Sequence record: OR449013
DNA length: 64,000 nucleotides
Strand: one strand, 5' to 3'
Source of the DNA: Escherichia phage Mangalyan
Made by a program: the position numbers and the translations under genes. The notes under the pieces were generated by a model. That model had not been told where the DNA came from and did not search any database. It worked only from the letters and a program-made list of their open reading frames with translations. Positions 1 through 64,000 of this stretch are shown one piece after another (the first letter of the stretch is position 1; every line of letters starts with the position of its first letter).

Positions 1-140
1 ATTCACCTTCATCTTCTAAATAATCCTCATTCATGGAACGAAAAACGAGCTTAACCTTAAACATAGCATTACCTGTAGACCTCGTAAGTTAAAATTGCAT
101 CACATCATATTGCAGATCTTATCAGGTAACACTATTTTTG

Positions 141-329
141 TCAACAGATTCCGGCCTTATCCTTCCTGTCTGCGTATTCTTTAATCGCAACCTCATCTGC
201 ATTAGTGACCAGGTCTTCAAAGTAACTCTCAAGCTCCTCGTCAATGTCAGGAGACCAGCTCTTTTTCCTGTCAGTGTGAATTGCAGACTTGTTGAACTTA
301 TTACAGTTCTTTGCTACCGGGTTGTTCAT
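141..329 (-). CDS. hypothetical small protein (62 aa)
   Basis: ORF with GAGGAG Shine-Dalgarno about 7 nt upstream of ATG; same orientation as leftward block; overlapping + strand ORF 138-332 starts at TTG without RBS. Confidence 0.4.
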   Translation of the reverse strand: MNNPVAKNCNKFNKSAIHTDRKKSWSPDIDEELESYFEDLVTNADEVAIKEYADRKDKAGIC

Positions 330-339
330 TAAGCGCTCC

Positions 340-918
340 TCAGCGTTCGTAGTAGATTTTATTTAACATTACCTCATCTTTTGCAGAAAGAATACCGAGA
401 TATGCATCACCGAATCTACCTGCAACAACCTCTGCATGATACATCACTTCGTTAATATCGTCAAGAGTGATAACTGGATGACCGTATCTCTCTGAGTATT
501 GTCTCAGAGTGCGATGTAGAGAGTCATCATCATAGGCAGACTTTTTAATATCACAAACACGACGAATAGCCTTGATGTCGAAAAACCCTGTACGATACCA
601 ACCAAGAAAAAGGTTTCGTGCAGTGTCAACATCCACATCAATACCATCAAGAACCTTATCTACAAGATAGCTGTCATCCTTTGGACCTGCTTCCTTAGTG
701 CGAATGTAGTTGCCATCTTTTCCAGGTGACAGCTCCTTCTCATCACCAACCTGCATGCCATCATTTGGCGGTGTTAACCACTTATCCGGATGCTTACGAT
801 CACGAGCGTTAGAATGATTACGCTGGAAACCGGGCTTCCACTTGAAAGTTTTCTCCATCTGTTCTTCATTCTGATAACGTTTTGCAATCTTTTCACGGTC
901 ATCTTTGCGTGAACCCAT
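340..918 (-). CDS. hypothetical protein (192 aa)
   Basis: long uninterrupted ORF co-oriented with neighbours; no motif I can name. Confidence 0.5.
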   Translation of the reverse strand: MGSRKDDREKIAKRYQNEEQMEKTFKWKPGFQRNHSNARDRKHPDKWLTPPNDGMQVGDEKELSPGKDGNYIRTKEAGPKDDSYLVDKVLDGIDVDVDTARNLFLGWYRTGFFDIKAIRRVCDIKKSAYDDDSLHRTLRQYSERYGHPVITLDDINEVMYHAEVVAGRFGDAYLGILSAKDEVMLNKIYYER

Positions 919-1423
919 AGCTGCCTCCTCTTCAAGTTATAGAAAAACTCACTGTATCGCTTTGTAACGAGCTTTTCTATCAAACTGGTGCGATTGCATT
1001 ACCTGGTATAGTTTATATAGCTGTGGAGCGATTTAGGGGCCTTCTTGTCAGTTTCCACACATAAACTTCATCCAAGCTCGCGCGGGAGACTCTCAACCGA
1101 CTCCTTACGGCGCTGGCAAGCTTTCGTCGGTGGTCCACATCAGTGCTCGGCCTTTGGCCTGCGCTATAGCTTCGCTCCCACACATGTTAACAGACCTGCA
1201 TGTGTGCACTTCTGTTATTGTGTGCACCAAGGAGGCCCGGCATCTCGCCCCTCGTAGGCGAGTGCCAATGAAGGGCCGACACTGCCCATAGTAAGTAATA
1301 AATTTAAAACATGGTACTTAGGATCTAGTATATTCTACATAAGTTAAGTATATGTACTTAGTACCATAAGTACTAGATCTTTTATTTTTTTATTATTTAG
1401 TTATTTTAGTTATATTCTTTATG

Positions 1424-1532
1424 TGTCCGTATCACGGACAGTTAGTGTCCGTATTACGGGCAGATGTGTCCGCGTGACGGACAGTAGTGTCCGTATCACG
1501 GACAGTTAATAGTATCCGTTCCATGGCGAACA
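1424..1532. repeat. array of 17-bp palindromes TGTCCGTATCACGGACA (4 good copies plus 1 degenerate), 21-22 bp centre to centre
   Basis: read directly: copies at 1424-1440, 1446-1462, 1467-1483, 1488-1504, degenerate 1513-1532; each is a 7-bp inverted repeat around a 3-bp spacer. Confidence 0.85.
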
Positions 1533-1579
1533 TAAAACATACGAATCCTTATAGTATAGATATTTAAGTTTTTACTGGT

Positions 1580-1930
1580 CTAACCAGTTGTTGACATCCG
1601 AATAACTTCTTCTGGTGGCAAAACTTTGGAAAATGTGCATCTTTTACCTCTCCCTTGTGTGGATGTTTCAACCACTCCTGCACATTCTAAAGTTTTAACG
1701 CACGCTGCTGCTTTTGTTTTCTTTATCCCAACATCTGCTGCAATTTTCCTTGTGCTTGGTGTGAAGCGTGAATTTCCTCCAAGCTTATACCAGTTGTGCA
1801 GGTAGCAGTATACGATCTTGTCATACAAGTCAAGAACAACAACCTCCCCAGTTGTGTCATTCAAAACTTTTGACATAGATAGTATTTCAAGGGGGACTTT
1901 AAGATATAGCAGCTTATCCCCATCTTTCAT
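1580..1930 (-). CDS. hypothetical protein, possible helix-turn-helix DNA-binding protein
   Basis: 116-aa ORF; segment RKIAADVGIKKTKAAACVKTLECAGVV looks like an HTH region; gene ends beside the palindrome array. Confidence 0.45.
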   Translation of the reverse strand: MKDGDKLLYLKVPLEILSMSKVLNDTTGEVVVLDLYDKIVYCYLHNWYKLGGNSRFTPSTRKIAADVGIKKTKAAACVKTLECAGVVETSTQGRGKRCTFSKVLPPEEVIRMSTTG

Positions 1931-1977
1931 ATCTCCTGATTCTCCTTGTGTGGCAATTTTCTTTAAAATAGCAGGGA

Positions 1978-2532
1978 TTACTCCCTACTGTCAATATCAA
2001 AACTCATTGCAATACGGTATGCCTCCTCTAATGGTAAGAGTCTCCCCCACACATCCCAACCGACATCAAGCTGCCTGCCAAACAACTGTTGTGTGGTTCC
2101 GTGAGCATGACCGAACAGTTGGACTGATCCGTGAGGCTTTCTGTTCCACTTTGCAAACTGGTAATGGCTCATACAGATCAAATTCTTGTTGTGGCGAAGC
2201 TCGTAATAATCTACAACCTCATGACCGAACTCTTTCATAATTCTGACAGTCGTCCTTGTGTCATGGTTGCCACGAACAAGAATAATATGTCCGTTCAACA
2301 TATTTAGAATATCTGGAAGTAAGTTGTTGATATTCTTATCATTAGTGCACGCAATATCTCCCAAGTGGAACACAGTGTCTGCAGGTGACACAACAGAGTT
2401 CCACTTGGCGATGATTCCCGCATTCATACTGTCAAGATTGTGATCATACTGAGATCTGTGTTTTTGACATGAATCAAACTCCATGACCCGCTGATGGAGA
2501 AAGTGTGTGTCGCTTGTTACAAAGTATTTCAT
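1978..2532 (-). CDS. calcineurin-like metallophosphoesterase (candidate polynucleotide 3'-phosphatase or Ser/Thr phosphatase)
   Basis: motifs SDTHF (D-x-H), HLGDIA (GD), RGNHD (GNHD), GHAHG; start placed at internal ATG 2530-2532 (MKYF) with GAGGA RBS, directly after the stop of the upstream kinase ORF. Confidence 0.85.
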   Translation of the reverse strand: MKYFVTSDTHFLHQRVMEFDSCQKHRSQYDHNLDSMNAGIIAKWNSVVSPADTVFHLGDIACTNDKNINNLLPDILNMLNGHIILVRGNHDTRTTVRIMKEFGHEVVDYYELRHNKNLICMSHYQFAKWNRKPHGSVQLFGHAHGTTQQLFGRQLDVGWDVWGRLLPLEEAYRIAMSFDIDSRE

Positions 2533-2539
2533 ACATTCC

Positions 2540-2950
2540 TCATTTAAGTTTAATGCAGTTTTTAAGCTGGCGTTCCATACGATCCACAACCTTGTCTGGA
2601 ACATCATGAATGCTTTTATTACCGTGGCGGTTTTCAACCACGATCACGGTATAACTATACCCATGACTGATTGCCATGTCAACATATTCCTGCACATGTT
2701 TTTCTTTTGTAAACGTATTACTTACCACGATACGGTCGTATCCCATACGCATCATATCTTCTACGTTATCTTTGCACCATTTTGCTGCGAGTGTTACTTT
2801 ACTTGCATCCCAGTTGTAATTGCCGTCATCGTCATACCAGAACATGTCGTTCTCAAAATGTGGATACAGACCCTCTAAAGATAGCGCATTTGCCAGTGTT
2901 GATTTGCCAGACCCTGGTAGACCACGCACGATATATAGCATTTTAGACAT
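2540..2950 (-). CDS. P-loop kinase, polynucleotide 5'-kinase-like
   Basis: Walker A GLPGSGKST near N-terminus; start placed at ATG 2948-2950 (MSKMLYIV) preceded by GGAGGG; immediately upstream of the phosphoesterase gene. Confidence 0.65.
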   Translation of the reverse strand: MSKMLYIVRGLPGSGKSTLANALSLEGLYPHFENDMFWYDDDGNYNWDASKVTLAAKWCKDNVEDMMRMGYDRIVVSNTFTKEKHVQEYVDMAISHGYSYTVIVVENRHGNKSIHDVPDKVVDRMERQLKNCIKLK

Positions 2951-3010
2951 AGTGACCCTCCGTTTTAATTTCAACGGTAGTATACCTGACTGTTTTGTTA
3001 ATTTCAAGTG

Positions 3011-3040
3011 TTGACACTAGGTTATTTGTGTGGCAGGATA
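3011..3040 (+). promoter_or_regulatory. candidate sigma70-like promoter in divergent control region
   Basis: TTGACA at 3011-3016; -10 element poor; sits between divergent kinase and RNA ligase genes. Confidence 0.3.
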
Positions 3041-3050
3041 GACTGACAAA

Positions 3051-3986
3051 ATGACAAATGAGGAACGTATAATGAAGTATTTTAATGCAGACGACCTAGT
3101 TGACAAAGGTCTTGTAACCAGTAGGTATTACCCAGATCTCGGGCTAAAGATCTATAAATATGCCAGAAAAGTATTCTACAACAATCTGTGGCATTTGTCT
3201 CCGCGTTTACTGGAGTGCCGAGGTATTGTTGTTGGCAATGAGGGGAATGTTGTGGCATGGCCTTTCACAAAAGTATTCAACTTAGGAGAAAACTCCACCA
3301 ACCTACCGGACAGTAAACTTGTTACTGCGGTAGAGAAAAAGAACGGATTCCTCGGTGTGGTATCATCTCATAAAGGTGACCTATTGTTCTCAACAACCGG
3401 GTCTCTTGATTCTCCATATTGTAACCTTGCAAAGGAAACCATCCAAGAGCAATGTGGTAATTTAGATCTTATCAAGAAGGTTATGGGCAATGAAAACATG
3501 ACATTCATGTTTGAAATTTGTCACCCTTCAGATCCGCATATTGTTCAAGAAGACCATGGCGCATATTTGATAGGTTGCAGATATAATGATTCTGGAATAA
3601 TGCTACCAGAAGCAGCTTTAGATGGGATTGCCAAATACCTTGGTGCAAAACGTCCTCACACTGTGCGTGAAATTCCGTTCAGCTATGCAAAAGAGTTAGC
3701 TGCAGAAACAAGAGGTGAAGGATATATGATTCGTAAGCCTTACTACCCTTATGATCTGCAGTTGAAGATCAAGTCTCCATACTATCTGGCACGAAAGGCC
3801 GTAATGAGGGGTAAAGCTTGGAAGATTTGGGATGATGATATCTTTAAACGTGTTGACGAAGAGTTTTACGGCATGGTAAACTTCATTCGTAACAACTACA
3901 CAGAGGATGTATGGAACTGCCTCCTGGAGCAGGAACGCCGTGAGATACTTGACTGCTATTTCCACAACGAGGACTATATGCAATGA
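3051..3986 (+). CDS. rnlA: RNA ligase, Rnl1 family (T4 gp63-like)
   Basis: nucleotidyltransferase motif I K-x-N-G (VEKKNGFLG, Lys about residue 96); blocks LECRGIV and KVFNLGEN match the N-terminal region of T4 RNA ligase 1 as I recall it. Confidence 0.8.
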   Translation: MTNEERIMKYFNADDLVDKGLVTSRYYPDLGLKIYKYARKVFYNNLWHLSPRLLECRGIVVGNEGNVVAWPFTKVFNLGENSTNLPDSKLVTAVEKKNGFLGVVSSHKGDLLFSTTGSLDSPYCNLAKETIQEQCGNLDLIKKVMGNENMTFMFEICHPSDPHIVQEDHGAYLIGCRYNDSGIMLPEAALDGIAKYLGAKRPHTVREIPFSYAKELAAETRGEGYMIRKPYYPYDLQLKIKSPYYLARKAVMRGKAWKIWDDDIFKRVDEEFYGMVNFIRNNYTEDVWNCLLEQERREILDCYFHNEDYMQ

Positions 3987-4333
3987 AGAAGTTGATTGTG
4001 TGGCTGGATGACTTGAGAGATCCGTCAAATTACGGGCTCCAAGACGCTGTTTGGCTAAAGAATTCCTCCGAGTTTATAGATTTTATTAACGATAATAGAA
4101 AGCTCTACAGACGCGTTTCTGAGTGGCACATGGACAACGACCTTGGAGAGTTGTTCGAAGGGTACGATTGCCTATCTATGTTGGAGGAAAAATTTGTATT
4201 TGGTAAGCCCCCTGTAGTTGACAACGTGAAGATTTTCGTGCATACTTCTAACCCATCAGCGGCTCGTAAATTCATGCTTGCAGCTGACTCGTTTAAAAAG
4301 TTTGGAATAGAGATTAAACAAAACATCTACTGA
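3983..4333 (+). CDS. hypothetical protein (116 aa)
   Basis: ORF overlapping stop of rnl by 4 nt (translational coupling); no motif recognised. Confidence 0.55.
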   Translation: MKKLIVWLDDLRDPSNYGLQDAVWLKNSSEFIDFINDNRKLYRRVSEWHMDNDLGELFEGYDCLSMLEEKFVFGKPPVVDNVKIFVHTSNPSAARKFMLAADSFKKFGIEIKQNIY

Positions 4334-4341
4334 GGACACTT

Positions 4342-5103
4342 ATGCGACGACTGATTATTATCTCCGGTGCTGGTTTGAGCGCTGAATCTGGTATTCCCAC
4401 TTTCCGATCTGGTAGCACTGCAATGTGGGAGAATTTCAGCATCGATGAGGTGTGCAACATCCACACCTTTGCCAAGAACTACTACAAGGTGCATGACTTT
4501 TACAATGCACGTCGTGTAGCTCTAGGCGGTGTTGAGCCTAACCTTGCACATCTTCGGATCGCTGAGTGGTATTCCCGCTGGTCTGGTCGTGTGATCAACC
4601 TTACCACCAATGTAGATGATTTGCTGGAGCGTGCTGGTGTAAAACATGAAGATATTTTACATGTTCACGGGTATTTGCCAGAAATAGTCTATGAGGACGA
4701 TGAAGGAAGTGACGTCATTAAGGACATTGGATACTCTGAGGTAGATGCAGGAAAGTATACCTGGGTTAAACCTAATGTGGTGTTCTTCGGAGAAGTAGCT
4801 CCGAAGTATACAGACATGTATGACCTGTTGACTTCTCTTACAAGCAATGATATGGTTATCCTTGTAGGGTGTTCCAACACAGTTATCAATTTTAACTGGG
4901 AGCTATTCCCTGCCTGCAATAAGGGCACCAAACTGCTGATCGTTAACAAATACGACTCACAGCATCTAGAGGAGAATGGCATTTCACGTAGTGATATTTA
5001 CCAGTACGAGGATCGCGGCATCCCGGTTTGGTTTAACGGGGCGGTTGACGCTTTCTCTGATAAAACATTCATTGAGACCGTAGAAAACTTTATGGAACTT
5101 TAA
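4342..5103 (+). CDS. Sir2-family protein (NAD-dependent deacylase / ADP-ribosyltransferase fold)
   Basis: canonical Sir2 NAD-binding motif GAGLSAESGIPTFR at residues 9-22, TTNVDDL, HVHGYL (catalytic His), VVFFGE; no zinc-ribbon cysteines. Confidence 0.8.
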   Translation: MRRLIIISGAGLSAESGIPTFRSGSTAMWENFSIDEVCNIHTFAKNYYKVHDFYNARRVALGGVEPNLAHLRIAEWYSRWSGRVINLTTNVDDLLERAGVKHEDILHVHGYLPEIVYEDDEGSDVIKDIGYSEVDAGKYTWVKPNVVFFGEVAPKYTDMYDLLTSLTSNDMVILVGCSNTVINFNWELFPACNKGTKLLIVNKYDSQHLEENGISRSDIYQYEDRGIPVWFNGAVDAFSDKTFIETVENFMEL

Positions 5104-5116
5104 AAGGAGACCTTTA

Positions 5117-5830
5117 ATGCTGAATACTAAACTGATCGACAACCTGGAAAAACTGTCTCAGCCTGAAAACTACCTTTGGTCTGCCAACTGGGTGGAAAAC
5201 TGGAACCGTGTGGCAGCTAAAGTGAAAAAATCATACACACCATTCGAATTACAGCTTAGCTTCATTGAGGAAGAGTTCAATGAGGTTTTGGAAGAGCTGG
5301 AGAAAGGTGATGGTGGAGATCACCTGCTAAAAGAGGCCTGCGATCTTCACGTTGTCACAAGTTATGCCGCTTATCTTGTTAATGATAATCACGAAAAGTG
5401 GTCAAACCTGTTTGATAATCCACGAGGTCTTAAGTTCAAGATCGGTGAGTTCTATGATACACTGATCGCTGCGAAAAACACATCCAAGCAAAGAGCGTCA
5501 GCTTACCGCTTAGCGGAGTTGTCAACAGCTTTGCTGTTCCAGCTTCGCGGCGATGTGTGTGGGATGATGCGGAAGGTTCTCAAATCTAATGACAGCAAGT
5601 TTGCACGGATCAACCATCTACGATATTCTCACGGTGCCAGTGCAGATATGTCTACTGAATTGCTCATAGAGTTAGAGATTGAAGATCTTGAGCGTCGTTT
5701 TGGTGGTCGCTACGAAGGTTTCGTTGCTAAAGAGGAGTTCTACAACGGTAATAAAGTTATTATATTCCTTGACAGTAAAGGTAAGATTATGAAGCCTTCG
5801 AGCTTCAAGGATGTAACAGAGTATATTTAA
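5117..5830 (+). CDS. MazG-like nucleotide pyrophosphohydrolase (tentative)
   Basis: acidic cluster EEEFNEVLEELEKGDGGDHLLKEACDLHVV resembles the all-alpha NTP-PPase E-x2-E ... E-x2-D metal-binding pattern; 237 aa. Confidence 0.45.
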   Translation: MLNTKLIDNLEKLSQPENYLWSANWVENWNRVAAKVKKSYTPFELQLSFIEEEFNEVLEELEKGDGGDHLLKEACDLHVVTSYAAYLVNDNHEKWSNLFDNPRGLKFKIGEFYDTLIAAKNTSKQRASAYRLAELSTALLFQLRGDVCGMMRKVLKSNDSKFARINHLRYSHGASADMSTELLIELEIEDLERRFGGRYEGFVAKEEFYNGNKVIIFLDSKGKIMKPSSFKDVTEYI

Positions 5831-5836
5831 CAACAT

Positions 5837-5860
5837 AGCCGGGATTACCCGGCTTTACTT
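5837..5860 (+). terminator. rho-independent terminator
   Basis: stem AGCCGGG / CCCGGCT with 4-nt loop followed by T-rich tract. Confidence 0.6.
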
Positions 5861-5892
5861 ATTATGGAAAGTATGCAGTGAGGTAGTTAGTT

Positions 5893-6201
5893 ATGTACAA
5901 GCATTCCAGAGATCTTGAAAAAGATGCTGTGTTTGGCGACCAGATGAAGGAGCTGATCAAACTTATAGGTAGAATGGAAGATAAGTTTGACACTAAAATC
6001 TACATCGATAGCAAGATCTTCAACCACAAAATATGGACAAATGTGTGTGTTGGGCTACATGGTGATAAAGATATTGTAAATTTGGTTGTAATAAAGTTCA
6101 TAGTGTGGCAGAATAGGACTATACGTTATTCCGATCCACACTTACTTGTTTATCCTATAAAAGACCTACTACAGAAGGAGGACTGCAATGCCGTTATTTA
6201 A
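5893..6201 (+). CDS. hypothetical protein (102 aa)
   Basis: ORF after terminator with GAGG-containing leader. Confidence 0.5.
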   Translation: MYKHSRDLEKDAVFGDQMKELIKLIGRMEDKFDTKIYIDSKIFNHKIWTNVCVGLHGDKDIVNLVVIKFIVWQNRTIRYSDPHLLVYPIKDLLQKEDCNAVI

Positions 6202-6457
6202 TCTTGCTAAACCTGTAGAAGCACACCAGTTTGATGGAAGCTCTTCATCAGTATCTGATCTGCAACGGTGGATTGATACAGGTGTGTTTACATCGTCACC
6301 TGTTCGGACCAGAGATATTCGTCGCATGTGTGAGCTTGTTGAGCCGTTTGGTAACCTTGTCCTGTACCAGGGAGATTGGCTAGTTGACTTTATGGGAGAC
6401 TGGTTGGTAATGAGTAAAGAAGAGATGTTTAAAATTTTTAAGGAAGAGGCCGAGTAA
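6188..6457 (+). CDS. hypothetical protein (89 aa)
   Basis: ORF with GAAGGAGG upstream; overlaps neighbours by a few nt. Confidence 0.5.
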   Translation: MPLFNLAKPVEAHQFDGSSSSVSDLQRWIDTGVFTSSPVRTRDIRRMCELVEPFGNLVLYQGDWLVDFMGDWLVMSKEEMFKIFKEEAE

Positions 6458-7740
6458 TGCATCAAATCAAAACAACACTGTACGCACTGAACAAAGATGG
6501 CAGCTACCAACAGTGGAAAGTATTCACTGATGGCGAAAAGGTTATCGTAGAGTTTGGCAAGCTTGACGGTAAATTGCAGTACAAAGAGACGGTATGCACA
6601 CCTAAGAACGTAGGTCGTGCCAATGAGACTACAGCTGAGCAACAGGCCGAGCTTGAGGCTATCAGCAAGTGGGAAAAACAAGTCCGTCTGGGGTATGTTG
6701 AAAACATGGAAGATTGCGAGCAGGGTGTTGATCTTTTACCCATGCTGGTGCATGACTACCTGAAGCGTGGCAAGGCACTTAAACTACCTTGCTGGATCTT
6801 GCGTAAGTTAGATGGCCTTCGTCTGCTTGTTGTTTTCCAAAATGGTGAGCCTAAATTTATTTCCCGTGGTAATAAGTCCTACCCTATTCAAGGAAAGCTT
6901 TTAGAGCAACTTCGTTCTTTCCATTCTACCACTGGGATTAAACAACTTGATGGGGAACTATACATTCATGGTCTTCCTTTGCAGAAAATAGTGTCTCTTG
7001 CTAAACGGTGGCGCACACAGGAAGAGATTCAGGCCGAGATCGATAAAGACTATGAGGCAGATAAAAAACGCCGTCATGCCGCAATTAAGTCCGGCTTATC
7101 AACATACAAAAACTTCAACAAGGTAGATATTCCTGTCGATGTTGAGCCTGTTCGTGATGATTTGCGTTACGGTGGGTACTGTAGCTACGATCTGGAGTAT
7201 CACATTTTTGATATTCCTAGCGACAAGGTGTGGTGGGATCCCGAAACAGAGTCTGGACGCTGCAAGGATCTTATGGATGCAGAGGATACCGTTACCACTC
7301 TGATGCTTGACCATATCAAGGTTGTTGACGCAGAGCTTGCGTACACAGTTGATCATTGCGAAGAATCTGTTGGTATATTCATGTCCGAAGGATATGAAGG
7401 TACCATTATGCGTAACTTCTGTGGTAAATATGAGTACGGTCAGAGAACATCTGAAGCATTGAAATGGAAAAAGTTCAACGACGCAGAGGTGAAAGTTATT
7501 GACGTTGAGAAAGATAAGAATGATGAAGGTGTTCTTATCTGTGTTGACAAGGAAGGTATTGTTGTTAAAATGAAGATGAAAGGTACGCACGAGGAGCGTA
7601 GCTATGACAGAATGCAGGAAATGATCGGCAAGTTTGTCACCTTCAAATATCAAGCAAGGACAGAAGACAACAACTACCAATTCCCTGTCGGTATCTGCGT
7701 CCGAAATGTTAACCCAGACACTTGGGAGGTGCTGGAATAA
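6457..7740 (+). CDS. ATP-dependent polynucleotide ligase (probably DNA ligase)
   Basis: motif I KxDG (LRKLDGLR), EGTIMR (motif IV-like), LKWKKF (motif V K-x-K); 427 aa. Confidence 0.7.
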   Translation: MHQIKTTLYALNKDGSYQQWKVFTDGEKVIVEFGKLDGKLQYKETVCTPKNVGRANETTAEQQAELEAISKWEKQVRLGYVENMEDCEQGVDLLPMLVHDYLKRGKALKLPCWILRKLDGLRLLVVFQNGEPKFISRGNKSYPIQGKLLEQLRSFHSTTGIKQLDGELYIHGLPLQKIVSLAKRWRTQEEIQAEIDKDYEADKKRRHAAIKSGLSTYKNFNKVDIPVDVEPVRDDLRYGGYCSYDLEYHIFDIPSDKVWWDPETESGRCKDLMDAEDTVTTLMLDHIKVVDAELAYTVDHCEESVGIFMSEGYEGTIMRNFCGKYEYGQRTSEALKWKKFNDAEVKVIDVEKDKNDEGVLICVDKEGIVVKMKMKGTHEERSYDRMQEMIGKFVTFKYQARTEDNNYQFPVGICVRNVNPDTWEVLE

Positions 7741-7882
7741 TTTAGGTATGTTTAGTAGCCAATTGAATAAGTGTTTTCAATTTGCACCTACATATGCCCT
7801 GATGTATGAACTGTGCAACCTAGCCACACCACACAGTGGTGCTGATCGGGGCTCGTTATGAGTGAACTGGAGAGTATGAAAA

Positions 7883-8353
7883 ATGAAACTTGATAAAAAT
7901 GTTCAACGAAAGGCTTTCTTGGATATGATCGCATATTCGGAAGGCACAGATAATGGTAGACAACCTACCAAGGATCGGGGATACGATGTCATAGTCGGAG
8001 GCAAGCTGTTCAGCGATTACAGCAAGCATCCCGGTGTTTACGTTAAGCTAAATGCTAAACTTACCTCCTCCGCTGCTGGGCGTTACCAGGTTTTGGAGAA
8101 GTTTGCTAAACACTACATGGAACAGTTAGGATTGCCAGATTTTGGCCCTGCCAGTCAGGACAAGATTGCGTTGCAACTGATCCGTGAGTGCAAGGCTCTC
8201 GCCGACATTGACGAAGGGCGTATCCACGAGGCTATCCATAAATGCCGTTCCCGCTGGGCTTCGTTGCCTGGTGCTGGATATGGTCAGCATGAACAGAAGA
8301 TTGAGAAGTTGATCGAGGTGTTTAAAAAGGCAGGCGGTGTTGTCCTTGATTGA
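7883..8353 (+). CDS. endolysin, lambda R-type lytic transglycosylase
   Basis: near-colinear with lambda R as recalled: QRKAFLDM, SEGTDNGRQ, GYDVIVGG, AGRYQ, WASLPGAGYGQ; catalytic Glu in SEGT. Confidence 0.9.
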   Translation: MKLDKNVQRKAFLDMIAYSEGTDNGRQPTKDRGYDVIVGGKLFSDYSKHPGVYVKLNAKLTSSAAGRYQVLEKFAKHYMEQLGLPDFGPASQDKIALQLIRECKALADIDEGRIHEAIHKCRSRWASLPGAGYGQHEQKIEKLIEVFKKAGGVVLD

Positions 8354-8416
8354 TCATTGACATAACCACACGGACGTGGTATTGTTACCTCATAAAATGT
8401 TTAGGAGGGTTTAACC

Positions 8417-8623
8417 ATGAAAGACTTTCTGTTGGCAATTTTGTTCATGGCAGCATGTCTGGCCTGTGGTGTCGTGTTTGCAGGTGAAACAGCGTATCTT
8501 GTCGATGTATATCGGGACAATGGTAAACGTATTTGCCTTTATGAGACAAGTCAAGGTGAGCTCTACGAGCTTGTGAAACAAGGCGAGGCTGGATCTTGTC
8601 CTCGCACCCATTTCTTTGAGTGA
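8417..8623 (+). CDS. small membrane-anchored or secreted protein (68 aa), possible lysis accessory
   Basis: N-terminal hydrophobic stretch FLLAILFMAACLACGVVFAG; directly downstream of endolysin. Confidence 0.45.
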   Translation: MKDFLLAILFMAACLACGVVFAGETAYLVDVYRDNGKRICLYETSQGELYELVKQGEAGSCPRTHFFE

Positions 8624-8632
8624 GGAGAATAC

Positions 8633-9097
8633 GTGGAAGACGGACGTTTAATGAAGTCTGAACGCAGGCTTATTGTGCAACTGATCCCAGAAACAGCTTG
8701 GTATAATAACCTCCGAAACGCTGTGAAGAAGAGTGAGTGGGATAAGATCCGCAAGAAGTGCTATAGAGAAGCCAACTACACCTGTGAGGTGTGCGGCGGT
8801 AAAGGCAGCAAACACCCAGTGGAGTGTCATGAACTTTACACTTTCGAAGAGGGAGTGATCCGGCTTGTCGGACTGATAGCGTTGTGCCCAGATTGTCACA
8901 CATCGGTGCATCCTGGGTTAGCAAATATCCGTGGAAAGTATGCTCAGGCAGTTAGTCAGTTAGCTAAGGTGAATAAGATCACCAAGGGTATGGCAGAGGC
9001 CTATTACCGAGACTGCTTTGCAGAGTGGCGTGAGCTTAGTAAAGTTCCAGAATGGAAGACTGACTTTTCGTGGATAGAGGGTTACCTTGATGGCTAA
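8633..9097 (+). CDS. HNH-type nuclease
   Basis: CEVCGG ... HPVECHE ... CPDCH zinc-finger / HNH pattern; GTG start 5 nt after GAGGAG. Confidence 0.6.
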   Translation: MEDGRLMKSERRLIVQLIPETAWYNNLRNAVKKSEWDKIRKKCYREANYTCEVCGGKGSKHPVECHELYTFEEGVIRLVGLIALCPDCHTSVHPGLANIRGKYAQAVSQLAKVNKITKGMAEAYYRDCFAEWRELSKVPEWKTDFSWIEGYLDG

Positions 9098-9380
9098 GAA
9101 ACCTGTAAAAGAGAAATTCGATAAGACAGCTTTTGTATTCGATACACCTCTGGACGATATCATCAGAGGTATGCAAGCCTTGTATCGGAAGGCTGAATCT
9201 GAGCAGTTGTCTGAATCAGAACTTTACTGGCTTGGTTGGTGGGAGTTAAACCTGCCTAAAGCTGAAAGTTCTTGTCTGAGAACTGTTAAAACGTGCGCCC
9301 AAGAAAACGCTGCACTTGGAATCTACCACAAAAGGAAAAGATCAACAAAAAGCTCTCCAAGAAAGACTAAAAAGTCTTGA
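9087..9380 (+). CDS. hypothetical protein (97 aa), basic C-terminus
   Basis: ORF overlapping upstream stop. Confidence 0.45.
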   Translation: MMAKKPVKEKFDKTAFVFDTPLDDIIRGMQALYRKAESEQLSESELYWLGWWELNLPKAESSCLRTVKTCAQENAALGIYHKRKRSTKSSPRKTKKS

Positions 9381-9406
9381 CAAAAGTGTTATTAATCTGA
9401 TATTAT
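9377..9406 (+). promoter_or_regulatory. sigma70-like promoter
   Basis: TTGACA 9377-9382, 17-18 bp spacer, ATATTA/TATTAT at 9400-9406. Confidence 0.6.
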
Positions 9407-9439
9407 CGGTCAGATATCTATAAACTAGGAGAACTAGAT

Positions 9440-9748
9440 ATGCTTAAAATTTTTATTATTGAAGATAAAGATATTGTCCAGTTGTATGCAAACGAGAATC
9501 ATAAAGGTATGATTCTGAAGAAGGCAAGCAACCTTCATGAAAACACAATTCAACCTGGCGATGTAATTAAGATCTGTGGTTATATGATACCAGACTCCTT
9601 GATGAAAATAACCCACCACTGGGGGTCTAATCCGTTCCTTTTTGAAAAGTATTGGGATGTTGAGTCACTTATTGCAGAGAGTGATGATGCATTCCATTAC
9701 AGCATCCAACCATCTTGCAGAATAACTAACAGGAGGGTCTTTGAGTAG
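9440..9748 (+). CDS. hypothetical protein (102 aa)
   Basis: ATG 9 nt after AGGAGAA. Confidence 0.5.
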   Translation: MLKIFIIEDKDIVQLYANENHKGMILKKASNLHENTIQPGDVIKICGYMIPDSLMKITHHWGSNPFLFEKYWDVESLIAESDDAFHYSIQPSCRITNRRVFE

Positions 9749-10880
9749 AGAATATCCACTTATTGAGTCCATAGATTGTCTGGCTGATCTTCTTGAACCT
9801 GACGCTATAGTTTATTATGACTTCGATCAGGTTGCATATCAAGCTGCAGCAAGTTGTGAAAAAAGGACAATTGAGGTAACACACAAAGCCTCCGGACGTA
9901 AGAAGATGTTTAAAACACGAACAGAGTTCTGGGGGCGGCAGAAGAACACCGTTGGTGGTTGGTTAAAAGCTGAGAATACCAACCGTGAAGCTGCATGTAA
10001 AAAGGCTGGCAAGGAGTTTATTCCGTGGACACGAGAAGATTTCGATGTCTTGGATATCCAAACCCCAGATCCTGTAGAGAACTGCTTGCACACAATTAAG
10101 TGTAAAGCTAATGCAGTCCTTAATTATCTCGGTATTCCGGAAGATCGGTGCGTTGGGGTGCTGGGAGGCACAGGTAACTTCAGACTAGATCTCCCAATGC
10201 CGGAAAGATATAAAGCCAACCGTAACAATACTCTTCGACCACTGCTGCTTGGAGATGCAAGGCAGTATCTCCAAAAGCAGTATAATGCTCAAGTGATCAA
10301 CGGTATCGAGGCTGACGACTGGTTAGCTATCCAGCAATTTGAAGGTTGGAACCACTACCAAAAAACAGGTAAGTTCAACAAGTTTATTATCTCTATTGAT
10401 AAGGACCAAAGAACACTACCGGGGCTTGTGTTCGATCCCATGCGAAATGATAAGGGAGATTTTGTAAGGGAAACCCCTATGCTGATCGATAACGGTATGG
10501 GTAACATCTTCATGAAGCCTAATGGAGAGGTTGGTGGTTACGGAATGCTGTTCTTCGGATACCAAATGCTGTGTGGTGACTCTGCTGACAACATCAAGCC
10601 GTATCAAGGACTTATCGGTAAGGGTAAGTTCGGGGATGCCTCAGCATTCTACCTACTGTCTCAGTGCAGCACTCCAAAGGAGATGTGGGCGGCTATTATT
10701 GATCAGTACAAGAAGTGGTTCCCGAAAGGTGTTGTTAAGTATACTGACTTCAATGGTATTGATCGTAGAATTTCCGTAGGTCAGTGGATGAGTATAATTT
10801 TTGACTGTTTGTATATGAAGCGAACATTCAATGATCGAACAAAACTTGTTAACGTTCTTAGAAATGTTGGAGCAATTTGA
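9741..10880 (+). CDS. 5'-3' exonuclease, T7 gp6-like (FEN/PIN fold)
   Basis: blocks ERYKANRNN, FIISIDKDQRTLP, GIEADDWLA, CGDSADNIKPYQGLIG parallel T7 gene 6 exonuclease and T5 FEN motifs as recalled. Confidence 0.75.
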   Translation: MSREYPLIESIDCLADLLEPDAIVYYDFDQVAYQAAASCEKRTIEVTHKASGRKKMFKTRTEFWGRQKNTVGGWLKAENTNREAACKKAGKEFIPWTREDFDVLDIQTPDPVENCLHTIKCKANAVLNYLGIPEDRCVGVLGGTGNFRLDLPMPERYKANRNNTLRPLLLGDARQYLQKQYNAQVINGIEADDWLAIQQFEGWNHYQKTGKFNKFIISIDKDQRTLPGLVFDPMRNDKGDFVRETPMLIDNGMGNIFMKPNGEVGGYGMLFFGYQMLCGDSADNIKPYQGLIGKGKFGDASAFYLLSQCSTPKEMWAAIIDQYKKWFPKGVVKYTDFNGIDRRISVGQWMSIIFDCLYMKRTFNDRTKLVNVLRNVGAI

Positions 10881-11212
10881 TGACTAAAAATTCTGTAGAT
10901 AATGCAATTATGGAAGCTGTTTTTGAGGATGATCATACAACAGGGACCATTAAAACAAAAAATACATTTATTGTTGCCACAGGTATGTGGCGGTTGTATG
11001 AAGATGACACTATTTCATACATCCTGTACACAGATGATTACGCAGATGACCGTGTATGGTCTGCTGTTTTAAAAGAGGATTGTGAGTTGATTGAGGGCGA
11101 GCGGTTATGCATGTTCACCAGTGTGGAAACAGATGTTAAGCTTTGCTCTCTCGTCTTGTTCAAAGATAAGGCTTATGCTCCTGATGAAGGAGAGGAGGAT
11201 GAGGAAGCATGA
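10877..11212 (+). CDS. hypothetical protein (111 aa), acidic C-terminus
   Basis: ORF overlapping upstream stop by 4 nt. Confidence 0.5.
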   Translation: MMTKNSVDNAIMEAVFEDDHTTGTIKTKNTFIVATGMWRLYEDDTISYILYTDDYADDRVWSAVLKEDCELIEGERLCMFTSVETDVKLCSLVLFKDKAYAPDEGEEDEEA

Positions 11213-11838
11213 GAGAGCGTCTATTATCCATAGACCAGTCGTTGACACACACAGCTTGCGTTGTATGGGACGATGGAAAGCCTGTTCATAAGGTTGTGTT
11301 ACGAACTCAAAGCTCATCTGCAAAAGAGAAGAAACCAGGGACGGTTTCTTTTGCAACAGCTGCTGAGCGTATTGACTGGATCTGCAAACAGGTCAGATAT
11401 TATATCCACACGCATCACGTTGACACCGTGGTTATGGAAGGGCTTTCCTTTGGATCACGCGGGGATGCCACACGTGAACTGGCTGGGTTGTTTTACGGTC
11501 TTGAAATTATGCTTTGGGATGCCTTAGCTGATTGTGAAAATGACGGCCTGTTTAAGGTCCACACAGTGACACCAACAACTGCCAAAAAGTTTGCTCGTAG
11601 TCATCTTCCTGAAGAACTTGCTTTTGAGGAGAAGAAAAAGCTTGACAAAAAGACAGGTAAAGAGCATACTGTGAAGAAACCTGTTACAATGGATAAAAAG
11701 TTGATGGTTAAGGCCTGCGAAGTATCTGAACCTGGGTTCCTAGACGGGATCAATTTGGTACAAGGTAAGGCCGATCTCGCAGATGCTTATTGGATAGGCA
11801 GGGCTCATCTGGAGGGATTATCGCAAAGCGTAAAATAA
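11209..11838 (+). CDS. RuvC-like Holliday junction resolvase (tentative)
   Basis: N-terminal LLSIDQSL (catalytic Asp position), VVMEGLSFG, ADAYWIG acidic residues in RuvC-like order. Confidence 0.55.
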   Translation: MRERLLSIDQSLTHTACVVWDDGKPVHKVVLRTQSSSAKEKKPGTVSFATAAERIDWICKQVRYYIHTHHVDTVVMEGLSFGSRGDATRELAGLFYGLEIMLWDALADCENDGLFKVHTVTPTTAKKFARSHLPEELAFEEKKKLDKKTGKEHTVKKPVTMDKKLMVKACEVSEPGFLDGINLVQGKADLADAYWIGRAHLEGLSQSVK

Positions 11839-12395
11839 GAAAGAAAGCTGTCAAAGCCCCAGTTCATAACGGGTGGTTAAAAGATTCTAAGGACATAGCC
11901 AACTTTCGAAAAGAATTGTCAGAGGAGCAGGATGGTCTTGATCCGATCTTGTGCGAGCCACTTCGTAAGCCTTGTTTAGATCATGATCATCTGACTGGTC
12001 GTTGCAGGGGTGTTTTGTCTCAATGCACTAATACCTTTGAGGGGTATGTGCTTAAATACTGGATGAAATACTGTAACGAGTATACAGATTGCAGTTTATC
12101 AGAGGCGTTGCGCCGGATGGCTGACTATTTGGAGAAAGACTACAGCGACTTCCCGCTCCACAAAAACTACAGAGATGATATGACAAAGTTCTTGAGGAGA
12201 TGCTCTAAAGCTACGATTATTGCACGAGCAGAATCAGATCTCAATCTTGTCATTAATCCAGAGTGCACCAAGCATGAGGCTATTGAGCTCTACATGCAGG
12301 AGTTTATAAAGAAAACTGAGGAGAGAGATTTCTATGGGGATGAAAAAGGTATTCAATCCTTGCGACTCAGTCCTGATCAGGATGAAATACCGTAA
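11790..12395 (+). CDS. endonuclease VII-like (T4 gp49 family) resolvase
   Basis: LCEPL ... CLDHDHLTGRCRGVLSQCTN matches the DHDH / Cys-cluster core of recombination endonuclease VII; start uncertain (overlaps upstream gene by 49 nt). Confidence 0.65.
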   Translation: MDRQGSSGGIIAKRKIRKKAVKAPVHNGWLKDSKDIANFRKELSEEQDGLDPILCEPLRKPCLDHDHLTGRCRGVLSQCTNTFEGYVLKYWMKYCNEYTDCSLSEALRRMADYLEKDYSDFPLHKNYRDDMTKFLRRCSKATIIARAESDLNLVINPECTKHEAIELYMQEFIKKTEERDFYGDEKGIQSLRLSPDQDEIP

Positions 12396-12555
12396 CTGGA
12401 AAGGTGTTGTTGCAGATCGCTGCGTTACTGAGCCTAATTTATGGTTTGGCTCTACAGAGTATCATAAAGAAGAGCAGTGGTTGATGCGTGCCTTCGATGT
12501 AGACAAGGGCGAATATCGTGACTTCGCTTTAAAAGACATTCTTCAGTTTTACTAA
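12334..12555 (+). CDS. hypothetical protein (73 aa)
   Basis: ORF with GAGGAGAGAG leader; overlaps 3' end of endo VII-like ORF. Confidence 0.4.
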   Translation: MGMKKVFNPCDSVLIRMKYRNWKGVVADRCVTEPNLWFGSTEYHKEEQWLMRAFDVDKGEYRDFALKDILQFY

Positions 12556-12567
12556 GGAATCTTAACG

Positions 12568-13551
12568 ATGATGACAAAGTTAACTCTTGAGCAAATTTTA
12601 ACACTAAAGCAACAAGGATACACTAATAGACAAATTGCTCGTGAATTTTTAGGCCGTGAGTCACGTGAGAGCTGGATCCGACTACAGCTTAAACGTGCAC
12701 AAGAGAATATGTCAGAGATTGTAGGAGAAGCAACGGAGCGCTTCCTTGAAGAGCACAAAGGTGCTAAAGTTTGGGTGTATGATACAGAGACATCCCCAAC
12801 AAACGGCTGGTTCTTTGGGCACTATAAGACCAACATTCAAACCTGTGGTATTGAAGTTATGCCCTATATGCTAACTTTCGCAGGTAAGTGGTTAGACAGC
12901 TCTAGTGTGGTTGACTGCGCTCTTCCAGATTACAAAATGTGGGATGAGGATATTCACAATGATCTCGAATTGATTCAGGATTTGTGGTATTATCTGGATA
13001 AATGCGATGTCGCAGTAGCCCACAATTCAGGTTTTGACTGCGGGTGGGCCAACCAACGATTTGCATTTCACGGGTTGCCTCCAACAAGCCCCTACAAAGA
13101 GGTTGACACCCTTAAAATGATCAAGAAGGCATTCCGTTTGAATGCAAACACTTTAGAGTATGCATGCAAATACTTCCAACTGGCCCGACAGAAACTGATT
13201 GACCACACATTTGAAATGTGGATCAAGTGTGTCCATGGCGATCTTGAGGCATTTAAACAGATGCGGGAGTATAATGTTGGTGATATCCTGTCTCTGGAAG
13301 GCTTGTATTTGCTGGCTCGCCCGTTTGCTAAGCAGCACCCAAACATGTCATTGTACTACCAGGACGAGGAGCCAAAGGTTCGTTGCCCACGCTGTGGTGG
13401 AGAACACCTTCACGAGGAAGAAGCTTTGGCGTATACTCAGCTGAGTGCATTTAAAACATACCGCTGCGAAGGTTGTGGATCTGTTGTTCGTGATCGTAAC
13501 AACATCCGTACCAGAGAAGAGATGAAAAACACCCTGATTCAGATAATCTAA
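12568..13551 (+). CDS. DEDD-type 3'-5' exonuclease with N-terminal HTH and C-terminal zinc ribbon
   Basis: Exo I VWVYDTETSP, Exo II HNSGFDCGW, Exo III YNVGDILSLEGLY; N-terminal LKQQGYTNRQIAREF; C-terminal CPRCGG ... CEGCG. Confidence 0.65.
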   Translation: MMTKLTLEQILTLKQQGYTNRQIAREFLGRESRESWIRLQLKRAQENMSEIVGEATERFLEEHKGAKVWVYDTETSPTNGWFFGHYKTNIQTCGIEVMPYMLTFAGKWLDSSSVVDCALPDYKMWDEDIHNDLELIQDLWYYLDKCDVAVAHNSGFDCGWANQRFAFHGLPPTSPYKEVDTLKMIKKAFRLNANTLEYACKYFQLARQKLIDHTFEMWIKCVHGDLEAFKQMREYNVGDILSLEGLYLLARPFAKQHPNMSLYYQDEEPKVRCPRCGGEHLHEEEALAYTQLSAFKTYRCEGCGSVVRDRNNIRTREEMKNTLIQII

Positions 13552-13557
13552 CAAGTA

Positions 13558-13587
13558 GAGGGAGGCTTGCGCCTCCCTTTTCCTTTT
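13558..13587 (+). terminator. rho-independent terminator
   Basis: stem GGGAGGC / GCCTCCC, loop TTGC, then TTTTCCTTTT. Confidence 0.55.
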
Positions 13588-13596
13588 GGAGGCACT

Positions 13597-14415
13597 TTGA
13601 GCAAGAAAGAGTCTAACGACAAGTATTACACAAACCCAGGGTATGCAGAATATCTTGTTGGTAAAGTAAAAGATAAGTATGGGAATTGTGCATACGTTGA
13701 GCCTTCTGCTGGAAGAGGTTCTTTTTCAAAACTATTTTCAGAGATACTGTCGTACGATTTAGTACCAGATCCTGAATTTGAAGGACCAACACCGTGCATT
13801 CAGGCAAACTTCTTGGAGATGCACCCCAAGGCAGATGTCTTCATAGGTAACCCACCATTTGGCAAGAATTCATCTTTAGCTTGCAAATTCTTTAACCATT
13901 GTGCATCATTGCTAGAGCTTGGCGGGGCTATAGCCTTCATCTTGCCACGGACATTTGAAAAAATATTTTTTTCAAACAAACTGGACATGTCTATGCACCT
14001 TGTCTACAGCGAAAGGTGCCCTAAGAACTCGTTTTTACTTAATGGCAAACCTTATGACGTGCCATGTGTTTTCCAAATTTGGGAGAAAAAGGCGTGCAAT
14101 AGGGATCCTGTAGAGATTGGAGAGAATAAGTTATTTTCTTTTAGCACACCGGATGACTACGACTTCTGTGTAAGACGTGTTGGGTATAACGCTGGAAAAG
14201 TATTGGGTGATGATGATCCAAAATCTGAAGAATCTACATATTTCATAAAATCTTTAGTTGACGGTGTTGACAGAGTGTTTGCTGAATGCTATTCTTCTTT
14301 TCAAGAAGAAGCAGGTAAGACTGCTGGAATGAAGAGTATAGGCAAGAAAGAACTACAATACATTTTGGAGACCCGGTATGATCAAAAGCATAGACTTGAC
14401 CAAAGAACTTGCTGA
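13597..14415 (+). CDS. N6-adenine DNA methyltransferase, gamma class (TaqI/Eco57I-like catalytic domain)
   Basis: KYYTNPGYAEYLV, motif I VEPSAGRGSF, motif IV FIGNPPFG; ORF-track start 13567 is a TTG inside the terminator hairpin, so TTG 13597 (4 nt after GGAGG) is preferred but uncertain. Confidence 0.75.
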   Translation: MSKKESNDKYYTNPGYAEYLVGKVKDKYGNCAYVEPSAGRGSFSKLFSEILSYDLVPDPEFEGPTPCIQANFLEMHPKADVFIGNPPFGKNSSLACKFFNHCASLLELGGAIAFILPRTFEKIFFSNKLDMSMHLVYSERCPKNSFLLNGKPYDVPCVFQIWEKKACNRDPVEIGENKLFSFSTPDDYDFCVRRVGYNAGKVLGDDDPKSEESTYFIKSLVDGVDRVFAECYSSFQEEAGKTAGMKSIGKKELQYILETRYDQKHRLDQRTC

Positions 14416-14836
14416 TGCAAAAGCTTTTGGTGAGACAGCGGTACAAAGAGGCCAGGCTATGGGACTGGCACTACCTTTCGTCTTAAAAGAGCACTTTACA
14501 GATTTTCAACTTATCAAGGGTGATAAGGGAATTCTTATCCTGGAGCATAAGTTGAGTAAGAAACGCTATAAAGTTGTTTTTAATTCTAAAGCTCCAACAA
14601 AACTGGGATTCAGAACTTACAATCTTAACCCATCCTACACTAAGGGTGTAGGAAGAGTAGAACAACAGCATTTCAGTGCTAGAGCTTCTTTAGCCCCCTT
14701 GATGCTAAATTTTTCAGGGGTGGCTTTAGGATACCTTGACAAGAAAAGAGTTCTTCATGTCCGTTTCACAGACTTTGTAACGCTTTTAGCTAACAATGAG
14801 GTAGATGAAAAGGGACGTGTAAAAACAAACTTCTAA
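14378..14836 (+). CDS. hypothetical protein (152 aa)
   Basis: ORF overlapping 3' end of methyltransferase gene. Confidence 0.45.
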   Translation: MIKSIDLTKELADAKAFGETAVQRGQAMGLALPFVLKEHFTDFQLIKGDKGILILEHKLSKKRYKVVFNSKAPTKLGFRTYNLNPSYTKGVGRVEQQHFSARASLAPLMLNFSGVALGYLDKKRVLHVRFTDFVTLLANNEVDEKGRVKTNF

Positions 14837-14863
14837 TAACGCATAGTATGATTGGAGACCGCA

Positions 14864-15055
14864 ATGACACTAAAGTTAACAGTTCCAGACAGCTTTTCAG
14901 AAAACTTTATCCCAGAAATGATGGATAAGATGCGATCATTGCTTGATCAGATTGAAGAGGCTGTTTGGGAAGACGATGCTGTAGTGGCTAACGAGCTGGT
15001 AGATAAGTGTAAAAGTATTATTGATGCAGTTGAAGAATACCACGGAGGTTTTTGA
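14864..15055 (+). CDS. hypothetical protein (63 aa), acidic
   Basis: ATG 14864 after GGAGACC; ORF-track TTG 14852 less likely. Confidence 0.45.
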   Translation: MTLKLTVPDSFSENFIPEMMDKMRSLLDQIEEAVWEDDAVVANELVDKCKSIIDAVEEYHGGF

Positions 15056-15669
15056 TGGATATTATTGTTCTTAACGCCCCACCTAGTAGTGGTAAGGATC
15101 ACATTGCAGATCTCTTGTTGGAAGCTATTCCTAACTCACACCATCGTGAGGTTAAGGAGATGCTCTTCAGCGTGGCAATTAAGGCAGCTGGTGTAACTCC
15201 TCAACTCTGGAATGCACTTTATGACCGCCACTACAAAGAAGAGCCTTGCCCTTTCTTAATGATAGACGGTAAGCATGTTTCTCCGCGAGAGTGGATGATC
15301 CATTGTAGTGAAAATCTGATTAAACCTATCTTTGGTGAAGATGCTTTCGGTAAGGCCGCAGTCACATCCTTGAAGAAAGATTTCCCTAAAGGTAAAGGGG
15401 TTGTTGTTTACTCCGATGGTGGATTCAAAGAGGAGCTGGCATGCCTTAGTGAGTACGCATACAGCACAGGTGGAGATCTGTTGTTGTTCCGTATTCACCG
15501 TGTCGGATATGACTGGGGAAATGATTCCAGAACCTATCTAAGTCTGGAAAAGAACGGAATAAAAGGGATTGAGTTCGATGTTGTAAACCCTGAAGGTGCA
15601 CCTTGGGAGTGTGCATCGGAGATTGTGTGCAAGTATATTGATGCTAAAGAGGCCCAAGAAGAATGTTAA
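15052..15669 (+). CDS. P-loop kinase, deoxynucleoside monophosphate kinase-like (tentative)
   Basis: N-terminal Walker A-like LNAPPSSGKD as in T4 gp1-type dNMP kinases; sits among nucleotide-metabolism genes. Confidence 0.45.
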   Translation: MMDIIVLNAPPSSGKDHIADLLLEAIPNSHHREVKEMLFSVAIKAAGVTPQLWNALYDRHYKEEPCPFLMIDGKHVSPREWMIHCSENLIKPIFGEDAFGKAAVTSLKKDFPKGKGVVVYSDGGFKEELACLSEYAYSTGGDLLLFRIHRVGYDWGNDSRTYLSLEKNGIKGIEFDVVNPEGAPWECASEIVCKYIDAKEAQEEC

Positions 15670-16256
15670 TCGGAATTGATGTAGATTTGACACTGGTAGA
15701 TTCAGGAACAGCATGGTGGGAGTGGTTGGAGCGTTTGTATGGTCCAGCCAGTAAGACAGTCGCTAAACCTTCTAATGGACTGATGTATTACGATCTGTCA
15801 AAGTATTGGCCTGATCGCCCCAAAGAAAACATCATAGGGCCTTTTGATTTCTGGAGTGACCCATTCCTCTACGACTTTCTTAAGCCTGAAGAGGGGGCTA
15901 TTGAGGTTATGAAAGATTTGGTGGCTCGTGGTCACAAGCTTGCATTTATCTCGGTATGCAAGAAAGGTCACCTTGCATCTAAATCAAGGTTCTTAAAGCG
16001 TTGGACCAGTGATTTTATGGATCTGGACGATCACACCCAGGGTCACGGCTTCTACGCCACACATTTCAAAGGAAATGTGGCTGTAGATGTTATAATTGAC
16101 GACAGGCATGAATACCTTAACCAATTCGCTTCACGACCTGAAGTTATTAAAATCCTAAAAGATACGCCTTATGAGCAATTCGAGGAGTTAAAGGTCAGTG
16201 TTGACTATACCGCCAATAGCTGGTATAAAATAGGAAAGTTTTTAGAAGGTATTTGA
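15663..16256 (+). CDS. HAD-superfamily hydrolase, probable nucleotidase
   Basis: motif I IGIDVDLTLVDS (DxDxT), late VIIDDR acidic motif. Confidence 0.6.
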   Translation: MLIGIDVDLTLVDSGTAWWEWLERLYGPASKTVAKPSNGLMYYDLSKYWPDRPKENIIGPFDFWSDPFLYDFLKPEEGAIEVMKDLVARGHKLAFISVCKKGHLASKSRFLKRWTSDFMDLDDHTQGHGFYATHFKGNVAVDVIIDDRHEYLNQFASRPEVIKILKDTPYEQFEELKVSVDYTANSWYKIGKFLEGI

Positions 16257-16257
16257 A

Positions 16258-16458
16258 ATGGGCAGATGTTCTAAAGGTGGCGATCCTGTAGTCAGATACG
16301 GTGACTGGCTGGAGGTATATGATCTGGGAGGTAAGCTAGTGTATGCCTCCAGGATCACCCAAGACATGTGCTCTGATATGTTTAACAGATACCTTGCATT
16401 TAAGGCCAACATAAACCCAGACGAAATTTCCAAAATTAAAACAAGGAGAGCTAAATAA
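16258..16458 (+). CDS. hypothetical protein (66 aa)
   Basis: ORF tightly packed between neighbours. Confidence 0.45.
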   Translation: MGRCSKGGDPVVRYGDWLEVYDLGGKLVYASRITQDMCSDMFNRYLAFKANINPDEISKIKTRRAK

Positions 16459-17441
16459 TGCTAAAACTGTGCACTGCAAAGATCATTGCTGACAGCATTT
16501 CCGAGAAAGGTAAGCGTATCACCACTTTTGAGCTAGAGTATCCTCGAATTATTCACTCAGAGCTTATGACGCACCGAGTGTTCAGCCGAAACGCCATGTC
16601 TTCCCGTGCAGTTCCTGTCGGCAAGATGCTGCAGCAGATTGTGGAGAATCCGGCAATGCCAGTTCGCTTCGGTGTAAATAAGCGAGGTATGGAAGATGGT
16701 GGAGAACACGATCAAAAGATCCGTGTAGAGTACACTGACATGGAGCTAACCCCTGAAGAGTTTTGGAAAGAAGCTGCAAAAAACGCCGCTTGGCATGCAG
16801 AGAAGTTCGCCCTTGCTGGTTACCATAAACAAGTATGTAACCGCTTAGTGGAGCCGTTTCAGCGCATGAAAACAGTTGTAACAAGCACAGAGTGGAATAA
16901 TTTTTTCCATCTCCGTTGCTGGCACGATGCGGATCCTACGATTCAGATGTTGGCTAATTGTATGTGGGAAGCTCTTGTGAATAGCACTCCTGAAATCCTT
17001 AAACCATGGCAATGGCACACTCCATATGTAGAGCACGTTTATTTGGACGGAGAGTTTAACTACGCTGTACGTGACACAGAAGGAAAGCTCTGCATTCTCG
17101 ATACTAAAGAAGCTCTGTCTATCAGTGCTAGTTGCTGTGCACAAGTATCTTATCGAAATATTGACAGCACGTTTGAAAAGGCAGACAGTGTGGCTAAAAA
17201 ATTGATTGGTGGGGATCGTATCCATGCAAGCCCTTACGAGCACCAGGCAACACCTATGGATCACGATAACGCAATGGAACGTTTAAACTACTACCTGTCT
17301 TCATGTGAAATCACACAAGACAGCTGTGTTTGGCAGGAAGGTGTAACCCATCAAGACCGTGATGGTAAATTCTGGTCTGCCAACTTTTGTGGGTGGGTTC
17401 AGCACAGACAACTGCTTAATAACCACTTCGTGAAAGGTTAA
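16458..17441 (+). CDS. thyX: flavin-dependent thymidylate synthase ThyX
   Basis: ThyX signature R-H-R-x7-S in ELMTHRVFSRNAMSSRAVP; 327 aa. Confidence 0.85.
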   Translation: MLKLCTAKIIADSISEKGKRITTFELEYPRIIHSELMTHRVFSRNAMSSRAVPVGKMLQQIVENPAMPVRFGVNKRGMEDGGEHDQKIRVEYTDMELTPEEFWKEAAKNAAWHAEKFALAGYHKQVCNRLVEPFQRMKTVVTSTEWNNFFHLRCWHDADPTIQMLANCMWEALVNSTPEILKPWQWHTPYVEHVYLDGEFNYAVRDTEGKLCILDTKEALSISASCCAQVSYRNIDSTFEKADSVAKKLIGGDRIHASPYEHQATPMDHDNAMERLNYYLSSCEITQDSCVWQEGVTHQDRDGKFWSANFCGWVQHRQLLNNHFVKG

Positions 17442-17470
17442 TCCTATCACAGCGATAGGTAACTTTTGTG

Positions 17471-17499
17471 TTGACTAATAGTATCAGATAATCTATAAT
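17471..17499 (+). promoter_or_regulatory. strong sigma70-like promoter
   Basis: TTGACT 17471-17476, 17-bp spacer, TATAAT 17494-17499. Confidence 0.7.
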
Positions 17500-17527
17500 A
17501 ATGGCTCACTTTGTTGGTGAGCCAGAA

Positions 17528-18001
17528 ATGGAGACAGATATGAGTAATGTTATGATTCCTAAAAAGACATTTATTTCAGTTACTTTAGATTTCCTAGCTA
17601 CCGTCCCTGGGTTTAACGTTCGCACACGAAACGGTCTCCGAGCTGCACTCTTTGCCGTAGGGTTTGATTTAAAAAGTATTGATGTTCTTCGTGGAAAAAA
17701 CGTTCGATGCAAAAATAAGCCAACACATTATCGAAAGGCAGATGTATTTGCTGGTGTTATGCGTGCAGACTTTAGATACCCGCAAATGTATAACGGTGTA
17801 GATATTTTAGATGTGGATAAAGCACCTGGTGAGGCAATGCTTGTTCAAGATCTCCCGTATGATATCCCAGTAGAGGATCGTGTTAATGTAAGAAAGTATA
17901 CAAAACAATCTGAAAAGGCTGAAGATATTCATATTGTTGATGAACCTTTCAATTTTGAAGATCTGCATCGCCTGGAAAAATTATTCGGTATTGAAAGCTA
18001 A
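17528..18001 (+). CDS. hypothetical protein (about 157 aa)
   Basis: ATG 17528 six nt after GGTGAG; ORF-track ATG 17501 lies next to the -10 hexamer, upstream of the likely transcription start. Confidence 0.5.
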   Translation: METDMSNVMIPKKTFISVTLDFLATVPGFNVRTRNGLRAALFAVGFDLKSIDVLRGKNVRCKNKPTHYRKADVFAGVMRADFRYPQMYNGVDILDVDKAPGEAMLVQDLPYDIPVEDRVNVRKYTKQSEKAEDIHIVDEPFNFEDLHRLEKLFGIES

Positions 18002-18011
18002 GGTGGTGAAG

Positions 18012-18242
18012 ATGAGCCATAACTCCAAGTGGAAGGATCTTGGTTTTGCAAGTCGGGCAGAGTATGTTGGTTGGCTTTGGTTCAACGGCCTGACAAACGA
18101 TATTAAAATGTATGATGATGTTTATTATGACGAGTATACAGGTAAAATTATAAATATCTCTGTAGAAGAGGATACCTTTATCCAGCAAGATACTGATACC
18201 TGCCTTGATAAATACGTTAATGAAGTGGAGGAAGCAAATTGA
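18012..18242 (+). CDS. hypothetical protein (76 aa)
   Basis: ATG 18012 after AGGTGGTGAAG; ORF-track start 17934 would overlap upstream gene. Confidence 0.45.
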   Translation: MSHNSKWKDLGFASRAEYVGWLWFNGLTNDIKMYDDVYYDEYTGKIINISVEEDTFIQQDTDTCLDKYVNEVEEAN

Positions 18243-20554
18243 TCACCAAGGTAATTAAAAGCAACGGATGTGAGGTAGCATTCGATCCAGAACGTTTAAA
18301 TAAGGCAGCTATTTTCGGTGACGACGGTAACGGCAATTGGTCACATATTGCACTGGATGCATACAAACGACTGTATGATGGATGTACAACCAAAGAAGTT
18401 AACCAAGCTATCATAGACTCCTGTGTTAGCCGTAAAGACGAAGCACATTCCCGTATGGCTGGTCGTGTTCTTATTGGTCAGATTTATAAAGAGGCTTTTG
18501 GAGGGTTTACAAAGATCCCTTCCTTACCATCATTTTACAATACCATGGTTGAGAAAGGGTATTGGGAGGATATGGGCTATAGCTTTACCGAGCTAAACAC
18601 TTTAGACGCTGTTATTGACCACAGTAAAGATCTCGGTTATGGCTATGCAGTCCTTAAACAGTTTCGCGACAAATACGGGATCAAGGATACTCTTAAAGAC
18701 ACCTTGTTTGAATCTCCCCAGATGATGTTTATGGGGATAGCAATGGCTGTCATGAAGAATATGCCGAAAGAACGTCGTATCAACGATGTTGTAAAATTAT
18801 ACACTTATCTGTCCGACTTAAAGATCAATGCCCCGACACCGTACTTAAACGGGCTGCGCACAGGTAAGACAGGGTATGCATCTTGTTGTGTAATAAAAGC
18901 TGACGATACAGCAAAATCTATTGGTGTGGCACGTGAAGTTGCGTACACAATGACGGTTAACCAAGCAGGTATCGGCTACTATTTATCATCAAGATCTGCA
19001 GGCGATGGTGTTCGTGGTAACACTATTAAACACATGGGTAAGATTCCATATTATCGAGGTATTGATGCTGGGGTTAAGGAGAACAGACAACAATCACGTG
19101 GCGGTTCTGCAACAGTATCATTTCTTGCACTAGACCCGCAGATTGATGAGCTAATCCGTTTGAGAAACCCTATGACTGTTGCTTCAAAAAGAATCAACAC
19201 CATGGACTACTCCATCGGTATTAATAGGTCGTTTATCAACCGTGTGGCTAAGAATTTGGATTGGATGCTTGTTTCTTATAAGCACGCGCCTCAACTGCAT
19301 GAGGGTATCTTCACCATGTCTATGGAGGAGTTTGATGCAGAGGTTGATCGTATTGCTAAAGATGACAGTATTCCTAAAACATGGATCCGGGCCAGAGATC
19401 TTGCTGTTGAACTGATCACGCAGCGTACTGAGGTGGGAAGGCTGTATGTATACTGGACAGATGAGATGAATAGACATACACCTTTTAAAGATGTGATCTA
19501 TTCAAGTAACCTGTGTGCAGAAATAGCCCTCCCGACAAAAGGCTATTCAGATATGCGTAATATCTTCAAGTACGATGCTGATGATGGAGAGGTTGCATTG
19601 TGCTTCCTGTCATCTCTTGTAGCTGGGAGGGTTACTCCAGAGGAGTATGAGGATGTTGCATACTATACGGTGCTTATGATTGACAATGTTATGGAAATCA
19701 TGACATATCCGTATGAAAATATGGAAAGCACAGTTAAAAAACGCAGATCCATCGGGGTTGGCCTTACCAATGTTGCACATTTTATTGCCAGCCACAAGGT
19801 TACTTACGGATCTCCTGAAAGTAAACAGCTCGTTCACGATCTTGCAGAACTTCACAGCTACAGCTTGCATAAGGCAAGTTTACGGTTGGCAAAAGAGCGT
19901 GGTGTCTGCGAGTGGATGCATAAAACAAAATATCCAGAAGGTTGGTTACCAATCGACACCTATAACAAAGAGGTCGATAGCGTGGTGAAAGATCCTTCTC
20001 TTAAACAGGATTGGGAAGGGTTACGTAAAGAAATCATTGAAAATGGTGGGCTACGTAATAGCGTTCTTGAAGCATATATGCCTAATGAAAGCTCTTCGCT
20101 GGCAACAAACACCACTAACGGGGTCTATCCTGTCCGTGAGCACATTATCTTTAAAAAGTCGCCACAAGGGCAGGTGCTGTTTATCGTTCCTGACTATGAT
20201 GAGTTGAAAGAGTATTACACTTCGGCTTGGGACGTTGATACTAACGACATGATCGATATGTATGCTGTGATTCAAAAATTCACAGGTCAGGCAATCAGCG
20301 CGGATTTGTACATAGACTACACCAAGTTGAAAGATGGTAAAATTTCAATGAAGGAGCAGCTAGGGTACCTTATCCGTGCCACTAAATTCGGAATGAAGAC
20401 ATGGTATTATTTAAACTCTAGGGTTGGTGCTGGCGACTCCTTGGCAGAGGAACTTCATGCCAAGAAACAGGCTGAAGATGAAACCAGAAAGAACTATCCT
20501 TTGAATGCAGATAGTTCAGTTGAAGATCAGTATTGCGAAAGTTGTGCACTATAA
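18239..20554 (+). CDS. nrdA: ribonucleotide reductase class I large subunit NrdA
   Basis: N-terminal ATP-cone (VIKSNGCEVAFDPERL), active-site NLCAEIALPT, C-terminal CESCAL cysteine pair; 771 aa. Confidence 0.9.
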   Translation: MITKVIKSNGCEVAFDPERLNKAAIFGDDGNGNWSHIALDAYKRLYDGCTTKEVNQAIIDSCVSRKDEAHSRMAGRVLIGQIYKEAFGGFTKIPSLPSFYNTMVEKGYWEDMGYSFTELNTLDAVIDHSKDLGYGYAVLKQFRDKYGIKDTLKDTLFESPQMMFMGIAMAVMKNMPKERRINDVVKLYTYLSDLKINAPTPYLNGLRTGKTGYASCCVIKADDTAKSIGVAREVAYTMTVNQAGIGYYLSSRSAGDGVRGNTIKHMGKIPYYRGIDAGVKENRQQSRGGSATVSFLALDPQIDELIRLRNPMTVASKRINTMDYSIGINRSFINRVAKNLDWMLVSYKHAPQLHEGIFTMSMEEFDAEVDRIAKDDSIPKTWIRARDLAVELITQRTEVGRLYVYWTDEMNRHTPFKDVIYSSNLCAEIALPTKGYSDMRNIFKYDADDGEVALCFLSSLVAGRVTPEEYEDVAYYTVLMIDNVMEIMTYPYENMESTVKKRRSIGVGLTNVAHFIASHKVTYGSPESKQLVHDLAELHSYSLHKASLRLAKERGVCEWMHKTKYPEGWLPIDTYNKEVDSVVKDPSLKQDWEGLRKEIIENGGLRNSVLEAYMPNESSSLATNTTNGVYPVREHIIFKKSPQGQVLFIVPDYDELKEYYTSAWDVDTNDMIDMYAVIQKFTGQAISADLYIDYTKLKDGKISMKEQLGYLIRATKFGMKTWYYLNSRVGAGDSLAEELHAKKQAEDETRKNYPLNADSSVEDQYCESCAL

Positions 20555-20560
20555 TTTTAA

Positions 20561-20582
20561 AGGGGCTTCGGCCCCATTTTAG
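20561..20582 (+). terminator. rho-independent terminator / attenuator between nrdA and nrdB
   Basis: GGGGC TTCG GCCCC hairpin followed by ATTTT. Confidence 0.6.
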
Positions 20583-20593
20583 AGGTTAGAATA

Positions 20594-21682
20594 ATGGCTG
20601 TATTTAATGCTGAGAACACCGCTCATAAAACTGGTGACTATCCGCTGTTTCTAGGACAGCAAATGGGTATGTACGACTCTATCAACAAAAAATATCCACA
20701 ACTGTTTGAACTATACAAAAAACAAAAAGAACAAGACTGGGCAGAGGATGAAGTGGATTTGTCGCAATCTATTTCAGATTTTGTAACATGCTCAAAGTCA
20801 ACTTATGACGTGATGGTGCAGACCTTGATGTGGCAATGGGAGGCTGATAGCGTTGCGGCAAGATCTATCATTTGTCTGTTTTCACCATTTATCACCAATA
20901 GTGAGCTTTTCACTCTATTGATGAAACAGTCAGAGATTGAAGTTCTTCACGCACTAACTTACTCAGAGATTGTTAGACAATGCCTCCCCAATGCCCGTGA
21001 GATTATAGAAGAGATTCAGGAAAACCAAAACGTTCTGAGCAGATCCGGCGTTATTGTCAAATACATGCAAGAGCTTGAGGTTATTGGTGCAAAATACCGA
21101 CTGGATCCTTCTAGTGTTGAAGAAGATGTTGTGCGGAAATGCATTCTTAGAGCGCTTTTTGCACTTTTAGCTCTGGAAAGTATTGAGTTTATTGCAAGTT
21201 TTGCATGCACTTTCGCAGTAGCTGAGCAGGGTATCTTTGTTCAGGTGGCGCAGCTTGTTCAAAAAATCATGCTTGACGAAATGCTACATTCGAAAGGTGA
21301 TTTTGCCATCATTGATATCCTGCTTAATGATCCCGCATGGGAGAAAAGCTTCCTTGAGATAAAAGGGGAGTTAAAAGAGATTCTTGATGAAGTACGAACC
21401 AAAGAGTACGGTTGGAGTGACTATATTTTCAGCGAAGGAAGAGCGATTATAGGTCTTAACTCACCGTTGCTTAAAGAATGGGTTGACTATAACTGCTCAC
21501 CGATTTATGATTACTACGACATCGACAAAGACTTTGTGCCGCCAACAAAGGACCCTCTACCGTTTATGCAGGTGTGGATGAAACCTTCATTGCAACAGAC
21601 GGCGAACCAAGAAATGTCGAACACTGACTACCGCGTCAACACAACTGTTAACGACGCTGAAGAAGAAATTTGGGAGTTTTAA
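20594..21682 (+). CDS. nrdB: ribonucleotide reductase class I small subunit NrdB
   Basis: SFACTFAVAE block as in E. coli NrdB (SFACSFAFAE), acidic C-terminal tail; follows nrdA. Confidence 0.85.
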   Translation: MAVFNAENTAHKTGDYPLFLGQQMGMYDSINKKYPQLFELYKKQKEQDWAEDEVDLSQSISDFVTCSKSTYDVMVQTLMWQWEADSVAARSIICLFSPFITNSELFTLLMKQSEIEVLHALTYSEIVRQCLPNAREIIEEIQENQNVLSRSGVIVKYMQELEVIGAKYRLDPSSVEEDVVRKCILRALFALLALESIEFIASFACTFAVAEQGIFVQVAQLVQKIMLDEMLHSKGDFAIIDILLNDPAWEKSFLEIKGELKEILDEVRTKEYGWSDYIFSEGRAIIGLNSPLLKEWVDYNCSPIYDYYDIDKDFVPPTKDPLPFMQVWMKPSLQQTANQEMSNTDYRVNTTVNDAEEEIWEF

Positions 21683-21685
21683 TAC

Positions 21686-21964
21686 ATGAGCTGTGAAAAA
21701 TCTTTTTTCTTTATTATTTACGGTAAAGATAACTGCCCACATTGTGTAAGAGCAAAAGAATTTGCAGTCAGTAAGGGTCTGCCTTTTGTATATAAGACAC
21801 TTGGCGAGGGTTACACAAAAGAAGAGCTTATTGAGAAGTGCAGTCCAATCGTACCCAGAACGTTGCCGCAGATCTTCTTAGAAAGTAATCTTGAAAGTGT
21901 CCATATAGGCGGTGCCGACGATTTCATCTCTTTTGTTAAGAATGGTTTTGGAGAGAAAAAGTGA
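21686..21964 (+). CDS. glutaredoxin-like redoxin (RNR electron donor)
   Basis: CPHC active-site motif near N-terminus; 92 aa; between nrdB and nrdD. Confidence 0.75.
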   Translation: MSCEKSFFFIIYGKDNCPHCVRAKEFAVSKGLPFVYKTLGEGYTKEELIEKCSPIVPRTLPQIFLESNLESVHIGGADDFISFVKNGFGEKK

Positions 21965-22821
21965 AAGTTGTAAAACGGGACGGTAGAGAAGAGGTCTATA
22001 ACGGAATTAAGGTGATCAAGGCGGCAGAGTCCGCCTTACTTGAGTCTGGACATACTGAAGAAGAAGCTTACCGGATCGCCTGCGCGGTTAATGAAGTTGT
22101 TGCTAACACTCTACCAACCGACCAGTGCACGATCTCTGTAAAAAATATCCATATCCTTGTTGAAGACGCTCTTATGGATATGGGTTTAAAATGTGCAGCC
22201 AGAGAATACATCCAGTATAGGCAGACAAGAGATAATAATAGAGAGGCAGGTGGAAAACTGCTTGCAGATATTAGTGGCTTCTTGGATCGCACTTGTGATG
22301 AATTTACAAAAGAAAACGCAAATAAGCCTACCAATCATGTACACACTCATCGTGACCTGCTTGCAGGCATCCTTAGCAAACACCTTGCATCAACACAGAT
22401 CCTGCCAGACCGTGTCTCAGAAGAGCACAATAGAGGCTTCATCCATGTGCATGATCTTGACTACTTGATCAGTCCGTTAACAAACTGTTGTTTGGTAAAT
22501 TATCCAGATATGTTGGAAAACGGATTCAACATTGGTAACGCCCATGTCAGTAAGCCGAAGTCAATAGGGGTTGCAACAACAATCCTTAGCCAAATCTCTA
22601 GTGCAGTAGCTAGTGCTCAATATGGTGGTCAGACTATGAGCCATATTGATCATTATCTGGCACAGTATGCTGAAGCGACCTATGAGAAGAACCTTAAATT
22701 TTGCCAGGAACATTGGTTGCCAGATGCTGAGACTGTTGCAATGCAAATGACAGATAAAGACGTATTTGACAGCATGCAGACTTTGCTCTATCAAATCAAT
22801 ACGTTAACTTCTGTCAACGGT
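21961..22821 (+). CDS. nrdD: anaerobic ribonucleotide reductase NrdD, exon 1
   Basis: GTG start overlapping upstream stop; ATP-cone MKVVKRDGREEVYN; reading frame hits TAA at 22822 exactly where a P1 helix and intron core begin. Confidence 0.8.
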
Positions 22822-23618
22822 TAACAAACTGGCCGTTGTAAAACTCTCCTAACCTCATAAGAGGGGTCGGTAAATCCGGCTAACGGGGAACGCTAAGGCG
22901 AAAGCTATGCCAATCCCGTGACTAGTTCTTACAGGAGTTGGAACGGTTGTAACGACTAACGAAAGGCAGAGATGCTTGACAAACATTTCTGAACCAAGTA
23001 GTGTAGGGGTTAGTTGAAATACTAACTTCGAAATGGAGAGGCTCTATGAAAAAGATCATTCTTAATGGTGAAGAATCAAACTATGTGATTGATGAGGTTG
23101 GAAACGTATACGGAAAACGTGGAATGCTACACCCAATATTGTGGGGAGGTTATGGAAAAGGTAAAAAGCATGTTAAACGCCGTTATATGTACTCTTTCAA
23201 CCACAAAGGTAAAAAGATTCGAATCCAAACCTCAAGGATTGTTGCCTTGTATTGTTTGCCGGATGTCCCAGAAGACCCTGAAAACTGGGAAGTGAATCAT
23301 AAAGATGGCAATACATTGAATGATCATCCGTCTAACCTAGAGTGGGTTTTGCCGGAAGATAATAAGAGACATGCTTTCCGAACAGGACTTTGTCCAGGTA
23401 AGTGCTATAGGAAAGTGCAGGCATACAAAGGGAAAACCTTGGTGGGTGAATATCCTTCACTCTATGCCTGTGCAAAAGCCTTAAATTTGAACGTAGGTAA
23501 CGTTCATAGGGCTATCGAAGGAAATGCCGAAGGTAAGCATCTCACAATAAAGGGTTATTATCTTATTGAAGTAGAGTAAGAGATAGTCTGGCCCTGTGGA
23601 AACACAGGGAGGAGACAG
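22822..23618 (+). mobile_element. group I intron (IA-like) interrupting nrdD, carrying an HNH homing endonuclease ORF
   Basis: P1: exon CAACGGU (22815-22821) pairs perfectly with intron GCCGUUG (22832-22838), U-G at splice site; core-like AACGGGGAAC and CAATCCCGTG; omega G at 23618 restores frame ...SVNG|QTPFITLSLGLDTS. Confidence 0.8.
23046..23579 (+). CDS. HNH homing endonuclease (intron-encoded)
   Basis: HNH_3-like EVNHKDGNTLNDHPSNLEWVLPEDNKRHA; strong RBS GGAGAGG before ATG; located inside the intron. Confidence 0.75.
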   Translation: MKKIILNGEESNYVIDEVGNVYGKRGMLHPILWGGYGKGKKHVKRRYMYSFNHKGKKIRIQTSRIVALYCLPDVPEDPENWEVNHKDGNTLNDHPSNLEWVLPEDNKRHAFRTGLCPGKCYRKVQAYKGKTLVGEYPSLYACAKALNLNVGNVHRAIEGNAEGKHLTIKGYYLIEVE

Positions 23619-24881
23619 CAGACTCCATTCATCACATTGAGTTTAGGACTGGATACCTCGGTCTTTGGTAGAATGATTACCAAAAACTACTTGAAAGTCC
23701 ACAAAATGGGTCTTGGTGAAGAACGTATTACACCTGTATTCCCTAAAGTGCTGTTCTTCCTGGAAGAGGGTGTTAACATGAACCCTGGGGATCCTAACTA
23801 TGATTTGAAACGATTAGCTCTGGAATGCTGTGCAGAACGTATCTACCCTGACTTCGTATCTGTACCACTAAATAGAAAAGTGACAGGCTCGACAGATGGC
23901 AAAGTAACGAGCATGGGTTGCCGGAGTTTTCTTAGCAAATATAATGACTTGGAAACAGGTGAGGAAAAATACCTTGGCAGATTCAACTTGGGTGTTGTTA
24001 GCCTTAACCTGCCAATGATTGCGGCAAAAGCTAAGACGGAAGGTGTTGATTTCTTTGCAGTTCTTGACGAATACTTGGATCTTGCATACGAGGCTCACCT
24101 TGTAAGGGTTAACCGTCTAAAAGGAACAAAGGCAGGGCAGAACCCCATCATGTGGTGTGAAGGCGCTCTTGCTCGCCTGGATCCTGAAGAAAGTATTGAT
24201 AAACTCTTCTATGACGGGTACGCTTCCATCAGCATTGGGTATATTGGTGTGTATGAAACCTGTCAGATTTTGGGCAGAGAGGGTGACAAGGCTTTAGCTC
24301 TTGGAATCCTTCAGCACATGAGAGATGCTTGTGAGCGATACAAGAAGGAAAGTAGACTAGCGTTTAGCTTGTACGGCACCCCTTCTGAGAGTCTATGCTA
24401 TAAAGCTGCAACCTGTCTGGATCGTGAATATCCTGAAGTGTTGAAGCACGAGCATGAATATCTCACCAACAGTTTCCATCAGCCAGTATGGATCAATAGC
24501 TCTCCTTTTGATAAGTGGGCGTATGAGGAAGGTTTTGCTATGATCTCCTCTGGTGGCAACATCGGATATGTAGAGACACCGAATCTGAAAAACAACTTAG
24601 ATGCTTTAGAGGCTCTTGTTGACTTCGGGTATAAACACATTATGTATTTTGGTATTAACCAACCTGTGGATAAATGTCTCAAGTGTGGTTTCTCTGGGGA
24701 GTTCAGTGCAACAGCTAAAGGCTTTGTATGCCCAGAGTGTGGAAACCATGAAGAGGGAACGATCAGTGTGATCAGACGTGTGTCTGGATACCTTTCCAGT
24801 CCTAACTCCCGTCCTTATAATAAAGGTAAGCAAGCGGAAGTTATCGAGCGAGTTAAGCACTATGGAAGTTGTAGTTGCTGA
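23619..24881 (+). CDS. nrdD: anaerobic ribonucleotide reductase NrdD, exon 2
   Basis: glycyl-radical motif RRVSGYL near C-terminus, zinc ribbon CLKCG ... CPECG; frame open from 23580; 5' boundary set by inferred 3' splice site. Confidence 0.8.
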   Translation, partial: QTPFITLSLGLDTSVFGRMITKNYLKVHKMGLGEERITPVFPKVLFFLEEGVNMNPGDPNYDLKRLALECCAERIYPDFVSVPLNRKVTGSTDGKVTSMGCRSFLSKYNDLETGEEKYLGRFNLGVVSLNLPMIAAKAKTEGVDFFAVLDEYLDLAYEAHLVRVNRLKGTKAGQNPIMWCEGALARLDPEESIDKLFYDGYASISIGYIGVYETCQILGREGDKALALGILQHMRDACERYKKESRLAFSLYGTPSESLCYKAATCLDREYPEVLKHEHEYLTNSFHQPVWINSSPFDKWAYEEGFAMISSGGNIGYVETPNLKNNLDALEALVDFGYKHIMYFGINQPVDKCLKCGFSGEFSATAKGFVCPECGNHEEGTISVIRRVSGYLSSPNSRPYNKGKQAEVIERVKHYGSCSC

Positions 24882-24945
24882 TACTTGACAAAAGCCACAA
24901 GGATGTGGCACCATACAGATGTTTAGGGAAGTTAGGAAACAAGAG

Positions 24946-26079
24946 ATGGCTAAATTATCGACAGAAGAGTTTATAGAGAAGGCGAAAATCATTCACGGTT
25001 ATAAATACAATTACAAGAAAACAGTGTACGTGGATTGCTATGCGAAGGTTTGCATTACCTGTCAAATCCATGGAGATTTTATGCAAGCACCTTGTCAACA
25101 CTTGCAAGGTCGTGGTTGTCCTTTTTGTGCAAAACTTTCTCGTGCTACAAAGTGTAATAAAGGTCTTAAATTTGTAGAAAGAGCCAAAGAAATCCATGGA
25201 GATAACTATGACTACTCTCTCGTATACTACAAGACTTGCAAAGATAAAGTAGAAATAATCTGCAATACTTGTGGAAATCACTTTACACAGACACCTGACA
25301 ATCATATAAATTTGAAAAGAGGTTGTCCAGTTTGCAAGGGGTCAAGAATCTCACAAAGCAAAACCAAACCTCATGAAAAGTGGGTTGAGGACATAGAGAA
25401 GAAAAATACTTATATTGAAATATTAGAAGAGATCACCACTGGGTGGAATAAAGTATTATGTCGTTGCAAAGTTTGCAACCACGAATGGTCAGCTACGCCT
25501 GTTATCCTTAAGCGTGGTCACGGCTGCCCCGGATGTGGCGGATCTATGAAAAAGACCACTGAAGAGTTTATCCAGGACGCTGTGGCTATCCACGGGAACA
25601 AGTATGATTACTCTAAAGTGAGGTATGTGAATTCACACATCAAGGTTACAATTGTTTGCACAGATCATGGAGATTTCTGTCAATCCCCTACCCAGCATTT
25701 AGGAGGGGGAGGGTGTCCTAAATGCACCAAAAGAGGATTTTTATCCCACGATTGTGGTAAACTTTACATTATGGTTGATGATCCGGAAGTGCCTACATTT
25801 ATGAAAATAGGTGTCAGTCATAATGAAAGTAAGCGAAGAGACCAGATACTTAAAAGTGCACAAAGATCTGGAGCTGGTATCTGCGATCTGTACATAGTGA
25901 AAACGTTGGAAGGATCAACTGAAAACATGCTGGCTGTAGAAAAATCTATGCACAAAGCCTTCAGTAAATATAAAATAAACTTCCCTGTAAAATTTGATGG
26001 TAGCACCGAATTCTTCTACTACAGGCCTGAGGTGTTCAGCACAGTGGAAGCAGCGTACAAAGAGATCTGCGGTAAATGA
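24946..26079 (+). CDS. GIY-YIG-like (T5orf172-type) domain protein with four N-terminal zinc-ribbon repeats; putative free-standing homing endonuclease
   Basis: four repeats of H-G-x-x-Y-x-Y ... I-x-C ... HG-x-F ... GCP-x-C; C-terminal LYIMVDDPEVPTFMKIGVS ... RR ... E resembles GIY-(10)-YIG spacing. Confidence 0.6.
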   Translation: MAKLSTEEFIEKAKIIHGYKYNYKKTVYVDCYAKVCITCQIHGDFMQAPCQHLQGRGCPFCAKLSRATKCNKGLKFVERAKEIHGDNYDYSLVYYKTCKDKVEIICNTCGNHFTQTPDNHINLKRGCPVCKGSRISQSKTKPHEKWVEDIEKKNTYIEILEEITTGWNKVLCRCKVCNHEWSATPVILKRGHGCPGCGGSMKKTTEEFIQDAVAIHGNKYDYSKVRYVNSHIKVTIVCTDHGDFCQSPTQHLGGGGCPKCTKRGFLSHDCGKLYIMVDDPEVPTFMKIGVSHNESKRRDQILKSAQRSGAGICDLYIVKTLEGSTENMLAVEKSMHKAFSKYKINFPVKFDGSTEFFYYRPEVFSTVEAAYKEICGK

Positions 26080-26131
26080 TCGTAGAAAGATACACATATC
26101 TTAAACATGCTATAAACTAAGGAGGTACAGT

Positions 26132-26248
26132 ATGTCTACAGGCATTTATAAAATTTGCAAGTGTGGTTGTCGTTGCAATCTTCGTTGGTGCAAGGCACTG
26201 GACGATTTTATTTGGCATTGTCCTGAATGCGATGCAGAGTACTTATAA
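26132..26248 (+). CDS. small Cys-rich protein (38 aa), zinc-ribbon-like
   Basis: below ORF-track cutoff; ATG 8 nt after TAAGGAGGT; MSTGIYKICKCGCRCNLRWCKALDDFIWHCPECDAEYL. Confidence 0.55.
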   Translation: MSTGIYKICKCGCRCNLRWCKALDDFIWHCPECDAEYL

Positions 26249-26263
26249 GCATAAGGGGTCGAA

Positions 26264-26368
26264 ATGCGGAAATCTATCAAGAAAATCAAGATAAAATTGT
26301 TAGCACTGAAGCGTAAGTATAAAAAGTTATACGGCTTCATCAAATGGACTTTTATAAGTTTATCTTGA
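26264..26368 (+). CDS. small basic protein (34 aa)
   Basis: below ORF-track cutoff; ATG after AAGGGG; Lys-rich. Confidence 0.35.
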   Translation: MRKSIKKIKIKLLALKRKYKKLYGFIKWTFISLS

Positions 26369-26399
26369 ATAGAAGCACACCACAGAAGAGAGGTTCCTT

Positions 26400-26636
26400 A
26401 TGGTAGGTGTCTGTGTAAAAGCTAACAGATGGTTTACATTCGGCAAGGATTACGAAATTATCTTTCATTCGGACAGAGCCACAACAGTAGAAAGCGATGA
26501 TGGGTGCTACTGGTTCGTTAGTTACCAGGGTGATGGGTATTATAGATCTACTGATTCCAGAGGGGAAGAAGCTGTTTTCTTAGATAGAGCTTATTGTGGG
26601 CCTGAATATCCCTACCTCAAAGAGGGTAAGGAATGA
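26400..26636 (+). CDS. hypothetical protein (78 aa)
   Basis: ATG after AGAGAGG; overlaps nrdG start by 4 nt. Confidence 0.5.
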   Translation: MVGVCVKANRWFTFGKDYEIIFHSDRATTVESDDGCYWFVSYQGDGYYRSTDSRGEEAVFLDRAYCGPEYPYLKEGKE

Positions 26637-27106
26637 ATGTTGTTAATATTATAGAGTGTAGCATGGTTGACGGCCCAGGCATTAGGACAACGGTGTTCTG
26701 TTCTGGTTGTCCACATCACTGCGTTGGTTGCCAAAACAAAAGTGTTTGGTCACCCGCTAAAGGGGAACCGTTAACAAATGACACAATTGAGAGTATACTT
26801 CACTCTATAGAGCCGAAACATATTACTGGCGTTACATTATGCGGTGGCGAACCTTTAGCGCCTTACAATATCGATGGTATGTACTCGATCATTCTCGCTA
26901 TCCGTGAACGCTTCGGCAACACAAAAACTATCTGGGTGTACACAGGGTATTTGTTTGAAGAAGTCCCAGGTTATATTAAAGATAGTGTCGATTACATTAT
27001 GGATGGTAAGTACGAAAAAGATAACCCCACCAAAAAACCATTCAGAGGTAGTGATAACCAAAGAATGTTTAAAAAAGTATCAGGCGGTTGGGTTCAGGTA
27101 GACTAG
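26633..27106 (+). CDS. nrdG: anaerobic ribonucleotide reductase activating protein NrdG (radical SAM)
   Basis: Cys cluster FCSGCPHHCVGCQN (C-x3-C-x2-C) near N-terminus, GGEP motif; 157 aa. Confidence 0.85.
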   Translation: MNVVNIIECSMVDGPGIRTTVFCSGCPHHCVGCQNKSVWSPAKGEPLTNDTIESILHSIEPKHITGVTLCGGEPLAPYNIDGMYSIILAIRERFGNTKTIWVYTGYLFEEVPGYIKDSVDYIMDGKYEKDNPTKKPFRGSDNQRMFKKVSGGWVQVD

Positions 27107-27109
27107 CTG

Positions 27110-27139
27110 TTGACAAAGCTTTGTTTAGATAGGTATAAT
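27110..27139 (+). promoter_or_regulatory. sigma70-like promoter
   Basis: TTGACA 27110-27115, 18-bp spacer, TATAAT 27134-27139. Confidence 0.65.
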
Positions 27140-27170
27140 TATCGTAAAATGAAAGCAGAGGAGGTGCCAA

Positions 27171-27284
27171 ATGGCTAAAAAAGCCTTGAAGAAGGCGTAC
27201 AAAAAAGAAATTGCGCTTGAGCTCAAGAAAAAACACAAGCGTGAAAAGAAACATCATGAGGATGAAGAGGAGCTGCAACAGTGA
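27171..27284 (+). CDS. small basic protein (37 aa)
   Basis: below ORF-track cutoff; ATG 7 nt after GAGGAGG; Lys-rich then acidic tail. Confidence 0.5.
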   Translation: MAKKALKKAYKKEIALELKKKHKREKKHHEDEEELQQ

Positions 27285-27631
27285 CACAAGAACGTATCGA
27301 TTTGGCTAATAAGTTTGTAGATCTCATTTTGCCACGGTTAGTTACTCAACATGCAGACGCTATTTCTACTAATCTTGATGGCTTACGCCTAATGCTGAAT
27401 CGCACAGATGACCCTCGCATTCGGGCTGATTTAGAAGCCTCTGCCAACAAACTGGAAAAGTTCTTGCAAGTAGATACGCAAGAAGCCTTACACAAGATTA
27501 TGGTGGAAGGTTTCTCTAAAGAATTTACCATTAAAGAGCTTAAGGAGCTGATCCACCAAGAAGAGATGAATATCCGAGTTCAGGCTGTTGCAAGCAGCAT
27601 GGAAGCGGCTATTGAAAAACTGTTGCAGTAA
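27281..27631 (+). CDS. hypothetical protein (116 aa)
   Basis: GTG start overlapping upstream stop. Confidence 0.45.
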   Translation: MTQERIDLANKFVDLILPRLVTQHADAISTNLDGLRLMLNRTDDPRIRADLEASANKLEKFLQVDTQEALHKIMVEGFSKEFTIKELKELIHQEEMNIRVQAVASSMEAAIEKLLQ

Positions 27632-27669
27632 AAGTACTTGGCACATCTCAATCTGAAAGGAGTCCCAAC

Positions 27670-28458
27670 ATGGGTCGAGCTAAAGAAACAAAACGCATGC
27701 GTGATGAAGCTAGAGAGGCTCGCAAATCTGATCGCCTGCGCAAGGCTGCTGAGAAATTTGCTGACGAAAGAGAGCACACCGCTCCAGCTCTCCGACCAAT
27801 GAATAAGAAGCAGCAAAAGTATCTTGATTATCTAGGGTCACGTAAGATTATCATTGTAAACGGTGTGTTTGGATCCGGTAAGACATTCATGGCATCTGCA
27901 TATGCAGGTGATCTTCTGCGTAAGAACGAGATTGATAAGATCATTGTTGCACGTCCTTACGTTCAGACAGGAAAGACTTCAGGATTTAAACCTGGAAATG
28001 CAATGCAGAAACTGTGGCCCTATCTTCGAAGCATGATGGACACGATTTGTCGTCGTGTTGGCAAAGGTGCTTTTGCCGCAATGCTGGGAGACGGTCAGAA
28101 CAGTCGTATCGAGATTTGTGAAGTTGAAAGCATTCGTGGTCGTAGTTTCGATGAGCGATGCTTTGTCCTGATTGACGAGGCACAGCAAACTAACCCTGAA
28201 GAAATGTTGTCAATTATCACAAGGATCTCTGATCAGGCCACCCTTGTAATCATGGGCGATAATAGCCAACGTGACATCCCTGGTAAATCTGGACTTGCAT
28301 GGGTGACGGATTTCTTTACTCGTCATCCAGATCCTGAGGTTGGAATGATCAGCTTTGATAGTCCAGACGATGTCGTTCGTTCCGGATTGGGTCGTCAGAT
28401 TGCACTCAATCTTATTGAGGATCGTGCAAATCATATTTGGACCCCTGTTTCCGAGTAA
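27670..28458 (+). CDS. phoH: PhoH-like ATPase
   Basis: Walker A GVFGSGKT, Walker B-like VLIDEAQ, PhoH-type GDNSQRD; 262 aa. Confidence 0.85.
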   Translation: MGRAKETKRMRDEAREARKSDRLRKAAEKFADEREHTAPALRPMNKKQQKYLDYLGSRKIIIVNGVFGSGKTFMASAYAGDLLRKNEIDKIIVARPYVQTGKTSGFKPGNAMQKLWPYLRSMMDTICRRVGKGAFAAMLGDGQNSRIEICEVESIRGRSFDERCFVLIDEAQQTNPEEMLSIITRISDQATLVIMGDNSQRDIPGKSGLAWVTDFFTRHPDPEVGMISFDSPDDVVRSGLGRQIALNLIEDRANHIWTPVSE

Positions 28459-28502
28459 CACAGAAGGGTGGTTATTCCACCCTTAGATATCTAAAACAGT
28501 TG

Positions 28503-28531
28503 TTGACAAACAGGTAAGCTTTAGATATTAT
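28503..28531 (+). promoter_or_regulatory. sigma70-like promoter
   Basis: TTGACA 28503-28508, 17-bp spacer, TATTAT 28526-28531; preceded by hairpin GGGTGG-TTATTCC-ACCC at 28467-28483. Confidence 0.65.
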
Positions 28532-28556
28532 TATCGGACAAGGAGAAGGAGATAGT

Positions 28557-28868
28557 ATGGCTACAGTACAAGAGAAACTGAATAAAATATACTGCCTGTT
28601 TGTCTATAACGGCGAGACAATTCTGGCATATAAAGGATCCAAGAATGTATGGATCAAGGACAGTGGTGGTAATATAATCAACTTAGCGTTGCTACGTGAG
28701 CGCCGACACAGATTCTTTATCGAGTCTCGGATTATTGAAAGCAGCACCTGCTACAGAACAGGCGATAAAGTAATTGTTGACAATGATACGTGGTATGTGG
28801 TAGACTGGCAATCACTGAGCTGTGATGCTTCTGACAATCGTAAGTACTCTATAGTGATTGCTAAATAA
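28557..28868 (+). CDS. hypothetical protein (103 aa)
   Basis: ATG after AAGGAGAAGGAG. Confidence 0.55.
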   Translation: MATVQEKLNKIYCLFVYNGETILAYKGSKNVWIKDSGGNIINLALLRERRHRFFIESRIIESSTCYRTGDKVIVDNDTWYVVDWQSLSCDASDNRKYSIVIAK

Positions 28869-28928
28869 AGGTAAATGTGAATCAGGTTTAAATAAATAGC
28901 TTTCAACTTCCAATATTAAGGATCTCTC

Positions 28929-29978
28929 ATGAATTTAACACCTCGCAGCACCATGGTACACGGCATGAAAGAAAAACAGAACGGTTTCGAACCTATGAGT
29001 AATAAAATGTTTGGTATGCCGGGGGGTATTATGGAAACATATAGCTACCCAACACCTGTTGTTGACCACGTTCTTTATATCGACGATTTGGAAGACTTAC
29101 AAGATCATATGTCTCGTCTGCAGACGATCCGTATGGCTCAGCCGGAAGAAAGCATTCGGGTGATCATCAATAGCCCAGGGGGCTGCGTGCACATTGCAAT
29201 GGCTTATTTGCAGGCATTCCGCGAGTCTCAGGCAAGCGTTGTTGCACACGCTGAAGGGATGTGCTGCTCGGCAGGAACAATCTTATGGCTGGGCTGCAAA
29301 GAACGAACTGTGGCTCCGGACACAGAATTTATGTTCCACTACTATCAAGGTGGCACCTATGGTAACGGTGTGAACATGAATACCCAGATCAACTACTGGA
29401 AGAAACGTTTTGAACGCCTGATCGAAAAATACTACGGTGGGGTGTTAACAGAAGATGAGATCGCATCCATCACAGCTGGCGGTGAAGTGTGGTTAGATGG
29501 AGAAGAACTGGCATCTAGAACTGGTGCTATCATTCTGGACGATGAAAACATTCAGCGCATTCAGAATGGACAGAAACCGAAAAAGCTTTTGGCAAAAAGT
29601 GATGAAGAAGGTGTGCTAGGCGAAGCAGGCCTGCCAGAGATTCACCAATGCACATCTCTGGACGAGCTGGTTCATGCTGTTGAGTCTGCAAAAGCAAATG
29701 GTATGAAAGATGATGTTCACACTGTGTTCCTGAATCTGCAGATGGAAAGTGGCGAGACCGTCCGGATCGCCCTGGGTGAAATTACTTCAGAAGATCTGCA
29801 GCGATTCTCTGTCGTCGAACTTCAGGATATTCTGTCTCAATTGAAGACTACTCTGAACGGCGGTGAAGAGGTTAAGGTGAAAGACAAGACCCGCAAGCGT
29901 CTGATGGACAATATCATTAAAACAGCAAAAGAGCTCAATGAAAAAATCCTGGGTGCAGGAATTGTCGAAGAAGCTTAA
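28929..29978 (+). CDS. ClpP-like serine peptidase (S14 fold) with C-terminal extension
   Basis: IRVIINSPGG, GMCCSAGT (Ser in G-x-S-x-G-like context), FMFHYYQ (His) in ClpP order; 349 aa. Confidence 0.65.
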   Translation: MNLTPRSTMVHGMKEKQNGFEPMSNKMFGMPGGIMETYSYPTPVVDHVLYIDDLEDLQDHMSRLQTIRMAQPEESIRVIINSPGGCVHIAMAYLQAFRESQASVVAHAEGMCCSAGTILWLGCKERTVAPDTEFMFHYYQGGTYGNGVNMNTQINYWKKRFERLIEKYYGGVLTEDEIASITAGGEVWLDGEELASRTGAIILDDENIQRIQNGQKPKKLLAKSDEEGVLGEAGLPEIHQCTSLDELVHAVESAKANGMKDDVHTVFLNLQMESGETVRIALGEITSEDLQRFSVVELQDILSQLKTTLNGGEEVKVKDKTRKRLMDNIIKTAKELNEKILGAGIVEEA

Positions 29979-29991
29979 ACATTAATTCTAA

Positions 29992-30014
29992 AGCCCTCTT
30001 CGGAGGGCTTTTAT
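29992..30014 (+). terminator. rho-independent terminator
   Basis: AGCCCTC TTCG GAGGGCT followed by TTTTA. Confidence 0.65.
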
Positions 30015-30029
30015 GATCTGGAGATTTGC

Positions 30030-30563
30030 ATGACTTGTGCTAGAAAACCTGATGAACAACGTAACGCCTACGATGAGTATGTGACACCGGAGTGGTGTGC
30101 AGAAGGGCTGTATGACCTTATTCCGTTCCCAGAAGACTGGACCTACTTAGAGCCTTGCAGGAATAGTGCCTCAGGTGTGTTCTACTCCCGTATGCCGTTA
30201 GGATCTGCATGGGGAGAAATACAAGAAGGTGTTGACTATCTGAATACAGAATACAACCATGTTGACTGTATTATCACCAACCCACCATACAGCCTGGCTC
30301 GTGAGTTTGTAGACAAGGCGTTGAAAGATGCTGACGTAGTTATTATGCTTTTGCGTCTTAATTTTCTGGAAAGCAAAGCCAGATTTGAATGGTGGCTTGA
30401 TAATGCACCTACTACTGTGATCACAATATCTAAGCGTCCATCATTTCAATCAAACGGCAGAACTGACGGGCAAGCATATGCATATTTTGTGTGGGATAAG
30501 AAAAACCGTTTAGACTTGCCGCCGTTTATGTGGTTGGCACCCCCAGAGGTAGACCTGAAATGA
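30030..30563 (+). CDS. short gamma-class methyltransferase catalytic domain (NPPY motif)
   Basis: YVTPEW, LEPCRNSASG (motif I-like), IITNPPYS (motif IV); only 177 aa, no obvious target-recognition domain. Confidence 0.6.
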   Translation: MTCARKPDEQRNAYDEYVTPEWCAEGLYDLIPFPEDWTYLEPCRNSASGVFYSRMPLGSAWGEIQEGVDYLNTEYNHVDCIITNPPYSLAREFVDKALKDADVVIMLLRLNFLESKARFEWWLDNAPTTVITISKRPSFQSNGRTDGQAYAYFVWDKKNRLDLPPFMWLAPPEVDLK

Positions 30564-30844
30564 AAATGAGTGCTAAGGACAAATTACACCAGCTAGCGCT
30601 AAAACGCCCTGTAACGCTCCCTGACGAGCTTAACTCCATTTATGATGCGATTGTAGGGGAGATACAAAATAAAGCGTTAGCAGGCTTTCTGGGGTGCGGA
30701 TTTTCGATAAATCTACCCTCGCATCTCTCAGATTACTTCCCGCACATTGTTGGAGATTTAAGGGCAGGAGGTCTGCAGGTAGATGTTGTTGGCATCTCCC
30801 CAGAGAAAAATAATACGGTTGCCTACTTGACAGTAACCTGGTAG
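30560..30844 (+). CDS. hypothetical protein (about 94 aa)
   Basis: ATG 30560 overlaps stop of methyltransferase ORF (ATGA), GAGG upstream. Confidence 0.45.
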   Translation: MKMSAKDKLHQLALKRPVTLPDELNSIYDAIVGEIQNKALAGFLGCGFSINLPSHLSDYFPHIVGDLRAGGLQVDVVGISPEKNNTVAYLTVTW

Positions 30845-30880
30845 TTGTGTATTGTTGTTTTCAACAAGAGGGGGTCATTT

Positions 30881-31120
30881 ATGTACAAGTCATTTTCAAT
30901 CTACTCAAGACAGGCGAAACACTACACAGAGATCCTGATCACTCAGAAAAAATCTGTGGAAGGTGAGTGGGAATATCACCATAAAATGTTGCGTCCAGAC
31001 TGGGTTTTTGATAGACTTATTGCTATGATCCCTCTCGGAGAAGTATACCCTCTGACAGCCCATCGCGATGCTTGGGATTTAATTGATTACATAGATTCAT
31101 TTAAGGAGCCTAGATTATGA
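30881..31120 (+). CDS. hypothetical protein (79 aa)
   Basis: ATG after AGAGGGGG. Confidence 0.5.
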   Translation: MYKSFSIYSRQAKHYTEILITQKKSVEGEWEYHHKMLRPDWVFDRLIAMIPLGEVYPLTAHRDAWDLIDYIDSFKEPRL

Positions 31121-31515
31121 AGATTGAGATTACTAAAGAAGGTAAGAAAGTGTCCGGCAACTATGCAACAGTAATTCGGGATTTAATGTTTGAAGCCACC
31201 AAGATCGGTACATCTAAAGTTGGTCAAACTGTTAGTGTGAAAAGTAATATCTCCACAGGAGAGAAGGTATTCATTGTGGTCAAAGGGCAGGATCCCGTGG
31301 AAGGAACAGTGGGCCGAGGTGGCTACCTGTGCATTTCTGAAGAGCCGCGTATGTTAGTGGCTGACGCTACTATGGGTGGGAAACGTGTGTGCGAGGCGGA
31401 TGAGGTAATGATTATCCAACCTGTTGATCCAGATGACCCAGCAACTTGGGTGGTAGGAAATGAAATCTTCTCTTTAGAAGAGTTATCCTTCCCAGCACCG
31501 CGCTCTGTTCAGTAA
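31117..31515 (+). CDS. small acidic protein (132 aa), MKIEI-type family
   Basis: starts MKIEIT; AAGGAG RBS; overlaps upstream stop. Confidence 0.55.
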   Translation: MKIEITKEGKKVSGNYATVIRDLMFEATKIGTSKVGQTVSVKSNISTGEKVFIVVKGQDPVEGTVGRGGYLCISEEPRMLVADATMGGKRVCEADEVMIIQPVDPDDPATWVVGNEIFSLEELSFPAPRSVQ

Positions 31516-31554
31516 TAATTTATCTTACCAGGGACGGTAGAAGCAGGAGGTAGC

Positions 31555-31788
31555 ATGAAAGTTAAATTTCTTACAGATTTAGGGTACCCTTCCTTGGTTG
31601 ACTGCGTTGGTAAAATTGTGGAAGCAAAACGGCTATCTGCAAACGAGAATGTTGTCCTGGTTAAGGGAAAGGATTTACTAGCTGCAGGTGCAGAGTCTGG
31701 CAGGATCTCTCCTGACTATACATATTACCTATCTTTAAGTAATCTGCCAGAACGAGGCGGCAAAGGCCTTGAAGTTGTGGAGGAGTGA
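31555..31788 (+). CDS. small protein, paralogue family A (77 aa)
   Basis: MKVKFL ... VLVKGKDLLAAGAESG shared with 35212, 35429, 37304. Confidence 0.6.
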   Translation: MKVKFLTDLGYPSLVDCVGKIVEAKRLSANENVVLVKGKDLLAAGAESGRISPDYTYYLSLSNLPERGGKGLEVVEE

Positions 31789-31793
31789 CAGGT

Positions 31794-32318
31794 ATGCTTC
31801 TTATTAACTGGGAAGACCTCTATGGGGACAAAGACCCTGTTGCGTTTGTTGATCGTAGATGGAGATATACTGAAGAACAACTGGCTGCAAAAAATTTAAC
31901 TGCGAAACGCAGAAAGATTATCCAGTGCAAGTACAAATACGCACAGTTTGCTGCAAAAGTGTCTCCACAAATCGAGAGCTTTGTACTTAAATTGTATGAC
32001 GAGTATCTCAAATTCAAATTGGATTTTGTGCAGGTATACCGTGCACAGGTACGCCCAGATACCAGCATTTGCAGATGGAAGGTTGTTTGTGACGGTAAAG
32101 CTTTGCCGATCAGCTTGACAATTGAGCAGCGTTGGGGGTATCATGAGTGTGGTCTGTATGAGACTTGGGATGTCATTGTAGATCCTGCTAAGTACCTGAA
32201 CACAGAGGAGCTGGAATATATCAATAAGGTTATTCTAGATATGTTTTTCAACTACACCCGTGAAAACTCTGAGAAAGAACGAGATAATTTTCTTGACACC
32301 ATCAGCAACCATCTGTAG
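31794..32318 (+). CDS. hypothetical protein (174 aa)
   Basis: ATG 31794 nine nt after GGAGGA. Confidence 0.5.
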   Translation: MLLINWEDLYGDKDPVAFVDRRWRYTEEQLAAKNLTAKRRKIIQCKYKYAQFAAKVSPQIESFVLKLYDEYLKFKLDFVQVYRAQVRPDTSICRWKVVCDGKALPISLTIEQRWGYHECGLYETWDVIVDPAKYLNTEELEYINKVILDMFFNYTRENSEKERDNFLDTISNHL

Positions 32319-32348
32319 TATATAATTTAACCTACAAAGAGAGGACTA

Positions 32349-32585
32349 ATGAGTATAGATGTTGCGCTAATAGGTTACCTGGTAATAGCCGTTATAACGG
32401 CAGTATTCTTGACAGGTGTATGCATCGTGTCCACACGAAGGGTGAAGTTTGATGATTTTATCACTATCATCACTGCTGCACCTTTTTGGCCTGTTGTTAT
32501 CTTCATCGTGATAATGTGCCTGGTGGATTACTACAAGAATACCCGTAAGGAGAAAAAGGAGAGTAGGGATGGAGACTGCACCTAA
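32349..32585 (+). CDS. small membrane protein (78 aa, two hydrophobic segments)
   Basis: hydrophobic IGYLVIAVITAVFLTGVCIV and FWPVVIFIVIMCLV. Confidence 0.5.
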   Translation: MSIDVALIGYLVIAVITAVFLTGVCIVSTRRVKFDDFITIITAAPFWPVVIFIVIMCLVDYYKNTRKEKKESRDGDCT

Positions 32586-32804
32586 AACTGTTTATACTGT
32601 TCTTAAAGAGATTGCGTTCTACGCAGATCTTAGCCAGGCACCTTTATGGGAAAAGAGCATGTATTTAAAATGGTGCATTAATTTAGGGAGATCTTCCAGT
32701 GTTTCAAGCCATGTTTATTGAAATGCTATCTGGGGTATTGTTACTGGTAACCATCTTAGGTGGTGCAGTTCTGATGTATAACTATCTTGAAAAAGGAGAC
32801 AGCA

Positions 32805-32990
32805 ATGGTAAAAAATAAATCTTTAGAGCAGGCTGAAAACCTTCTCCACGAGCTGGTAAAGGAGTGGAAAGTTGAATACTCAGATTTTAATGCAAGAGAG
32901 GGGGAAGATTATTGGCCTACGGAGCGCTCAGAGGGAGAGTGGTATCAAGATTTCATAGAATGGTTATATCAGACGTGTGATGAGGGGTGA
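32805..32990 (+). CDS. hypothetical protein (61 aa)
   Basis: ATG 32805 after AAAGGAGAC. Confidence 0.45.
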   Translation: MVKNKSLEQAENLLHELVKEWKVEYSDFNAREGEDYWPTERSEGEWYQDFIEWLYQTCDEG

Positions 32991-32992
32991 CG

Positions 32993-33448
32993 ATGTTTGT
33001 TAAATATGTAAAAACGTGCCTCAACAACCTTGGTAGAGAGCATTGGTACACCTTGCTTGAAAAAGGAGAAATTTTAACAAAATCTGGAAAGATAACTTTG
33101 ATACCCTTGGATGATAAAGACCCGTCACTACTTGTCATAGATGATTACGTTACAGGTGTGTCGTACGAGGTCTCTGTGGAGAGGTTAATACGCAGATCTG
33201 GAGGGCCTTATGACCGAAGAGAGTATGTTTTCGATTCTGTTACAGAGAAGGAGGATCCGTCTCTAATGTTTAGGATGGTAATCAGGGATATGAAATCATC
33301 TATAAATAGGATCGTAAAGGACATTAAAGAGCCTTTTAGGGTAAAAGTTAAGAAGTTTTTTGATTCTAAGATTAACATACTCGCCGTTGTACTAGGCGTA
33401 ATTCAACTTCTGTTAATTTTGCACTATCTTGAACTGTTGTTCAAGTAG
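32993..33448 (+). CDS. hypothetical protein with C-terminal membrane anchor
   Basis: ATG after GAGGGG; C-terminal ILAVVLGVIQLLLILHYL. Confidence 0.45.
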   Translation: MFVKYVKTCLNNLGREHWYTLLEKGEILTKSGKITLIPLDDKDPSLLVIDDYVTGVSYEVSVERLIRRSGGPYDRREYVFDSVTEKEDPSLMFRMVIRDMKSSINRIVKDIKEPFRVKVKKFFDSKINILAVVLGVIQLLLILHYLELLFK

Positions 33449-33508
33449 TGTGCAACAAGGCACAAAGGAGGTGCCATGATTAAATAAACTAAGAAAGAGG
33501 TAGAGAGA

Positions 33509-33856
33509 ATGCCAAAGATTAAGTCGGTATTAATGTGGGCAGCTGTTGTAGCTTTTGTAGGATACTGGACTTGGGAAACTGAATTAAAAGATATCGGATA
33601 TACCAGTCTTGAGAGCAAGGCATGCATTGGCATAACCGATGCATTCAGGCAAAATGCTATGGATCACGAATGTGTTGATGCAGATATAGATGAGAAACTG
33701 TCTAAGGACAAGGATTTTTACCATGGTCATGCCTTGCTTGATAGTGGTGACACTGTGGAATTCTGGTCGTGGTTCCGTGAAGATGGAACAATAAAGACAG
33801 CAGTAAAGATTTCCAACAAAGAGTTAATGCTGTTGCAGCAGAAGGAGGTGCAATGA
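33509..33856 (+). CDS. hypothetical protein with N-terminal signal/anchor (115 aa)
   Basis: AGAAAGAGG RBS; N-terminal VLMWAAVVAFVGYW. Confidence 0.5.
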   Translation: MPKIKSVLMWAAVVAFVGYWTWETELKDIGYTSLESKACIGITDAFRQNAMDHECVDADIDEKLSKDKDFYHGHALLDSGDTVEFWSWFREDGTIKTAVKISNKELMLLQQKEVQ

Positions 33857-34140
33857 TTTGGATATCCTACACTGATGGCACCATGCTGTATACCGCAGGT
33901 ACTAGGTATGAAGTTCAGGAGGACGATAAAAAATTTATCGTAAAAACATTTGACAAGGACGACAACCTTTTGCTAGAGTTAACTTACAAAGTTGGAGAGG
34001 TATCCAATATCCAGCTGGATTGCGGTCATAAAGATAATCCACTCAAAAAACCTGGGATAGGCAAGGCTTCAGAAGAACGTTTGTCTCGTGTTGCAGAAAG
34101 CGTTTCTCCCCAAAAATCTAAGAAGAGGATTAGAAAATGA
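33853..34140 (+). CDS. hypothetical protein (95 aa)
   Basis: AAGGAGG RBS, overlaps upstream stop. Confidence 0.5.
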   Translation: MIWISYTDGTMLYTAGTRYEVQEDDKKFIVKTFDKDDNLLLELTYKVGEVSNIQLDCGHKDNPLKKPGIGKASEERLSRVAESVSPQKSKKRIRK

Positions 34141-34337
34141 GTGACAAAATTCTTAAATTTAATACCTACTATGAGAATGATTTGAACGATCTGTATTATA
34201 TAGTGCGTAGCGAAAACCCAAATGTAGTACTGTTTTGTCGAGAACCTTTCAAAAAAGAGGAGATTGAATCTACCATGAATGTGGATCAGATTTCACACCT
34301 GCTGCTCCTTGGATCATTAAAAGAGGCTGTATTCTAA
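34137..34337 (+). CDS. hypothetical protein (66 aa)
   Basis: overlaps upstream stop by 4 nt. Confidence 0.45.
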   Translation: MSDKILKFNTYYENDLNDLYYIVRSENPNVVLFCREPFKKEEIESTMNVDQISHLLLLGSLKEAVF

Positions 34338-34356
34338 ACCAGGGTGGAGGGTTTTT

Positions 34357-34542
34357 ATGAAGCACTACTGTCTGTCTGGTAGAATGGGTGCAGATTGTGA
34401 TTGGGTTTTCTTGAAACTTGTCAGTATTCGAGAGTTCATTCCAGAGGAAGAGCAAGAAAGCGAGCTGATGTCATGGATCAACCATTACGGTAACACTTTT
34501 AGGCATGTTAAGGTGGAAGAGTTGCCAAGCGAGGCTGATTGA
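34357..34542 (+). CDS. hypothetical protein (61 aa)
   Basis: ATG after GGGTGGAGGG. Confidence 0.45.
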   Translation: MKHYCLSGRMGADCDWVFLKLVSIREFIPEEEQESELMSWINHYGNTFRHVKVEELPSEAD

Positions 34543-34544
34543 CT

Positions 34545-34634
34545 ATGATTGCATCAATATTAACGTTTATGGGTGGCGTGGCATTCGGATTCATTGTTTG
34601 CCTGTTTATAGTGATTATGTCTATGCGAGGCTGA
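34545..34634 (+). CDS. hydrophobic mini-protein (29 aa, single TM)
   Basis: below ORF-track cutoff; MIASILTFMGGVAFGFIVCLFIVIMSMRG; packed between neighbours. Confidence 0.35.
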   Translation: MIASILTFMGGVAFGFIVCLFIVIMSMRG

Positions 34635-34637
34635 ATT

Positions 34638-34931
34638 ATGAAACTTTTTGAGTGGTTTAAAAAGTTTAAATATAAAGCTGTAGCCATCGTGCCGTGGTCC
34701 ATTCAGTGGGTGGACGATGAGGGATTACCAATTCCAGGTGATAAAGACACGGGATACTGGATCATGCTTGAGAACGGGTTCGGTAAACGGAAATATTCCT
34801 GCACGGATACCTCAGGAGCATCTTTTAGGAGAATTCCTGGGTATAAATGTATGATTGTGTGGAAGATGTCTGGTGTACCTCCGGCTAATGCACAATATCT
34901 TACTACCAATCCAACCACAGAAGAGGACTAG
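34638..34931 (+). CDS. hypothetical protein (97 aa)
   Basis: ORF in packed array. Confidence 0.45.
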   Translation: MKLFEWFKKFKYKAVAIVPWSIQWVDDEGLPIPGDKDTGYWIMLENGFGKRKYSCTDTSGASFRRIPGYKCMIVWKMSGVPPANAQYLTTNPTTEED

Positions 34932-34933
34932 TA

Positions 34934-35215
34934 ATGAAAAAGATTTGCGATACAGATGTGGAGTTCAAGGTGTGTAGTAAGGAGACCTATTGGGAAGTGA
35001 GACAAAAGGTATATTTGTTTGGACTTATCCCATATTGGTCTAAATTCTACTGGGGAGCAGATGAATTAGGGAGATATGCCACCAAAGCTATGGCGCTTAT
35101 AGGTATAGCTGAATATATTGCTGCTAGGGACAGGGCTGGAAAAACCTGCTACTACACTGCTGACGAGATTCGTAACAGTGTTTACGTCCCCCAACCACCT
35201 GAAGGAGACCGTTGA
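34934..35215 (+). CDS. hypothetical protein (93 aa)
   Basis: ATG after AGAGGA. Confidence 0.5.
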   Translation: MKKICDTDVEFKVCSKETYWEVRQKVYLFGLIPYWSKFYWGADELGRYATKAMALIGIAEYIAARDRAGKTCYYTADEIRNSVYVPQPPEGDR

Positions 35216-35439
35216 TGAAAGTTAAAGTTTTAGATTCAAGCTTCTATATTGGTCAGGAGCCTTTAGTGGGTAAAGTGTTTACCGCTGTCCCTAACGAAGA
35301 TTACCCTGACCTTTTAAAAATAAAGGGTGCAGATCTTATTGCCGCTGGTGCATCTCAGGACTGCTTTGACAGCCAGTGGACCTACAACTTTGCCCTAGGT
35401 GAGGATGTGGAGATAATGGAGGACGATCATGAAGGTTAA
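35212..35439 (+). CDS. small protein, paralogue family A (75 aa)
   Basis: MMKVKVLDSSFYIGQEPLVGKV ... LKIKGADLIAAGASQD. Confidence 0.6.
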   Translation: MMKVKVLDSSFYIGQEPLVGKVFTAVPNEDYPDLLKIKGADLIAAGASQDCFDSQWTYNFALGEDVEIMEDDHEG

Positions 35440-35683
35440 AATTCTTGATTCTAACGTCTACTTGGGGCAATCCTTTCTTAAAGGGAAGGTTGTACCTGCG
35501 GTATACTTCGAAGGGTTGCCGTGGGATGATCCTGTGCGGCAACATCACAGTTATGTAGGCCACAACGTGGTGTTTATCTTAGGATCAGACCTGATCACCG
35601 CTGGTGCACCTGAATATTATTTCGGGGAAGAGTCCTATTATGCCTTTGGGGTAGGTTCAGATGCAGATATTGTAGAGCTGTGA
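35429..35683 (+). CDS. small protein, paralogue family A (84 aa)
   Basis: MKVKILDSNVYLGQSFLKGKV ... ILGSDLITAGAPEY. Confidence 0.6.
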   Translation: MKVKILDSNVYLGQSFLKGKVVPAVYFEGLPWDDPVRQHHSYVGHNVVFILGSDLITAGAPEYYFGEESYYAFGVGSDADIVEL

Positions 35684-35695
35684 TGGGTAACCGTT

Positions 35696-36094
35696 GTGAA
35701 AAATAAACTGTTCAAAGTTACAATGAAAATTCGCGGAGCTTGGAGCGTAAAGCAAGGGCGTATTCCGGAATTTGAGAAAGACTTCTACGTAGTCTCCACC
35801 TCGGAGGAGGCTGCATGCTGGCAGGCTGGCTATGCCTATGCAAGAACCTGGTACGAAGGATACCAGACTGGGGGCTATGACGGAGAAATTGTCAGCAAGG
35901 GTGTAGAAGAAATTAATGTGTTGACAAGTGAAAAAGTTTTTGTTATAGTGCATCCAGATTCCAGAGTGAAGCATTACTGGAATGCCAGAACAAAAACTTG
36001 GACACCGTTTGCAGACTCTGCTACACCACTTTTAAACCAAAAAGCTCTTGACTCTGCCCCGAGCTATGGGGTTGTTGAAGAAAAGCTAAACTGA
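35696..36094 (+). CDS. small protein, paralogue family B (132 aa)
   Basis: VHPDSRVKHYWNARTKTWTPFADSATPLL parallels RHPHSNIAYYWDVLNNEWTPDLQKATVLTPFL in 37904-38299. Confidence 0.6.
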   Translation: MKNKLFKVTMKIRGAWSVKQGRIPEFEKDFYVVSTSEEAACWQAGYAYARTWYEGYQTGGYDGEIVSKGVEEINVLTSEKVFVIVHPDSRVKHYWNARTKTWTPFADSATPLLNQKALDSAPSYGVVEEKLN

Positions 36095-36111
36095 AACAGT
36101 GAGGTGTCACT

Positions 36112-36402
36112 ATGATGGATTTAATTCTAAATATTGATAACGCAGAAGAGGTTAAAGACGATGGTGTAACAAGCATGGACCAACCATGCCCTGCCAAGAT
36201 TGACTCAAAATGGACATATAAGTTTGACGGAGAGATCTCTGCAAATGATGAAAAGGTTGTAGATGCTGCAGCCATTTTGAACGCTCTAGGGTACGACCCT
36301 GTAAATTCTTTGATCAAGGATCCTGTTGAGTTTGCAGAGTATGTTCGAAAAATGGCAGATCTTGCTGTAGATATTTTAAATACTATCGACAACAATCTGT
36401 AA
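36112..36402 (+). CDS. hypothetical acidic protein (96 aa)
   Basis: ATG after GAGGTG. Confidence 0.5.
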   Translation: MMDLILNIDNAEEVKDDGVTSMDQPCPAKIDSKWTYKFDGEISANDEKVVDAAAILNALGYDPVNSLIKDPVEFAEYVRKMADLAVDILNTIDNNL

Positions 36403-36408
36403 AAACTG

Positions 36409-36437
36409 TTGACACAACGCTTCAGCTATAGTATTAT
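36409..36437 (+). promoter_or_regulatory. sigma70-like promoter upstream of hpf homologue
   Basis: TTGACA 36409-36414, 17-bp spacer, TATTAT 36432-36437. Confidence 0.65.
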
Positions 36438-36484
36438 TGTTTTCAAAGAGAGAGTTATTCCCTCTTCTTTAAAAGGAACACGTT

Positions 36485-36802
36485 ATGCAAATTGAGATCA
36501 CTGGCAACGTAGAAATCACCGAAGGTATGGTGTCTTTCATTTCCCACAAAATGTCAAAACTGGAGCGTCTACATCCTTCTGTAAATCATGCACGTGTAAG
36601 TGTAAAAGTTGAAAATGATCACCAGGAAGTTATGGCGTTCATTTTTGACACTTCTGGAAAAGAAGTTATTGCCAAAGCTAAAGGCAGTGATGCTTACGAG
36701 GCAACTGACCGTATGGTAGATGTTGCAGCACGTCAGCTGGCTAAATGCGGTGGAAAGAAAGGTAAAGGGAAAGGAAAAGTAAAGATTGACTTTGGAGAAT
36801 GA
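36485..36802 (+). CDS. hpf: ribosome hibernation promoting factor / RaiA-family protein (HPF homologue)
   Basis: MQIEITGNVEITEGM ... KLERL ... VSVKVE ... GSDAYEATDRMVDVAARQLAK parallels E. coli HPF (MQLNITGNNVEITEAL ... KLARQLTK) over its whole length; Lys/Gly-rich tail. Confidence 0.8.
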   Translation: MQIEITGNVEITEGMVSFISHKMSKLERLHPSVNHARVSVKVENDHQEVMAFIFDTSGKEVIAKAKGSDAYEATDRMVDVAARQLAKCGGKKGKGKGKVKIDFGE

Positions 36803-36939
36803 GGTGCTACAATGGGCGTGATTAAGAAATTAGTCCCAAGTGTATAGATTGCATGCTTTGAAATTATGTTTGCAATCGCAGTTGTAGTTAATGTGTTAGG
36901 TTACGGCTATTAATATCAAATAATTGAGGAGACCTCTAA

Positions 36940-37209
36940 ATGAAAATTAAATTATTCAAAACCGAGCTGGCAGACAAAAACTGTGGACTGGTTGAAGGCA
37001 TGATCGTTGAAGCACAACCAGTGGACTACATGAAGGTAGTTCGTGATGCCTTGGGTGAAGGTTTTGATCTGATGGAACCAGCTCTGCGAGAAGATGTTAT
37101 TGAGATGGCTAAAAAGCACACACCTGAAGGTTTGGTGGTGTTTGTTGCACCTGGTAACGGAGAAGAGTTGATTGTAACCCCTGATGTGTATGAGATTGTA
37201 GAAGAGTAA
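36940..37209 (+). CDS. small acidic protein (89 aa), MKIK-type family
   Basis: GAGGAGAC RBS; starts MKIKLF, ends YEIVEE. Confidence 0.55.
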   Translation: MKIKLFKTELADKNCGLVEGMIVEAQPVDYMKVVRDALGEGFDLMEPALREDVIEMAKKHTPEGLVVFVAPGNGEELIVTPDVYEIVEE

Positions 37210-37303
37210 TCCTGCTCGGATCAGCATACTCCTTCAATAAAAAGAAAAGTTTGTAATTATTTGTGGGAAAGGAGTCCCCATCTCTTGCCAGAGGTGATAC
37301 TAT

Positions 37304-37567
37304 ATGATTATTTATTTTAAAACTTCAGGTGGATACCCTGATTCTCAAAGCTTGATCGGAAAAACGTGCACAGCATACTCACCTCTTGATGAGGAGGTAA
37401 GCGATATCATACGAGATATGTATCGGATTGACCCCCAAGAAGCTTTTGATCAAAACCTTGTATTTGTCAAGGGCTCAGACATGAAGTCTTTGGGAGCATT
37501 TCCTGAAGCAGATGATGATGCCGTTTATTCGTTTATGGCCCCTTTTGAAGCTATGGTTGTTGGGTGA
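37304..37567 (+). CDS. small protein, paralogue family A (87 aa)
   Basis: LIGKTCTAYSP ... VFVKGSDMKSLGAFPE. Confidence 0.55.
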   Translation: MIIYFKTSGGYPDSQSLIGKTCTAYSPLDEEVSDIIRDMYRIDPQEAFDQNLVFVKGSDMKSLGAFPEADDDAVYSFMAPFEAMVVG

Positions 37568-37571
37568 GAAT

Positions 37572-37904
37572 ATGAAAGTACGATTTATTGGTGAAACAAT
37601 TCCTGTGCATCTCCGGTCGCCTGAAGATTCTGCAGATCTTGCATCTCAGAAGGCGAGAGGTTATGATAAGAAAGTAATCTCAACCGATGTAGAACTTGAG
37701 GCTACTAGTTTACCTGACCCTGCTGCATTCTTTAATCATTATGGATACTATTTCAGCAATCTGATGAATATCGGTGAGCTTGTGTTTATTAGTGGTGGAG
37801 AAATTGTCAGCAAGCTTGGCGGCGATCCGGATGTCTTTCATGAAACCTGTCCTTTTGCATTTGTGGTGGGTTCAGATGTGGAAGTTATTGAGGAGGTGCG
37901 GTAA
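37572..37904 (+). CDS. small acidic protein (110 aa), family A-related
   Basis: ATG 37572 after GGGTGAG; MKVRFIGETIP ... FISGGEIVSKLGGDP ... VEVIEEVR. Confidence 0.5.
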   Translation: MKVRFIGETIPVHLRSPEDSADLASQKARGYDKKVISTDVELEATSLPDPAAFFNHYGYYFSNLMNIGELVFISGGEIVSKLGGDPDVFHETCPFAFVVGSDVEVIEEVR

Positions 37905-38299
37905 TGGTAAGCCTATACCGTGTTGAGTATAGCTCAGATACTGTGTACAACGTAAGAAGCAAAGATCGCAGCGACAGAGTGCAAGAAATGTATGTTCTTG
38001 CCGACAGTCAGTTATCTGCAGCGTTCAAGGCAGGGGCTCTTGCATCTCGTTGGAAATTTGAAGGCGGATCTTTCTATGAAGAAACCCTTGAAGATTCTGT
38101 TGTTATTTCTTCTGTAGAGGTTTCAGATGACTACGAAGGGAAAAAGTTCGTAATGCGGCACCCACACAGCAACATTGCGTACTACTGGGATGTTCTGAAC
38201 AACGAGTGGACCCCAGATCTTCAGAAGGCTACTGTGCTAACACCGTTTTTGGCAGATAAGTTCCCACCAGAAGGTAATTTATCCGCACTGTTTCAGTAA
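37904..38299 (+). CDS. small protein, paralogue family B (131 aa)
   Basis: see 35696-36094. Confidence 0.6.
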   Translation: MVSLYRVEYSSDTVYNVRSKDRSDRVQEMYVLADSQLSAAFKAGALASRWKFEGGSFYEETLEDSVVISSVEVSDDYEGKKFVMRHPHSNIAYYWDVLNNEWTPDLQKATVLTPFLADKFPPEGNLSALFQ

Positions 38300-38317
38300 T
38301 TTTCTTGCACACAGGTG

Positions 38318-38346
38318 TTGACAACACCAACCCTGTGTGAAATAAT
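38318..38346 (+). promoter_or_regulatory. sigma70-like promoter
   Basis: TTGACA 38318-38323, 17-bp spacer, AATAAT with upstream TGTGTG. Confidence 0.5.
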
Positions 38347-38375
38347 ACCTTCATCTTAACAAGACAGGAGACTGA

Positions 38376-38636
38376 TTGATGAAGATTAAACTGAAAAACC
38401 TTGAAATGGCAGAGATTCAGGATGGTGTTGATTTCCGCTCTAAAGATGGTGACATCTTAGAGGTAAATCTTCCAACCTACAAGCTGATTAAAGGTTTTGG
38501 CAACGTTCCGGAAGAGGATATTCCAGAAATTCTTATGATGTTGATTCTTGACGGAACTGTGTTTGTAGGTGAAGGTGAGAACGCTATTGCAATCCCAAGC
38601 CATTTTTATGAAGTAGTTGACGAAGAGGTGCTGTAA
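38376..38636 (+). CDS. small acidic protein (86 aa), MKIK-type family
   Basis: AGGAGAC RBS; MMKIKLKNL ... FYEVVDEEVL. Confidence 0.55.
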   Translation: MMKIKLKNLEMAEIQDGVDFRSKDGDILEVNLPTYKLIKGFGNVPEEDIPEILMMLILDGTVFVGEGENAIAIPSHFYEVVDEEVL

Positions 38637-38987
38637 ATGAAAGTAGAAATTACCGGTTTTGATGTGAATGCGGTTCCGGAAGATATTTTATCTAAATTGC
38701 CGGAAGGTTTTGGTAACGGTGTTGTGGTGGACGCTGTTCCTCCTACCAAAGACATTCTGCTGCAGTATGGTGTAGCAGAGGAAGATGTTGATAAAGTTCT
38801 TACAATGATGGCAATCGATCGTGTTGTCGTTGTTAAAGGTCTCGATAATTTTGAGAGTGATCCTCTGATTATTCGTGGAGATGACTACAAAATCATCGAT
38901 AATGAAGGCCAAGAGTTCTATGAGCCTTGTGCAGAAGATATTCTTAACTTATTACTGGAAGCAGGCACCGAAGAGGAGGACGAATAA
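38637..38987 (+). CDS. small acidic protein (116 aa), MKVEI-type
   Basis: ATG one nt after upstream stop; ends EEEDE. Confidence 0.55.
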   Translation: MKVEITGFDVNAVPEDILSKLPEGFGNGVVVDAVPPTKDILLQYGVAEEDVDKVLTMMAIDRVVVVKGLDNFESDPLIIRGDDYKIIDNEGQEFYEPCAEDILNLLLEAGTEEEDE

Positions 38988-39316
38988 TGAAGATTGACCC
39001 GTTACTGAAGGCTCGTGCAGAAAAAGCGTACACCATTAAGCTGACCAACCTAGTTCCTACTTGTCATCCAGATGTAGGTTGGCCCGAAGGTTTGGTGGAA
39101 GGAACTGTAACAGCTGCATACCTTCCTAACATCAAATACCTCATGGAGATCTTAGAGATGGATGAGGAAACTGCAGAACAGTTCCAGTTGGATATGAAAC
39201 AGAGTGGGACTCTGGTTATTCACGGGTGGTATAATACTAAAGATGCAGAAGACCCTCTGGTAACTTCTAATCTGGCATATGAAATCTTAGGGCCTTTGAA
39301 CCTGGAGGAAGACTAA
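38987..39316 (+). CDS. small acidic protein (109 aa)
   Basis: overlapping stop/start ATAATGA; GAGGAGGA upstream. Confidence 0.55.
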   Translation: MKIDPLLKARAEKAYTIKLTNLVPTCHPDVGWPEGLVEGTVTAAYLPNIKYLMEILEMDEETAEQFQLDMKQSGTLVIHGWYNTKDAEDPLVTSNLAYEILGPLNLEED

Positions 39317-39603
39317 TGAAAGATCTGGTTAAGATTAAGATTAAAGATACCAATGGGGAGCTCAGCCATTTTGGAATTAATGATGGTGACGAGCTGATCG
39401 CACACCTGCCTACCAAGGAGGTTGTAAGCAAAGCAGTTGCCGGAGAAGAAGCTGCAATGCAGGCTGCAGGTGTGGATGAAAACTATGTAGCTATGTGCAT
39501 GTGCCGAGATCAGGTTGTTCTGTATAAAGCGTATAGACCAAACGGAGCCACGGAGTGGCTTGTATTCCGACCCGAAGGATATGAAATCTTAGAGGCACTA
39601 TGA
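39316..39603 (+). CDS. small acidic protein (95 aa)
   Basis: overlapping stop/start; GGAGGAAG upstream; ends YEILEAL. Confidence 0.55.
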   Translation: MKDLVKIKIKDTNGELSHFGINDGDELIAHLPTKEVVSKAVAGEEAAMQAAGVDENYVAMCMCRDQVVLYKAYRPNGATEWLVFRPEGYEILEAL

Positions 39604-39692
39604 TAAATCTTGCCAAGGTTGCAACGGCACTGTTAATTATTTGCTGGTCAGTAACCTTAACACTGTGTCTTGTATTTCAGTGAGGTGCTTGT

Positions 39693-39956
39693 ATGAACAT
39701 CCTGATGTGGGTTGTAGCAGTGGCGTTTGTTGCATGTTTTTGCTGCTGGGTTGCGGTGAGGATTTCTGTAGCTACCCTTCGGAAGTTGGGGTTCTCAGAG
39801 TGGGATATTAATATCCTTTCTTTTCGCAATGAAACAATCTCAGCCGCCCTGCTCTGTAAGAAATTCAAGTGGGAACCTTGCGAGGTCATGAACTATCTAA
39901 GAACGGGAGATATCCCTGAAAGATTTAAAAAAGTTCTTGACGACAAGGATAAATGA
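39693..39956 (+). CDS. small membrane protein (87 aa)
   Basis: AGTGAGGTG RBS; N-terminal ILMWVVAVAFVACFCCWVAV. Confidence 0.5.
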   Translation: MNILMWVVAVAFVACFCCWVAVRISVATLRKLGFSEWDINILSFRNETISAALLCKKFKWEPCEVMNYLRTGDIPERFKKVLDDKDK

Positions 39957-39984
39957 TAGTATAGTGACTAACAAGAGGTGAGGA

Positions 39985-40125
39985 ATGACTGATTTTACTG
40001 AAGCTTTAATGATGGCCTTGTCTGTTTTAGCGCTATCGGTGTGTTTTGGGGCGTTATTCACATCTCTGGTTAAAGTTTTACATACAGTATTATTACCCAA
40101 GGAGCGCAGTAATGACGAAGATTGA
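39985..40125 (+). CDS. hydrophobic mini-protein (46 aa)
   Basis: below cutoff; ATG after AGAGGTGAGGA; ALMMALSVLALSVCFGALF. Confidence 0.4.
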   Translation: MTDFTEALMMALSVLALSVCFGALFTSLVKVLHTVLLPKERSNDED

Positions 40126-40363
40126 CTTAAATGCTGGAGACCATGTTGTTGTCAAATGCATCGGAGATTATCTTGGATTCACAATCGGCAATACTTACGA
40201 GGCGGTAGTGGCGAAGGTTTACCATGATAAAGTCCTCAGTCTTGTATTTGACTGCGATGATGATGGGGATGACCGATACGTCTGTGAGGTGCTGGCACGA
40301 GACGATAGTGAAGACCAGAAATTCCTGGTTATTGAACTGAACGGTATTTTTGTAGAACGTTAA
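40112..40363 (+). CDS. hypothetical protein (83 aa)
   Basis: ATG 40112 after CAAGGAGCG; ORF-track start 40046 less likely. Confidence 0.5.
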   Translation: MTKIDLNAGDHVVVKCIGDYLGFTIGNTYEAVVAKVYHDKVLSLVFDCDDDGDDRYVCEVLARDDSEDQKFLVIELNGIFVER

Positions 40364-40391
40364 TTTAAAACAACATAAGGAGACTCTTACT

Positions 40392-40697
40392 ATGGCTAAA
40401 TCTAAAGTTGAACTGTTCACCTCTCTTCCTTCTGACACTGCAGAGCGTGATCGCCTTCGCAAAACAATCGAAGAACTGGTAGAACTCCAACTTCAGATTA
40501 AAGATCTGAAAGATGCCATTAAGGATATCATTCTCGTTGAGAAGCAGGATCACCTGTATTCTCCTAAATTCATCAAATCTCTGGTGGCTACCGAGTTCGA
40601 TATTCGCTATGAGGCTGAAAAACGTCGAGCTAAAATCGAAGAAGAGGTTGAGCACATGTCCGAGGCAGACATTCTGTTCAAACGCTCTGTAGAATAA
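40392..40697 (+). CDS. hypothetical coiled-coil protein (101 aa)
   Basis: ATG after AAGGAGAC; heptad-like charged sequence. Confidence 0.55.
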   Translation: MAKSKVELFTSLPSDTAERDRLRKTIEELVELQLQIKDLKDAIKDIILVEKQDHLYSPKFIKSLVATEFDIRYEAEKRRAKIEEEVEHMSEADILFKRSVE

Positions 40698-40704
40698 TGA
40701 CAAA

Positions 40705-40730
40705 AAGAGGGGCTTGGGCCCCTCTTTTTA
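40705..40730 (+). terminator. rho-independent terminator
   Basis: GAGGGGC TTGG GCCCCTC followed by TTTTT. Confidence 0.75.
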
Positions 40731-40752
40731 CTATCTATGAAGGAGATTTGAG

Positions 40753-41085
40753 ATGGGTATACCGATCACTGTAAAAGAATTGAATGAACGTGATGCAGGT
40801 GGTCTATGGCCTGCACGAAAAATACGCTGCATCCGTATGAAAGAGAACCTTGAGCATCTTGAGCAACAGAAACGGATTGAGGTTGGTGATATTTTCGAAG
40901 TATTTTATTCTGATCGCCGTAACTGGGAAACCATTCAACCTTCCGGTTTTGTTCTTGCTAAGCTTGACACTGGAGAAGTGATTGTTCCTGGGTTGGATAT
41001 TGTCTTCGAAATTATCCAGGAGTGGGATCCGGACAAGATTAGATACGAAGAGCTATTCGGTGAAGGTATTATCAAACCTGTGTGA
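40753..41085 (+). CDS. hypothetical protein (110 aa)
   Basis: ATG after GAAGGAGA. Confidence 0.55.
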   Translation: MGIPITVKELNERDAGGLWPARKIRCIRMKENLEHLEQQKRIEVGDIFEVFYSDRRNWETIQPSGFVLAKLDTGEVIVPGLDIVFEIIQEWDPDKIRYEELFGEGIIKPV

Positions 41086-41393
41086 GGTGGATTATGTCTA
41101 CAAAGGCGGCTAAATACTCCTACATGCCATCAACCTCTGCAGAGGTAGACTTTAGTTTCGATGTGTTTCCACTGTTTGAGGTGGTTCTGGCATACCCAAC
41201 AATACTATCTACTCCTGAATCACTTGTGCCTGTTAAGTTGCAGAACGCTATGCATTCCATGCACTACAACAACAAATGTAGGCACAGATGGTGTCAGGAC
41301 GAGGAAAAAGATTTGGATAGTTTGAGAGATTTTGACAGTCACCTTTTGACACCTTTCAGCTACTCCAACCTTGATAAGCCTTCGTGGGTATAG
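41082..41393 (+). CDS. hypothetical protein (103 aa)
   Basis: ATG after GAGGTGGA, overlaps upstream stop. Confidence 0.5.
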   Translation: MRWIMSTKAAKYSYMPSTSAEVDFSFDVFPLFEVVLAYPTILSTPESLVPVKLQNAMHSMHYNNKCRHRWCQDEEKDLDSLRDFDSHLLTPFSYSNLDKPSWV

Positions 41394-41417
41394 CAAAATA
41401 TCAAATTTAAGACACCT

Positions 41418-41446
41418 AGGACGCTCTGTGGCGTCCTTTTCTTTAT
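41418..41446 (+). terminator. rho-independent terminator
   Basis: AGGACGC TCTGTG GCGTCCT followed by TTTTCTTT. Confidence 0.7.
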
Positions 41447-41616
41447 CTGGTGCACGATTGCATACCTTGGGCAGTTAATCTCATTACAGAGCGTTTAAGA
41501 GCTCCCTACAAACAACTCCATATTTCGAGCGTAGCGAGAACGCACGTCCGTTTTGACCCAAATCACCATACGCTCGGATTTTAACCAAACCCTCGCGGCG
41601 TTTCTGTTGACACATT

Positions 41617-41645
41617 ACCGATCCAGTGATAGTATCCACACATAG
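41617..41645 (+). promoter_or_regulatory. sigma70-like promoter
   Basis: TTGACA 41617-41622, 17-bp spacer, TAGTAT 41640-41645. Confidence 0.55.
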
Positions 41646-41667
41646 TTTGTAGAATATGGAGTACACA

Positions 41668-41757
41668 ATGAGAACATTGTCCGAAGTTTTAGTGGTGATC
41701 CTGATGATCATTACGTCCATAGCGGCTGTTGCCGGAATACTCACGGGTGGAACATGA
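41668..41757 (+). CDS. hydrophobic mini-protein (29 aa)
   Basis: below cutoff; ATG 8 nt after GGAG; MRTLSEVLVVILMIITSIAAVAGILTGGT. Confidence 0.35.
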   Translation: MRTLSEVLVVILMIITSIAAVAGILTGGT

Positions 41758-41966
41758 TAAACACACATGCATCTGAAGAGACATCCAAAGGAGTGACTAT
41801 ATGTCCCTTGGCTGAGCCAGTGAAAGAGGAAAACTTAGATTCTGAAGATTCTCCATCTTCGCTCCAGGTAGATCCTGAGGCTGATGACCTAACGTGGGAA
41901 GACATCGTAGACATCTGGTTCTCCATTATGCCTGAGCACGAAGAGTTCAGAGGTGGTAGACTATGA
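41754..41966 (+). CDS. hypothetical acidic protein (70 aa)
   Basis: ORF only; weak RBS. Confidence 0.3.
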   Translation: MINTHASEETSKGVTICPLAEPVKEENLDSEDSPSSLQVDPEADDLTWEDIVDIWFSIMPEHEEFRGGRL

Positions 41967-42087
41967 AGCACCGAGCCCACACAGGTTCCTCATGCTAAAG
42001 CATGGCCTGAAGAGGCAAACGTGTATAATTCCTGTGCATTAGAACGTATAAAACCCTGTTCACACTTTCATTCCCAGAGGAGATTTT

Positions 42088-42303
42088 ATGAAGATAGAGA
42101 TATTTGGTGGAGCTGACAACACTCGTGGCCTGATTTACCTTGAATTCGATGAATCATACCTGCCAGAGGTGTTAAATATGGACTCTGTTGCTGAGGCTTT
42201 GGGAGTAAGTCCTAAAGATCTCCACTCTGGTGCTGAGATTGATGGTTGGGAGGAGACCATGAACATCGATTTCAGTGAAGTAGGGGATGAACCACTGGAC
42301 TGA
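42088..42303 (+). CDS. small acidic protein (71 aa), MKIEI-type
   Basis: ATG after CAGAGGAG; last rightward gene. Confidence 0.55.
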   Translation: MKIEIFGGADNTRGLIYLEFDESYLPEVLNMDSVAEALGVSPKDLHSGAEIDGWEETMNIDFSEVGDEPLD

Positions 42304-42430
42304 CACACAATTAGTTGCCCGGCTAAAGTGCTGGGAGCACCCATAACACATCTTTCAACTAAATTTTCTACCACCACAATCACTTACCTCCCACACATGA
42401 CTGTTTGCTTGTTTAGTGAGCAGTCATGCC

Positions 42431-42458
42431 TTGACATTCTTGCCTATCCTGATAAAAT
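42431..42458 (+). promoter_or_regulatory. candidate sigma70-like promoter at entry to ORF-free zone
   Basis: TTGACA 42431-42436, 16-bp spacer, TAAAAT 42453-42458; no ORF downstream. Confidence 0.4.
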
Positions 42459-42654
42459 TAAGTTCTTCTCTTTTCTTTTACCGAGTAATTCGGGTTTTCT
42501 GTTCTCTTCGGTTTGAAGGGGTATGGAGATACACCTGAGTGAACAGGGTGAACAACCGAACCATTGGCTATGGCATTAGCATGGCGAAGCGGACGGGTGA
42601 CGAAAGAGGGGCCGGAGGACACCAGTCACTGCCATATGATATATGGGTGATAAC

Positions 42655-43193
42655 CTGAAGAGTCTGAATAAGTGTTTAAGTACCAGTCAGAGGAAAAGGT
42701 GAATGGTAGCCGAAGGGGGAGGGGGGTTACCTGCTTCTGTAAACATGCATCTGAAATACTACTTTAGATAACCTGAACCTGCCTTTCTGACAAATATTCC
42801 CTATTAAACTTGAATTATTTATAGAAAATACCACAACACCACTTAAGTCTTTGATTTTACACACAAATCTTACAGATATTAAACCTCTCTATTTAACATA
42901 CCTGTAACATATACTATACTCCACCTGTCTGATCAATTTCCCCAACTACATCCCCATATTTTCCCTGTCTGTACTACCCCTGCCCCGCCGGGAGTCCCGT
43001 CATATCTGGCTTTCCAGCAAATATCACACCCACAAATATCATCACCTGAAGAGGGTTTCATCCCATAATACATGCCTTACCTGAAGAGCGCTTCATACAC
43101 CACATAAATTTTTTAATTGACCCCCTCCCCGCCGCCGGAGAGGTTGGCTTTTCCCACACAGACCTGGAGAGTCAGCCAGAAATATCTGAAGAG
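42655..43193. repeat. four dispersed copies of about 15-bp motif CCTGAAGAG(G/C)G(T/C)TTCA
   Basis: CTGAAGAG at about 42655, 43046, 43081, 43186. Confidence 0.7.
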
Positions 43194-43750
43194 GGTCTAG
43201 TTCTGCCCTGTCATAAGCGGTAGCGACTGGAGTGCTGCTAGGCGGACGAAATGGGAATACTTCTCATTCTTATAACAATTCTCAAATATCGAGGCAGTGA
43301 GGCAAATTAATAGGTGAGGCCGTTCACACAGTGGCACAACATTTGCAACCTATCTTGTGGGATTGAATGAGAATACCTATCATTGTGAGAACTGTTATCA
43401 TTACGGGCAATTTAACATAATACCCATTATGCGCACCACTGGCGATACATACAGGGATTGATAACATGGGTTACTGTTTACGCACATAACAATTATATTT
43501 CTTACTATTTGTGTGGGATATAGTTAGCAGCCGATAGATTAGATATTAACCTGCAGACTTCTGACCGTCCAGACGTCTAAACGCCCACACACCAAGGATT
43601 ATACATACACTCCTGAATGTAAACAGGGCCGCAAAAATGCTACCATACAAGCTTGTAAATTTTTCATGCAGCACTTGACAAAGAGGAGAAAAACTTGTCT
43701 GACATAATGTGACCTAACTGACACAACATGACACTTTTACACACCTATTA

Positions 43751-43820
43751 GTTTACACACTGGATTGTTTACATTCCTGATTGTTCACATGCTAACCATT
43801 TACATGATTGACTGTTTACA
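43751..43820. repeat. iteron-like array: five copies of GTTTACA (variants GTTCACA, ATTTACA) at 15-16 bp spacing
   Basis: copies starting about 43751, 43767, 43783, 43798, 43814. Confidence 0.75.
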
Positions 43821-43833
43821 CACCGATAATCAG

Positions 43834-44083
43834 CCATGCCATTCGTTTGCATGACAATAATTATACATGACAATAATCGCACTGATCATAATTAGCATGA
43901 CATAATATAAAAGCAGGGCAACTATTAGCAGATCTATAGTTGCCTTGCTTGTTATGTCATGATTAACTAAATACAAGGCAACTATGATCTGATTAATAGT
44001 TTGCAGACAAACTATCACGGGGGTGATGGTTACTGCTTTTATATTATGTCGCGACTCCGTCGCGCCATGCCATTCGTTTGCAT
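43834..44083. repeat. direct 19-bp repeat CCATGCCATTCGTTTGCAT (two copies) flanking inverted repeats GGCAACTAT / ATAGTTGCC
   Basis: 19-mer at 43834-43852 and 44065-44083; palindrome arms at 43917-43925 / 43936-43944; second related palindrome about 43977-44005. Confidence 0.7.
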
Positions 44084-44697
44084 AGTTGCCTTATTGTTAC
44101 AGATAAAATAATTGTATTGTTAATTATTTCTTATCTTTCTATTAGTCATCTAATGATTTCAGTTAATATAGTAACGTACAGTAAACATTAGACGACTAAA
44201 GATTTCTATGCTTATGGTAACCTAACGTGACAATTCCAGACTGTTTACGAAAAATGTTGACACCTGGGCCGATTTATGTTATGCAGTTTACACGAATAAT
44301 TATTTTATGCAGGTATTGACTATTCCGTTATTCTATGGTTGGAATAAATGCTTAGCAGGCTATAGAATGGCGAGCGTACGTAAATTCTGAGATCTGGCGG
44401 CTATAGTTATACTCGATTTTTCACGTAGAAAACGCTTTTGTAGTTATGTAAGTGTATGACTTATAAAGTTGACAAGCTATTGAATATATGCATCAGGTTA
44501 AATTTTGTGCAAATGCTGCATTACGTGCAATTTTGGAAGGAAAAACGTGTAAAAATGGCCCTGCTACCACACAATGAAAAATTATGCAATAGTTATTTTA
44601 TATGTATGTTTGTACAGTGTGTGGGATTGATGGCTCGTCAATTATTCCACTTGCCAGGTAGGGCCGTTTATGGTAGGGGGAAGAGCAGACAAAAAGA

Positions 44698-44715
44698 AAG
44701 GGGCCTAAGCCCCTT
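44698..44715 (-). terminator. rho-independent terminator for leftward transcripts
   Basis: AAGGGGC CTAA GCCCCTT; on minus strand followed by UCUUUUUGUC. Confidence 0.65.
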
Positions 44716-44733
44716 GATAATTCAGTTAAAAAA

Positions 44734-45153
44734 TTATAATGATTCGTATATTTCAAAAATCCGATTTGCCAGGTCGTTACGGTAGCGGAATTTTTCCTCG
44801 CGTTTGATCATAAGATCTTTATAGCCGTACTCTTTAAGCACTTCATTAACTTTATGGCGGCATACTTTCATATTATCCTGCGCGTCACCAATAAATCTGT
44901 TGCTATGGTGCATGGCTTTAATTTCTTCTTCCAGGACCAGGGCAACTATGCGGACCGGATCAAGCTGATAGGCGGTAACATCCATGCGGCATTGTAGACG
45001 GCTTTTAACGTCTGCCACCGGATATACTGCAACCTCTTCCCCGTCAACATTGACAATAATTAGTTTACCATCGATTTCGAATCCTTTCGCCGCCGGACCG
45101 TGACAAAAAGCGTTATCAAAGCTATATGCCGGATTATTAGATTTAATGTTCAT
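44734..45153 (-). CDS. hypothetical protein (139 aa)
   Basis: ORF followed by terminator. Confidence 0.55.
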   Translation of the reverse strand: MNIKSNNPAYSFDNAFCHGPAAKGFEIDGKLIIVNVDGEEVAVYPVADVKSRLQCRMDVTAYQLDPVRIVALVLEEEIKAMHHSNRFIGDAQDNMKVCRHKVNEVLKEYGYKDLMIKREEKFRYRNDLANRIFEIYESL

Positions 45154-45296
45154 GGTGTTTTTACCTCTTAGTTAATTTTCTTACAACTCCCCTTCAAAAA
45201 AGAATATAGCAAAACTGCCGATCCCTGTCAACCAGGGATAGCATAATTTTTATGTGATCAAGGGGCTTTATTACCCCCTGACCGTAACTTGTTGTA

Positions 45297-45632
45297 TTAT
45301 TTGTTGCTCATCCAGTTTTCCCAAGCTGCCTGATAATCTGCCTCACTGCGGCGGATCTCTTCTTGTTCTTCAAGCCGGATCTCTTCTTCCAGGTACCCCA
45401 GGATATCGGATTTTTTGGTCTGGCGTAGCATCCAGTCATCTTTTTTGCGAGTAAAGATCTTATAAGCTTTCTCGCAAACCTCTTTTTTGCTACCTTTTTG
45501 GACTTCAAGAATTCTGTAGGCCATGTACTGAACTAATTTAAGCTGATCCAGACGTTTCATGATGTTTTCCTCTTTATGCGGTTCGTTTTGATTAGTTGAT
45601 AATACAGCAGTTCGCAGATCAGTCTTTAGCAA
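45297..45632 (-). CDS. hypothetical protein (111 aa)
   Basis: ORF in leftward block. Confidence 0.5.
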   Translation of the reverse strand: MLKTDLRTAVLSTNQNEPHKEENIMKRLDQLKLVQYMAYRILEVQKGSKKEVCEKAYKIFTRKKDDWMLRQTKKSDILGYLEEEIRLEEQEEIRRSEADYQAAWENWMSNK

Positions 45633-45638
45633 TTCATG

Positions 45639-45857
45639 CTATTTACTCACAACGGTGTCGAAAACAAATTTTTCTTTGTTGTCTAAACTCACGTATCCGA
45701 TTCGACCACGCAAGCCGCAAGTAGTGCCGTACTCGTAACCATTAAGGCCTTTAACCTTCCAATCCGTACCCATTAAAACCGCATTATATTCCTGACCAAC
45801 TACAAAAGCGCCCCCAGTCGATTCAATGCAAACAACTTTAATTTTACGGGTTGTCAT
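45639..45857 (-). CDS. hypothetical protein (72 aa)
   Basis: ATG preceded by AAAGAGAGAAAG and upstream GC hairpin. Confidence 0.5.
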   Translation of the reverse strand: MTTRKIKVVCIESTGGAFVVGQEYNAVLMGTDWKVKGLNGYEYGTTCGLRGRIGYVSLDNKEKFVFDTVVSK

Positions 45858-45917
45858 TTTCTTTCTCTCTTTGTGTGGTTCTGATTAGTGGGCCTTTTGG
45901 CCCGTGTCATTATCTTA

Positions 45918-46190
45918 TTACTTACGGCGGCAGAATTCAAGCGTTTTTAATTGATAATCTTCCTCAGCCTGGAGTACAACCGCCTCGATCATTTCGTTGG
46001 CATTGTTGAAGCCATACCCTTTAGCGAACTCATCCGCACCACCTTCGTGATCATGTTCTGCGTTCATCGCTTCCACGAAATGGAATTCAAGATTATTGAG
46101 ATAAGGGCTTGATGTTCCGTCCTCTTTTTCGATGAGATCCCAAATAGCATTAAAACGTGATTCGACTTCTTGATTAATCCAGCTTGACAT
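45918..46190 (-). CDS. hypothetical acidic protein (90 aa)
   Basis: ATG preceded by AGAAGAGAGGAAA and GC hairpin. Confidence 0.5.
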   Translation of the reverse strand: MSSWINQEVESRFNAIWDLIEKEDGTSSPYLNNLEFHFVEAMNAEHDHEGGADEFAKGYGFNNANEMIEAVVLQAEEDYQLKTLEFCRRK

Positions 46191-46401
46191 AATGTTTTCC
46201 TCTCTTCTGGTTGTTGTGTGGGCACTTTTGCCCCTTCAAGATAAATGTTACCCCACCACCTGGCAGATGTCAACGGTTTTTATAGTTCTTATATGACAGG
46301 CAGGCCCGGTGATTGTCTCCACCCGTCGCCAGGTGCCTGCCGTGAAACAAGTATAACAAAAAACAGGACCATTGCAAGCCCTGTTTTGTAGTTTATAAGG
46401 A

Positions 46402-46593
46402 TTATATTTTTTCGCCTATGTAGTCCGGTCGGTTTTTCTCTGTCATGCGCTTGAGCAATTCTTGCATGTTGCTTATGGCTTGCAGTGTATCCCCTTCCAG
46501 GCTTGAATCGACATAATCAGGATCGTCTATGACCTTTCTATGATTATGATAACGCAGTACCGCCAATACCTTTCTAACTTGTTCGATATTCAT
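46402..46593 (-). CDS. hypothetical protein (63 aa)
   Basis: ORF only. Confidence 0.4.
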   Translation of the reverse strand: MNIEQVRKVLAVLRYHNHRKVIDDPDYVDSSLEGDTLQAISNMQELLKRMTEKNRPDYIGEKI

Positions 46594-46607
46594 TTTTTAT
46601 CGCTCTT

Positions 46608-46741
46608 TAAAACAAGGTGCCAACCGTTTCCAATAGATCACTGACCATCAGGACAATACTGATCAGCACATATCTAACCATAAGGGGAAAGAGCGCCAGC
46701 GATCCCGCCACGATCCCCATGGTAATAATTATCTTTCTCAT
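46608..46741 (-). CDS. hydrophobic mini-protein (44 aa)
   Basis: below cutoff; start overlaps stop of upstream gene; MRKIIITMGIVAGSLALFPLMV. Confidence 0.3.
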
Positions 46742-46743
46742 GG

Positions 46744-47028
46744 TTAACGGTTCACGTAAGTTTTCCCGTTTACGGTTATCGGCAGATCCTCCAGGTCTGG
46801 ATCTTCTTTAAGGTCGCGAGCAAGCTCACCGCACCGGATACCCTCGAATCCGTAGTACTCTGTTGTGCCGTCCTTAAAAGTTTTTGCGGCAAGGCATAAC
46901 CGATAAGTAACACCGATTTGATTGACTGCATGAATATCTGTTAGATTAACCTCTTTTGCCAGCTCTTTGGCCATTGCAGGCGCATTAAGTCCAACAACCA
47001 GGGCAACCACTGCGATCATCTTTTTCAT
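46744..47028 (-). CDS. secreted or periplasmic protein (94 aa)
   Basis: N-terminal signal-peptide-like MKKMIAVVALVVGLNAPAMA. Confidence 0.55.
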   Translation of the reverse strand: MKKMIAVVALVVGLNAPAMAKELAKEVNLTDIHAVNQIGVTYRLCLAAKTFKDGTTEYYGFEGIRCGELARDLKEDPDLEDLPITVNGKTYVNR

Positions 47029-47117
47029 TGTGTCTATCCTCTTTCTGCTGCGTTTAAGGCGGTCACCGCCGCCTGTTTATGCTTTGTTAGTTAATGGGGC
47101 GCACGGTATAGATTAAA

Positions 47118-47342
47118 CTATGCTGTACGCTCAACTATAACAACGGCTTGAGGGATCTCACCTTCCACCACTATCAAGGCTTTTTTCTGCGTAATGGATA
47201 TCTTTACCCGTTGCAGCGTGGCGGTGAAGTCTTTCATTTCGTCACGTGGTGTTTTAGTGCAATGCCAGATCTCAGGTTTGCCGATCTGCAAGCCGCGTAA
47301 AAATTCCGTTTTGCCTGTTTTGTTAGTTATCATTTGATTCAC
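47118..47342 (-). CDS. hypothetical protein (74 aa)
   Basis: ORF in leftward block. Confidence 0.45.
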   Translation of the reverse strand: MNQMITNKTGKTEFLRGLQIGKPEIWHCTKTPRDEMKDFTATLQRVKISITQKKALIVVEGEIPQAVVIVERTA

Positions 47343-47347
47343 CTCAA

Positions 47348-47452
47348 CCGATACCGTGGGAAGATAGGATCATGTTAGCCATAGTTGCAACCAATCCAAC
47401 CAATAATGCCAGGCCAACTACTACAACCGTGAAAATTTTTTCTAACATGATT
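47348..47452 (-). CDS. hydrophobic mini-protein (about 34 aa)
   Basis: below cutoff; MLEKIFTVVVVGLALLVGLVATMANMIL; preceded by GC hairpin and GAGGG. Confidence 0.3.
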
Positions 47453-47525
47453 CTACCCTCAGTAATGGCGGGAAGTATTCCCGCGCTATGTAGTACACTT
47501 TACCAGATTGTTGACTGTTGTCAAA

Positions 47526-47750
47526 CTAATTTTTACAAGGGATCAGTAAACTTCTTGCTACTGCTTCACGTAGTCCTTGACTTTTTATCAGATCTATTGT
47601 TGCAGGATGGCAAGTAAAAGCCTTTGACCATTTTTGATCCCCTGGTTTACGGGCAAAAATGTAAACTTCCCCGTCGATTTCATCCCAACGAGTATTGCTT
47701 GTTAGTTTTTTAAGCGCCATGATGATTTCTCTTTTAGTTGTGAGCGGCAC
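47526..47750 (-). CDS. hypothetical protein (about 64-74 aa)
   Basis: ORF; alternative internal start MALKKL. Confidence 0.4.
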   Translation of the reverse strand: MPLTTKREIIMALKKLTSNTRWDEIDGEVYIFARKPGDQKWSKAFTCHPATIDLIKSQGLREAVARSLLIPCKN

Positions 47751-47808
47751 TATTGCCGCCCTATATGATAAACTATACCAGAATAAAAAACAGTGTCAAG
47801 CTATTTTA

Positions 47809-48048
47809 TCACATTCCAACCATCGCGGCACGGATCGCCGTAGTGCTGTACTTGAAGCCGTCCGGGGTCTTATCTTGTCCGGTTAGCTCCAGAAAAAGCA
47901 TCATATCCCGCGCCGCATCATTACGATTAGCATTAGCGTTAATAAAGCCTTGGGCCAACCGGTACAATGACTCATCGTTATTAATCCAAAGGCTTACATT
48001 CCAATGAGTTTTGTTTTTGTAACCGTTATAACCTTTATTGCTTTTCAT
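47809..48048 (-). CDS. hypothetical protein (79 aa)
   Basis: ATG preceded by AAAGAAGAGG. Confidence 0.5.
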   Translation of the reverse strand: MKSNKGYNGYKNKTHWNVSLWINNDESLYRLAQGFINANANRNDAARDMMLFLELTGQDKTPDGFKYSTTAIRAAMVGM

Positions 48049-48394
48049 GGTGTTTACCTCTTCTTTGTTCCGGGTGGAGGATCATTCTACCACCTTATGT
48101 ATTATGCTTTGTTAGATGGTTGTTTGTTGCCAAACTATTTTAACGATAATCATCATATGCTTTATTTACCTGGCGAATATAACATTCAAAAGCCAGATCA
48201 ATAGATTTATATTCACGGATATACTCACCATAGGAAACCACATACATTTCTATAGCTTCCTCATATGCGAGGAGAATAGAATCTAAGCCTACGATCTCAG
48301 TTTTTGCAATAATAGCCATGATTTTTATCCTCTTTGTGGTTGGTGGGGCTTGTTGCCCCCTTTGATTTATATACTACAGTTTTATATGGTCATG

Positions 48395-48628
48395 TCAACA
48401 CTTTTCAAAAAATTTTTCTGCCGTGATATTCTTCCCGGTAGGGTTCGCTACTTTCAAAATTTTATCATGCACTGGACGCCCAAAAGAATAAGATCCGTAT
48501 ACAGTAAACCAATAATCTCCGTCAGGCTGTACTATTACCGCCGCATATGGTACGCCTTTTTCGTTTTTGCTGACAAAATAGATCACATTACCATTAATAG
48601 CCTCAGCGCGTTTAATTTGTTCCATCAT
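48395..48628 (-). CDS. hypothetical protein (77 aa)
   Basis: ATG preceded by AAAGAGAGG and GC hairpin. Confidence 0.5.
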   Translation of the reverse strand: MMEQIKRAEAINGNVIYFVSKNEKGVPYAAVIVQPDGDYWFTVYGSYSFGRPVHDKILKVANPTGKNITAEKFFEKC

Positions 48629-48695
48629 GATGATTTGCCTCTCTTTATTTTTTTTATGATTTTATGCTGTAGGGGCCTTTTCGGCCCCGCCAGGT

Positions 48696-48980
48696 TTATT
48701 TATTGATAGCGTGCAGCGGGAAAGCTACGCCAGGTTGATAGATAACCTTTACAACCTCATCAGGACAAAAGAAATTGCAGAACTCACCGCAATAGGCCTC
48801 ATCCTCTTTTAATTCTTCATCAACATACTCAAAAAAGTAGTCGATGCTTGGATAATCCTGGCCGGGATTATAGTCGACCATCGTTAATAATAACTCTTGA
48901 TCATTCCGTAAGATATGCATACCCGCTTTTAAGTATTTTGCTTCCATTTCTACTGCATCGCCAGCGGTAACAATAGCCAT
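48696..48980 (-). CDS. hypothetical protein (94 aa)
   Basis: ATG preceded by ATAGGAG and GC hairpin. Confidence 0.5.
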   Translation of the reverse strand: MAIVTAGDAVEMEAKYLKAGMHILRNDQELLLTMVDYNPGQDYPSIDYFFEYVDEELKEDEAYCGEFCNFFCPDEVVKVIYQPGVAFPLHAINK

Positions 48981-49203
48981 GGTTTTAACTCCTATCTATC
49001 CGGTTAATGATTTGGGGCCGCCCCCTGATGCGTCCTATTATCCATATTGTGGGGCTTGATGCAAGTACTTCTTTAAAAATTTTTTAAGCGCCTTGGGGCC
49101 GCTGTAACGCTAAAATAATAAAGACCATGCAACCGCATAGCCTTAATGTGATTATATCGCTGCAGGCCCTGCTAGGGGCCTTATTTTGCATCATTTACCG
49201 GAA

Positions 49204-49512
49204 CTATACAGAGAAAACATCGTTCACAATAGCGATCACAATGCCGCCCACCTTGTCACGGTCAACAATGCACAAATCACCATAGATCATGTGGTAGTCT
49301 GGATGATCTTTCACAGAATAGTCAATAAGCGTTTTCTTGTCGTCCAGCTTCGTAACTTCCATTCTCATAACGATATGAGAATCATCAAAGGCATTATTCC
49401 GAAAAATCATAGCCTGGCCGCCAGGGCACCCGGTGATCTCCACTTCCACACCATCTACGATCTGACCATCAAAGAAATAAAGATTATTAGCCTGGATAAA
49501 CATGCCTATCAC
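49204..49512 (-). CDS. hypothetical protein (102 aa)
   Basis: ATG preceded by AAGGAG. Confidence 0.5.
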   Translation of the reverse strand: MIGMFIQANNLYFFDGQIVDGVEVEITGCPGGQAMIFRNNAFDDSHIVMRMEVTKLDDKKTLIDYSVKDHPDYHMIYGDLCIVDRDKVGGIVIAIVNDVFSV

Positions 49513-49549
49513 TCCTTGTTAACTGCGTGGTATTTTAACAGGGTTTAAA

Positions 49550-49598
49550 TTTACTTTATTGATGGCCTTGGAGTCAAGGCCATCTAAAAATAAATTTT
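49550..49598 (-). promoter_or_regulatory. conserved about 46-bp element (copy 1 of 3): hairpin GATGGCC-N10-GGCCATC with TTGACT in loop, leftward promoter-like
   Basis: near-identical copies at 53291-53337 and 53912-53957; on minus strand reads TTGACT, 18-bp spacer, TAAATT. Confidence 0.5.
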
Positions 49599-49797
49599 AC
49601 AGGCCTACAATCTCTTTAATTCGTTTTACTGCTGCCTCAGCGCCTTGAGGGTAAAAATTATGGTAACCAATCACGCGAGTGATACTAATCGCCGTTTGAT
49701 GATCTTCATAATCACCTTTAAAGATTTCTTGACCGTCAATCAGCACGGCAATTTTTTCTTCTTTTTTGAAGTTAATAACGCGGATATTGTTGCTCAT
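49597..49797 (-). CDS. hypothetical protein (66 aa)
   Basis: ATG preceded by GAAAGGAGAAAC and 5' GC hairpin 49829-49843. Confidence 0.5.
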   Translation of the reverse strand: MSNNIRVINFKKEEKIAVLIDGQEIFKGDYEDHQTAISITRVIGYHNFYPQGAEAAVKRIKEIVGL

Positions 49798-49851
49798 TTT
49801 GTTTCTCCTTTCTGGTTTTTGTGGTGGTGGGGATTAGCTCCCCGTTGATTG

Positions 49852-49881
49852 TTATTATCCACATTCCGGACCGGATTGCAA
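49852..49881 (-). promoter_or_regulatory. leftward sigma70-like promoter followed by 5'-proximal GC hairpin
   Basis: minus-strand TTGCAA (49876-49881), 17-bp spacer, ATAATA (about 49853-49858); hairpin GGGGA-TTAGC-TCCCC at 49829-49843. Confidence 0.45.
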
Positions 49882-49928
49882 CACCCCGGAAGAATTTTTT
49901 TTTTTTTAAAGATAGGCCCCCATGATCG

Positions 49929-50048
49929 GGGGCCGTTCTTAGTTACTTACAGCGATAAAGTACATCCCTACGCCTAGCAATATTTCAAGGGCGATAATCT
50001 CAAGCCATACCATAACGCGGCGCACCTTATCGGTGCGGGGCTTATCCT
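49929..50048 (-). CDS. hydrophobic mini-protein (39 aa)
   Basis: below cutoff; GGGGGAG RBS; MTPKDKPRTDKVRRVMVWLEIIALEILLGVGMYFIAVSN. Confidence 0.35.
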
Positions 50049-50224
50049 TGGGTGTCATCGTCTCCCCCTTCCCTTCTGGTAGTAGTGACGTGGTTTACAA
50101 TGGCCCCCAGGAGTATTATCACCACGCACATTACAAGAAAAATTATCTCTGTCGTTGTTCGATCCATTGTTATAAAATTCCTTAAGATCAGGCCTGAAAA
50201 TAAAGCTTTCATTATTGAATCCAT
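50042..50224 (-). CDS. small membrane protein (up to 60 aa)
   Basis: ORF with hydrophobic core IIFLVMCVVIILLGAIV; start uncertain. Confidence 0.3.
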   Translation of the reverse strand: MDSIMKALFSGLILRNFITMDRTTTEIIFLVMCVVIILLGAIVNHVTTTRREGGDDDTQG

Positions 50225-50277
50225 CCCGCCAGGCGGCTGGCCTCAAATCTTCACTAAATGGATTAATTAACGTGGTA

Positions 50278-50682
50278 TTATTTAAACGGCTGGCCCACAT
50301 ATTTTCTATTCCTCTCAAATAAGCGATCCGCCTCAGTTAAACAAATCTCATGGGCGTGATCTCTGGTTTTAGCTTCATCGAAAACCTGTTGTGCAAGGCT
50401 GCAACGTAGGGAGACTGGAAGATCACTATAATAGGCGTTGACAAACGTTTGAGCGTCGTACAGGTCGGAAAATACTTTACCCTTTCTATTATTCCCCTTG
50501 TCAACAATTGCAAGGATAACCAATACAATAGTTGCAACCACCCCCAGGAAAATAGATATAATAAACCATAAAAAGGCGGATCTTCCCATCTTGCCAGCGA
50601 TCCAGGCGTTAAACAAGGCAACCAATACAGCCAAAATAATAAATTCCATTCTATGTACCTCTTTTACAGTTCTGATTAACAA
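50278..50682 (-). CDS. membrane protein (134 aa, two TM segments)
   Basis: FIILAVLVALFNAWIAG and FLWFIISIFLGVVATIVLVILAIV. Confidence 0.55.
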   Translation of the reverse strand: MLIRTVKEVHRMEFIILAVLVALFNAWIAGKMGRSAFLWFIISIFLGVVATIVLVILAIVDKGNNRKGKVFSDLYDAQTFVNAYYSDLPVSLRCSLAQQVFDEAKTRDHAHEICLTEADRLFERNRKYVGQPFK

Positions 50683-50713
50683 TAAGGCGGCAAATATGCC
50701 GCCTGTTACCTGA

Positions 50714-51094
50714 TTAAAAATTATCGCCGTAAATCTTTCCGCTTTCTACCCATACCACCACGCGAGGCATACTATCCCACACGTCTTGTTTTAGATTGAG
50801 CGCGTGCAATTCTTCGGTGGTGCTCATACCGGGCACGGGCTGATTGTATACTGCAAAACGACCGCCTGCATAATCATAGGCCAGGGTTAAATCACACTGG
50901 ATCATCTTTTTGATCATGGCATTAAGCATGGCGTTAGCCGCATATTGGTCACGTTTTAAAGGCAACTCTTTGATTAGTTTGCGATAGTTTTCGATATGGT
51001 CGCACACTGTTTCACGCGGAAGATCTTTCATATCCTCGCGAAAGGTAACCAGGTTAAACATAACGGTGTCAATAGCCTTGGTAGTGTTTTTCAT
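50714..51094 (-). CDS. hypothetical protein (126 aa)
   Basis: ATG preceded by AAAGAGGATAAAATC, 5' hairpin 51119-51139 and promoter. Confidence 0.55.
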   Translation of the reverse strand: MKNTTKAIDTVMFNLVTFREDMKDLPRETVCDHIENYRKLIKELPLKRDQYAANAMLNAMIKKMIQCDLTLAYDYAGGRFAVYNQPVPGMSTTEELHALNLKQDVWDSMPRVVVWVESGKIYGDNF

Positions 51095-51148
51095 GATTTT
51101 ATCCTCTTTGTTTTGTGTGGGGGCAAACGTCTTGCCCCCTTGAGTTTT

Positions 51149-51176
51149 AATATAGCAGGTTTTTAGGTTATTGCAA
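51149..51176 (-). promoter_or_regulatory. leftward sigma70-like promoter followed by 5'-proximal GC hairpin
   Basis: minus-strand TTGCAA (51171-51176), 16-bp spacer, TATATT (51149-51154); hairpin GGGGGC-N9-GCCCCC at 51119-51139. Confidence 0.5.
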
Positions 51177-51184
51177 CACTTTAT

Positions 51185-51808
51185 TTATGAAAAAGTCATC
51201 TCGCCATATTCATCCACATCAAACCGCCAATCATTGGCCTCGATAAGGCCGATCAGGTTTTCGGTAGTGAATTGTTCAAGATAGGCCCCCTCCAGGTCTA
51301 CGTAAACCTTGCGGGATAGCTCCCGTACCGTCTCGGTGATCAGCTCTTCCAGGTCTTCCACTTTGTTTTCTTGTTTGGCGGTCAGATCTAGCCAGGTGGT
51401 ATCAATGTATCCGCTTACAGTGTTTTCATGGCTGTAATGGCTGTACTTGTCGCGTTCAACACTGGCCGATAACTCGCCATCGTGCATTGTGCCGAACAAG
51501 TGACGAATTGATCGGAACTTGGTCAGGGCCTTGACTTTACGCAAGAATTTTTCTAAGTCTACATTTTCAGCACTAATCGATGCGCCATCGCCTTGACACC
51601 AAAAGCCGGACCAATGTACTTCGGTATCTTCAAGGCCGTACTCTGGAAAAACTTGTTCTTTATAGTATTCAATTACATTTTCTGCAAAAAAGTTATCCCC
51701 GCTGTGTTCTTCTCTTTCGCGTACCATTTCAATGGCTTTTTCTTTTTGTTCGTCGGTCAGCACGTCGAAAGATAAATTGTAACCTGTGGTAATGTTAACG
51801 GTGGTCAT
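51185..51808 (-). CDS. hypothetical protein (207 aa)
   Basis: ATG preceded by AACAGGAGAAAA; contains HWSGFWCQGDGASI block that I cannot assign. Confidence 0.55.
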   Translation of the reverse strand: MTTVNITTGYNLSFDVLTDEQKEKAIEMVREREEHSGDNFFAENVIEYYKEQVFPEYGLEDTEVHWSGFWCQGDGASISAENVDLEKFLRKVKALTKFRSIRHLFGTMHDGELSASVERDKYSHYSHENTVSGYIDTTWLDLTAKQENKVEDLEELITETVRELSRKVYVDLEGAYLEQFTTENLIGLIEANDWRFDVDEYGEMTFS

Positions 51809-51865
51809 GATATTTTCTCCTGTTTTCTTTGTTAGTGGCGGGAAGTTTTCCCGCCTATGTTTTTA

Positions 51866-51893
51866 ATTATACTTATCAAGATTTACTTGTCAA
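51866..51893 (-). promoter_or_regulatory. leftward sigma70-like promoter
   Basis: minus-strand TTGACA (51888-51893), 16-bp spacer, TATAAT (51866-51871). Confidence 0.6.
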
Positions 51894-52143
51894 CACTATT
51901 TTTTAAATTATTGTGGCGCAAAATGTTTAAAATCTCCTCAACGTCATCAACACGGCGGCAATTTTTAAACGCTACCAATTGCCCCAAGATTTTAATTACT
52001 GGGCGGCCTTGCCAGTGACCTTGAAGAAAGCGCGCTTTAACTTTATCGGTGGAACTATCACGCCACCAAATAGCCTTGTTGTTGCAGTAGTAAAAATTAT
52101 TCAGGATAACATCAACCTTATCAAAATTTTTTAATTTACGCAT
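51883..52143 (-). CDS. hypothetical protein (86 aa)
   Basis: ATG preceded by AAAGGAGTAAACGCC. Confidence 0.5.
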   Translation of the reverse strand: MRKLKNFDKVDVILNNFYYCNNKAIWWRDSSTDKVKARFLQGHWQGRPVIKILGQLVAFKNCRRVDDVEEILNILRHNNLKNSVDK

Positions 52144-52175
52144 GGCGTTTACTCCTTTCTCTCTTTGATGTGGTT

Positions 52176-52203
52176 AGTATAGCTAACCTGTTTAAGATGT
52201 CAA
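52176..52203 (-). promoter_or_regulatory. leftward sigma70-like promoter
   Basis: minus-strand TTGACA (52198-52203), 16-bp spacer, TATACT (52176-52181). Confidence 0.55.
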
Positions 52204-52386
52204 GCTTTAAATAAAATCACTGTCAATAATATTTTTAACGCCATAAAACGGTCCTGGGCGATGTTTTCAGGTTAAAGGGGGCGATTTTGCATAGGTGGGG
52301 GCCTTTTTGGCGCTTACAGGGCCAACCAGGGGCGCTATTCGTAGGATAGAAACAAAAAGCCCCGCACAATGGCGGGGCGTTGGTTG

Positions 52387-52584
52387 TTATTTGTCTTTAT
52401 GGCGGTACCGTTCCGCCTGTCGTTCACGTTCCAAAAGTAGGCTGGGCAATTTACGATCATAATGATTGCGCCAGATCTTCCCAAACCTTTTTGGCTTATT
52501 CAGTTTATTGTTACGCTGGCGGCGTTCCGGCAGCTCTTCGGAATCATGAGGGCGCTTTACAATTTTCTCGAAATTAATTTTCAT
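52387..52584 (-). CDS. hypothetical basic protein (65 aa)
   Basis: ORF overlapping upstream stop. Confidence 0.45.
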   Translation of the reverse strand: MKINFEKIVKRPHDSEELPERRQRNNKLNKPKRFGKIWRNHYDRKLPSLLLERERQAERYRHKDK

Positions 52585-52991
52585 ATATTCCCCCCCTTGC
52601 TAACTTCAATATTGGCCTGAATGGCCCGGATACGGCGCTTTATAACTTCCTGATCTGTGTGATCGTATCCCCAAAAGTCCACAATTTTTGCGCCCCCCGC
52701 CTCCAGGCGGTATAGTGTTTCCTGCATTTTGTAAGCCGGGATCGGTCGCGGTGTTACTTGGTCACCTTCTTTATTTTTATACTTTATAATATAATCTTCG
52801 TTATCGTTAAATGTCCAAAATGGATATTCTGCAAGGGCGGTACTTCCTCTTTCCTTTTTATCCTGGATCTTGTTTACAATTAAAGCCGTAGCAATAGCGC
52901 CAATAATAAAACTAGCCCCGCTAATCATGTACTTTCTCCTTTCATTGTATTGATAAACTATCTTTATAGATGGCCCTGCAACCAGGACCAC
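52581..52991 (-). CDS. hypothetical protein with N-terminal TM anchor (136 aa)
   Basis: ISGASFIIGAIATALIV hydrophobic segment. Confidence 0.5.
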   Translation of the reverse strand: MVLVAGPSIKIVYQYNERRKYMISGASFIIGAIATALIVNKIQDKKERGSTALAEYPFWTFNDNEDYIIKYKNKEGDQVTPRPIPAYKMQETLYRLEAGGAKIVDFWGYDHTDQEVIKRRIRAIQANIEVSKGGNI

Positions 52992-53002
52992 CGAAAAAAT
53001 AA

Positions 53003-53248
53003 CTATTTCACAATGCCTACAAAACAGATTCCGCCTTCACCTATATAGGCAATATCGGTAATTTTATAATTTGTCAAGATCCGCGTGTTCAGCTCATTAA
53101 TAAAATCGGTCATCGCGTTGGTGTAGTTGTCTTCCGTATCTAAGGCATAATCCCAGGTGTAAACCTTTTTACGTCCGAAGCCTTTTACCATGATACGGGC
53201 GCTTTTGGTGTTGGTAGGGGCATAATATTTGGTGATTAGTGCTGCCAT
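53003..53248 (-). CDS. hypothetical protein (81 aa)
   Basis: ATG preceded by ATAGGAG. Confidence 0.5.
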   Translation of the reverse strand: MAALITKYYAPTNTKSARIMVKGFGRKKVYTWDYALDTEDNYTNAMTDFINELNTRILTNYKITDIAYIGEGGICFVGIVK

Positions 53249-53290
53249 GGTTTTAACTCCTATGCATTAGTTCAGTGTTAACAGTATAAA

Positions 53291-53337
53291 GTTTACTTTA
53301 TTGATGGCCCTGGTGTCAAGGCCATCTAAAAATAAAT
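53291..53337 (-). promoter_or_regulatory. conserved about 46-bp element (copy 2 of 3)
   Basis: TTTACTTTATTGATGGCCCTGGTGTCAAGGCCATCTAAAAATAAA; minus strand TTGACA, 18-bp spacer, TAAACT. Confidence 0.5.
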
Positions 53338-53679
53338 TTACTCGTTTTCTTCCAGTTCTGCAAGCTCTTCTTTCACTTCTTCCAGCTCTGTCTGCAATTC
53401 TTGGTACTCTTCATCGTCCTCAATATCCAGGCTGTCGATGTAGTCGCTAAATCCGCAGCGGTAAGCGATAGGATCTAACTCCTTGAGGATACGCGACGGA
53501 AGAAAAGAAATGTTTCCGATCATAATTTCGCCATAGATCTCGTCTAGCCATTCATCATAGTTTTCGTCGTACTTGTCCTCGTCGATTTCAAAGTTATCGA
53601 TCTTGTTCTCAAGGTCTGCGATCTGTTTTTTCAGCGCGGCGATCTGAATAGCTTTTTCTGCGGCGGTCATAGTAGTCAT
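53338..53679 (-). CDS. hypothetical acidic coiled-coil protein (113 aa)
   Basis: ATG preceded by AAAGGAGAAAACACC. Confidence 0.5.
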   Translation of the reverse strand: MTTMTAAEKAIQIAALKKQIADLENKIDNFEIDEDKYDENYDEWLDEIYGEIMIGNISFLPSRILKELDPIAYRCGFSDYIDSLDIEDDEEYQELQTELEEVKEELAELEENE

Positions 53680-53729
53680 GGTGTTTTCTCCTTTTTGTGT
53701 TTTGGGAAGTTTTCCCGTTTACGTGTTTA

Positions 53730-53757
53730 AGTATACCGATTTGGGTTAGCTTGTCAA
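53730..53757 (-). promoter_or_regulatory. leftward sigma70-like promoter
   Basis: minus-strand TTGACA (53752-53757), 16-bp spacer, TATACT (53730-53735). Confidence 0.55.
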
Positions 53758-53911
53758 TTAAAAATTTAAGAAAAATTTTGCAAAACTGTTGGCGCTACCC
53801 ATCAACATTTGCGCCAGGATGTACCCAATGATGCAAACGATGATGGTTACCTTTGTGTGCTGGCGTGTAGTGCTCATCTTTAAGCCTCCTTTTCCGCTCA
53901 ACTGTGGTTAG

Positions 53912-53957
53912 TTTACTTTATTGATGGCCCTGGAGTCAAGGCCATCTAAAAATAAAC
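53912..53957 (-). promoter_or_regulatory. conserved about 46-bp element (copy 3 of 3)
   Basis: TTTACTTTATTGATGGCCCTGGAGTCAAGGCCATCTAAAAATAAA. Confidence 0.5.
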
Positions 53958-54353
53958 TCAATAAGTTTTTAGTACTTTCCCGTCCAATCTGTCAAGCTGG
54001 ATCTCGATAGCTGCAGAAAACCTATTGTAAACCACATCGCCCAGGGAGTCCAGCCAATCTATGACGTTATATACCTGCTCTTTATTCTTGCAAGTCCGGA
54101 TCCGTTTCATTACGTAAGACGGATCAATATTAGCGCTCTCGTTGTTGTGGTCCTGCGCCTGGCCTGCTGCGCTAATTATAGATTTTACAACCACCTGAAA
54201 GGGCTTTAAGGTGCCTTTTGCGTTCATCTCACGCGCTTTTGCGGCGCGGTTGTTATATGTTACACAACGGCGGCAAATGTTGACCAAATGCATATCAATA
54301 ATTTTTTCATCGTTTGCCAGTTCGTTCATGATGCGGCGTACGTTCTTATTCAT
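53958..54353 (-). CDS. hypothetical protein (131 aa)
   Basis: ATG preceded by AAAGGAAAAAGATC and GC hairpin. Confidence 0.5.
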   Translation of the reverse strand: MNKNVRRIMNELANDEKIIDMHLVNICRRCVTYNNRAAKAREMNAKGTLKPFQVVVKSIISAAGQAQDHNNESANIDPSYVMKRIRTCKNKEQVYNVIDWLDSLGDVVYNRFSAAIEIQLDRLDGKVLKTY

Positions 54354-54435
54354 GATCTTTTTCCTTTGTGCTGGCGGGAAACATTCCCGCCTTTTGTGTC
54401 TAGTTTACTTAAATTTTGCAGCGTGTCAATGATTT

Positions 54436-54834
54436 TTATTCGTGGGCGCATGTTACAATGTGTTTTTTATAGCCCAGGTGGTCAGCAAGTGCCGACAAAA
54501 ACTCTTCTTCGTAGATCCAGCCGTCGGCAGTGATCCCCATAGCATTTAATGCGCTCTCAAGTGCTGCGTTAGCTTTATCGTAACCGTGACCGCTCGCCTT
54601 GCCGCCAGTATAACCGTACTTATTGTTCTTGTTGTCGTGAATCCAAAACACGCAGTAGTGAGTGTTCCCGCTGGCGGCGGCATAATACCGGATCTCAGCT
54701 ACTTCGTGCAAATTATTGTCATCGTCCAGGCCCACCAGATTATAAGCCTTGTAAAATCCACGATCACGGCGGCAGTTCTTGACATCAGAAAAAGAAAAGT
54801 CCGCATTATCAAAATTAAAGGTAGTGGTTTTCAT
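54436..54834 (-). CDS. hypothetical protein (132 aa)
   Basis: ATG preceded by AAGAGGATAAAATC. Confidence 0.5.
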   Translation of the reverse strand: MKTTTFNFDNADFSFSDVKNCRRDRGFYKAYNLVGLDDDNNLHEVAEIRYYAAASGNTHYCVFWIHDNKNNKYGYTGGKASGHGYDKANAALESALNAMGITADGWIYEEEFLSALADHLGYKKHIVTCAHE

Positions 54835-54898
54835 GATTTTATCCTCTTAGTGTCTTTTGTGCTTTTAGTGTATTTGGTGTCTGACTATATGTCAATAC

Positions 54899-55096
54899 TT
54901 ATTTTTTATTAAACCAGTGGTTGATCTGGCCTTTTGTCAGGGCGCAACGATTAAGCTGTTGCCGGGTATAGCTCTGACCGCGACGGAATTTATAAAGGCC
55001 TTGCCCGTTGTTGATGGTTACGTCCACCTGGCAAACCATTTGATCGGTGACGGCCTGGCGAGTGTTGCGACGTACTTTAATTCCGTAGGCGTTCAT
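54899..55096 (-). CDS. hypothetical basic protein (65 aa)
   Basis: ATG preceded by AGAGAGGATAAAAAATC. Confidence 0.45.
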   Translation of the reverse strand: MNAYGIKVRRNTRQAVTDQMVCQVDVTINNGQGLYKFRRGQSYTRQQLNRCALTKGQINHWFNKK

Positions 55097-55465
55097 GATT
55101 TTTTATCCTCTCTGTTAATTAGTGTGGTGTTGTTCACCTTGCGAGGATAAGAATAACAGAACTATCCGAGCTGTCAACCATTAGTTAGAATTATTTTTTG
55201 GGCAGAATTCTCCAGCCGCCGCCCCTGCCAGGTTAACCATCATTTTTTCGTACTCTTCTTTATGTTCCAACGCTCCCGCCATAGCCTTTTCAACCAGGGC
55301 GATAACTTCAGCGGCATTGATCGCTACATTTTCCAGGGGATTATATTACTTTTCATTTTTGTACCTCTTCTGTAGCTGCTTACTTTATAGCGTGGACCTG
55401 CCAGGCTGGCCCCGCCAGGTTGCAACGGTTAGCGCATCAGGTTAGAATTTTTTTTTTGAAAAGTG

Positions 55466-55494
55466 TTGACAGCGGCCCCGCCAGGTGGCACAAT
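55466..55494 (+). promoter_or_regulatory. candidate rightward promoter driving tandem structured units
   Basis: TTGACA 55466-55471, 17-bp spacer, CACAAT; GC-rich spacer GGCCCCGCCAGGTGG. Confidence 0.4.
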
Positions 55495-55510
55495 ATACCT
55501 ATCGAAAGGA

Positions 55511-55735
55511 CGGCAGGCACCGGTGACGGGGGAGACAACCACCGGGGATGGGCGCTGCATAAAATGAGAACGGTTATCATTATCATTTAAAAATTTATGC
55601 AAAAAGTCCTTGCTTTCTTTGTCCTGTGTGATACTATAATAACAAGCCGGGGCAACAGGGGCCGGGAGACAATCACCGGGGGTGCCCGTTATTCTGCAAA
55701 CGAGAATGATTATCATTCAAAATTCTAAATGAGAA
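55511..55735 (+). ncRNA. two tandem about 85-nt related units (candidate small structured RNAs or regulatory elements)
   Basis: unit A about 55511-55600 and unit B about 55649-55735 share GGGAGACAAYCACCGGGG and GAGAAYGRTTATCATT; second unit preceded by TATAAT 55635-55640; no ORF with RBS. Confidence 0.3.
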
Positions 55736-55899
55736 CTCCTCGCATTTAATAAATTTAATTAGCATGCTAATTACCCTCCGTAACAATTTCCTATAAAACA
55801 GTATCCCATAAAATATTCCCATATAGAAATTTTAAAAATCCATTTCTGAAAACGAAAAATCGATTTCGTCCCCAAAAATTTCAGGTCGAGATCCGGAAC

Positions 55900-56025
55900 G
55901 ATTTCCAGAAAATCCGATTTAGAAAACGAAAAACAGATCGAGTACTGAGAAATTTATCGAGAAAAATTTTCAGAAAATCCAAGCCATGAAATGAAAAGTA
56001 GATCGAGTACTGGAAAAATTGTACC
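55900..56025. repeat. tandem about 65-bp AT-rich direct repeat (two units) within a larger repeat-rich spacer
   Basis: AGATCGAGTACTG at about 55935 and 56000; CAGAAAATCC at about 55908 and 55971; GAAAACGAAAAA at about 55849 and 55922. Confidence 0.7.
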
Positions 56026-56319
56026 GCAACCCACTGATAGTGATGGGTTTTCCGTCATAAATCACTAAGAGTGAGTGGAGAAAGGTATGGTGGAGAGGTG
56101 TGTATGTGTGGGAAATATGGAACGGTGATCTCGAGTATGGTGCAAACGGCTAGATAGATTGGCACAATTTTCCGCGCTTGTGTTGAAAAAATCCATTTTA
56201 GTTTTCGATCCATTTTCTGATTTTCTAAGAATTTTAAAATATCTATGTGTTCAAAATATCAGGAGAAAATACATTTTAGAAATTCCCCTGATTTCTGGCA
56301 ACTTGGCAATTTAAAAATA

Positions 56320-56652
56320 TCAGGTGCCCAGTTTGTTCTTTCCTTTATATAAACGCAAGGGTATAGTTTTTGTAACAGTCCACCTTCCCACACCTTCCCA
56401 GTTCCAGTTGTAGGCATGGTACCCGGTTACGCATGCACTGCTAGAGTGGTCATAGGCATAAGAGAACGCTATACGCACCAAATGGAACCAGTCTTTCCAC
56501 GGTTGTGGTCCGTAAGCTTTTCTCCAACACCGACACAAACTAAATGTCTCAAGAATAGGCAGGATAACAAATCCATACACCGCCACCAGAATAGCCAGCG
56601 CAATGATTGTCAGGAATACATACCCTGCAGTTGAAACGATGATCTCTGTCAT
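56320..56652 (-). CDS. membrane protein (110 aa)
   Basis: N-terminal YVFLTIIALAILVAVYGFVILPIL. Confidence 0.5.
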   Translation of the reverse strand: MTEIIVSTAGYVFLTIIALAILVAVYGFVILPILETFSLCRCWRKAYGPQPWKDWFHLVRIAFSYAYDHSSSACVTGYHAYNWNWEGVGRWTVTKTIPLRLYKGKNKLGT

Positions 56653-56852
56653 TTGTCGTCCCCTTTCTTACGGATATAGATGTGAGAGCCTGCCTGTATA
56701 TAAATTTCTCGACCATCTTCTGCAAAGATATGAAATACACGATCACCTTCATACTCGATACGTGATATCTTCATAATGGTCTTTCCACCTGGGATGCGGA
56801 TCTCGTCCCCCACAGCGATGTTCCATGCAGATTTAAGCTTAAACATCTGCAC
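56649..56852 (-). CDS. hypothetical protein (67 aa)
   Basis: ORF overlapping neighbours by 4 nt. Confidence 0.5.
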   Translation of the reverse strand: MQMFKLKSAWNIAVGDEIRIPGGKTIMKISRIEYEGDRVFHIFAEDGREIYIQAGSHIYIRKKGDDK

Positions 56853-57084
56853 CCTCCTTTGGGAACTTAAACTCTGGCATAGCCATATACGCTACAACAG
56901 GGTTGTGATCAAAGTAGAACTGACCGTTAATTATCCCGGTTTTACTCACATAGTTACCAGATCCTGCAAGAACAACCTCGCAAGCTCCGAAATCTACATT
57001 GCCATCCTCATCAGCCATGGCTACGATATACTTTCCAAGAGGCATGTTTTTAACGCCATCTACAAATGTCCACTCTGTGTTCAT
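56839..57084 (-). CDS. hypothetical protein (81 aa)
   Basis: ORF in packed array. Confidence 0.5.
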   Translation of the reverse strand: MNTEWTFVDGVKNMPLGKYIVAMADEDGNVDFGACEVVLAGSGNYVSKTGIINGQFYFDHNPVVAYMAMPEFKFPKEGADV

Positions 57085-57093
57085 ACTTTACCC

Positions 57094-57426
57094 TTAAGGT
57101 AGCCAGTAAACAATCTCGCCTTTCAGCTTCATGTCGTTTCCAACATAAATTTCCCAGCCATCCATCTTAGCAACTGTAGGCCCAAAGTCATCCGCACCCC
57201 TTACCTCTTTCCAGGTCCCGTAGTCAGGTTGCCAGATATAGAATCCACCCTCTTTATCCCATGCTCCGTACACTACGTTTAACAGGTTTCCCATTGCAAC
57301 AATGGTGGGCCGTGGGAATAATACATCTACAGATGCGCCACAATTTCTGGTATCTTTTAAGTTGCAATCCCAAAAGATGTCTGCCAGTGTGGCGGCGATA
57401 GCTTTACGTCTTTCCAATGTTACCAT
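57094..57426 (-). CDS. hypothetical protein (110 aa)
   Basis: ORF in packed array. Confidence 0.5.
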   Translation of the reverse strand: MVTLERRKAIAATLADIFWDCNLKDTRNCGASVDVLFPRPTIVAMGNLLNVVYGAWDKEGGFYIWQPDYGTWKEVRGADDFGPTVAKMDGWEIYVGNDMKLKGEIVYWLP

Positions 57427-57433
57427 ATCATAC

Positions 57434-57625
57434 TCACTTGTTGTTAATAAGTTCTAAAACTTTCTGTCTTACTTTGTCAAGGTCTGTGGATTCAAAAACT
57501 GTACGGTATCCCCAACTTTGCCCATAGGAGTGACTGCAATCCCCGTAGCACCATTGCTCAATTTGATAGTATTCAAGGAACGGGTGCTGTCTAACTATGA
57601 TACCATCTCGGTTAAAAATTACCAT
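57434..57625 (-). CDS. hypothetical protein (63 aa)
   Basis: ORF in packed array. Confidence 0.45.
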   Translation of the reverse strand: MVIFNRDGIIVRQHPFLEYYQIEQWCYGDCSHSYGQSWGYRTVFESTDLDKVRQKVLELINNK

Positions 57626-57688
57626 AATACATCGCTCTCTGTTAGTTTATGCGTATATTATACACTGCAGTTTTCAGATGTCAACCTC

Positions 57689-57940
57689 TTACAGATTGCT
57701 CCAGTACAATCGGCATTTACATTTTGGGCAATGAGGTTCTTTTATATAATAACCATCAGTCTTTGGAACACTTTTTGGTGCAGTTTTAAGATTGTACCTG
57801 GTAAAACATCGGAAGCAGGTTACCTCTCCCACCTGTTGATCGTTGATCCACTCACCAGAGTAAAGTTCTTTCTTGTTTCTCATAATTCTCTCCCAAATCA
57901 TCTGCAATCTTATACCAAAATCTCCAGCCAGAAAGCACAC
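57689..57940 (-). CDS. hypothetical zinc-ribbon protein (83 aa)
   Basis: CFRCF ... CPKCKC cysteine pairs; start uncertain. Confidence 0.4.
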   Translation of the reverse strand: MCFLAGDFGIRLQMIWERIMRNKKELYSGEWINDQQVGEVTCFRCFTRYNLKTAPKSVPKTDGYYIKEPHCPKCKCRLYWSNL

Positions 57941-58115
57941 GGGAACACTTTGAGGATTGAATCTTTACTTGGCTCGGAAGTTCTTTTTCCGTATGATAGG
58001 TAGAAATACCCTCCTGCAGATTCGAATATAGCTCCTTCGGTTGTATCTACCACAGCAAGAATTAAGATTTTAGTCTCCACAGTGCTCTCCTCTCTTAGTT
58101 GTTGTGGAAACTATA

Positions 58116-58631
58116 TCACCTCAGAAGATGGTCGTCAACACTTTTGTACTCTACTACAACCACATCAATATCTGTGGTTGCAAGATTAATTACATCTTCT
58201 ACATGTTCCCACTTTAGACCTCCAATACCGCATCCGATTTTAGGAATGTAGAACGGCAATGACATACCTTTGAATACCTCGTTGACTCGCTCAAAACCTT
58301 TCATGATTGAGAAGTATTCAGCATTGGGCCCTGGGTAGAACTGGGTATACAGGTTGATTCCATATACGACCCTGGCCTTGGCAAAATGCTCCCAACAAGA
58401 AAACATACCCAGCTTGTCTAGATTACCATAAGCAGTCTCTTTGTCGGCTGCCAGTGCTTGAGGGAACTCACGGGCAATATCTTTCGCTATACCTGCACCC
58501 ATTGTGTGAAAGCAGTTACAACCGTGGATCATGTGGCCTGACCCTTTCTTGAAAATGGAGATTAGATCTCCCTTTACAGTATCAATAATCACGGTATTCC
58601 AGCTCCTCTTCTGCAATTTCCAAAAACTCAT
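58116..58631 (-). CDS. macro-domain protein (ADP-ribose binding / processing)
   Basis: GDLISIF ... IHGCNCFHTMGAGIAKDI and IPKIGCGIGGLKWEHV match macro-domain N-x6-GxG-I-A and G-x-G-G loops; start placed at internal ATG 58631 to limit overlap. Confidence 0.65.
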   Translation of the reverse strand: MSFWKLQKRSWNTVIIDTVKGDLISIFKKGSGHMIHGCNCFHTMGAGIAKDIAREFPQALAADKETAYGNLDKLGMFSCWEHFAKARVVYGINLYTQFYPGPNAEYFSIMKGFERVNEVFKGMSLPFYIPKIGCGIGGLKWEHVEDVINLATTDIDVVVVEYKSVDDHLLR

Positions 58632-59007
58632 CCCAACCCTGTGGCATATTTGAGTTGCCGAAGTGGCTTTCGTAGTAGAGATTTTTACCACTTGGAAGGT
58701 AGAAATCTGTTACCTCATAGAATCCACAATCGTCGCACTCACCTTCTTCAAACTTGGCCTCAACCTTAATACCGAGGAAGGTGAAAAGTTTATGGATATC
58801 TTCAGTTTCGAACTCCCAGTGAATGTTGTTTTCCGCATCGGTGTAGAACTGGATCAGCAGACCATTGTCCAGTTTACCAAAATACTCTGTGAAGTAACTT
58901 CCTTCCCAGAAATCTTTATGACAAATAATATCCATGCGTTTGCCCATAATAATGGTGTGAGCGTTTTGGGCATCGTCACGAATCAGTTTTGGCATTTCAT
59001 AGGTCAT
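58582..59007 (-). CDS. hypothetical acidic protein (141 aa)
   Basis: ORF; ATG preceded by GGAGAAC. Confidence 0.5.
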   Translation of the reverse strand: MTYEMPKLIRDDAQNAHTIIMGKRMDIICHKDFWEGSYFTEYFGKLDNGLLIQFYTDAENNIHWEFETEDIHKLFTFLGIKVEAKFEEGECDDCGFYEVTDFYLPSGKNLYYESHFGNSNMPQGWDEFLEIAEEELEYRDY

Positions 59008-59075
59008 CTTAGTTCTCCGGGTTCAACAGGTGGTGGCGCTATAGGAAGATCATAAAACATGGCTATCACATCCTC

Positions 59076-59273
59076 TTACACAGGAATTGCTTCAAATAGA
59101 CCGTTATCTATACCGTCCTTCAGATAGAGATTATATTCTATGTCGGTATCTGTATAAAGGGCAGCATCCAGCATTCTATCTGTGAGTCCATCCATCGGGT
59201 GGAGAAACCACCACCCACGCCAGTCAAAGTAACAGCCTGGTGCATCTTCTCTTACACGGATTCGATAAATCAT
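59076..59273 (-). CDS. hypothetical protein (65 aa)
   Basis: ATG preceded by AGGAGG. Confidence 0.5.
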   Translation of the reverse strand: MIYRIRVREDAPGCYFDWRGWWFLHPMDGLTDRMLDAALYTDTDIEYNLYLKDGIDNGLFEAIPV

Positions 59274-59368
59274 GGGCAGTGGCCTCCTGTTAGTTATACA
59301 TCCCAGTTTTCTTCGTTCATCACGTCCTCCCGTCTATGAAGTTATAATTGCACACCTTTCAACCTGTG

Positions 59369-59785
59369 TCAACAGAAAACTTCAACAAACTCTTCCACAG
59401 TTTTAATGTCGTGGGAAAAAGGTTTACGGCTATAACGGGCAATAGCACTATCAACCACCGCTCGGTACTCAAGATCTTCAGAGTATTTCATGAAGCATTG
59501 CAGTGTTTCTGGACAGATAGCTAGATAGCTCCACCACCCTTCATCAGATTGATAGTCAAAGCCCATGCTCTCCAACCATGAAGCATATACGCCTGCACCT
59601 TCCAGCCAGTGAGTATTTTCATCCAGAAACTTGTTAACAGACATGTGAGCTTCTAAGCACTTGTCCAGCTCTTTTCCGTTAACCAGCCACGCACTAACTG
59701 TGGCGCATCCAAGGTCTACAGATTGAGTTGACAGGTTGTATTGGTCATAGTTCTCAGGTTTAACAATGATATCTTCTAATGTCAT
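59369..59785 (-). CDS. hypothetical protein (138 aa)
   Basis: ATG preceded by AAGGAGATC. Confidence 0.5.
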   Translation of the reverse strand: MTLEDIIVKPENYDQYNLSTQSVDLGCATVSAWLVNGKELDKCLEAHMSVNKFLDENTHWLEGAGVYASWLESMGFDYQSDEGWWSYLAICPETLQCFMKYSEDLEYRAVVDSAIARYSRKPFSHDIKTVEEFVEVFC

Positions 59786-59847
59786 TTTTCAGATCTCCTT
59801 ATACAAAAATGCCCCACCCTTTCGGGCAGGGCTATGTTAGTTAGGTG

Positions 59848-60471
59848 CTAAAAGTATTCATAGAGGTATCCATCGGGGGCTGGAATTTTTTCATGAATGT
59901 AGTAATCAACACATATTCCGGTTTCTCTTCTACAAGAATTGTGGGATACCCATTCTTTAAGAACGTTTCCATTCATGTCCAGCCTTCTTACATTTTTACA
60001 CCGTCTACCGCTGGTGCTTCTATGCAACAGAATATCCTCCGTCTGCTTGTCTTTATTTTCTCCCCAGGTCGTTAAACGGATATTATCAAAAGAGTACCCT
60101 TTGAAATCATCTATCCTGTCACAAGAAGGCTTTTTCCTTTTGTCGTATCCGCTGGCTACCCACTGATCATACAACTCTTTGTAACCGTTCAGGTATAGCC
60201 ACTCCTTAAACTCTTTTTTGGTGTAAGTCGGAGGAGGGTGGCCTCTTTGCTTGCTGTTGCACTTTTGAGCCTTGTACAGCACGCGTATTACACCTTTTTC
60301 TGAAGAGTCGTGGGAAAACCTGTCAGCCTCCCTGCTGGCCTTCTTGCAACACTCTTTGCACTTATTAAGATGACCGTCAGACATCTTTGGGTGTTTGTAG
60401 AACTCGGAGAGGTTTTTCACCTCTCCGCACTTGATGCACCTCTTACAATGCGTGGATTCTGCTTTTTCCAT
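59848..60471 (-). CDS. HNH-type homing endonuclease-like protein (free-standing)
   Basis: N-terminal zinc ribbon CKRCIKCG ... CKEC and [28 protein letters not shown]-like core; start placed at MEKAE (ATG 60471); overlaps 3' end of upstream gene. Confidence 0.55.
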
Positions 60472-61714
60472 ATTGCAAACCCACCGGAGCGAAAGGTATG
60501 TCATCACAGAAGTCATACTGTGCTGGATTCTGATCCATCGGGTCATCTTCCTCGTCATTTACAGGAGGAGCGTCTACAGTGTTTTGCTGTGGAGCTGCTT
60601 CCTGTTTGGCAGCTTGAGGTTCTTGATGGTCAGTGGACCCAGCACCGTTCTTGATCCAATCGTACAACGGCTCAGCCAGATTAGTCAAGACATCTTTTGC
60701 TTCTGCAGTAATTGCCGCTGCAAAATCATCAACTTTCGTTTTCTTGTCAATACGGCGACAAGCGTTCAACACCGCATTGCCGACACTGGCACCTACTTCA
60801 TCTTCAGTTCGGTTGGTGGCTTGAGCATACTCTTTCTTAAGCTCGATGGTGACTACGTGCAGTGTTTTAGCCACGCCTAGTGGGTCGTCTACCTTAAACC
60901 CACGATCCAGGATGATCTGCAACGCATTGATGCTATGCCCCGTCTCCACACCAATAGGGTCGTAAGAGGATTTACGCTTGCCACCAGGGCCTTGAGTGCC
61001 GTTCTCTGCCTTAGGTGGGTAGGCTTTGAAACCACTGATAATGTTTCCGGTGTCTTTGTCCACAATGGCTGCAACACGACCGCCTACCACCAGGTCTTTA
61101 AGCTGCTCATCAGTTACAACCATAGCACCTTCGCCAATCTTGTGGTCATTTACAGTAACCACGTTGCCAACAATCTGAGTCACATCACCATAGATGCGTA
61201 AAACGTCCTGATTGGCATTCTGCTGAGGTTTCTGCTTCTGGCCTTGTGATTGTGCACCTTGTTGCTGTTTTTGCTGCTGAGTCGCTGCTGGAGCCTCTCC
61301 TGCGCCCAGCTTAACCATCTTAGCCAGTGAGCCTTTGTAGTAGGTCTTACCGTTATGCTCGTTTGCCTTCAAAGGGATATTTACGATCCATCCTGGCGTT
61401 ACGGTTTCCCACTTGTCATCAATCTTAACAGAGACAGAGTCTTGATGACCCGGTTTAAGCAGTTTATCACCCATGCTGATCCAGACTTCTTCACCACCTT
61501 GAAGCAGGTTATCAGAGGAATCCAGTTCAGAAATCAGTAAAGAGATGGTGTGGCTGGACTCAATTTTCTTACCTTGCCACACAGTGGTTTTAATACCTGT
61601 TGTAGGATCAGCACCTTTGATAGGCTTGATGCTGACGCGTTTAATCATGCCGTGAGCCAGTAAAACAGTTTCACGCGGATTCATCGGGTTAGCGAATTGT
61701 TGAATAACGCTCAT
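60443..61714 (-). CDS. hypothetical protein with Gln-rich linker and SSB-like acidic motif DFCDDIPF (possible ssDNA-binding protein)
   Basis: 423 aa; low-complexity [22 protein letters not shown]; DDIPF (the conserved SSB C-terminal tip) lies 15 codons before the stop. Confidence 0.5.
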
Positions 61715-62079
61715 TATTTGTCTCCTTGTTCTTCGTTAGTGTTTGCCGTGTGTGCAAACCCTGCTTGAATTAATTTGTCCTGAACTTGAGCCAACAGGCC
61801 CATTGCAAAACTTGTGGTCCCAGAGAGGGCCATCAGCATATCTCGTTGTTGAGCTACCCAACCTAAGGCATAGTCCAAACGACGATATTTTTCTTCTTCA
61901 CGCAGAGCCTGAAATAATTGTTCAGCCTCCGGTTGTTGTGTGAGCTCCTGAAGTCTTCCCATGAAAGAAGAAAGCACTAGCAAAAGAGACACTTGATCTT
62001 TACTTAACCCTAAGAAAAATTCTTGAGGTTGTTCTTGCTCGTTCATCGCAACCGACGCTTGATCGTTCATTTGTTCCAT
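61714..62079 (-). CDS. hypothetical protein (121 aa)
   Basis: ATG preceded by ATCGGAGATTCC; overlaps downstream start. Confidence 0.5.
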   Translation of the reverse strand: MEQMNDQASVAMNEQEQPQEFFLGLSKDQVSLLLVLSSFMGRLQELTQQPEAEQLFQALREEEKYRRLDYALGWVAQQRDMLMALSGTTSFAMGLLAQVQDKLIQAGFAHTANTNEEQGDK

Positions 62080-62162
62080 TATGGAATCTCCGATTTTATT
62101 TGAACAACATAGAAGGAGACACTATTTTAGCATCCCCTTCTGTAAATTACAATAGGTATTTG

Positions 62163-62408
62163 TTAGCCAATCACTTCGAAAGTTCCCCAATTCCCGTCCA
62201 GCAGGCAGGTGATCGGATCCCCATCGTCGTCAAAGATTTCAAAGTTTTCAGCATCCAGGATGTGGCCCTCGAACACAATACTTTCGTCGCCACCACCAGA
62301 AATAACAGCGTATTCCTTACCTTGAGTCAAGTTTTGACACCCTTTGCCACCAAAACCTACTTCAACACAACGTACTTTCTGTCCTGCGCGAGCAACTACT
62401 TCAGTCAT
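62163..62408 (-). CDS. hypothetical protein (81 aa)
   Basis: ATG preceded by TCAGGAGACC. Confidence 0.5.
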   Translation of the reverse strand: MTEVVARAGQKVRCVEVGFGGKGCQNLTQGKEYAVISGGGDESIVFEGHILDAENFEIFDDDGDPITCLLDGNWGTFEVIG

Positions 62409-62425
62409 CTTAAGGTCTCCTGATA

Positions 62426-62746
62426 TTAATCGTCAAGTTCAAAATAGATTTTAACAGCTTCATCAAAGATTGGAATCCCGATGTTGTTAATAAGCTGCCA
62501 AACTACCATATCTTTACCTGGGTCGGGGAGAATGTCAACCTTTCTCCATGCGCTGTATATCCAGTTCGGACCACCTTCTGCACTAACTGGCAGATTTTCA
62601 CCAGCCTCCTGCAGATACTTATACAGCAAAAGATATTCTGGATACTCTAGAACACTGTCCTCTGTAGTATATAGCAGTTCACGGTATACTTTTAAGAACC
62701 CTGCGGGGGTGATGTTTTCAGTCTTCATTTGCTGCTTCTCCTGCAT
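62426..62746 (-). CDS. hypothetical protein (106 aa)
   Basis: ATG preceded by AGGAGAAGCAGC. Confidence 0.5.
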   Translation of the reverse strand: MQEKQQMKTENITPAGFLKVYRELLYTTEDSVLEYPEYLLLYKYLQEAGENLPVSAEGGPNWIYSAWRKVDILPDPGKDMVVWQLINNIGIPIFDEAVKIYFELDD

Positions 62747-63110
62747 TCATCAGATCTGCCATAGCGTCACCCACGAAGAGAACAACCACATCGTTGACAG
62801 CGTCAGCATCATCTTTGTTGACGTTGCTGAATTTAGGACACACAGCAATGATCATATAGACACCGTTACCAACTTGAACTGTCCGTGTGGTGCACATCAT
62901 GGCGGTATTTGTGCCTTCTTTGAAGGCGAAGCCTTGAAGACGCTCCTCTAAAGTGTTACCGGTAGATTTCAGAAGCGCCAGCTCGTCCAAGGCATAGATG
63001 ATATCTCCGGAAGTTAGTGTTGCCTTGCCATCAGACACCATAATCACTCCATCAGCACCATCAAACTTAGAGGCTTCAAAGATATCGATATCCCAAATAT
63101 TTTTCATCAC
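62718..63110 (-). CDS. hypothetical protein (130 aa)
   Basis: ATG preceded by GAGGAAGCG. Confidence 0.5.
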   Translation of the reverse strand: MMKNIWDIDIFEASKFDGADGVIMVSDGKATLTSGDIIYALDELALLKSTGNTLEERLQGFAFKEGTNTAMMCTTRTVQVGNGVYMIIAVCPKFSNVNKDDADAVNDVVVLFVGDAMADLMNAGEAANED

Positions 63111-63439
63111 GCTTCCTCATCATCTAAGTAATCATCAAGAGAGGTGAAGATTTCACCGAAGTATTCTAAGATTTCTAGCTCACGTGTGGTGCAGCAAACA
63201 TAATCGCCTTGGTCGTCCTTAATAGTGGCCTCTTTACCCAGAATATCTACTTCAAGTTCATCGTTCAACAGGACGGCCCCTGTGTAAACTTTGTCAGCTG
63301 TGCAGTCCCGAAAAGCAGAGTCCTTCTCCAGATAGTCTGGCTTAACCTTGGCTTTAATTCGTTGATATTGTTTGGTCATTGCTGTGGTCCCCTTTCGTTT
63401 TGATAGGGCCATTATAGTAGGCCCTATGACTGTTGTCAA
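63107..63439 (-). CDS. small protein, tandem paralogue family C (110 aa)
   Basis: KPDYLEKDSAFRDCT ... DDQGDYVCCT parallels KPECVENDRAFKDCT ... DDEGDSVWCT of 63443-63697. Confidence 0.55.
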   Translation of the reverse strand: MTTVIGPTIMALSKRKGTTAMTKQYQRIKAKVKPDYLEKDSAFRDCTADKVYTGAVLLNDELEVDILGKEATIKDDQGDYVCCTTRELEILEYFGEIFTSLDDYLDDEEA

Positions 63440-63442
63440 GCA

Positions 63443-63697
63443 TTAATGTTCAGGTTTTACAAAAACTACTTCATTAACAGTGCACCAGACAGAGTCTCCT
63501 TCATCATCTTTAAAGGTAAGGCACTGTGCTGAGTTTTCCAACTCATCAAGCTCTTCCTGTGATAGAGGAGCTCCTTCTTCCAGAAGGGCTTTTACCAAAG
63601 GGTTCTCACAAAACTCTGCTTCATAAATTGCACCGATTGTGCAATCTTTAAAAGCTCGGTCATTTTCAACGCATTCTGGCTTCAGAGTAATTTTCAT
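63443..63697 (-). CDS. small protein, tandem paralogue family C (84 aa)
   Basis: see 63107-63439; ATG preceded by AAGGAGACCGC. Confidence 0.55.
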   Translation of the reverse strand: MKITLKPECVENDRAFKDCTIGAIYEAEFCENPLVKALLEEGAPLSQEELDELENSAQCLTFKDDEGDSVWCTVNEVVFVKPEH

Positions 63698-63797
63698 CTT
63701 AGCGGTCTCCTTAAGTGTTAAACAATCAACGCTCTGTTTGTGTGAAGCATCTTATATCTAATCTTACTTCCTGTCAACGACTATTTTCGATCATCCA

Positions 63798-64000
63798 CTA
63801 AGGATCAAGATAAGTTTGTTGACTTTTTGCCCACTGACAAACTTCATTGTACATCTGAACCTCGTTGTCCGTCAATTCACGAATAGGTTCATCTATACCC
63901 TCATTTTTATGGTAATCCCATTCTGCGTCTATCTCCCACAGCCATGACTTGTTGTCACCACGCTTACGCACACAGAAATCACCAGGGCGGCCTGCCAGTG
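63798..64000 (-). CDS. hypothetical protein, 3' portion only (gene start lies beyond window edge)
   Basis: frame open from window edge to TAA at about 63798; not in ORF track because its start is outside the window. Confidence 0.35.
   Translation of the reverse strand, partial: LAGRPGDFCVRKRGDNKSWLWEIDAEWDYHKNEGIDEPIRELTDNEVQMYNEVCQWAKSQQTYLDP

Follow-up and report, generated by a model that had tools for sequence, protein, structure and literature searches.

Positions 990-1284 of the window, the 64-kb stretch of Escherichia phage Mangalyan DNA analysed here, contain a candidate structured element with relatives in small circular plasmids of Escherichia coli. We give even chances to the reading that this is a structure-conserving, single-copy non-coding element, most likely a minus-strand RNA, at the edge of a lambda-type origin-like module. 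Base pairs in two of its modules are preserved by compensatory changes between the phages and the plasmids.

The locus

The order of features at the locus is winged-helix gene, four palindromic repeats, AT-rich stretch, and then the GC-rich element. The features, in window coordinates, are as follows.

340-918, minus strand: gene of a 192-aa hypothetical protein (phrog_12226, unknown function)
990-1284, minus strand favoured: full conserved non-coding element, about 295 nt, delimited by similarity to the satellite elements
991-1072, minus strand: 3' part of the element in the minus sense
1071-1148, minus strand: core module, the most conserved part, with helix A (1126-1131 with 1096-1101) and a 24-nt loop
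1141-1229, minus strand: variable middle
1234-1277, minus strand: module H1, a 44-nt hairpin with stems GGCCC/GGGCC, GGCA/TGCC and CTCGCC/GGCGAG and a 7-nt loop (1250-1256)
1291-1420, no strand: AT-rich spacer, candidate DNA-unwinding element, 33-38% G+C, with its own inverted repeats
1423-1508, no strand: four 17-bp palindromes TGTCCGTATCACGGACA (family D1, 4 copies, 21-22 bp spacing)
1580-1930, minus strand: gene of a 116-aa winged-helix protein, putative origin-binding initiator or regulator by PHROG and Pfam matches

The 116-aa protein matches phrog_12838, "replication initiation protein" (E = 5e-80), with weaker lambda-O-like matches in PHROGs, and scores 24.5 bits against Pfam HTH_36, slightly below the cut-off. 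To the right of its gene are genes of a metallophosphoesterase, a polynucleotide kinase and, divergently transcribed, an RNA ligase. The 192-aa protein encoded at 340-918 has no relative in Pfam, NCBIfam or PDB. The minus strand is the sense strand of all genes flanking the element, both in the phage and in the satellites described below.

The palindrome array was correctly reported by the first-pass annotation to lie beside a GC-rich island. Its repeat unit (GTGTCCGTATCACGGACAG..) occurs in four copies, which look like iterons or operators. The G+C content is 33.5% at 1301-1500 and 33.5-38.5% at 1201-1500. The AT-rich spacer contains inverted repeats at 1311-1321/1357-1367 and 1322-1330/1371-1379 (I9 and I12) and is well conserved (pi = 0.035). 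The locus has the components of an iteron-type (lambda O-like) origin: an initiator-type DNA-binding protein nearby, assigned by homology annotation only, a repeat array at helical periodicity and an AT-rich unwinding stretch. From these features it is predicted to be an origin-like module. According to the rV5 paper, no replication origin has been found or mapped in any rV5-like phage (PMC3606486). The skew change of rV5 at 66.7 kb is approximately 1-2 kb away from the present locus (PMC3606486).

The GC-rich island had been placed at 1040-1290, and its composition is indeed exceptional: at 56.6% G+C it has the highest value among all 250-nt windows of the 64 kb (mean 42.6%, standard deviation 3.5, runner-up 53.2%), corresponding to z of about 4. 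The conserved element reaches further left, to approximately position 990. Similarity between phage and satellite elements spans GCGATTGCA (991-999) to GACACT (1278-1283), and a covariance-model search found one copy of the core in the 64-kb window (106.9 bits).

Positions 900-1600 are 90-100% identical to 118 phage records, all of them from Vequintavirus (rV5-like E. coli myoviruses). Eighteen of the 118 are deposited under the name "Campylobacter phage". A query of 1000-1320 was covered to at least 80% in 118 of 118 matching records, and thus the island is present in all of them. No island match was found among the other records of the phage collection (50,697 records in total); the genus boundary was the limit of matches both for the island and for the two flanking proteins, and no more distant phage relatives were reached. 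Scans of IMG/VR with a protein query and a 20-mer gave no usable match, a 19-mer scan of GTDB genomes gave chance matches only, in GC-rich genomes, and in a metagenome scan six of the 32 matches were true.

No terminator-like sites were observed at 800-2000 on either strand, and neither a sigma-70-like consensus promoter nor an intrinsic terminator flanks the element on either strand. Since no promoter or terminator brackets it, the element in the phage is predicted to be at least part of leftward read-through transcription. The Rfam scan, which the first-pass annotation had proposed as a check, gave no match: at the gathering threshold, the 4227 models of Rfam 15 had no match in the whole window or in four satellites. 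The best sub-threshold match in 900-1600, rli43 (21 bits versus a threshold of 100), spans the AT-rich repeats. ARAGORN found no tRNA or tmRNA genes in the 64-kb window. It is likely that the element represents a new structured-RNA family absent from Rfam.

Satellite-like plasmids sharing the modules

Sensitive BLAST searches of E. coli genomes and plasmids matched only the H1 and core modules. The matches were in small circular "plasmids" of 13,238-13,697 bp and in one 39.6-kb trimer, with identities to the phage of 84% over 68 nt and 87% over 55 nt. The plasmids encode a major capsid protein, a Dit-like distal tail protein, a neck/tail-completion protein, a 700-aa tape-measure protein, HTH_36 Rep-like proteins and a few small ORFs. 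They have a gene-free region of 2.2-2.9 kb, and no terminase or portal gene is annotated in them. The Dit-like protein shares approximately 50% identity with Vequintavirus proteins; those of other Vequintavirinae are more distant. The 128-aa HTH_36 protein of satellite L078 is 26% identical to the phage 116-aa protein over 54 aa (pairwise E = 1e-6); this similarity makes the phage protein a distant relative of the satellite HTH_36 proteins. The capsid protein forms 18 clusters, the largest with 441 member sequences. The source organism, where given, is always E. coli, and most of the longest contigs of the clusters have 13.4-14.3 kb.

The plasmids combine an incomplete set of virion genes with homologues of helper structural proteins, as a satellite does. 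Since their capsid, distal-tail and tape-measure genes are related to those of rV5-like phages, these 13-14-kb circular E. coli elements are probably satellites of such phages. Literature searches for the element, rV5 satellites, the plasmid accessions and Vequintavirus transcriptomics bearing on this locus gave nothing.

In the satellites the element has 290-530 nt and is built of cassettes, and the modules combine freely. The 5' hairpin is either a phage-like H1 or a hairpin of a C-run with a G-run. The place of the variable middle of the phage is taken by hairpin cassettes, one to four in number, that all end in UGUGUGGG. The core is either the phage-like helix-A core or a variant hairpin GUCCGGAU...AUCCGGAC. 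The common 3' part contains a GCC-UUCU-GGC hairpin as well as GCCCCUAAAU. Each satellite has its own repeat array directly adjoining the element; this array differs from the phage repeats and has the same relative position. About half of the satellites carry the variant core, and this weakens the case for the core as a handle for helper recognition; no phage carrying this variant turned up in a search.

A non-coding sequence common to helper and satellite is the classic signature of a shared cos or pac site, and the satellites lack annotated terminase genes. The rV5 genome is circularly permuted (PMC3606486), which implies headful packaging from a pac site. It is nevertheless very unlikely that the element is the packaging site of the helper, copied by the satellites in order to be packaged by the helper terminase. 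The covariation of stems and the conservation of loops, described below, are not expected of a double-stranded protein-binding site, and half of the satellites have neither the phage-like core nor the phage-like H1. Moreover, the early/replication region, where the element is situated, is a long way from the late genes (27-66 in rV5; PMC3606486), and there is a better candidate for a universally shared box at 43267-43290 of the window.

Coding potential

The first-pass annotation described the ORF at 1045-1257 on the plus strand as the only one in the island. In fact, five ORFs of at least 30 aa overlap it: 1013-1183, 1105-1230 and 1187-1282 on the minus strand, and 1045-1257 and 1130-1291 on the plus strand. 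Conservation of ORF 1045-1257 at the protein level, which had been named as evidence against a structured RNA, was not observed, as internal stops, one or two per version, interrupt the ORF in 14 of 19 distinct phage versions. ORF 1130-1291 has stops or frameshifts in most relatives, and ORF 1187-1282 has a frameshift in L011.

All diversity values (pi) come from an alignment of 346-1930 in 19 distinct phage versions. The flanking genes have values of 0.042/0.018/0.118 and 0.027/0.038/0.129 at their first, second and third codon positions. The excess of variation at third positions, a sign of purifying selection on the protein, is absent from every island ORF in these 19 versions. The four island ORFs compared with Pfam and PHROGs belong to no family. 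GenBank annotation is inconsistent: most records leave the island empty, and some call hypothetical proteins at 1013-1183 and 1187-1282 on the minus strand. In metagenomic relatives, gene callers predicted no gene in the homologous 661-nt gap.

One of these ORFs, 1013-1183 on the minus strand, is "ORF 78" of rV5, encoding 56 aa. It is open, with a GTG start, in 19 of 19 distinct phage versions, and several GenBank records annotate it. However, most annotators and the metagenome gene callers leave it uncalled, its diversity by codon position (0.055/0.084/0.053) is not raised at the third position, and it has no Pfam or PHROGs family. The substitutions keep the base pairs and change the residues radically, from His-Arg-Arg and Ser-Arg-Leu in the phage to Arg-Cys-Arg and Arg-Gln-Gln in plasmid L013, where the same frame, inspected by eye, stops shortly past the core. 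That the island encodes this protein is therefore hardly credible. Judged by its pattern of variation, the GC-rich island is non-coding.

Conservation of the fold

Diversity along the element is mosaic. The core (1073-1140, 0.033) and the hairpin (1230-1284, 0.037) vary as little as codon positions 1 and 2 of the neighbour genes; the middle has a value of 0.099, and 991-1072 one of 0.125. Such a mosaic is as would be expected of functional modules.

The strongest conservation is in the core. The 24-nt loop within helix A is invariant except for one base. Helix A itself changes from ACCGAC/GUCGGU in the phage (minus sense) to GCUGCC/GGCAGC in the plasmids. Both members of three of the six pairs are replaced, and several phages have a G.U intermediate; among 18 distinct sequences, 108 of 108 cells are paired. 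The inverted repeat CTCGCC/GGCGAG, reported earlier one base away from its actual position at 1244-1249/1257-1262, is real and forms the tip of H1. The conserved sequence GACACT flanks this hairpin at 1278-1283. In 16 distinct sequences, 99.2% of H1 cells are paired. Two of its 15 pairs are changed on both sides, each from G-C to U-A, in satellites L013 and L080; the remaining differences are confined to the loops or the bulge, and changes in the loop are tolerated.

Taken together, five pairs are changed on both sides between phage and plasmids and none is broken, and one further pair has a G.U intermediate. As this is essentially one phage-versus-plasmid divergence, the five pairs represent few independent events. 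The depth of the comparison is likewise shallow, the phages being at least 89% identical and the plasmids forming one lineage. In the two blocks shared by the phage and L013 there are 16 substitutions, ten of which fall into five fully compensated pairs. When the same 16 substitutions were placed at random, five or more compensated pairs arose in none of 200,000 trials, and three or more in 53. The helices were picked with the alignment in view. For helix A and H1, 99.2-99.6% of cells are paired, whereas partners slid by 1-3 columns pair in 29-52%. Both helices belong to the minimum-free-energy fold or lie at most 0.1 kcal/mol from it, and forcing the two of them costs 0.1 kcal/mol compared to the unconstrained fold. 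The satellite cassettes show more compensated changes, as does the middle hairpin in L062, a divergent contig. Compensatory changes, which the first-pass annotation proposed to look for in related phages, are thus present in helix A and H1 between phages and plasmids, and on this comparative evidence the element is structured and conserves its base pairs.

The core may additionally form an H-type pseudoknot, in which 1110-1113 and 1102-1104 would pair with 1080-1083 and 1085-1087 (GCGC..GGA with UCC.GCGC). This candidate agrees with all observed variation, its stems being invariant; because they never vary, it has no support from covariation. RNAalifold alone picked a nested alternative and missed helix A, since helix A crosses the invariant GCGC/GGA stems; for this reason base pairs were counted on a hand-specified structure.

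The less conserved parts also contain candidate hairpins. The variable middle has a GGCC-TTT-GGCC hairpin (1149-1159) and an extended hairpin formed by CACACATG/CATGTGTG (1179-1206) and AACAGA/TCTGTT. In contig L062 the AACAGA/TCTGTT stem shows a change from A-U to C-G (sequence inspected by eye). The middle also includes a direct repeat GTGTGCAC, and rV5 and Pr121LW lack the 18 nt between its copies. In the 3' part, the conserved motif GGCCCCTAAAT (plus strand ATTTAGGGGCC, 1031-1041) is retained in the phages and in all examined satellites except one, and it is followed by GCGATTGCA. The mini-hairpins at 1020-1029 and 1007-1017 have double changes in L062 and the satellites, yet contain mismatches among the phages.

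Several other candidates were rejected. Long-range pairing of the H1 loop (AGGGGC) with a 3' GCCCCU was dropped, as it is broken in satellite L080. A long helix closing the 5' and 3' ends and a helix GUUUAU.../...AUAAAC gained no support from contig L062. A resemblance of the satellite core to the GGAA-loop region of SRP 4.5S RNA was rejected because it stems from the covarying strand of helix A and is absent in the phage.

Strand and nature of the structured molecule

The minus strand is somewhat favoured as the sense strand of the element. Read on the plus strand, the G.U pairs of helix A and of the CACACAUG/CAUGUGUG stem would turn into A.C mismatches. The sole variable base of the core loop toggles between GUAA and GGAA, both of which are GNRA tetraloops, and UNCG-type loops recur in the element in the minus sense. 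With RNA parameters the minus strand gives the better fold in 13 of 15 satellite copies; with DNA parameters it does so in 13 of 16 copies, the window being counted along with the 15 satellites. On the other hand, wobble events in the 3-bp mini-hairpin at 1020-1029 favour the plus strand. So does a hairpin followed by a T-run on the plus sense of some satellites, although such sites are no more numerous than expected from shuffling. Alifold energies do not discriminate between the strands.

The first-pass annotation proposed a structured RNA. The structure is borne out by the pairs compensated between phage and plasmid copies, and the RNA nature is what we infer, as the same covariation is expected of a single-stranded DNA structure at a replication origin. 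The fold could indeed act in single-stranded DNA as an origin-associated signal for priming or helicase loading, like plasmid ssi sites, G4 oric or ssiA/ssiB of RSF1010. It would be exposed on melting of the AT-rich stretch, its SSB-free hairpins would position the T7-like primase-helicase of the phage, and the replisome of the helper would fire the satellite origin. The element lies directly beside the repeats and the AT-rich stretch in the phage and beside the repeat arrays in the satellites; stem covariation is expected here equally; and the greater stability of the minus strand with DNA parameters also agrees. Many loops are complements of C-GNA-G DNA mini-hairpins. On the minus strand the conserved 5' flank reads GTGTC (GGGTC in L062), and both versions are T7-type primase recognition sequences. 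In addition, rV5 encodes a gp4-like primase-helicase (PMC3606486). However, an element of 295-530 nt with a variable number of cassettes is far above the size of known ssi signals, its most conserved module is approximately 150 nt from the AT-rich stretch, the GNRA toggle of the core loop has no rationale in DNA, GTC triplets are common by chance, and no origin has been mapped in any rV5-like phage (PMC3606486). On balance, this single-stranded DNA role is unlikely.

Another possibility is an intercistronic or leader RNA unrelated to replication, serving RNase III/RNase E-type processing or stability, processive antitermination, or as a translational operator. Its targets would be the downstream leftward genes in the phage and the operon from orf49-rep to the tape-measure gene in the satellites. 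In phage and satellites alike, the element and its flanking genes share one orientation and are not separated by a terminator; in the satellites an operon of approximately 9 kb lies downstream of the element. H1, an interrupted hairpin of 15 bp, has the size of phage RNase III sites, and the conserved loop holds a Shine-Dalgarno-like AAGGAG inside the predicted fold. However, this AAGGAG has no start codon at a conserved distance, and the downstream genes of the phage and the satellites are entirely different. In the satellites, strong sigma-70-like promoters separate the element from the operon downstream, so that the element need not be the leader of this operon. We regard such a leader function as somewhat unlikely. 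The reading that we prefer is still that of a minus-strand RNA at the edge of the origin-like module.

Comparison with known systems

The element has the defining features of none of the families with which it was compared. The CI RNA of P4 and the C4 RNA of P1 and P7 (RF01695) are a precedent for an RNA family common to phages and a plasmid-capable satellite. These immunity RNAs arise by processing of a leader and pair with complementary boxes that occur repeatedly. Similarly to these, the present element is a structured non-coding region upstream of the replication-gene operon of a satellite, has relatives in phages, and contains short mutually complementary boxes (CACACA/UGUGUGG). Unlike them, it had no Rfam match in the window and in four satellites, it is four to seven times longer, and it is carried by the lytic helper, whereas P2, the helper of P4, has no such RNA.

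These parallels could indicate a trans-acting regulatory or decoy RNA of the P4 CI / P1 C4 kind, a sponge or an anti-defence RNA, for mutual manipulation or manipulation of the host. The short complementary repeats CACACA and UGUGUGG(G) recur in the element both in the phage and in the satellites, and the octamer CCCACACA is enriched eight-fold in the window (14 copies versus 1.7 expected). However, the other copies of the octamer have no consistent position or orientation relative to genes, no target has been identified, there is no match to C4 or any other Rfam family, and the element is much longer than known immunity RNAs. A trans-acting role is quite unlikely.

The lambda origin consists of four dyad-symmetric O-binding repeats, an AT-rich region and then a GC-rich palindrome. 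The present locus resembles it in having a small O-like winged-helix protein, four dyad repeats spaced at approximately two helical turns, an AT-rich stretch and a GC-rich structured segment. It differs in that the repeats are outside the initiator gene, the initiator has 116 aa and no recruiting domain, and the GC-rich segment has approximately 295 nt with base-pair covariation; moreover, the origin here is predicted from sequence.

Single-strand initiation signals (G4 oric, the n' site of phiX174, ssiA/ssiB of RSF1010, Frpo of F) are likewise GC-rich multi-hairpin structures of one strand situated beside repeats and AT-rich DNA, and here too stems are kept by compensation, and loops and flanks by sequence. 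The present element is much larger and modular, and no sequence similarity to these signals was found. As for RNA II of ColE1, the likeness is a long, highly folded RNA, a nature which we infer for the present element, next to a plasmid origin. There is, however, neither an RNA I/RNA II architecture nor any similarity, and the present replicons have Rep proteins and repeats.

PLE and ICP1 provide the parallel of a satellite that has its own initiator and repeats and apparently depends on a lytic myovirus. To our knowledge, no structured non-coding element is shared between them. Unlike PLE, the present elements are extrachromosomal and have their own capsid, Dit and tape-measure genes. The DNA polymerase and primase-helicase of rV5 resemble those of ICP1 (PMC3606486).

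Possible mechanism and implications

As a specific mechanism we tentatively suggest an RNA that is coupled to the origin or the operon, is bound by a factor present during helper infection and has been copied by the satellites. Leftward transcription out of the origin region would produce a compactly folded RNA. A factor supplied in helper infection, either a replisome- or primer-related protein or an RNA-binding regulator, would dock on H1 and on the helix-A core, whose 24-nt loop is invariant. Satellites that retain both modules would have their own origin or operon answer the helper.

It is similarly conceivable, though doubtful, that this modular RNA links the lytic rV5-like phages to previously unrecognised, widespread plasmid-borne satellites of E. 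coli, which would have captured it in order to sense and exploit, or to titrate, a factor of the helper. Binding of a helper-encoded factor to the hairpin and the core might then lead to origin firing or to switching on of the operon.

In rV5-like phages, the locus is a concrete candidate origin and, at the same time, a candidate regulatory RNA. It also provides a direct sequence link to 13-14-kb plasmids found in hundreds of assemblies, which look like satellites of a strictly lytic myovirus, of a family so far undescribed. Should helper and satellite communicate through the shared modules, these would offer a tractable E. coli model of hijacking at the level of RNA or the origin, complementing P4/P2 and PLE/ICP1. 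Phages of the rV5 type are commonly isolated, are used in cocktails for therapy and biocontrol, and are included in the BASEL collection. If true, such communication would also matter when the influence of resident plasmids on the efficacy of therapeutic phages is to be predicted.

A candidate satellite family

Circular elements of 13.2-14.3 kb from E. coli share modules with the conserved non-coding element of the phage. Their genes include those for capsid, Dit-like, neck, tape-measure and HTH_36 Rep-like proteins; neither a terminase nor a portal gene is annotated in them. More than 440 sequences belong to the capsid cluster, and identity between the Dit-like protein and Vequintavirus proteins is about 50%. 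Each element contains a gene-free region of 2.2-2.9 kb. Their gene content suggests a previously undescribed family of plasmid-borne satellites that depend on rV5-like phages.

Members and sources of the candidate satellite family
Members (handles of the compared sequences): L013, L015-L017, L043, L048, L077-L087
Sources: plasmids NZ_CP020521.1, NZ_CP178698.1, NZ_CP035869.1, NZ_CP043822.1 and CP148565.1, and metagenome or assembly contigs

In the satellites, the element is separated from orf49, which encodes a small hydrophobic protein, by two strong sigma-70-like promoters (positions 2370-2410 in satellite L077; upstream of orf49 in L078 and L086). Some satellites additionally contain the T4-late-like sequence TATAAATA.

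Predicted promoters between the element and orf49
Promoter 1: TTGACA-N17-TAAGAT
Promoter 2: TTGACA-N18-TATAAG, spotted by eye

Variation and gene neighbourhood of the phage element

Among the phages, rV5 (DQ832317) and Pr121LW show an 18-nt deletion polymorphism at window positions 1201-1218, between the direct repeats GTGTGCAC. Pr121LW has a further 3-nt deletion at 1166-1168, and in ECML-10 the loop of the H1 hairpin carries a 1-nt insertion. Nested inverted repeats, ATGGTACTTAG/CTTAGTACCAT and GATCTAGTA/TACTAGATC, lie within the AT-rich spacer at 1311-1379 and are kept among phages (nucleotide diversity 0.035). Further copies of this inverted-repeat motif elsewhere in the window are not above chance.

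The origin-like module is adjoined by an RNA-repair-type cluster (1978-3986) encoding a metallophosphoesterase, a polynucleotide kinase and an Rnl1-type RNA ligase. In the relatives L069-L075 a gene for a cREC_REC protein and another for a SIR2-domain protein come after this cluster.

Eighteen GenBank records titled "Campylobacter phage" (MG0656xx) are Vequintavirus genomes, and one of them, C12 (MG065635.1), is 100% identical to window positions 1000-1320. These records are probably mislabelled or contaminant assemblies.

Sequences shared by the phage and the candidate satellites

The octamer CCCACACA occurs 14 times in the whole window, against 1.7 copies expected and a maximum of 5 in shuffled sequences. 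No consistent position of these copies relative to genes was found across the window. In the satellite elements, this octamer also punctuates the hairpin cassettes.

A 57-nt stretch of a 70-aa ORF (41754-41966, plus strand) is 82% identical to positions 10882-10938 of satellite L013, within the C-terminal half of the Rep-like gene. In both genes it encodes a short acidic peptide, which may be a shared interaction motif.

The phage has a second gene-free stretch of approximately 2.1 kb (42303-44456), with no ORFs of at least 62 aa. It contains GC-rich hairpin-like sequence, CTGAAGAG repeats and 5 of the 14 window copies of the octamer (CCCACACA/TGTGTGGG), and may hold more non-coding RNAs or cis sites. 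Within it lies a 24-nt box GATATTTGAGAATTGTTATAAGAA (43267-43290, minus strand) that matches a box in the satellite gene-free region at 23 of 24 positions. A box with this match was present in all ten satellites checked, including those with the variant core, and in phage and satellites alike the box is followed by GATATTTCTG approximately 100 nt downstream. The box is a second non-coding site common to helper and satellite, and may serve in packaging (pac) or regulation.

Follow-up and report, generated by a model that had tools for sequence, protein, structure and literature searches.

A palindrome array abutting an AT-rich block beside a small winged-helix gene, a candidate initiator-binding site in the replication origin of rV5-like phages

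The described origins that most resemble the locus considered here are those of phage lambda, which comes closest, and of iteron-bearing plasmids. In lambda, each iteron has internal dyad symmetry. The lambda origin combines four iterons with an AT-rich tract; its winged-helix initiator O acts as dimers that form the O-some, and two iterons together with the AT tract are sufficient for unwinding (PMC7466680). Origins of theta-replicating plasmids, such as P1 oriR, pSC101, F, and R6K, combine direct repeats spaced by ~22 bp with a neighboring AT-rich unwinding element and lie beside the rep gene. Plasmids of the RepA_N family have semi-palindromic direct repeats as iterons (PMC7145576). For the rV5-like phages (Vequintavirus and the wider Vequintavirinae), which are widely used in Escherichia coli biocontrol and phage-therapy collections, literature searches for a replication origin found nothing relevant; the description of the rV5 genome sought the origin by skew, put the skew changes down to switches in transcription, and did not mention repeats (PMC3606486). 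Vequintavirus genomes are circularly permuted and packaged by the headful mechanism, with no mapped pac site (PMC8407724, PMC13211470). The array described below shares with ori-lambda the four repeats of ~17 to 19 bp, spaced by about two helical turns and directly flanked by an AT-rich tract, with the theta origins the repeats at ~22-bp spacing beside an AT-rich element and an adjacent gene for a potential initiator, and with the RepA_N origins the semi-palindromic direct repeats. It provides a precise candidate for the unmapped rV5-like origin, consisting of ~220 bp and a single 116-aa protein.

The window, that is, the whole stretch of 64,000 nucleotides analyzed here (Escherichia phage Mangalyan, sequence record OR449013), is 99.8% identical between positions 900 and 2000 to the records of rV5-like phages of the genus Vequintavirus, e.g., isim, EmilHeitz, and rV5. 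Records titled “Campylobacter phage C12/C14” are also among the matches to this segment. Altogether, 18 “Campylobacter phage” records (MG065635.1, MG065653.1, and 16 others) are 98 to 99.8% identical at this locus to the rV5-like phages of E. coli, which makes their host label doubtful. Genome-wide comparisons relied on the near-identical complete genome of phage isim (138,289 bp), where window position 1424 corresponds to position 97396. The palindromes lie in a 661-bp gap (positions 919 to 1579) between two minus-strand genes (Table 1). This gap matches the ~660-bp ORF-free region of the first-pass annotation, which had been made from the sequence alone, and contains no annotated gene in most records; the array is also located, as had been proposed, downstream of a small gene. 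In GenBank, the array is labeled only as “repeat_region” (in isim and in Alma, where it is attributed to Tandem Repeats Finder with a period of 21 and 4 copies).

Table 1. Coordinates of features in and around the noncoding region (window positions)
Feature	Position	Strand	Description
192-aa ORF	340-918	-	Other flank of the 661-bp gap
GC-rich structured element	1037-1290	none	55-58% GC versus 43% GC in the genome; conserved; flanks the AT-rich block
AT-rich block, putative DNA-unwinding element	1289-1420	none	78-80% AT (GC 0.22-0.27); 4 bp from iteron 1
Inverted repeat pair in the AT-rich block	1311-1321 / 1357-1367		ATGGTACTTAG / CTTAGTACCAT; interleaved with the second pair
Inverted repeat pair in the AT-rich block	1323-1331 / 1371-1379		GATCTAGTA / TACTAGATC; interleaved with the first pair
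Two tandem 9-mers	1396-1413		TTTAGTTAT TTTAGTTAT; 10 bp from iteron 1; conserved in relatives
Palindrome (putative iteron) 1	1424-1440	none	TGTCCGTATCACGGACA; abuts the AT-rich block; conserved in all aligned relatives
Palindrome (putative iteron) 2	1446-1462	none	TGTCCGTATTACGGGCA; one departure in the right arm, CGGGCA
Palindrome (putative iteron) 3	1467-1483	none	TGTCCGCGTGACGGACA
Palindrome (putative iteron) 4	1488-1504	none	TGTCCGTATCACGGACA; 22-nt unit identical to that of copy 1
116-aa ORF (wHTH gene)	1580-1930	-	Array at its 3' side
Sigma-70-like promoter of the wHTH gene	1965-1994	-	TTGACA-18-TATTTT with TG extension; counterpart of P76 annotated in rV5

The array is real, nonrandom, unique in the genome, and conserved. 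A repeat search recovered four copies of a 22-nt unit, which contain the four 17-bp palindromes at the positions given in the first-pass annotation. Their start-to-start distances of 22, 21, and 21 bp equal 2.1, 2.0, and 2.0 helical turns, and the placement of the sites on one face of the helix, also suggested there, is correct for this array. The palindromes had been divided into 7-bp arms and a 3-bp spacer; a division into 6-bp arms (TGTCCG and CGGACA) with a 5-bp center fits them better. Within the window, the 17-mer with up to 3 mismatches finds the four array sites and one weak match at position 14758, compared to the 0.10 matches per window expected by chance from shuffles of the window. 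Across the entire isim genome, the relaxed palindrome T[GA][TC]CCG-N5-CGG[GA][CT]A occurs 4 times, always in the array, so that the motif is not scattered at random; half-sites are not overrepresented elsewhere in that genome either.

The intergenic region was aligned among rV5, SYGMH1, the divergent Aya clade, and six metagenomic contigs, with the respective 116-aa proteins being 87 to 99% identical to that of the window. The arms TGTCCG and CGGACA are nearly invariant in these relatives, the sole arm change being a G-to-C substitution in one metagenomic contig, and nearly all substitutions within the palindromes fall into the central 5 nt. The pattern extends to relatives with a protein identity of 87 to 91%. 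Nearly invariant arms combined with variable centers fit the recognition of two half-sites by a symmetric dimer. Conservation of the AT-rich block, and of the GC-rich part on its left, equals that of the palindromes. A degenerate fifth copy had been proposed at position 1513. The sequence is there as described (positions 1513 to 1529, TATCCGTTCCATGGCGA), matching the left arm in five and the right arm in three of the six positions; however, no other part of the intergenic region varies as much as the stretch that holds it, and it is unrecognizable as a palindrome in rV5, SYGMH1, and the Aya clade, so it was rejected as a site and is most likely a chance resemblance. Two independent metagenomic rV5-like contigs, L007 (ending at its position 1839) and L012 (ending at 3519), terminate inside the array or 12 bp past it. 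These ends probably reflect the loss of coverage in the 80% AT block; they may also mark a physical DNA end.

The AT-rich stretch that the first-pass annotation had noticed beside the array is confirmed by the GC content of 22 to 27% at positions 1300 to 1450. In fact, the AT-richest 120-bp window of the entire isim genome (isim positions 97261 to 97390, window positions ~1289 to 1418) is found here, at 80% AT. The block contains two GATC sites and a T/A run; these two Dam sites do not amount to an enrichment, given the genome mean of 5 per kb. Judging from their sequence, the tandem 9-mers TTTAGTTAT are possible unwinding-element repeats. No intrinsic terminator was found around the array, and a consensus scan detected no promoter-like sites over it and none in excess of the shuffle level in the segment from 850 to 2100. 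The global minimum of the cumulative GC skew in isim is located 1.5 kb to the right of the array. While compatible with a nearby origin, this minimum coincides with the point of transcription divergence, and skew was therefore dropped as independent evidence, which is the same conclusion as in the rV5 genome paper (PMC3606486).

The protein encoded next to the array is listed in GenBank mostly as “putative transcriptional regulator,” sometimes as “DNA-binding protein,” and in newer records as “replication initiation protein.” It was found in 118 phage records, all of them Vequintavirus, and comprises five 90%-identity clusters in a set of 5.8 billion proteins; only eight representatives out of 1.84 billion were retrieved at an E value of ≤1e-3. 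At the sequence level, this protein is a genus-restricted orphan. PHROG 12838, “replication initiation protein,” is defined over its full length (5e-80), and there are weak matches to three further initiator PHROGs. In Pfam, its scores fall just below the thresholds for DUF6945 (27.4 versus 28 bits) and HTH_36 (24.5 versus 25), with no match to Phage_rep_O (PF04492), Rep_3 (PF01051), or the families of terminase small subunits. The closest solved structure is PDB 4ro3 (E = 3e-6, or 4.8e-11 with the family profile), which covers the N-terminal domain of a protein from Vibrio cholerae. As 4ro3 has no known function, this similarity informs the fold of the 116-aa protein but not its role.

With an alignment of 38 sequences from a profile search, AlphaFold confidently predicted a single winged-helix domain preceded by an N-terminal β-hairpin (pLDDT of 78); the model obtained with 5 aligned sequences (pLDDT of 45) was unusable. 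In the fold search, winged helices of the initiator type and of the regulator type scored alike, and the fold equals that of MarR-like regulators, so the fold cannot separate an initiator from a repressor. By sequence and model, the 116-aa protein is a small predicted DNA binder of the dimer-type winged-helix class and a candidate iteron-binding initiator. Two of its longer wHTH relatives, P0009 and P0011 (194 to 217 aa), carry an acidic C-terminal tail that ends in ...DEAPF or ...DPDAPF and is missing in the 116-aa protein. The C-terminal tip of SSB is DDDIPF; by analogy, the tails of these two relatives hint at a protein-recruitment function.

A comparison with the sister genera, the most telling part of the analysis, covered nine loci, which were identified by synteny with the neighboring phosphoesterase gene and, for remote relatives, with the family profile. 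In six of these (rV5-like, 4MG, Ro1, and the loci L020, L021, and L028), two to four repeats abut the locally AT-richest block beside a small wHTH gene, and five of the six arrays have dyad symmetry. The remaining three (L019, L029, and L030) have no clear palindrome array under the criterion used; L019 and L030 are longer relatives, with proteins of 182 to 195 aa. Compared with the rV5-like locus, with four TGTCCG-N5-CGGACA sites spaced by 21 to 22 bp and an 80% AT block with 2 GATC sites, phage 4MG (Seunavirus) encodes a 105-aa “replication initiation protein,” has two copies of AGCCTAnnCTCAAATTGA with a spacing of 23 bp, and carries three AAGATCT-like motifs in its 84% AT block. In Ro1 (Mydovirus), L021, and L028, the proteins consist of 112 to 122 aa, the two or three palindromes have the form ATTCC-N5/6-GGAAT and are spaced by 23 to 24 bp, and the AT blocks (78 to 82% AT) contain 2 to 5 GATC sites. 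The 138-kb metagenomic phage L020 combines a 141-aa protein with two copies of TGTCCCC-N5-GGGGACA (core GTCCC-N7-GGGAC) at 25-bp spacing and a block of 95% AT. GATC sites in the sister genera number 3 to 5 in ~30 to 120 bp of the AT block. For the 4MG counterpart, the comparison with PF04492 gives an E value no better than 0.042.

Proteins that are 71 to 84% identical share the palindrome ATTCC-N5/6-GGAAT. In contrast, the L020 protein, which is 57 to 64% identical to those, starts its recognition helix with NENSRTK instead of SEKSQPK and is accompanied by a different palindrome, which indicates that site and protein change together. In 4MG, Ro1, L020, L021, and L028, the repeats precede the wHTH start codon by 39 to 116 bp and fall within a divergent promoter region, unlike the rV5-like phages with their array at the 3' side of the gene; the same-face spacing is also not kept in the other genera (23 to 25 bp). 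The conserved unit consists of repeats abutting an AT-rich block beside a wHTH gene, whereas the position relative to the promoter is not conserved. This comparative rule (a small wHTH gene with its own palindromes and an abutting AT block) predicts an equivalent site in sister genera.

Taken together, these features lead us to favor, with moderate confidence, an assignment of the array as the initiator-binding (iteron) part of the rV5-like replication origin, with an ori-lambda-like layout and a minimal initiator. Of the functions suggested in the first-pass annotation (operator bank, replication origin, or partition/packaging site), the origin is preferred because the motif is unique, it abuts the AT-richest block, the wHTH families involved are annotated as initiators, and the layout recurs in sister genera, whereas partition appears unlikely. 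We infer a series of binding, dimerization, unwinding, and origin firing, in which dimers of the 116-aa winged-helix protein would bind the four dyad-symmetric sites TGTCCG-N5-CGGACA and, given the 21- to 22-bp distances, would line up on one helix face in a compact nucleoprotein complex. This complex would destabilize the adjoining ~130-bp AT block (1289 to 1420), where the primase/helicase and the polymerase of the phage itself would enter. The absence of the palindrome from the rest of the 138-kb genome implies a single target locus for the protein, as might be expected of an initiator and not of a regulator with a regulon.

Alternatively, the 116-aa protein could be a repressor and the array its operator or roadblock, with four cooperative dimers blocking read-through from the wHTH/phosphoesterase operon to the minus-strand genes that follow it or controlling a leftward promoter in the AT block. 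We consider this unlikely, although several observations are consistent with it. These include the prevailing GenBank annotation as a regulator, the MarR-like fold, and the upstream position of the repeats in the sister genera, which is the classic place for autoregulation. Further, 4MG and Ro1 have perfect-looking TTGAC(T/A)-16-TAGAAT promoters just past the AT block, and PhagePromoter places a promoter at window positions ~1393 to 1400, minus strand, in phage Gotham. However, the array of the window is situated past the 3' end of the gene, whose own promoter (1994 to 1965) contains no copy of the palindrome, and the consensus scan yielded no promoter over the array. The TAGAAT hexamer, similar to a -10 element, in the AT block of the window (1337 to 1332, minus strand) is separated by ~90 bp from the closest palindrome and lacks a -35 element. 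In addition, there is no regulon, since the other 138 kb lack the palindrome, and four sites abutting the AT-richest block of the genome make an atypical operator layout. Plasmid Rep proteins combine origin function with autoregulation. By analogy with those systems, the origin and operator roles could coexist here.

The GC-rich part of the same gap is a second, independently constrained cis element, as judged from its sequence, and does not discriminate between the functions considered for the palindromes. The element at 1037 to 1290 folds better than its shuffled versions on both strands (z of about -3). It belongs to no Rfam family (whole window at gathering thresholds; positions 900 to 1620 at an E value of ≤1), the matches to rli43 (21 bits versus a gathering score of 100) and mir-154 being not credible. 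Its two ends (1073 to 1140 and 1230 to 1283) are 84 to 87% identical to noncoding sequences of circular “plasmids” from E. coli. In helix A (1094 to 1101 paired with 1126 to 1133), all five plasmid copies differ from the phage by three pair changes that are fully compensatory. Helix B (1239 to 1249 paired with 1257 to 1266) is retained in a single plasmid, where it has two compensatory changes, and neither helix is disrupted in any of the plasmid copies. Close phage relatives contain no double changes, their divergence being too small, so that covariation is informative only with the plasmid copies. Five compensatory changes without a disruption make a good case for a conserved secondary structure, at the level of either RNA or single-stranded DNA. 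The element could be a leader RNA or a signal for priming or packaging.

The plasmids themselves (NZ_CP020521.1 [L024, 13,689 bp], NZ_CP035869.1, NZ_CP178698.1, CP148565.1, CP134895.1, and NZ_CP043822.1) form a family of circular, nonmobilizable replicons of ~13.2 to 13.7 kb, along with one 39.6-kb record that contains three copies; the literature searched has no description of this family or of rV5 satellites. Their genes include those for the major capsid, baseplate, and tape measure proteins, the last with its best phage matches among Vequintavirus tape measures (25 to 26% identity), as well as for HTH proteins. In addition, a 303-aa wHTH protein has weak matches to “replication initiation O-like” PHROGs and no homology to the 116-aa protein detectable in a direct comparison. 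The plasmids have a palindrome array of their own, CGGTAAATATTTACCG, with a 23-bp spacing (L024 positions 13235 to 13343), in the same 2.9-kb noncoding region as the structured element. A separate 57-bp segment of the window (41773 to 41829) is 82% identical to part of the gene for the 303-aa wHTH (“MarR family”) protein (L024 positions 10882 to 10938). The 137.5-kb record CP057073.1, also deposited as a “plasmid,” is 85% identical to part of the region of the GC-rich element, over 10% of the query. Its size suggests that it is probably the genome of an rV5-like phage.

These ~13-kb plasmids have the appearance of plasmid-borne satellites for which rV5-like phages would act as helpers, the two having a cis-acting structured element in common. 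Should that be the case, they would be of independent interest, linked to the rV5-like phages by the structured element. A broader and speculative proposal, which we hold to be quite unlikely as a whole, is that the 660-bp region represents a three-part origin module, made up of dyad iterons with a one-domain initiator, an unwinding element, and a structured priming or loading signal, and that the satellites tap the replication or packaging of the helper through the latter element.

Satellites commonly have packaging signals in common with their helpers, and the presence of the GC-rich element in capsid-encoding plasmids could be taken to suggest that the adjoining array is part of a pac region. 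The winged-helix protein would then be a small-terminase-like or packaging specificity factor, and the array would start the packaging series. We give little credence to this reading. It would agree with headful packaging from an unmapped pac site, the lack of an annotated small terminase gene in isim, and the two contigs that end at the array; those ends, though, are explained equally well by coverage loss in the 80% AT stretch. Against it, no match to terminase small subunits was found in Pfam (E value of ≤1) or in PHROGs (E value of ≤0.01), the matches being to initiator and HTH families, and the model consists of one compact winged helix without the oligomerization helices of small terminases. 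The large terminase gene is ~4.3 kb away, separated from the array by spanin genes, a small hypothetical gene, a tRNA cluster, and further small genes, and the plasmids carry the GC-rich element but lack the palindromes of the window. Finally, a centromere-like partition site for a plasmid-like carrier state, as repeat arrays typical of centromeres and the deposition of a probable rV5-like genome (CP057073.1) as an E. coli “plasmid” might suggest, or a functionless tandem duplication is scarcely credible, because these phages are lytic and the flanking genes analyzed include no ParA/ParM-type gene, by annotation or by search, and because strict arms, variable centers, and analogous arrays in other genera speak against a neutral duplication.

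Two other sites in the window deserve mention. A 1.8-kb ORF-free region (42620 to 44456), where blocks of plus- and minus-strand genes converge, contains two exact copies of the 20-mer GCCATGCCATTCGTTTGCAT (at 43833 and 44064) and the palindromes AAGCAGGGCAACTAT/ATAGTTGCCTTGCTT at 43911 to 43950, with related copies up to position 44099. This region could serve as a terminus or a second origin, or else as a pac region. The motif GCTCGTTACA(A/G)AGC(G/C)ATACAG is found at 939 to 1000 (minus strand), just upstream of the ribosome-binding site of the next gene, and the same motif is present at ~975 to 1012 of L015, the phi92-like phage PD06, which belongs to another subfamily, the Stephanstirmvirinae. 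A conserved element of a leader or a promoter is one possible explanation for this motif.

Returning to the replication origin, the reading preferred here, its likeness to the known systems has clear bounds. The lambda origin is inside the O gene, whereas the array is outside the wHTH gene, at its 3' side. Lambda O consists of 299 aa and recruits P-DnaB through its C-terminal domain, in contrast to the 116-aa one-domain protein, and, unlike lambda, the phage in question, a lytic myovirus of 137 kb, brings its own primase/helicase and polymerase. With only a DNA-binding domain in the protein, helicase recruitment would need a partner or a surface other than those of lambda O or the plasmid Rep proteins. 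If the 116-aa protein is an initiator, its reduction to a DNA-binding domain and nothing else would be unusual, and the recruitment of the phage helicase would call for an explanation. Among the plasmid systems, the sites upstream of the wHTH gene in the sister genera resemble autoregulated rep genes. However, Rep_3 proteins contain a pair of winged-helix domains and contact their iterons in monomeric form, as opposed to one domain and palindromic repeats here, where the symmetry of each repeat implies dimers; the DnaA box, another feature of Rep_3 origins, is absent from positions 919 to 1579 (TTATCCACA with up to one mismatch). The similarity of the 116-aa protein to RepA_N initiators (staphylococcal pSK41/pTZ2162 and RepA of the Vibrio PLE) is not significant (E value of ~0.8); the RepA_N proteins also differ in having a C-terminal host-interaction domain, and their iterons typically have a poly-A center, which the window palindromes lack. 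Given the absence of family hits, the single domain, the array outside the gene, and the missing DnaA box, the appropriate claim is that this locus would work like the lambda and plasmid iteron origins, not that it is one of them.

Follow-up and report, generated by a model that had tools for sequence, protein, structure and literature searches.

A ligase, kinase and phosphoesterase gene module in Escherichia phage Mangalyan and its relatives, with a predicted role in RNA repair

We analysed a window of 64,000 nucleotides of Escherichia phage Mangalyan (sequence record OR449013). An earlier note, based on the letters of this DNA alone, had described three genes near its beginning as an RNA repair trio: an Rnl1-type ligase and, divergently transcribed, a kinase followed by a phosphoesterase. 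The three open reading frames lie exactly where the note had placed them (Table 1), and the kinase and the phosphoesterase indeed point away from the ligase, with a gap of 100 bp (2951-3050) in between. Within this gap we see a promoter-like site with 10 of 12 consensus matches; as evidence it is weak, since the region has 18 such sites, compared with 12.8 +/- 4.4 expected. The start of the phosphoesterase is an internal ATG within a longer, TTG-initiated open reading frame. For the ligase, the true start is more likely the ATG at 3072 (MKYFNADDL...), which gives a protein of 304 aa; we prefer it because of a GAGGA Shine-Dalgarno sequence 7-11 nt upstream, the start positions of homologs and a 918-bp CDS in phage DrSchubert.

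While the three genes are as described, they are only half of the local cluster: after the ligase come the genes for cREC, a sirtuin and a MazG-like protein, which had been overlooked. The start of the cREC gene overlaps the ligase stop codon by 4 bp, and the sirtuin and MazG-like genes come after gaps of 8 and 13 bp. The series is closed by a GC-rich hairpin with a 7-bp stem (6 GC pairs), 7 nt past the MazG-like stop; a terminator scan of 5.1 kb finds only 2 such sites.

Table 1. Genes and signals at the RNA ligase locus (positions in the window)
Feature	Position	Strand	Length	Assignment or evidence
Phosphoesterase ORF	1978..2532	-	184 aa	calcineurin-like binuclear metallophosphoesterase, aq_1665 subfamily
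Kinase ORF	2540..2950	-	136 aa	stand-alone P-loop polynucleotide 5'-kinase-like protein
Promoter-like site TTGAAA-17-TATACT	2979..3007	-		upstream of the kinase-phosphoesterase pair, in the divergent intergenic region
Ligase ORF	3051..3986	+	311 aa	Rnl1-type ATP-dependent RNA ligase
cREC (cyclic-phosphate-processing receiver-like) protein	3983..4333	+	116 aa	Pfam cREC_REC PF20274, E=3e-15; phrog_1479
Sirtuin (Sir2) family protein	4342..5103	+	253 aa	Pfam SIR2, E=5.5e-27
MazG-like nucleotide pyrophosphohydrolase candidate	5117..5830	+	237 aa	phrog_671 'nucleotide pyrophosphohydrolase', E=6e-22
Terminator-like hairpin AGCCGGG-ATTA-CCCGGCT	5837..5854	unassigned		closes the ligase-cREC-sirtuin-MazG series

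The sirtuin retains the GAGxSxxSGIPxFR and TTNVD motifs and the HG histidine; it matches the NCBIfam models of NAD-dependent deacylases, all under the cut-off. Reading the sequence for the zinc module (CxxC...CxxC), we saw no pair of cysteines from residue 110 to residue 160. For the MazG-like protein, neither Pfam nor a PDB sequence search gives a match, and its name comes from the PHROG match only; Iyer et al. (2022) assign this gene to the MazG superfamily (PMC9503650). The function of cREC is a prediction from two papers (PMC7824862, PMC9503650), and the protein is uncharacterised. Among the six cluster proteins, Hen1 was not found with Pfam, NCBIfam or PHROG. There are no tRNA genes or Rfam families within the 64,000-nt window; in rV5-like phages a tRNA cluster lies just beyond the window start. 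An ATP-dependent DNA ligase is encoded at 6457-7740.

None of these genes is new. The window is 98-99% identical to sequenced rV5-like Vequintavirus phages with the same annotations, and the GenBank records already name the genes. The neighbourhood in phage V5 has been described as a predicted RNA-repair system (Iyer et al. 2022, Viruses 14:1977, PMC9503650, section 3.7.3), and all six components of that neighbourhood are co-located at 1978-5830 in our window. The RNA-repair reading has also been reached by independent authors (PMC9503650; PMC12846349). In summary, the gene set is real and widespread in phages, yet it has already been annotated and published as a prediction.

Single-sequence phmmer searches of the ligase and of the kinase against PDB gave nothing useful, and profiles of homologs were therefore needed for both proteins. 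The ligase matches Pfam RNA_lig_T4_1 (PF09511) over profile positions 1-227 of 227 with 54.8 bits (cut-off 28.3, E=1.5e-14), and the profile of its family (30 homologs) matches T4 Rnl1 (2C5U) with E=3.3e-13. Block by block, its sequence runs parallel to residues 51-249 of T4 Rnl1. The KxNG motif, K96-K-N98-G99, is invariant in the 30 homologs, as are R57, K74, F76, K96, E155, E223-G224, K239 and K241, which align to T4 R54, K75, F77, K99, E159, E227-G228, K240 and K242, respectively. These positions cover the motif I lysine nucleophile (KxxG), motifs III, IV and V and the upstream Arg, Lys and Phe specific to Rnl1; we take the T4 residue numbers and their essentiality to be as in the T4 Rnl1 mutational literature. 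An AF2 model (pLDDT 90.8) gives T4 Rnl1 at ranks 1-3 in Foldseek (E about 3e-12, TM 0.61-0.65), followed by fungal Trl1 ligase domains (E about 5e-12) and archaeal Rnl3. The Rnl1-type identity, the KxNG motif and the colinearity with T4 gp63 that the note had proposed are therefore borne out by Pfam, profile alignment and structure comparison. On the other hand, an invariant T116 aligns to the essential K119 of T4 Rnl1, and the C-terminal domain is short and helical, with about 60 aa (the protein ends about 65 aa after motif V), where T4 Rnl1 has a 120-aa tRNA-specificity domain. The score against the NCBIfam equivalog model of T4 RnlA (TIGR02308) is 37.4 bits, far below the cut-off of 242. 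The ligase thus belongs to the Rnl1 type, but not to the T4 RnlA orthologous group. Its clade is large: a search of the protein database gives at least 1,680 relatives, and 759 of 50,697 phage records in GenBank contain a member, among them therapy-relevant phages of Pakpunavirus, Vequintavirinae and Phapecoctavirus.

The kinase matches Pfam AAA_33 with 42.5 bits (gathering cut-off 27). In structure it comes closest to the RNA-repair kinases T4 Pnk, CthPnk and Pnkp1 and not to nucleotide monophosphate kinases; a grouping with the latter is part of what the note had named as refuting it. In the P-loop, GxxxxGK(S/T), positions G10 and G15-K16 are invariant and S17 is nearly so. The general-base aspartate (D35 in T4 Pnk, D38 in CthPnk) is conserved as D35, which all 30 homologs share and which lies opposite the RDD aspartate of a T4-like Pnkp in the alignment. 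The lid arginine R108 (ENRHG motif) is likewise invariant and aligns to an arginine of the T4-like enzyme. There is no arginine where T4 Pnk has R38 and CthPnk R41, the substrate-binding arginine three residues past the catalytic aspartate; in this family the position is hydrophobic (E-A-D-M-F-F), and the DDIR arginine faces a gap in the hhalign alignment. We predict a polynucleotide 5'-kinase, which may phosphorylate 5'-OH ends.

The phosphoesterase is above the cut-off for Pfam Metallophos_2 (29.1 bits, gathering cut-off 27, E=1e-6) and Metallophos (E=4e-6), and it matches phrog_547 'phosphoesterase' with E=2e-51. It contains the metal-ligand motifs of the calcineurin-like superfamily (DxH, GD, GNH(D/E), H, GHxH): of 37 diverse representatives, 36-37 retain D8-x-H10, G58-D59, G88-N89-H90, H123 and G141-H142-x-H144, and every one has H13 and R26. 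The best match of the family profile in PDB is Aquifex aq_1665 (1XM7, E=1.6e-23), followed by GpdQ (1e-3) and YfcE (0.017), and this search returned no lambda-phosphatase and no CthPnkp match. It is therefore a binuclear-metal enzyme and not of the HAD type, as the note had said, and it does not group with protein Ser/Thr phosphatases. The note had further likened it to bacterial Pnkp-type healing. This holds only at the level of the superfamily and not for the lambda-phosphatase-like clade of CthPnkp (GDxxDRG, GNHE), as the protein belongs to the aq_1665 subfamily and has GNHD (G88-N89-H90-D91). In a neighbour-joining tree the ligase-linked phosphoesterases group together, with the window's copy among them. 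We propose it as a candidate 3'-end healing enzyme, that is, a 2',3'-cyclic phosphodiesterase or 3'-phosphatase. In the searchable literature we found no enzyme assays of the kinase family, of the ligase clade or of the aq_1665 subfamily, including aq_1665 itself. Since the function of aq_1665 is not described there, it tells us nothing about the substrate of the phosphoesterase.

Next, we asked how often the three genes are found together. We collected 80 independent loci of metagenomic phages (IMG/VR) with a ligase homolog and counted the partners within 7 kb. The kinase is present in 72 of them, the phosphoesterase in 62 and both in 57, at a median gap of 0 bp for the kinase and about 125 bp for the phosphoesterase. 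When the ligases are clustered at 60% identity (n=40), 34 clusters have the kinase and 32 the phosphoesterase, while cREC is found in 4, Sir2 in 3 and MazG in 3. The genes are arranged on the same strand in 61 of 62 and 59 of 60 cases; the commonest orders are phosphoesterase-ligase-kinase (36 loci) and kinase-ligase-phosphoesterase (18 loci). In Vibrio phage VnaP the three genes form an isolated block between the portal and terminase genes. The grouping of ligase, kinase and phosphoesterase is a conserved module, far beyond chance, and the split, non-T4 architecture that had been suggested from the Mangalyan sequence is real. cREC, the sirtuin and the MazG-like protein, on the other hand, are lineage-specific accessories of unproven role.

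The kinase and the ligase are a single polypeptide in 12 loci (Pfam AAA_33 + RNA_lig_T4_1), and we could see no recognisable replacement phosphatase adjoining these fusion genes. Staphylococcus phage PT1-1 encodes a 752-aa fusion of kinase, metallophosphoesterase and Rnl1 ligase; the hhalign probability between its phosphoesterase domain and the phosphoesterase studied here is 10%. More distant relatives of the ligase, in phages of Streptomyces and Microcystis, have as their partner a canonical Pnkp of the T4 type (kinase-HAD) instead; the phosphoesterase therefore stands where the HAD phosphatase would be. Of 91 loci examined for tRNA genes, 31 have them within 7 kb of the ligase, which is no more than suggestive. 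A census seeded with the phosphoesterase gives a different picture. Here we used a narrower alignment as the seed, as the diverse one was too divergent, and found the ligase in only 9 and the kinase in 11 of 48 clusters (within 6 kb). Other members adjoin UDG, an SMC-like ATPase, a DNA ligase with Macro and NAMPT, or Nudix. Taken as a whole, the phosphoesterase family is not confined to RNA repair. In the DNA ligase context, a 364-aa unannotated protein beside the phosphoesterase was considered as a hidden RNA ligase and rejected (hhalign probability 0.6%, no PHROG).

The reading that we favour, with a probability of about 60%, is that of a heal-and-seal pathway for RNA repair made up of the three gene products, which would follow the logic of T4 Pnkp and Rnl1 with different parts. 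The small stand-alone kinase would add a phosphate to the 5'-OH end, the aq_1665-type metallophosphoesterase would open and remove a cyclic or 3'-phosphate to leave a 3'-OH, and the Rnl1-type ligase would seal the ends via an adenylate intermediate at lysine 96. The analysis shows the enzyme classes, the intact active-site residues, the conserved linkage of the genes and the fusion proteins; what each enzyme acts on, how they share the work and what the biological target is (probably tRNA) are inferences. Such a module would be an accessory one, dispensable on a defenceless laboratory host and of benefit on hosts with RNA-nicking (anticodon nuclease-type) defences or toxins, and a role in counter-defence is plausible. 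The published transposon data considered here for the close, V5-like relative Bas54 (about 97.5% identical) fit a function that is accessory and useful under certain conditions. On E. coli K-12, five of the six genes (all but cREC) are listed as non-essential, with insertions at 56 of 60 TA sites of the ligase, and cREC is graded 'Intermediate' in fitness. In the one comparison of K-12 with a clinical isolate (CFE303 or CFE311) considered here, none of the six genes is conditionally essential and the insertion mutants are at no disadvantage (log2FC +0.13 to +0.43, adjusted p at least 0.75). This result speaks against the favoured reading, as do the arginine missing from the kinase, the threonine and the small C-terminal domain of the ligase and the wider range of neighbours of the phosphoesterase family. 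Insertions in rnlA of T4 and Bas37 are reported as poorly tolerated.

Potentially, the real unit could be a yeast-like NAD+-dependent pathway with the phosphoesterase at its periphery, as proposed by Iyer et al. (PMC9503650). In such a pathway, opening of the 2',3'-cyclic phosphate by cREC would yield a 2'-phosphate, the 5' end would be phosphorylated by the kinase, and the ligase would seal the break with a 2'-phosphate left at the junction. The sirtuin would then act like Tpt1/KptA and take this phosphate off by ADP-ribosyl transfer, with the by-products cleared by MazG or the phosphoesterase. Besides having been published, this proposal agrees with the tight packing of ligase, cREC, sirtuin and MazG-like genes up to the terminator-like hairpin, with the fungal Trl1 ligase domains that fit the ligase model about as well as T4 Rnl1 does, and with the recurrence of the same gene set in PVP-SE1-like and related phages. 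However, cREC, Sir2 and MazG occur in 4, 3 and 3 of the 40 ligase clusters, as compared with 32 for the phosphoesterase and 34 for the kinase, and since cREC and the sirtuin are so rare beside the ligase, the ligase clade in general cannot depend on either. Moreover, Phapecoctavirus has cREC and MazG without the sirtuin, 2'-phosphotransferase activity has been demonstrated for no sirtuin, and cREC is uncharacterised (PMC9503650). We consider this pathway unlikely to be the real unit. Iyer et al. (2022) put forward the idea that, in rV5-like phages, the full six-gene cluster ligates tRNA in the eukaryotic manner with NAD+, either alongside the simpler phosphoesterase route or as its replacement; cREC would be a new kind of 2',3'-cyclic phosphodiesterase and the zinc-less sirtuin an RNA 2'-phosphotransferase, functionally analogous to Tpt1/KptA. 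This seems to us quite unlikely.

The kinase and the phosphoesterase might also act on DNA ends, for example by healing 3'-phosphate/5'-OH breaks for the nearby ATP-dependent DNA ligase, or on nucleotide or NAD/ADP-ribose metabolites, so that their proximity to the RNA ligase would only reflect a shared early-gene region. Besides the DNA ligase in our window, there is one within 7 kb in 42 of the 80 ligase loci. In one lineage the phosphoesterase gene overlaps that of the DNA ligase, beside Macro, PRPP synthetase and NAMPT, and NAD-salvage genes flank the module in several phages. The phosphoesterase also has a weak NCBIfam similarity to the ligase-associated phosphoesterase PdeM, and T4 Pnk acts on DNA too. 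What makes this explanation improbable is that the kinase adjoins, overlaps or is fused with the RNA ligase and not with the DNA ligase (as seen in the median gap of 0 bp and in the 12 fusions), that no DNA ligase lies near the isolated three-gene block of Vibrio phage VnaP, and that the trifunctional Staphylococcus phage protein unites the kinase, phosphoesterase and Rnl1-type domains.

The tail-fibre role of T4 gp63 is the source of the common database name. That the ligase is kept mainly for such a non-catalytic attachment role, with unrelated neighbour genes, would agree with the many records that say 'RNA ligase and tail fiber attachment catalyst' and with the poor insertion tolerance of rnlA in T4 and Bas37, but it is largely refuted and we reject it, because the insertions in the Bas54 ligase in the transposon data considered here show that it is not required for infective virions, and because all catalytic residues are invariant across the clade and the gene is tightly linked, in places fused, to end-healing enzymes.

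Defences and toxins that cleave tRNA (PrrC, RloC, PARIS, retron-associated nucleases, Cas13, colicins) are today regarded as widespread. To our knowledge, T4 Pnkp/Rnl1 is the only phage RNA-repair counter-measure that is backed by experiment. If the phosphoesterase truly heals 3' ends, a third class of phosphatase, besides the HAD and the lambda-phosphatase-like ones, would have been recruited independently to the healing of RNA ends. It would then also be the 3'-phosphatase that authors noted as absent from the kinase (PMC12846349). For the Mangalyan window, the remaining value lies in experiments and not in discovery.

Finally, we compare the heal-and-seal module with the systems already described. 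The best known of them is that of T4, where Pnkp (PseT) and Rnl1 (RnlA, gp63) repair tRNA and thereby counter the anticodon nuclease PrrC. The Mangalyan locus has in common with it the Rnl1 type of ligase, catalytic residues included, the structural clade of the kinase with its P-loop and general-base aspartate, and the logic of 5' kinase, 3' phosphatase and ligase in a lytic phage that carries tRNA genes. Unlike T4 rnlA, the ligase is dispensable for plaque formation in Bas54, according to the transposon data considered here, and unlike T4 Rnl1 it is about 70 aa shorter, with a much smaller C-terminal domain and a threonine for K119. While T4 Pnkp includes a HAD domain, here the 136-aa kinase is a separate protein and the candidate for 3' healing is a binuclear metallophosphoesterase. 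CthPnkp combines three activities in one polypeptide, with a lambda-phosphatase-like domain (GNHE), an Rnl4-family ligase and a Hen1 methyltransferase partner. In contrast to this Clostridium thermocellum Pnkp-Hen1 system and to Pnkp1-Rnl-Hen1 of Capnocytophaga, we see three separate genes, a GNHD phosphoesterase of the aq_1665 type (its closest solved relative, 1XM7, is a structural-genomics metallophosphoesterase), an Rnl1-type ligase and no Hen1 among the cluster proteins. The fungal and plant system of Trl1 (ligase-kinase-CPD) and Tpt1 is similar in its Rnl1-type ligase fold, in the P-loop polynucleotide kinase as a partner and in having an NAD+-using enzyme, which is encoded nearby here in the form of a sirtuin. 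Lastly, the 'Type 2' sirtuin-centred neighbourhood of Escherichia phage V5 and Proteus phage Mydo (Iyer, Burroughs, Anantharaman and Aravind 2022) is this very locus, described in the phage group studied here, and all of its components, the sirtuin, the T4-like tRNA ligase, cREC, the nucleotide kinase, MazG and the calcineurin-like phosphoesterase, are present. While those authors place the sirtuin at the centre and call the phosphoesterase 'occasional', our ligase-centred census reverses the picture: the kinase (34/40) and the phosphoesterase (32/40) are constant, and the sirtuin, cREC and MazG (3-4/40) are not.

The region 1500-5200 is over its full length 97.5-98.8% identical to many sequenced Vequintavirus (rV5-like) Escherichia phages, among them JLBYU08, HdK5 and the BASEL phages DrSchubert and MaxBurger (Bas54), and the records of such relatives already carry the names RNA ligase, polynucleotide kinase (or AAA ATPase), putative phosphoesterase and Sir2-like protein. 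The three open reading frames proposed in the earlier note as an RNA repair trio were all found where it had placed them, and each protein scores above a Pfam gathering threshold (see the table). For the ligase, the ATG at 3072 is a more probable start than 3051, since an upstream GAGGA ribosome-binding site, the starts of homologs and the annotated CDS of DrSchubert agree. The small HTH protein next to the phosphoesterase is confined to the rV5-like lineage, its Bas54 ortholog has an 'Intermediate' fitness with few insertions, and it could be a regulator of the trio region. We also note that 18 to 23 GenBank records labelled as Campylobacter phages with host C. jejuni (e.g. MG065655 'Campylobacter phage C2' and MG065682 'A112b') are 97-99% identical here to E. 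coli rV5-like phages, which points to mislabelling or contamination among the phages of that data set.

Features of the window, co-occurrence of their homologs with the ligase (80 IMG/VR loci; 40 ligase clusters at 60% identity) and transposon insertions in the Bas54 orthologs (Extended Data Table 8 of doi 10.1101/2025.11.20.689424)
Feature	Position	Strand	Match or context	Loci	Clusters	Bas54 gene	TA sites hit	Class
HTH protein (DUF6945 / HTH_36)	1580-1930	(-)	directly 3' of phosphoesterase, same strand					
Phosphoesterase	1978-2532	(-)	Pfam Metallophos_2 E=1e-6, Metallophos E=4e-6	62/80	32/40	bas54_0211	26/27	Non-essential
Kinase	2540-2950	(-)	Pfam AAA_33 E=1e-10	72/80	34/40	bas54_0210	33/36	Non-essential
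RNA ligase	3051-3986	(+)	Pfam RNA_lig_T4_1 E=1.5e-14, full-length profile match			bas54_0209	56/60	Non-essential
cREC, 116 aa	3983-4333	(+)	Pfam PF20274 E=3e-15; start overlaps ligase stop codon (4 bp)	12/80	4/40	bas54_0208	16/21	Intermediate
Sirtuin	4342-5103	(+)	E=5.5e-27; gap to cREC 8 bp	11/80	3/40	bas54_0207	48/51	Non-essential
MazG-like protein, 237 aa	5117-5830	(+)	PHROG 'nucleotide pyrophosphohydrolase' only; gap to sirtuin 13 bp	13/80	3/40	bas54_0206	35/40	Non-essential
Hairpin	5837-5854		GC-rich, strong, terminator-like; 3' of MazG-like gene					
ATP-dependent DNA ligase, 427 aa	6457-7740	(+)	KLDGLR motif; Pfam match only to C-terminal third (285-416)					
Region of about 1.8 kb	42620-44450		almost no ORF of at least 50 aa; hairpin and further GGCAACTAT/ATAGTTGCC copies at 43911-43950, 43974-43985, 44082-44099, 42312-42324; exact 20-nt direct repeat at 43833 and 44064; four ACCTGAAGAG-like copies					

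The protein database holds at least 1,680 relatives of the ligase, mostly of about 300 aa and on phage-sized contigs. In 30 diverse homologs R57, K74, F76, K96-x-N98-G99, E155, E223-G224, K239 and K241 are invariant. A profile of 30 homologs matches T4 Rnl1 (PDB 2C5U, E=3e-13), and in the profile alignment the invariant residues fall on T4 R54, K75, F77, K99, E159, E227-G228, K240 and K242, which we take from the T4 Rnl1 mutational literature to be essential. T4 Rnl1 is also the top PDB match of a confident AlphaFold model (pLDDT 90.8; E ~3e-12, TM 0.61-0.65), followed by fungal Trl1 ligase domains and archaeal Rnl3. Alignment and model thus bear out the proposal of an Rnl1-family ligase with a KxNG motif and blocks colinear with T4 gp63. 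On the other hand, T4 K119 is replaced by an invariant Thr, the C-terminal domain is short and helical (about 60 aa, against 120 aa in T4 Rnl1), and the score against the NCBIfam T4-RnlA equivalog is 37 bits, far below the cut-off of 242. The protein is therefore Rnl1-type but not a T4 RnlA ortholog, and we are confident that it is an active RNA ligase.

The kinase belongs to a very large family (at least 7,989 matches), whose members are stand-alone, have a length of about 130 aa and share the signature RGxPGSGKST ... (E/S)AD ... SNTF ... ENRHG ... H. Its profile gives weak matches to the solved structures of Pnkp1 (4e-4), PSTK (5e-4), T4 Pnk (1e-3) and C. thermocellum Pnk (1.5e-3) that span most or all of the domain; with adenylate kinases the match is confined to the P-loop. 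Compared by hhalign with the kinase domain of the T4-type Pnkp of Streptomyces phage Enygma (domains AAA_33 and HAD_PNKP), it reaches a probability of 94.6%, with D35 aligned to the general-base aspartate and R108 to a lid arginine, and an arginine at the T4 R38 position is absent. Since the grouping with NMP kinases, named beforehand as the outcome that would speak against a polynucleotide kinase, was not seen, that reading stands with one defining residue missing, and a polynucleotide 5'-kinase is the likely function.

All binuclear-metal motifs of the phosphoesterase are kept in 36-37 of 37 diverse homologs, and the family-specific residues H13 and R26 in 37/37. Its closest solved relative is Aquifex aq_1665 (1XM7; E=2e-10 for the single sequence, 1.6e-23 for the profile), with the GpdQ and YfcE phosphodiesterases as distant next matches. 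In this search of solved structures, by sequence and by profile, we found no match to the protein Ser/Thr phosphatases or to the lambda-phosphatase/CthPnkp clade. The binuclear-metal type claimed in the earlier note was therefore retained, and of its likeness to bacterial Pnkp-type healing there remains an analogy at the level of the superfamily, not membership in the family. A literature search returned no report on the activity of the aq_1665-type subfamily and no biochemistry of this ligase, kinase or phosphoesterase. We slightly favour a 3'-healing enzyme.

Neighbourhoods of ligase homologs were taken from eleven GenBank phages and 80 IMG/VR contigs, and we searched all ORFs of these loci with iterated profiles of the window's proteins. 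Kinase and phosphoesterase are both found with the ligase in 57 of the 80 IMG/VR loci. The phosphoesterase shares the ligase strand in 61/62 cases (median gap about 125 bp) and the kinase in 59/60 (median gap 0 bp), and the commonest gene orders are phosphoesterase-ligase-kinase (36 loci) and kinase-ligase-phosphoesterase (18 loci). Only the divergent arrangement of the rV5-like phages departs from the same-strand rule, which marks it as a local inversion. In Vibrio phage VnaP the trio forms an isolated block with the portal gene on one side and the terminase on the other. Kinase and ligase are fused into one polypeptide (about 430 aa; Pfam AAA_33 and RNA_lig_T4_1) in 12 loci (6527-7825 of the fetched neighbourhood L052 and 11 similar IMG/VR loci), and no phosphatase was recognisable in the neighbourhoods of these fusion genes. 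Staphylococcus phage PT1-1 (neighbourhood L011, 5606-7864) encodes a 752-aa kinase-metallophosphoesterase-Rnl1 ligase protein, with a phosphoesterase domain of a different subfamily from the window's; it is annotated merely as 'putative serine/threonine protein phosphatase'.

The best-supported reading of the trio is a heal-and-seal pathway like that of T4, assembled from non-orthologous proteins, and we give this statement as a whole a probability of roughly 0.6. The kinase would produce the 5'-phosphate and the metallophosphoesterase the 3'-OH, and the ligase would seal the healed ends.

Three further genes, absent from the earlier account, follow the ligase, and the hairpin appears to close this ligase-cREC-sirtuin-MazG series. 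cREC keeps the REC-like acidic residues (LDDLRD, HMDNDLG) and has an HTSNP motif. In the sirtuin the NAD-binding motif and the catalytic HG histidine are intact, and the CxxC...CxxC zinc module (four zinc-binding cysteines) is absent; the protein has just three cysteines, all isolated. For the MazG-like protein we found no Pfam or PDB match; it has been assigned to the MazG superfamily by Iyer et al., who describe the same six-gene neighbourhood and propose that the sirtuin acts on 2'-phosphates, as KptA/Tpt1 does (PMC9503650). An NAD+-dependent Trl1/Tpt1-like route via cREC and the sirtuin would agree with this proposal, and we regard it as unlikely. In the census the kinase and the phosphoesterase are the constant partners of the ligase, whereas sirtuin, cREC and MazG are add-ons, limited to Vequintavirinae, Stephanstirmvirinae and a few metagenomic lineages.

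A reciprocal census, seeded on the phosphoesterase family (48 clusters, 6 kb reach), found the ligase in only 9/48 and the kinase in 11/48 clusters. Other members of the family adjoin UDG, an SMC-like ATPase, YqeY, Nudix, or DNA ligase together with Macro and NAD-salvage genes, so the family, taken as a whole, is not devoted to RNA repair. In a neighbour-joining tree the ligase-linked phosphoesterases, the window's included, group with one another (concordance of nearest-neighbour labels 67/85, reached by 0 of 2,000 permutations and confounded by shared phage ancestry). DNA-end or nucleotide processing, tied to the DNA ligase and NAD-salvage genes nearby, is a reading to which we give a low probability, and heal-and-seal repair is preferred. 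In 42/80 related loci a DNA ligase is encoded no more than 7 kb from the RNA ligase. Genes of NAD+ salvage, for nicotinamide phosphoribosyltransferase and PRPP synthetase, recur a few kb from the ligase-kinase pair or the phosphoesterase (neighbourhoods L002, L005, L006, L008 and L098), in two of these loci with a Macro domain gene also near the module, and this neighbourhood may be a counter-defence hotspot.

Bas54 is 97.5% identical to the window region, and a 2025 preprint has mapped its transposon insertions. By Extended Data Table 8 of this source, cREC is the sole gene of the cluster scored as Intermediate. In one comparison of K-12 with a clinical isolate the six genes are not depleted (log2FC +0.13 to +0.43, adjusted p >=0.75; doi 10.1101/2025.11.20.689424). 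This tolerance fits an accessory, conditionally useful function and is no demonstration of counter-defence. The rnlA gene of T4 and Bas37 tolerates insertions poorly, and for this reason the Bas54 data argue against a T4-gp63-like structural role of the ligase; a role in tail-fibre attachment is highly improbable. The method is able to reveal such phenotypes, for in the same study the T-even phage Bas37 depends in one condition on its polynucleotide kinase (log2FC -1.90, q=0; doi 10.1101/2025.11.20.689424). The preprint also reports for Bas54 an intergenic region of about 2 kb in which no insertions were tolerated (doi 10.1101/2025.11.20.689424). Its counterpart here is probably the 1.8-kb region of the table, where GC skew and coding strand both switch. 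Its stretch at 43.6-44.8 kb is AT-rich (GC 0.35-0.36), and we consider the region a candidate origin of replication or regulatory region.

The rV5-like phages also have a tRNA-like gene of 97-99 nt annotated as tRNA-Lys (AAA), at 667-765 of the DrSchubert neighbourhood (L001), just upstream of the window start, and at 270-367 of neighbourhood L012; ARAGORN was unable to type it. Inspected by eye, its anticodon loop reads UUUUUAA (anticodon UUU), the anticodon stem is mismatched, and the variable arm is unusually long for a lysine tRNA. PrrC and PARIS both target tRNA-Lys(UUU). Because this is the PrrC target, the phage may pair a nuclease-resistant replacement tRNA with the repair enzymes. That the physiological target of the trio is tRNA damage by a defence or toxin has about even odds.

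The trio is already known from annotation and from published computational prediction. A recent Pakpunavirus paper states that the kinase 'lacks 3'-phosphatase domain' and does not connect the phosphoesterase gene to it (PMC12846349). What we add is the grouping of the kinase with polynucleotide kinases on structural grounds and a ligase-centred census, which marks the phosphoesterase as a regular partner and, compared with Iyer et al. (PMC9503650), shifts the emphasis toward kinase and phosphoesterase as the partners of the ligase. In Streptomyces and Microcystis phages, more distant relatives of the ligase have a canonical kinase-HAD Pnkp as their partner; the aq_1665-type enzyme thus fills the slot of the HAD phosphatase in T4-like systems.
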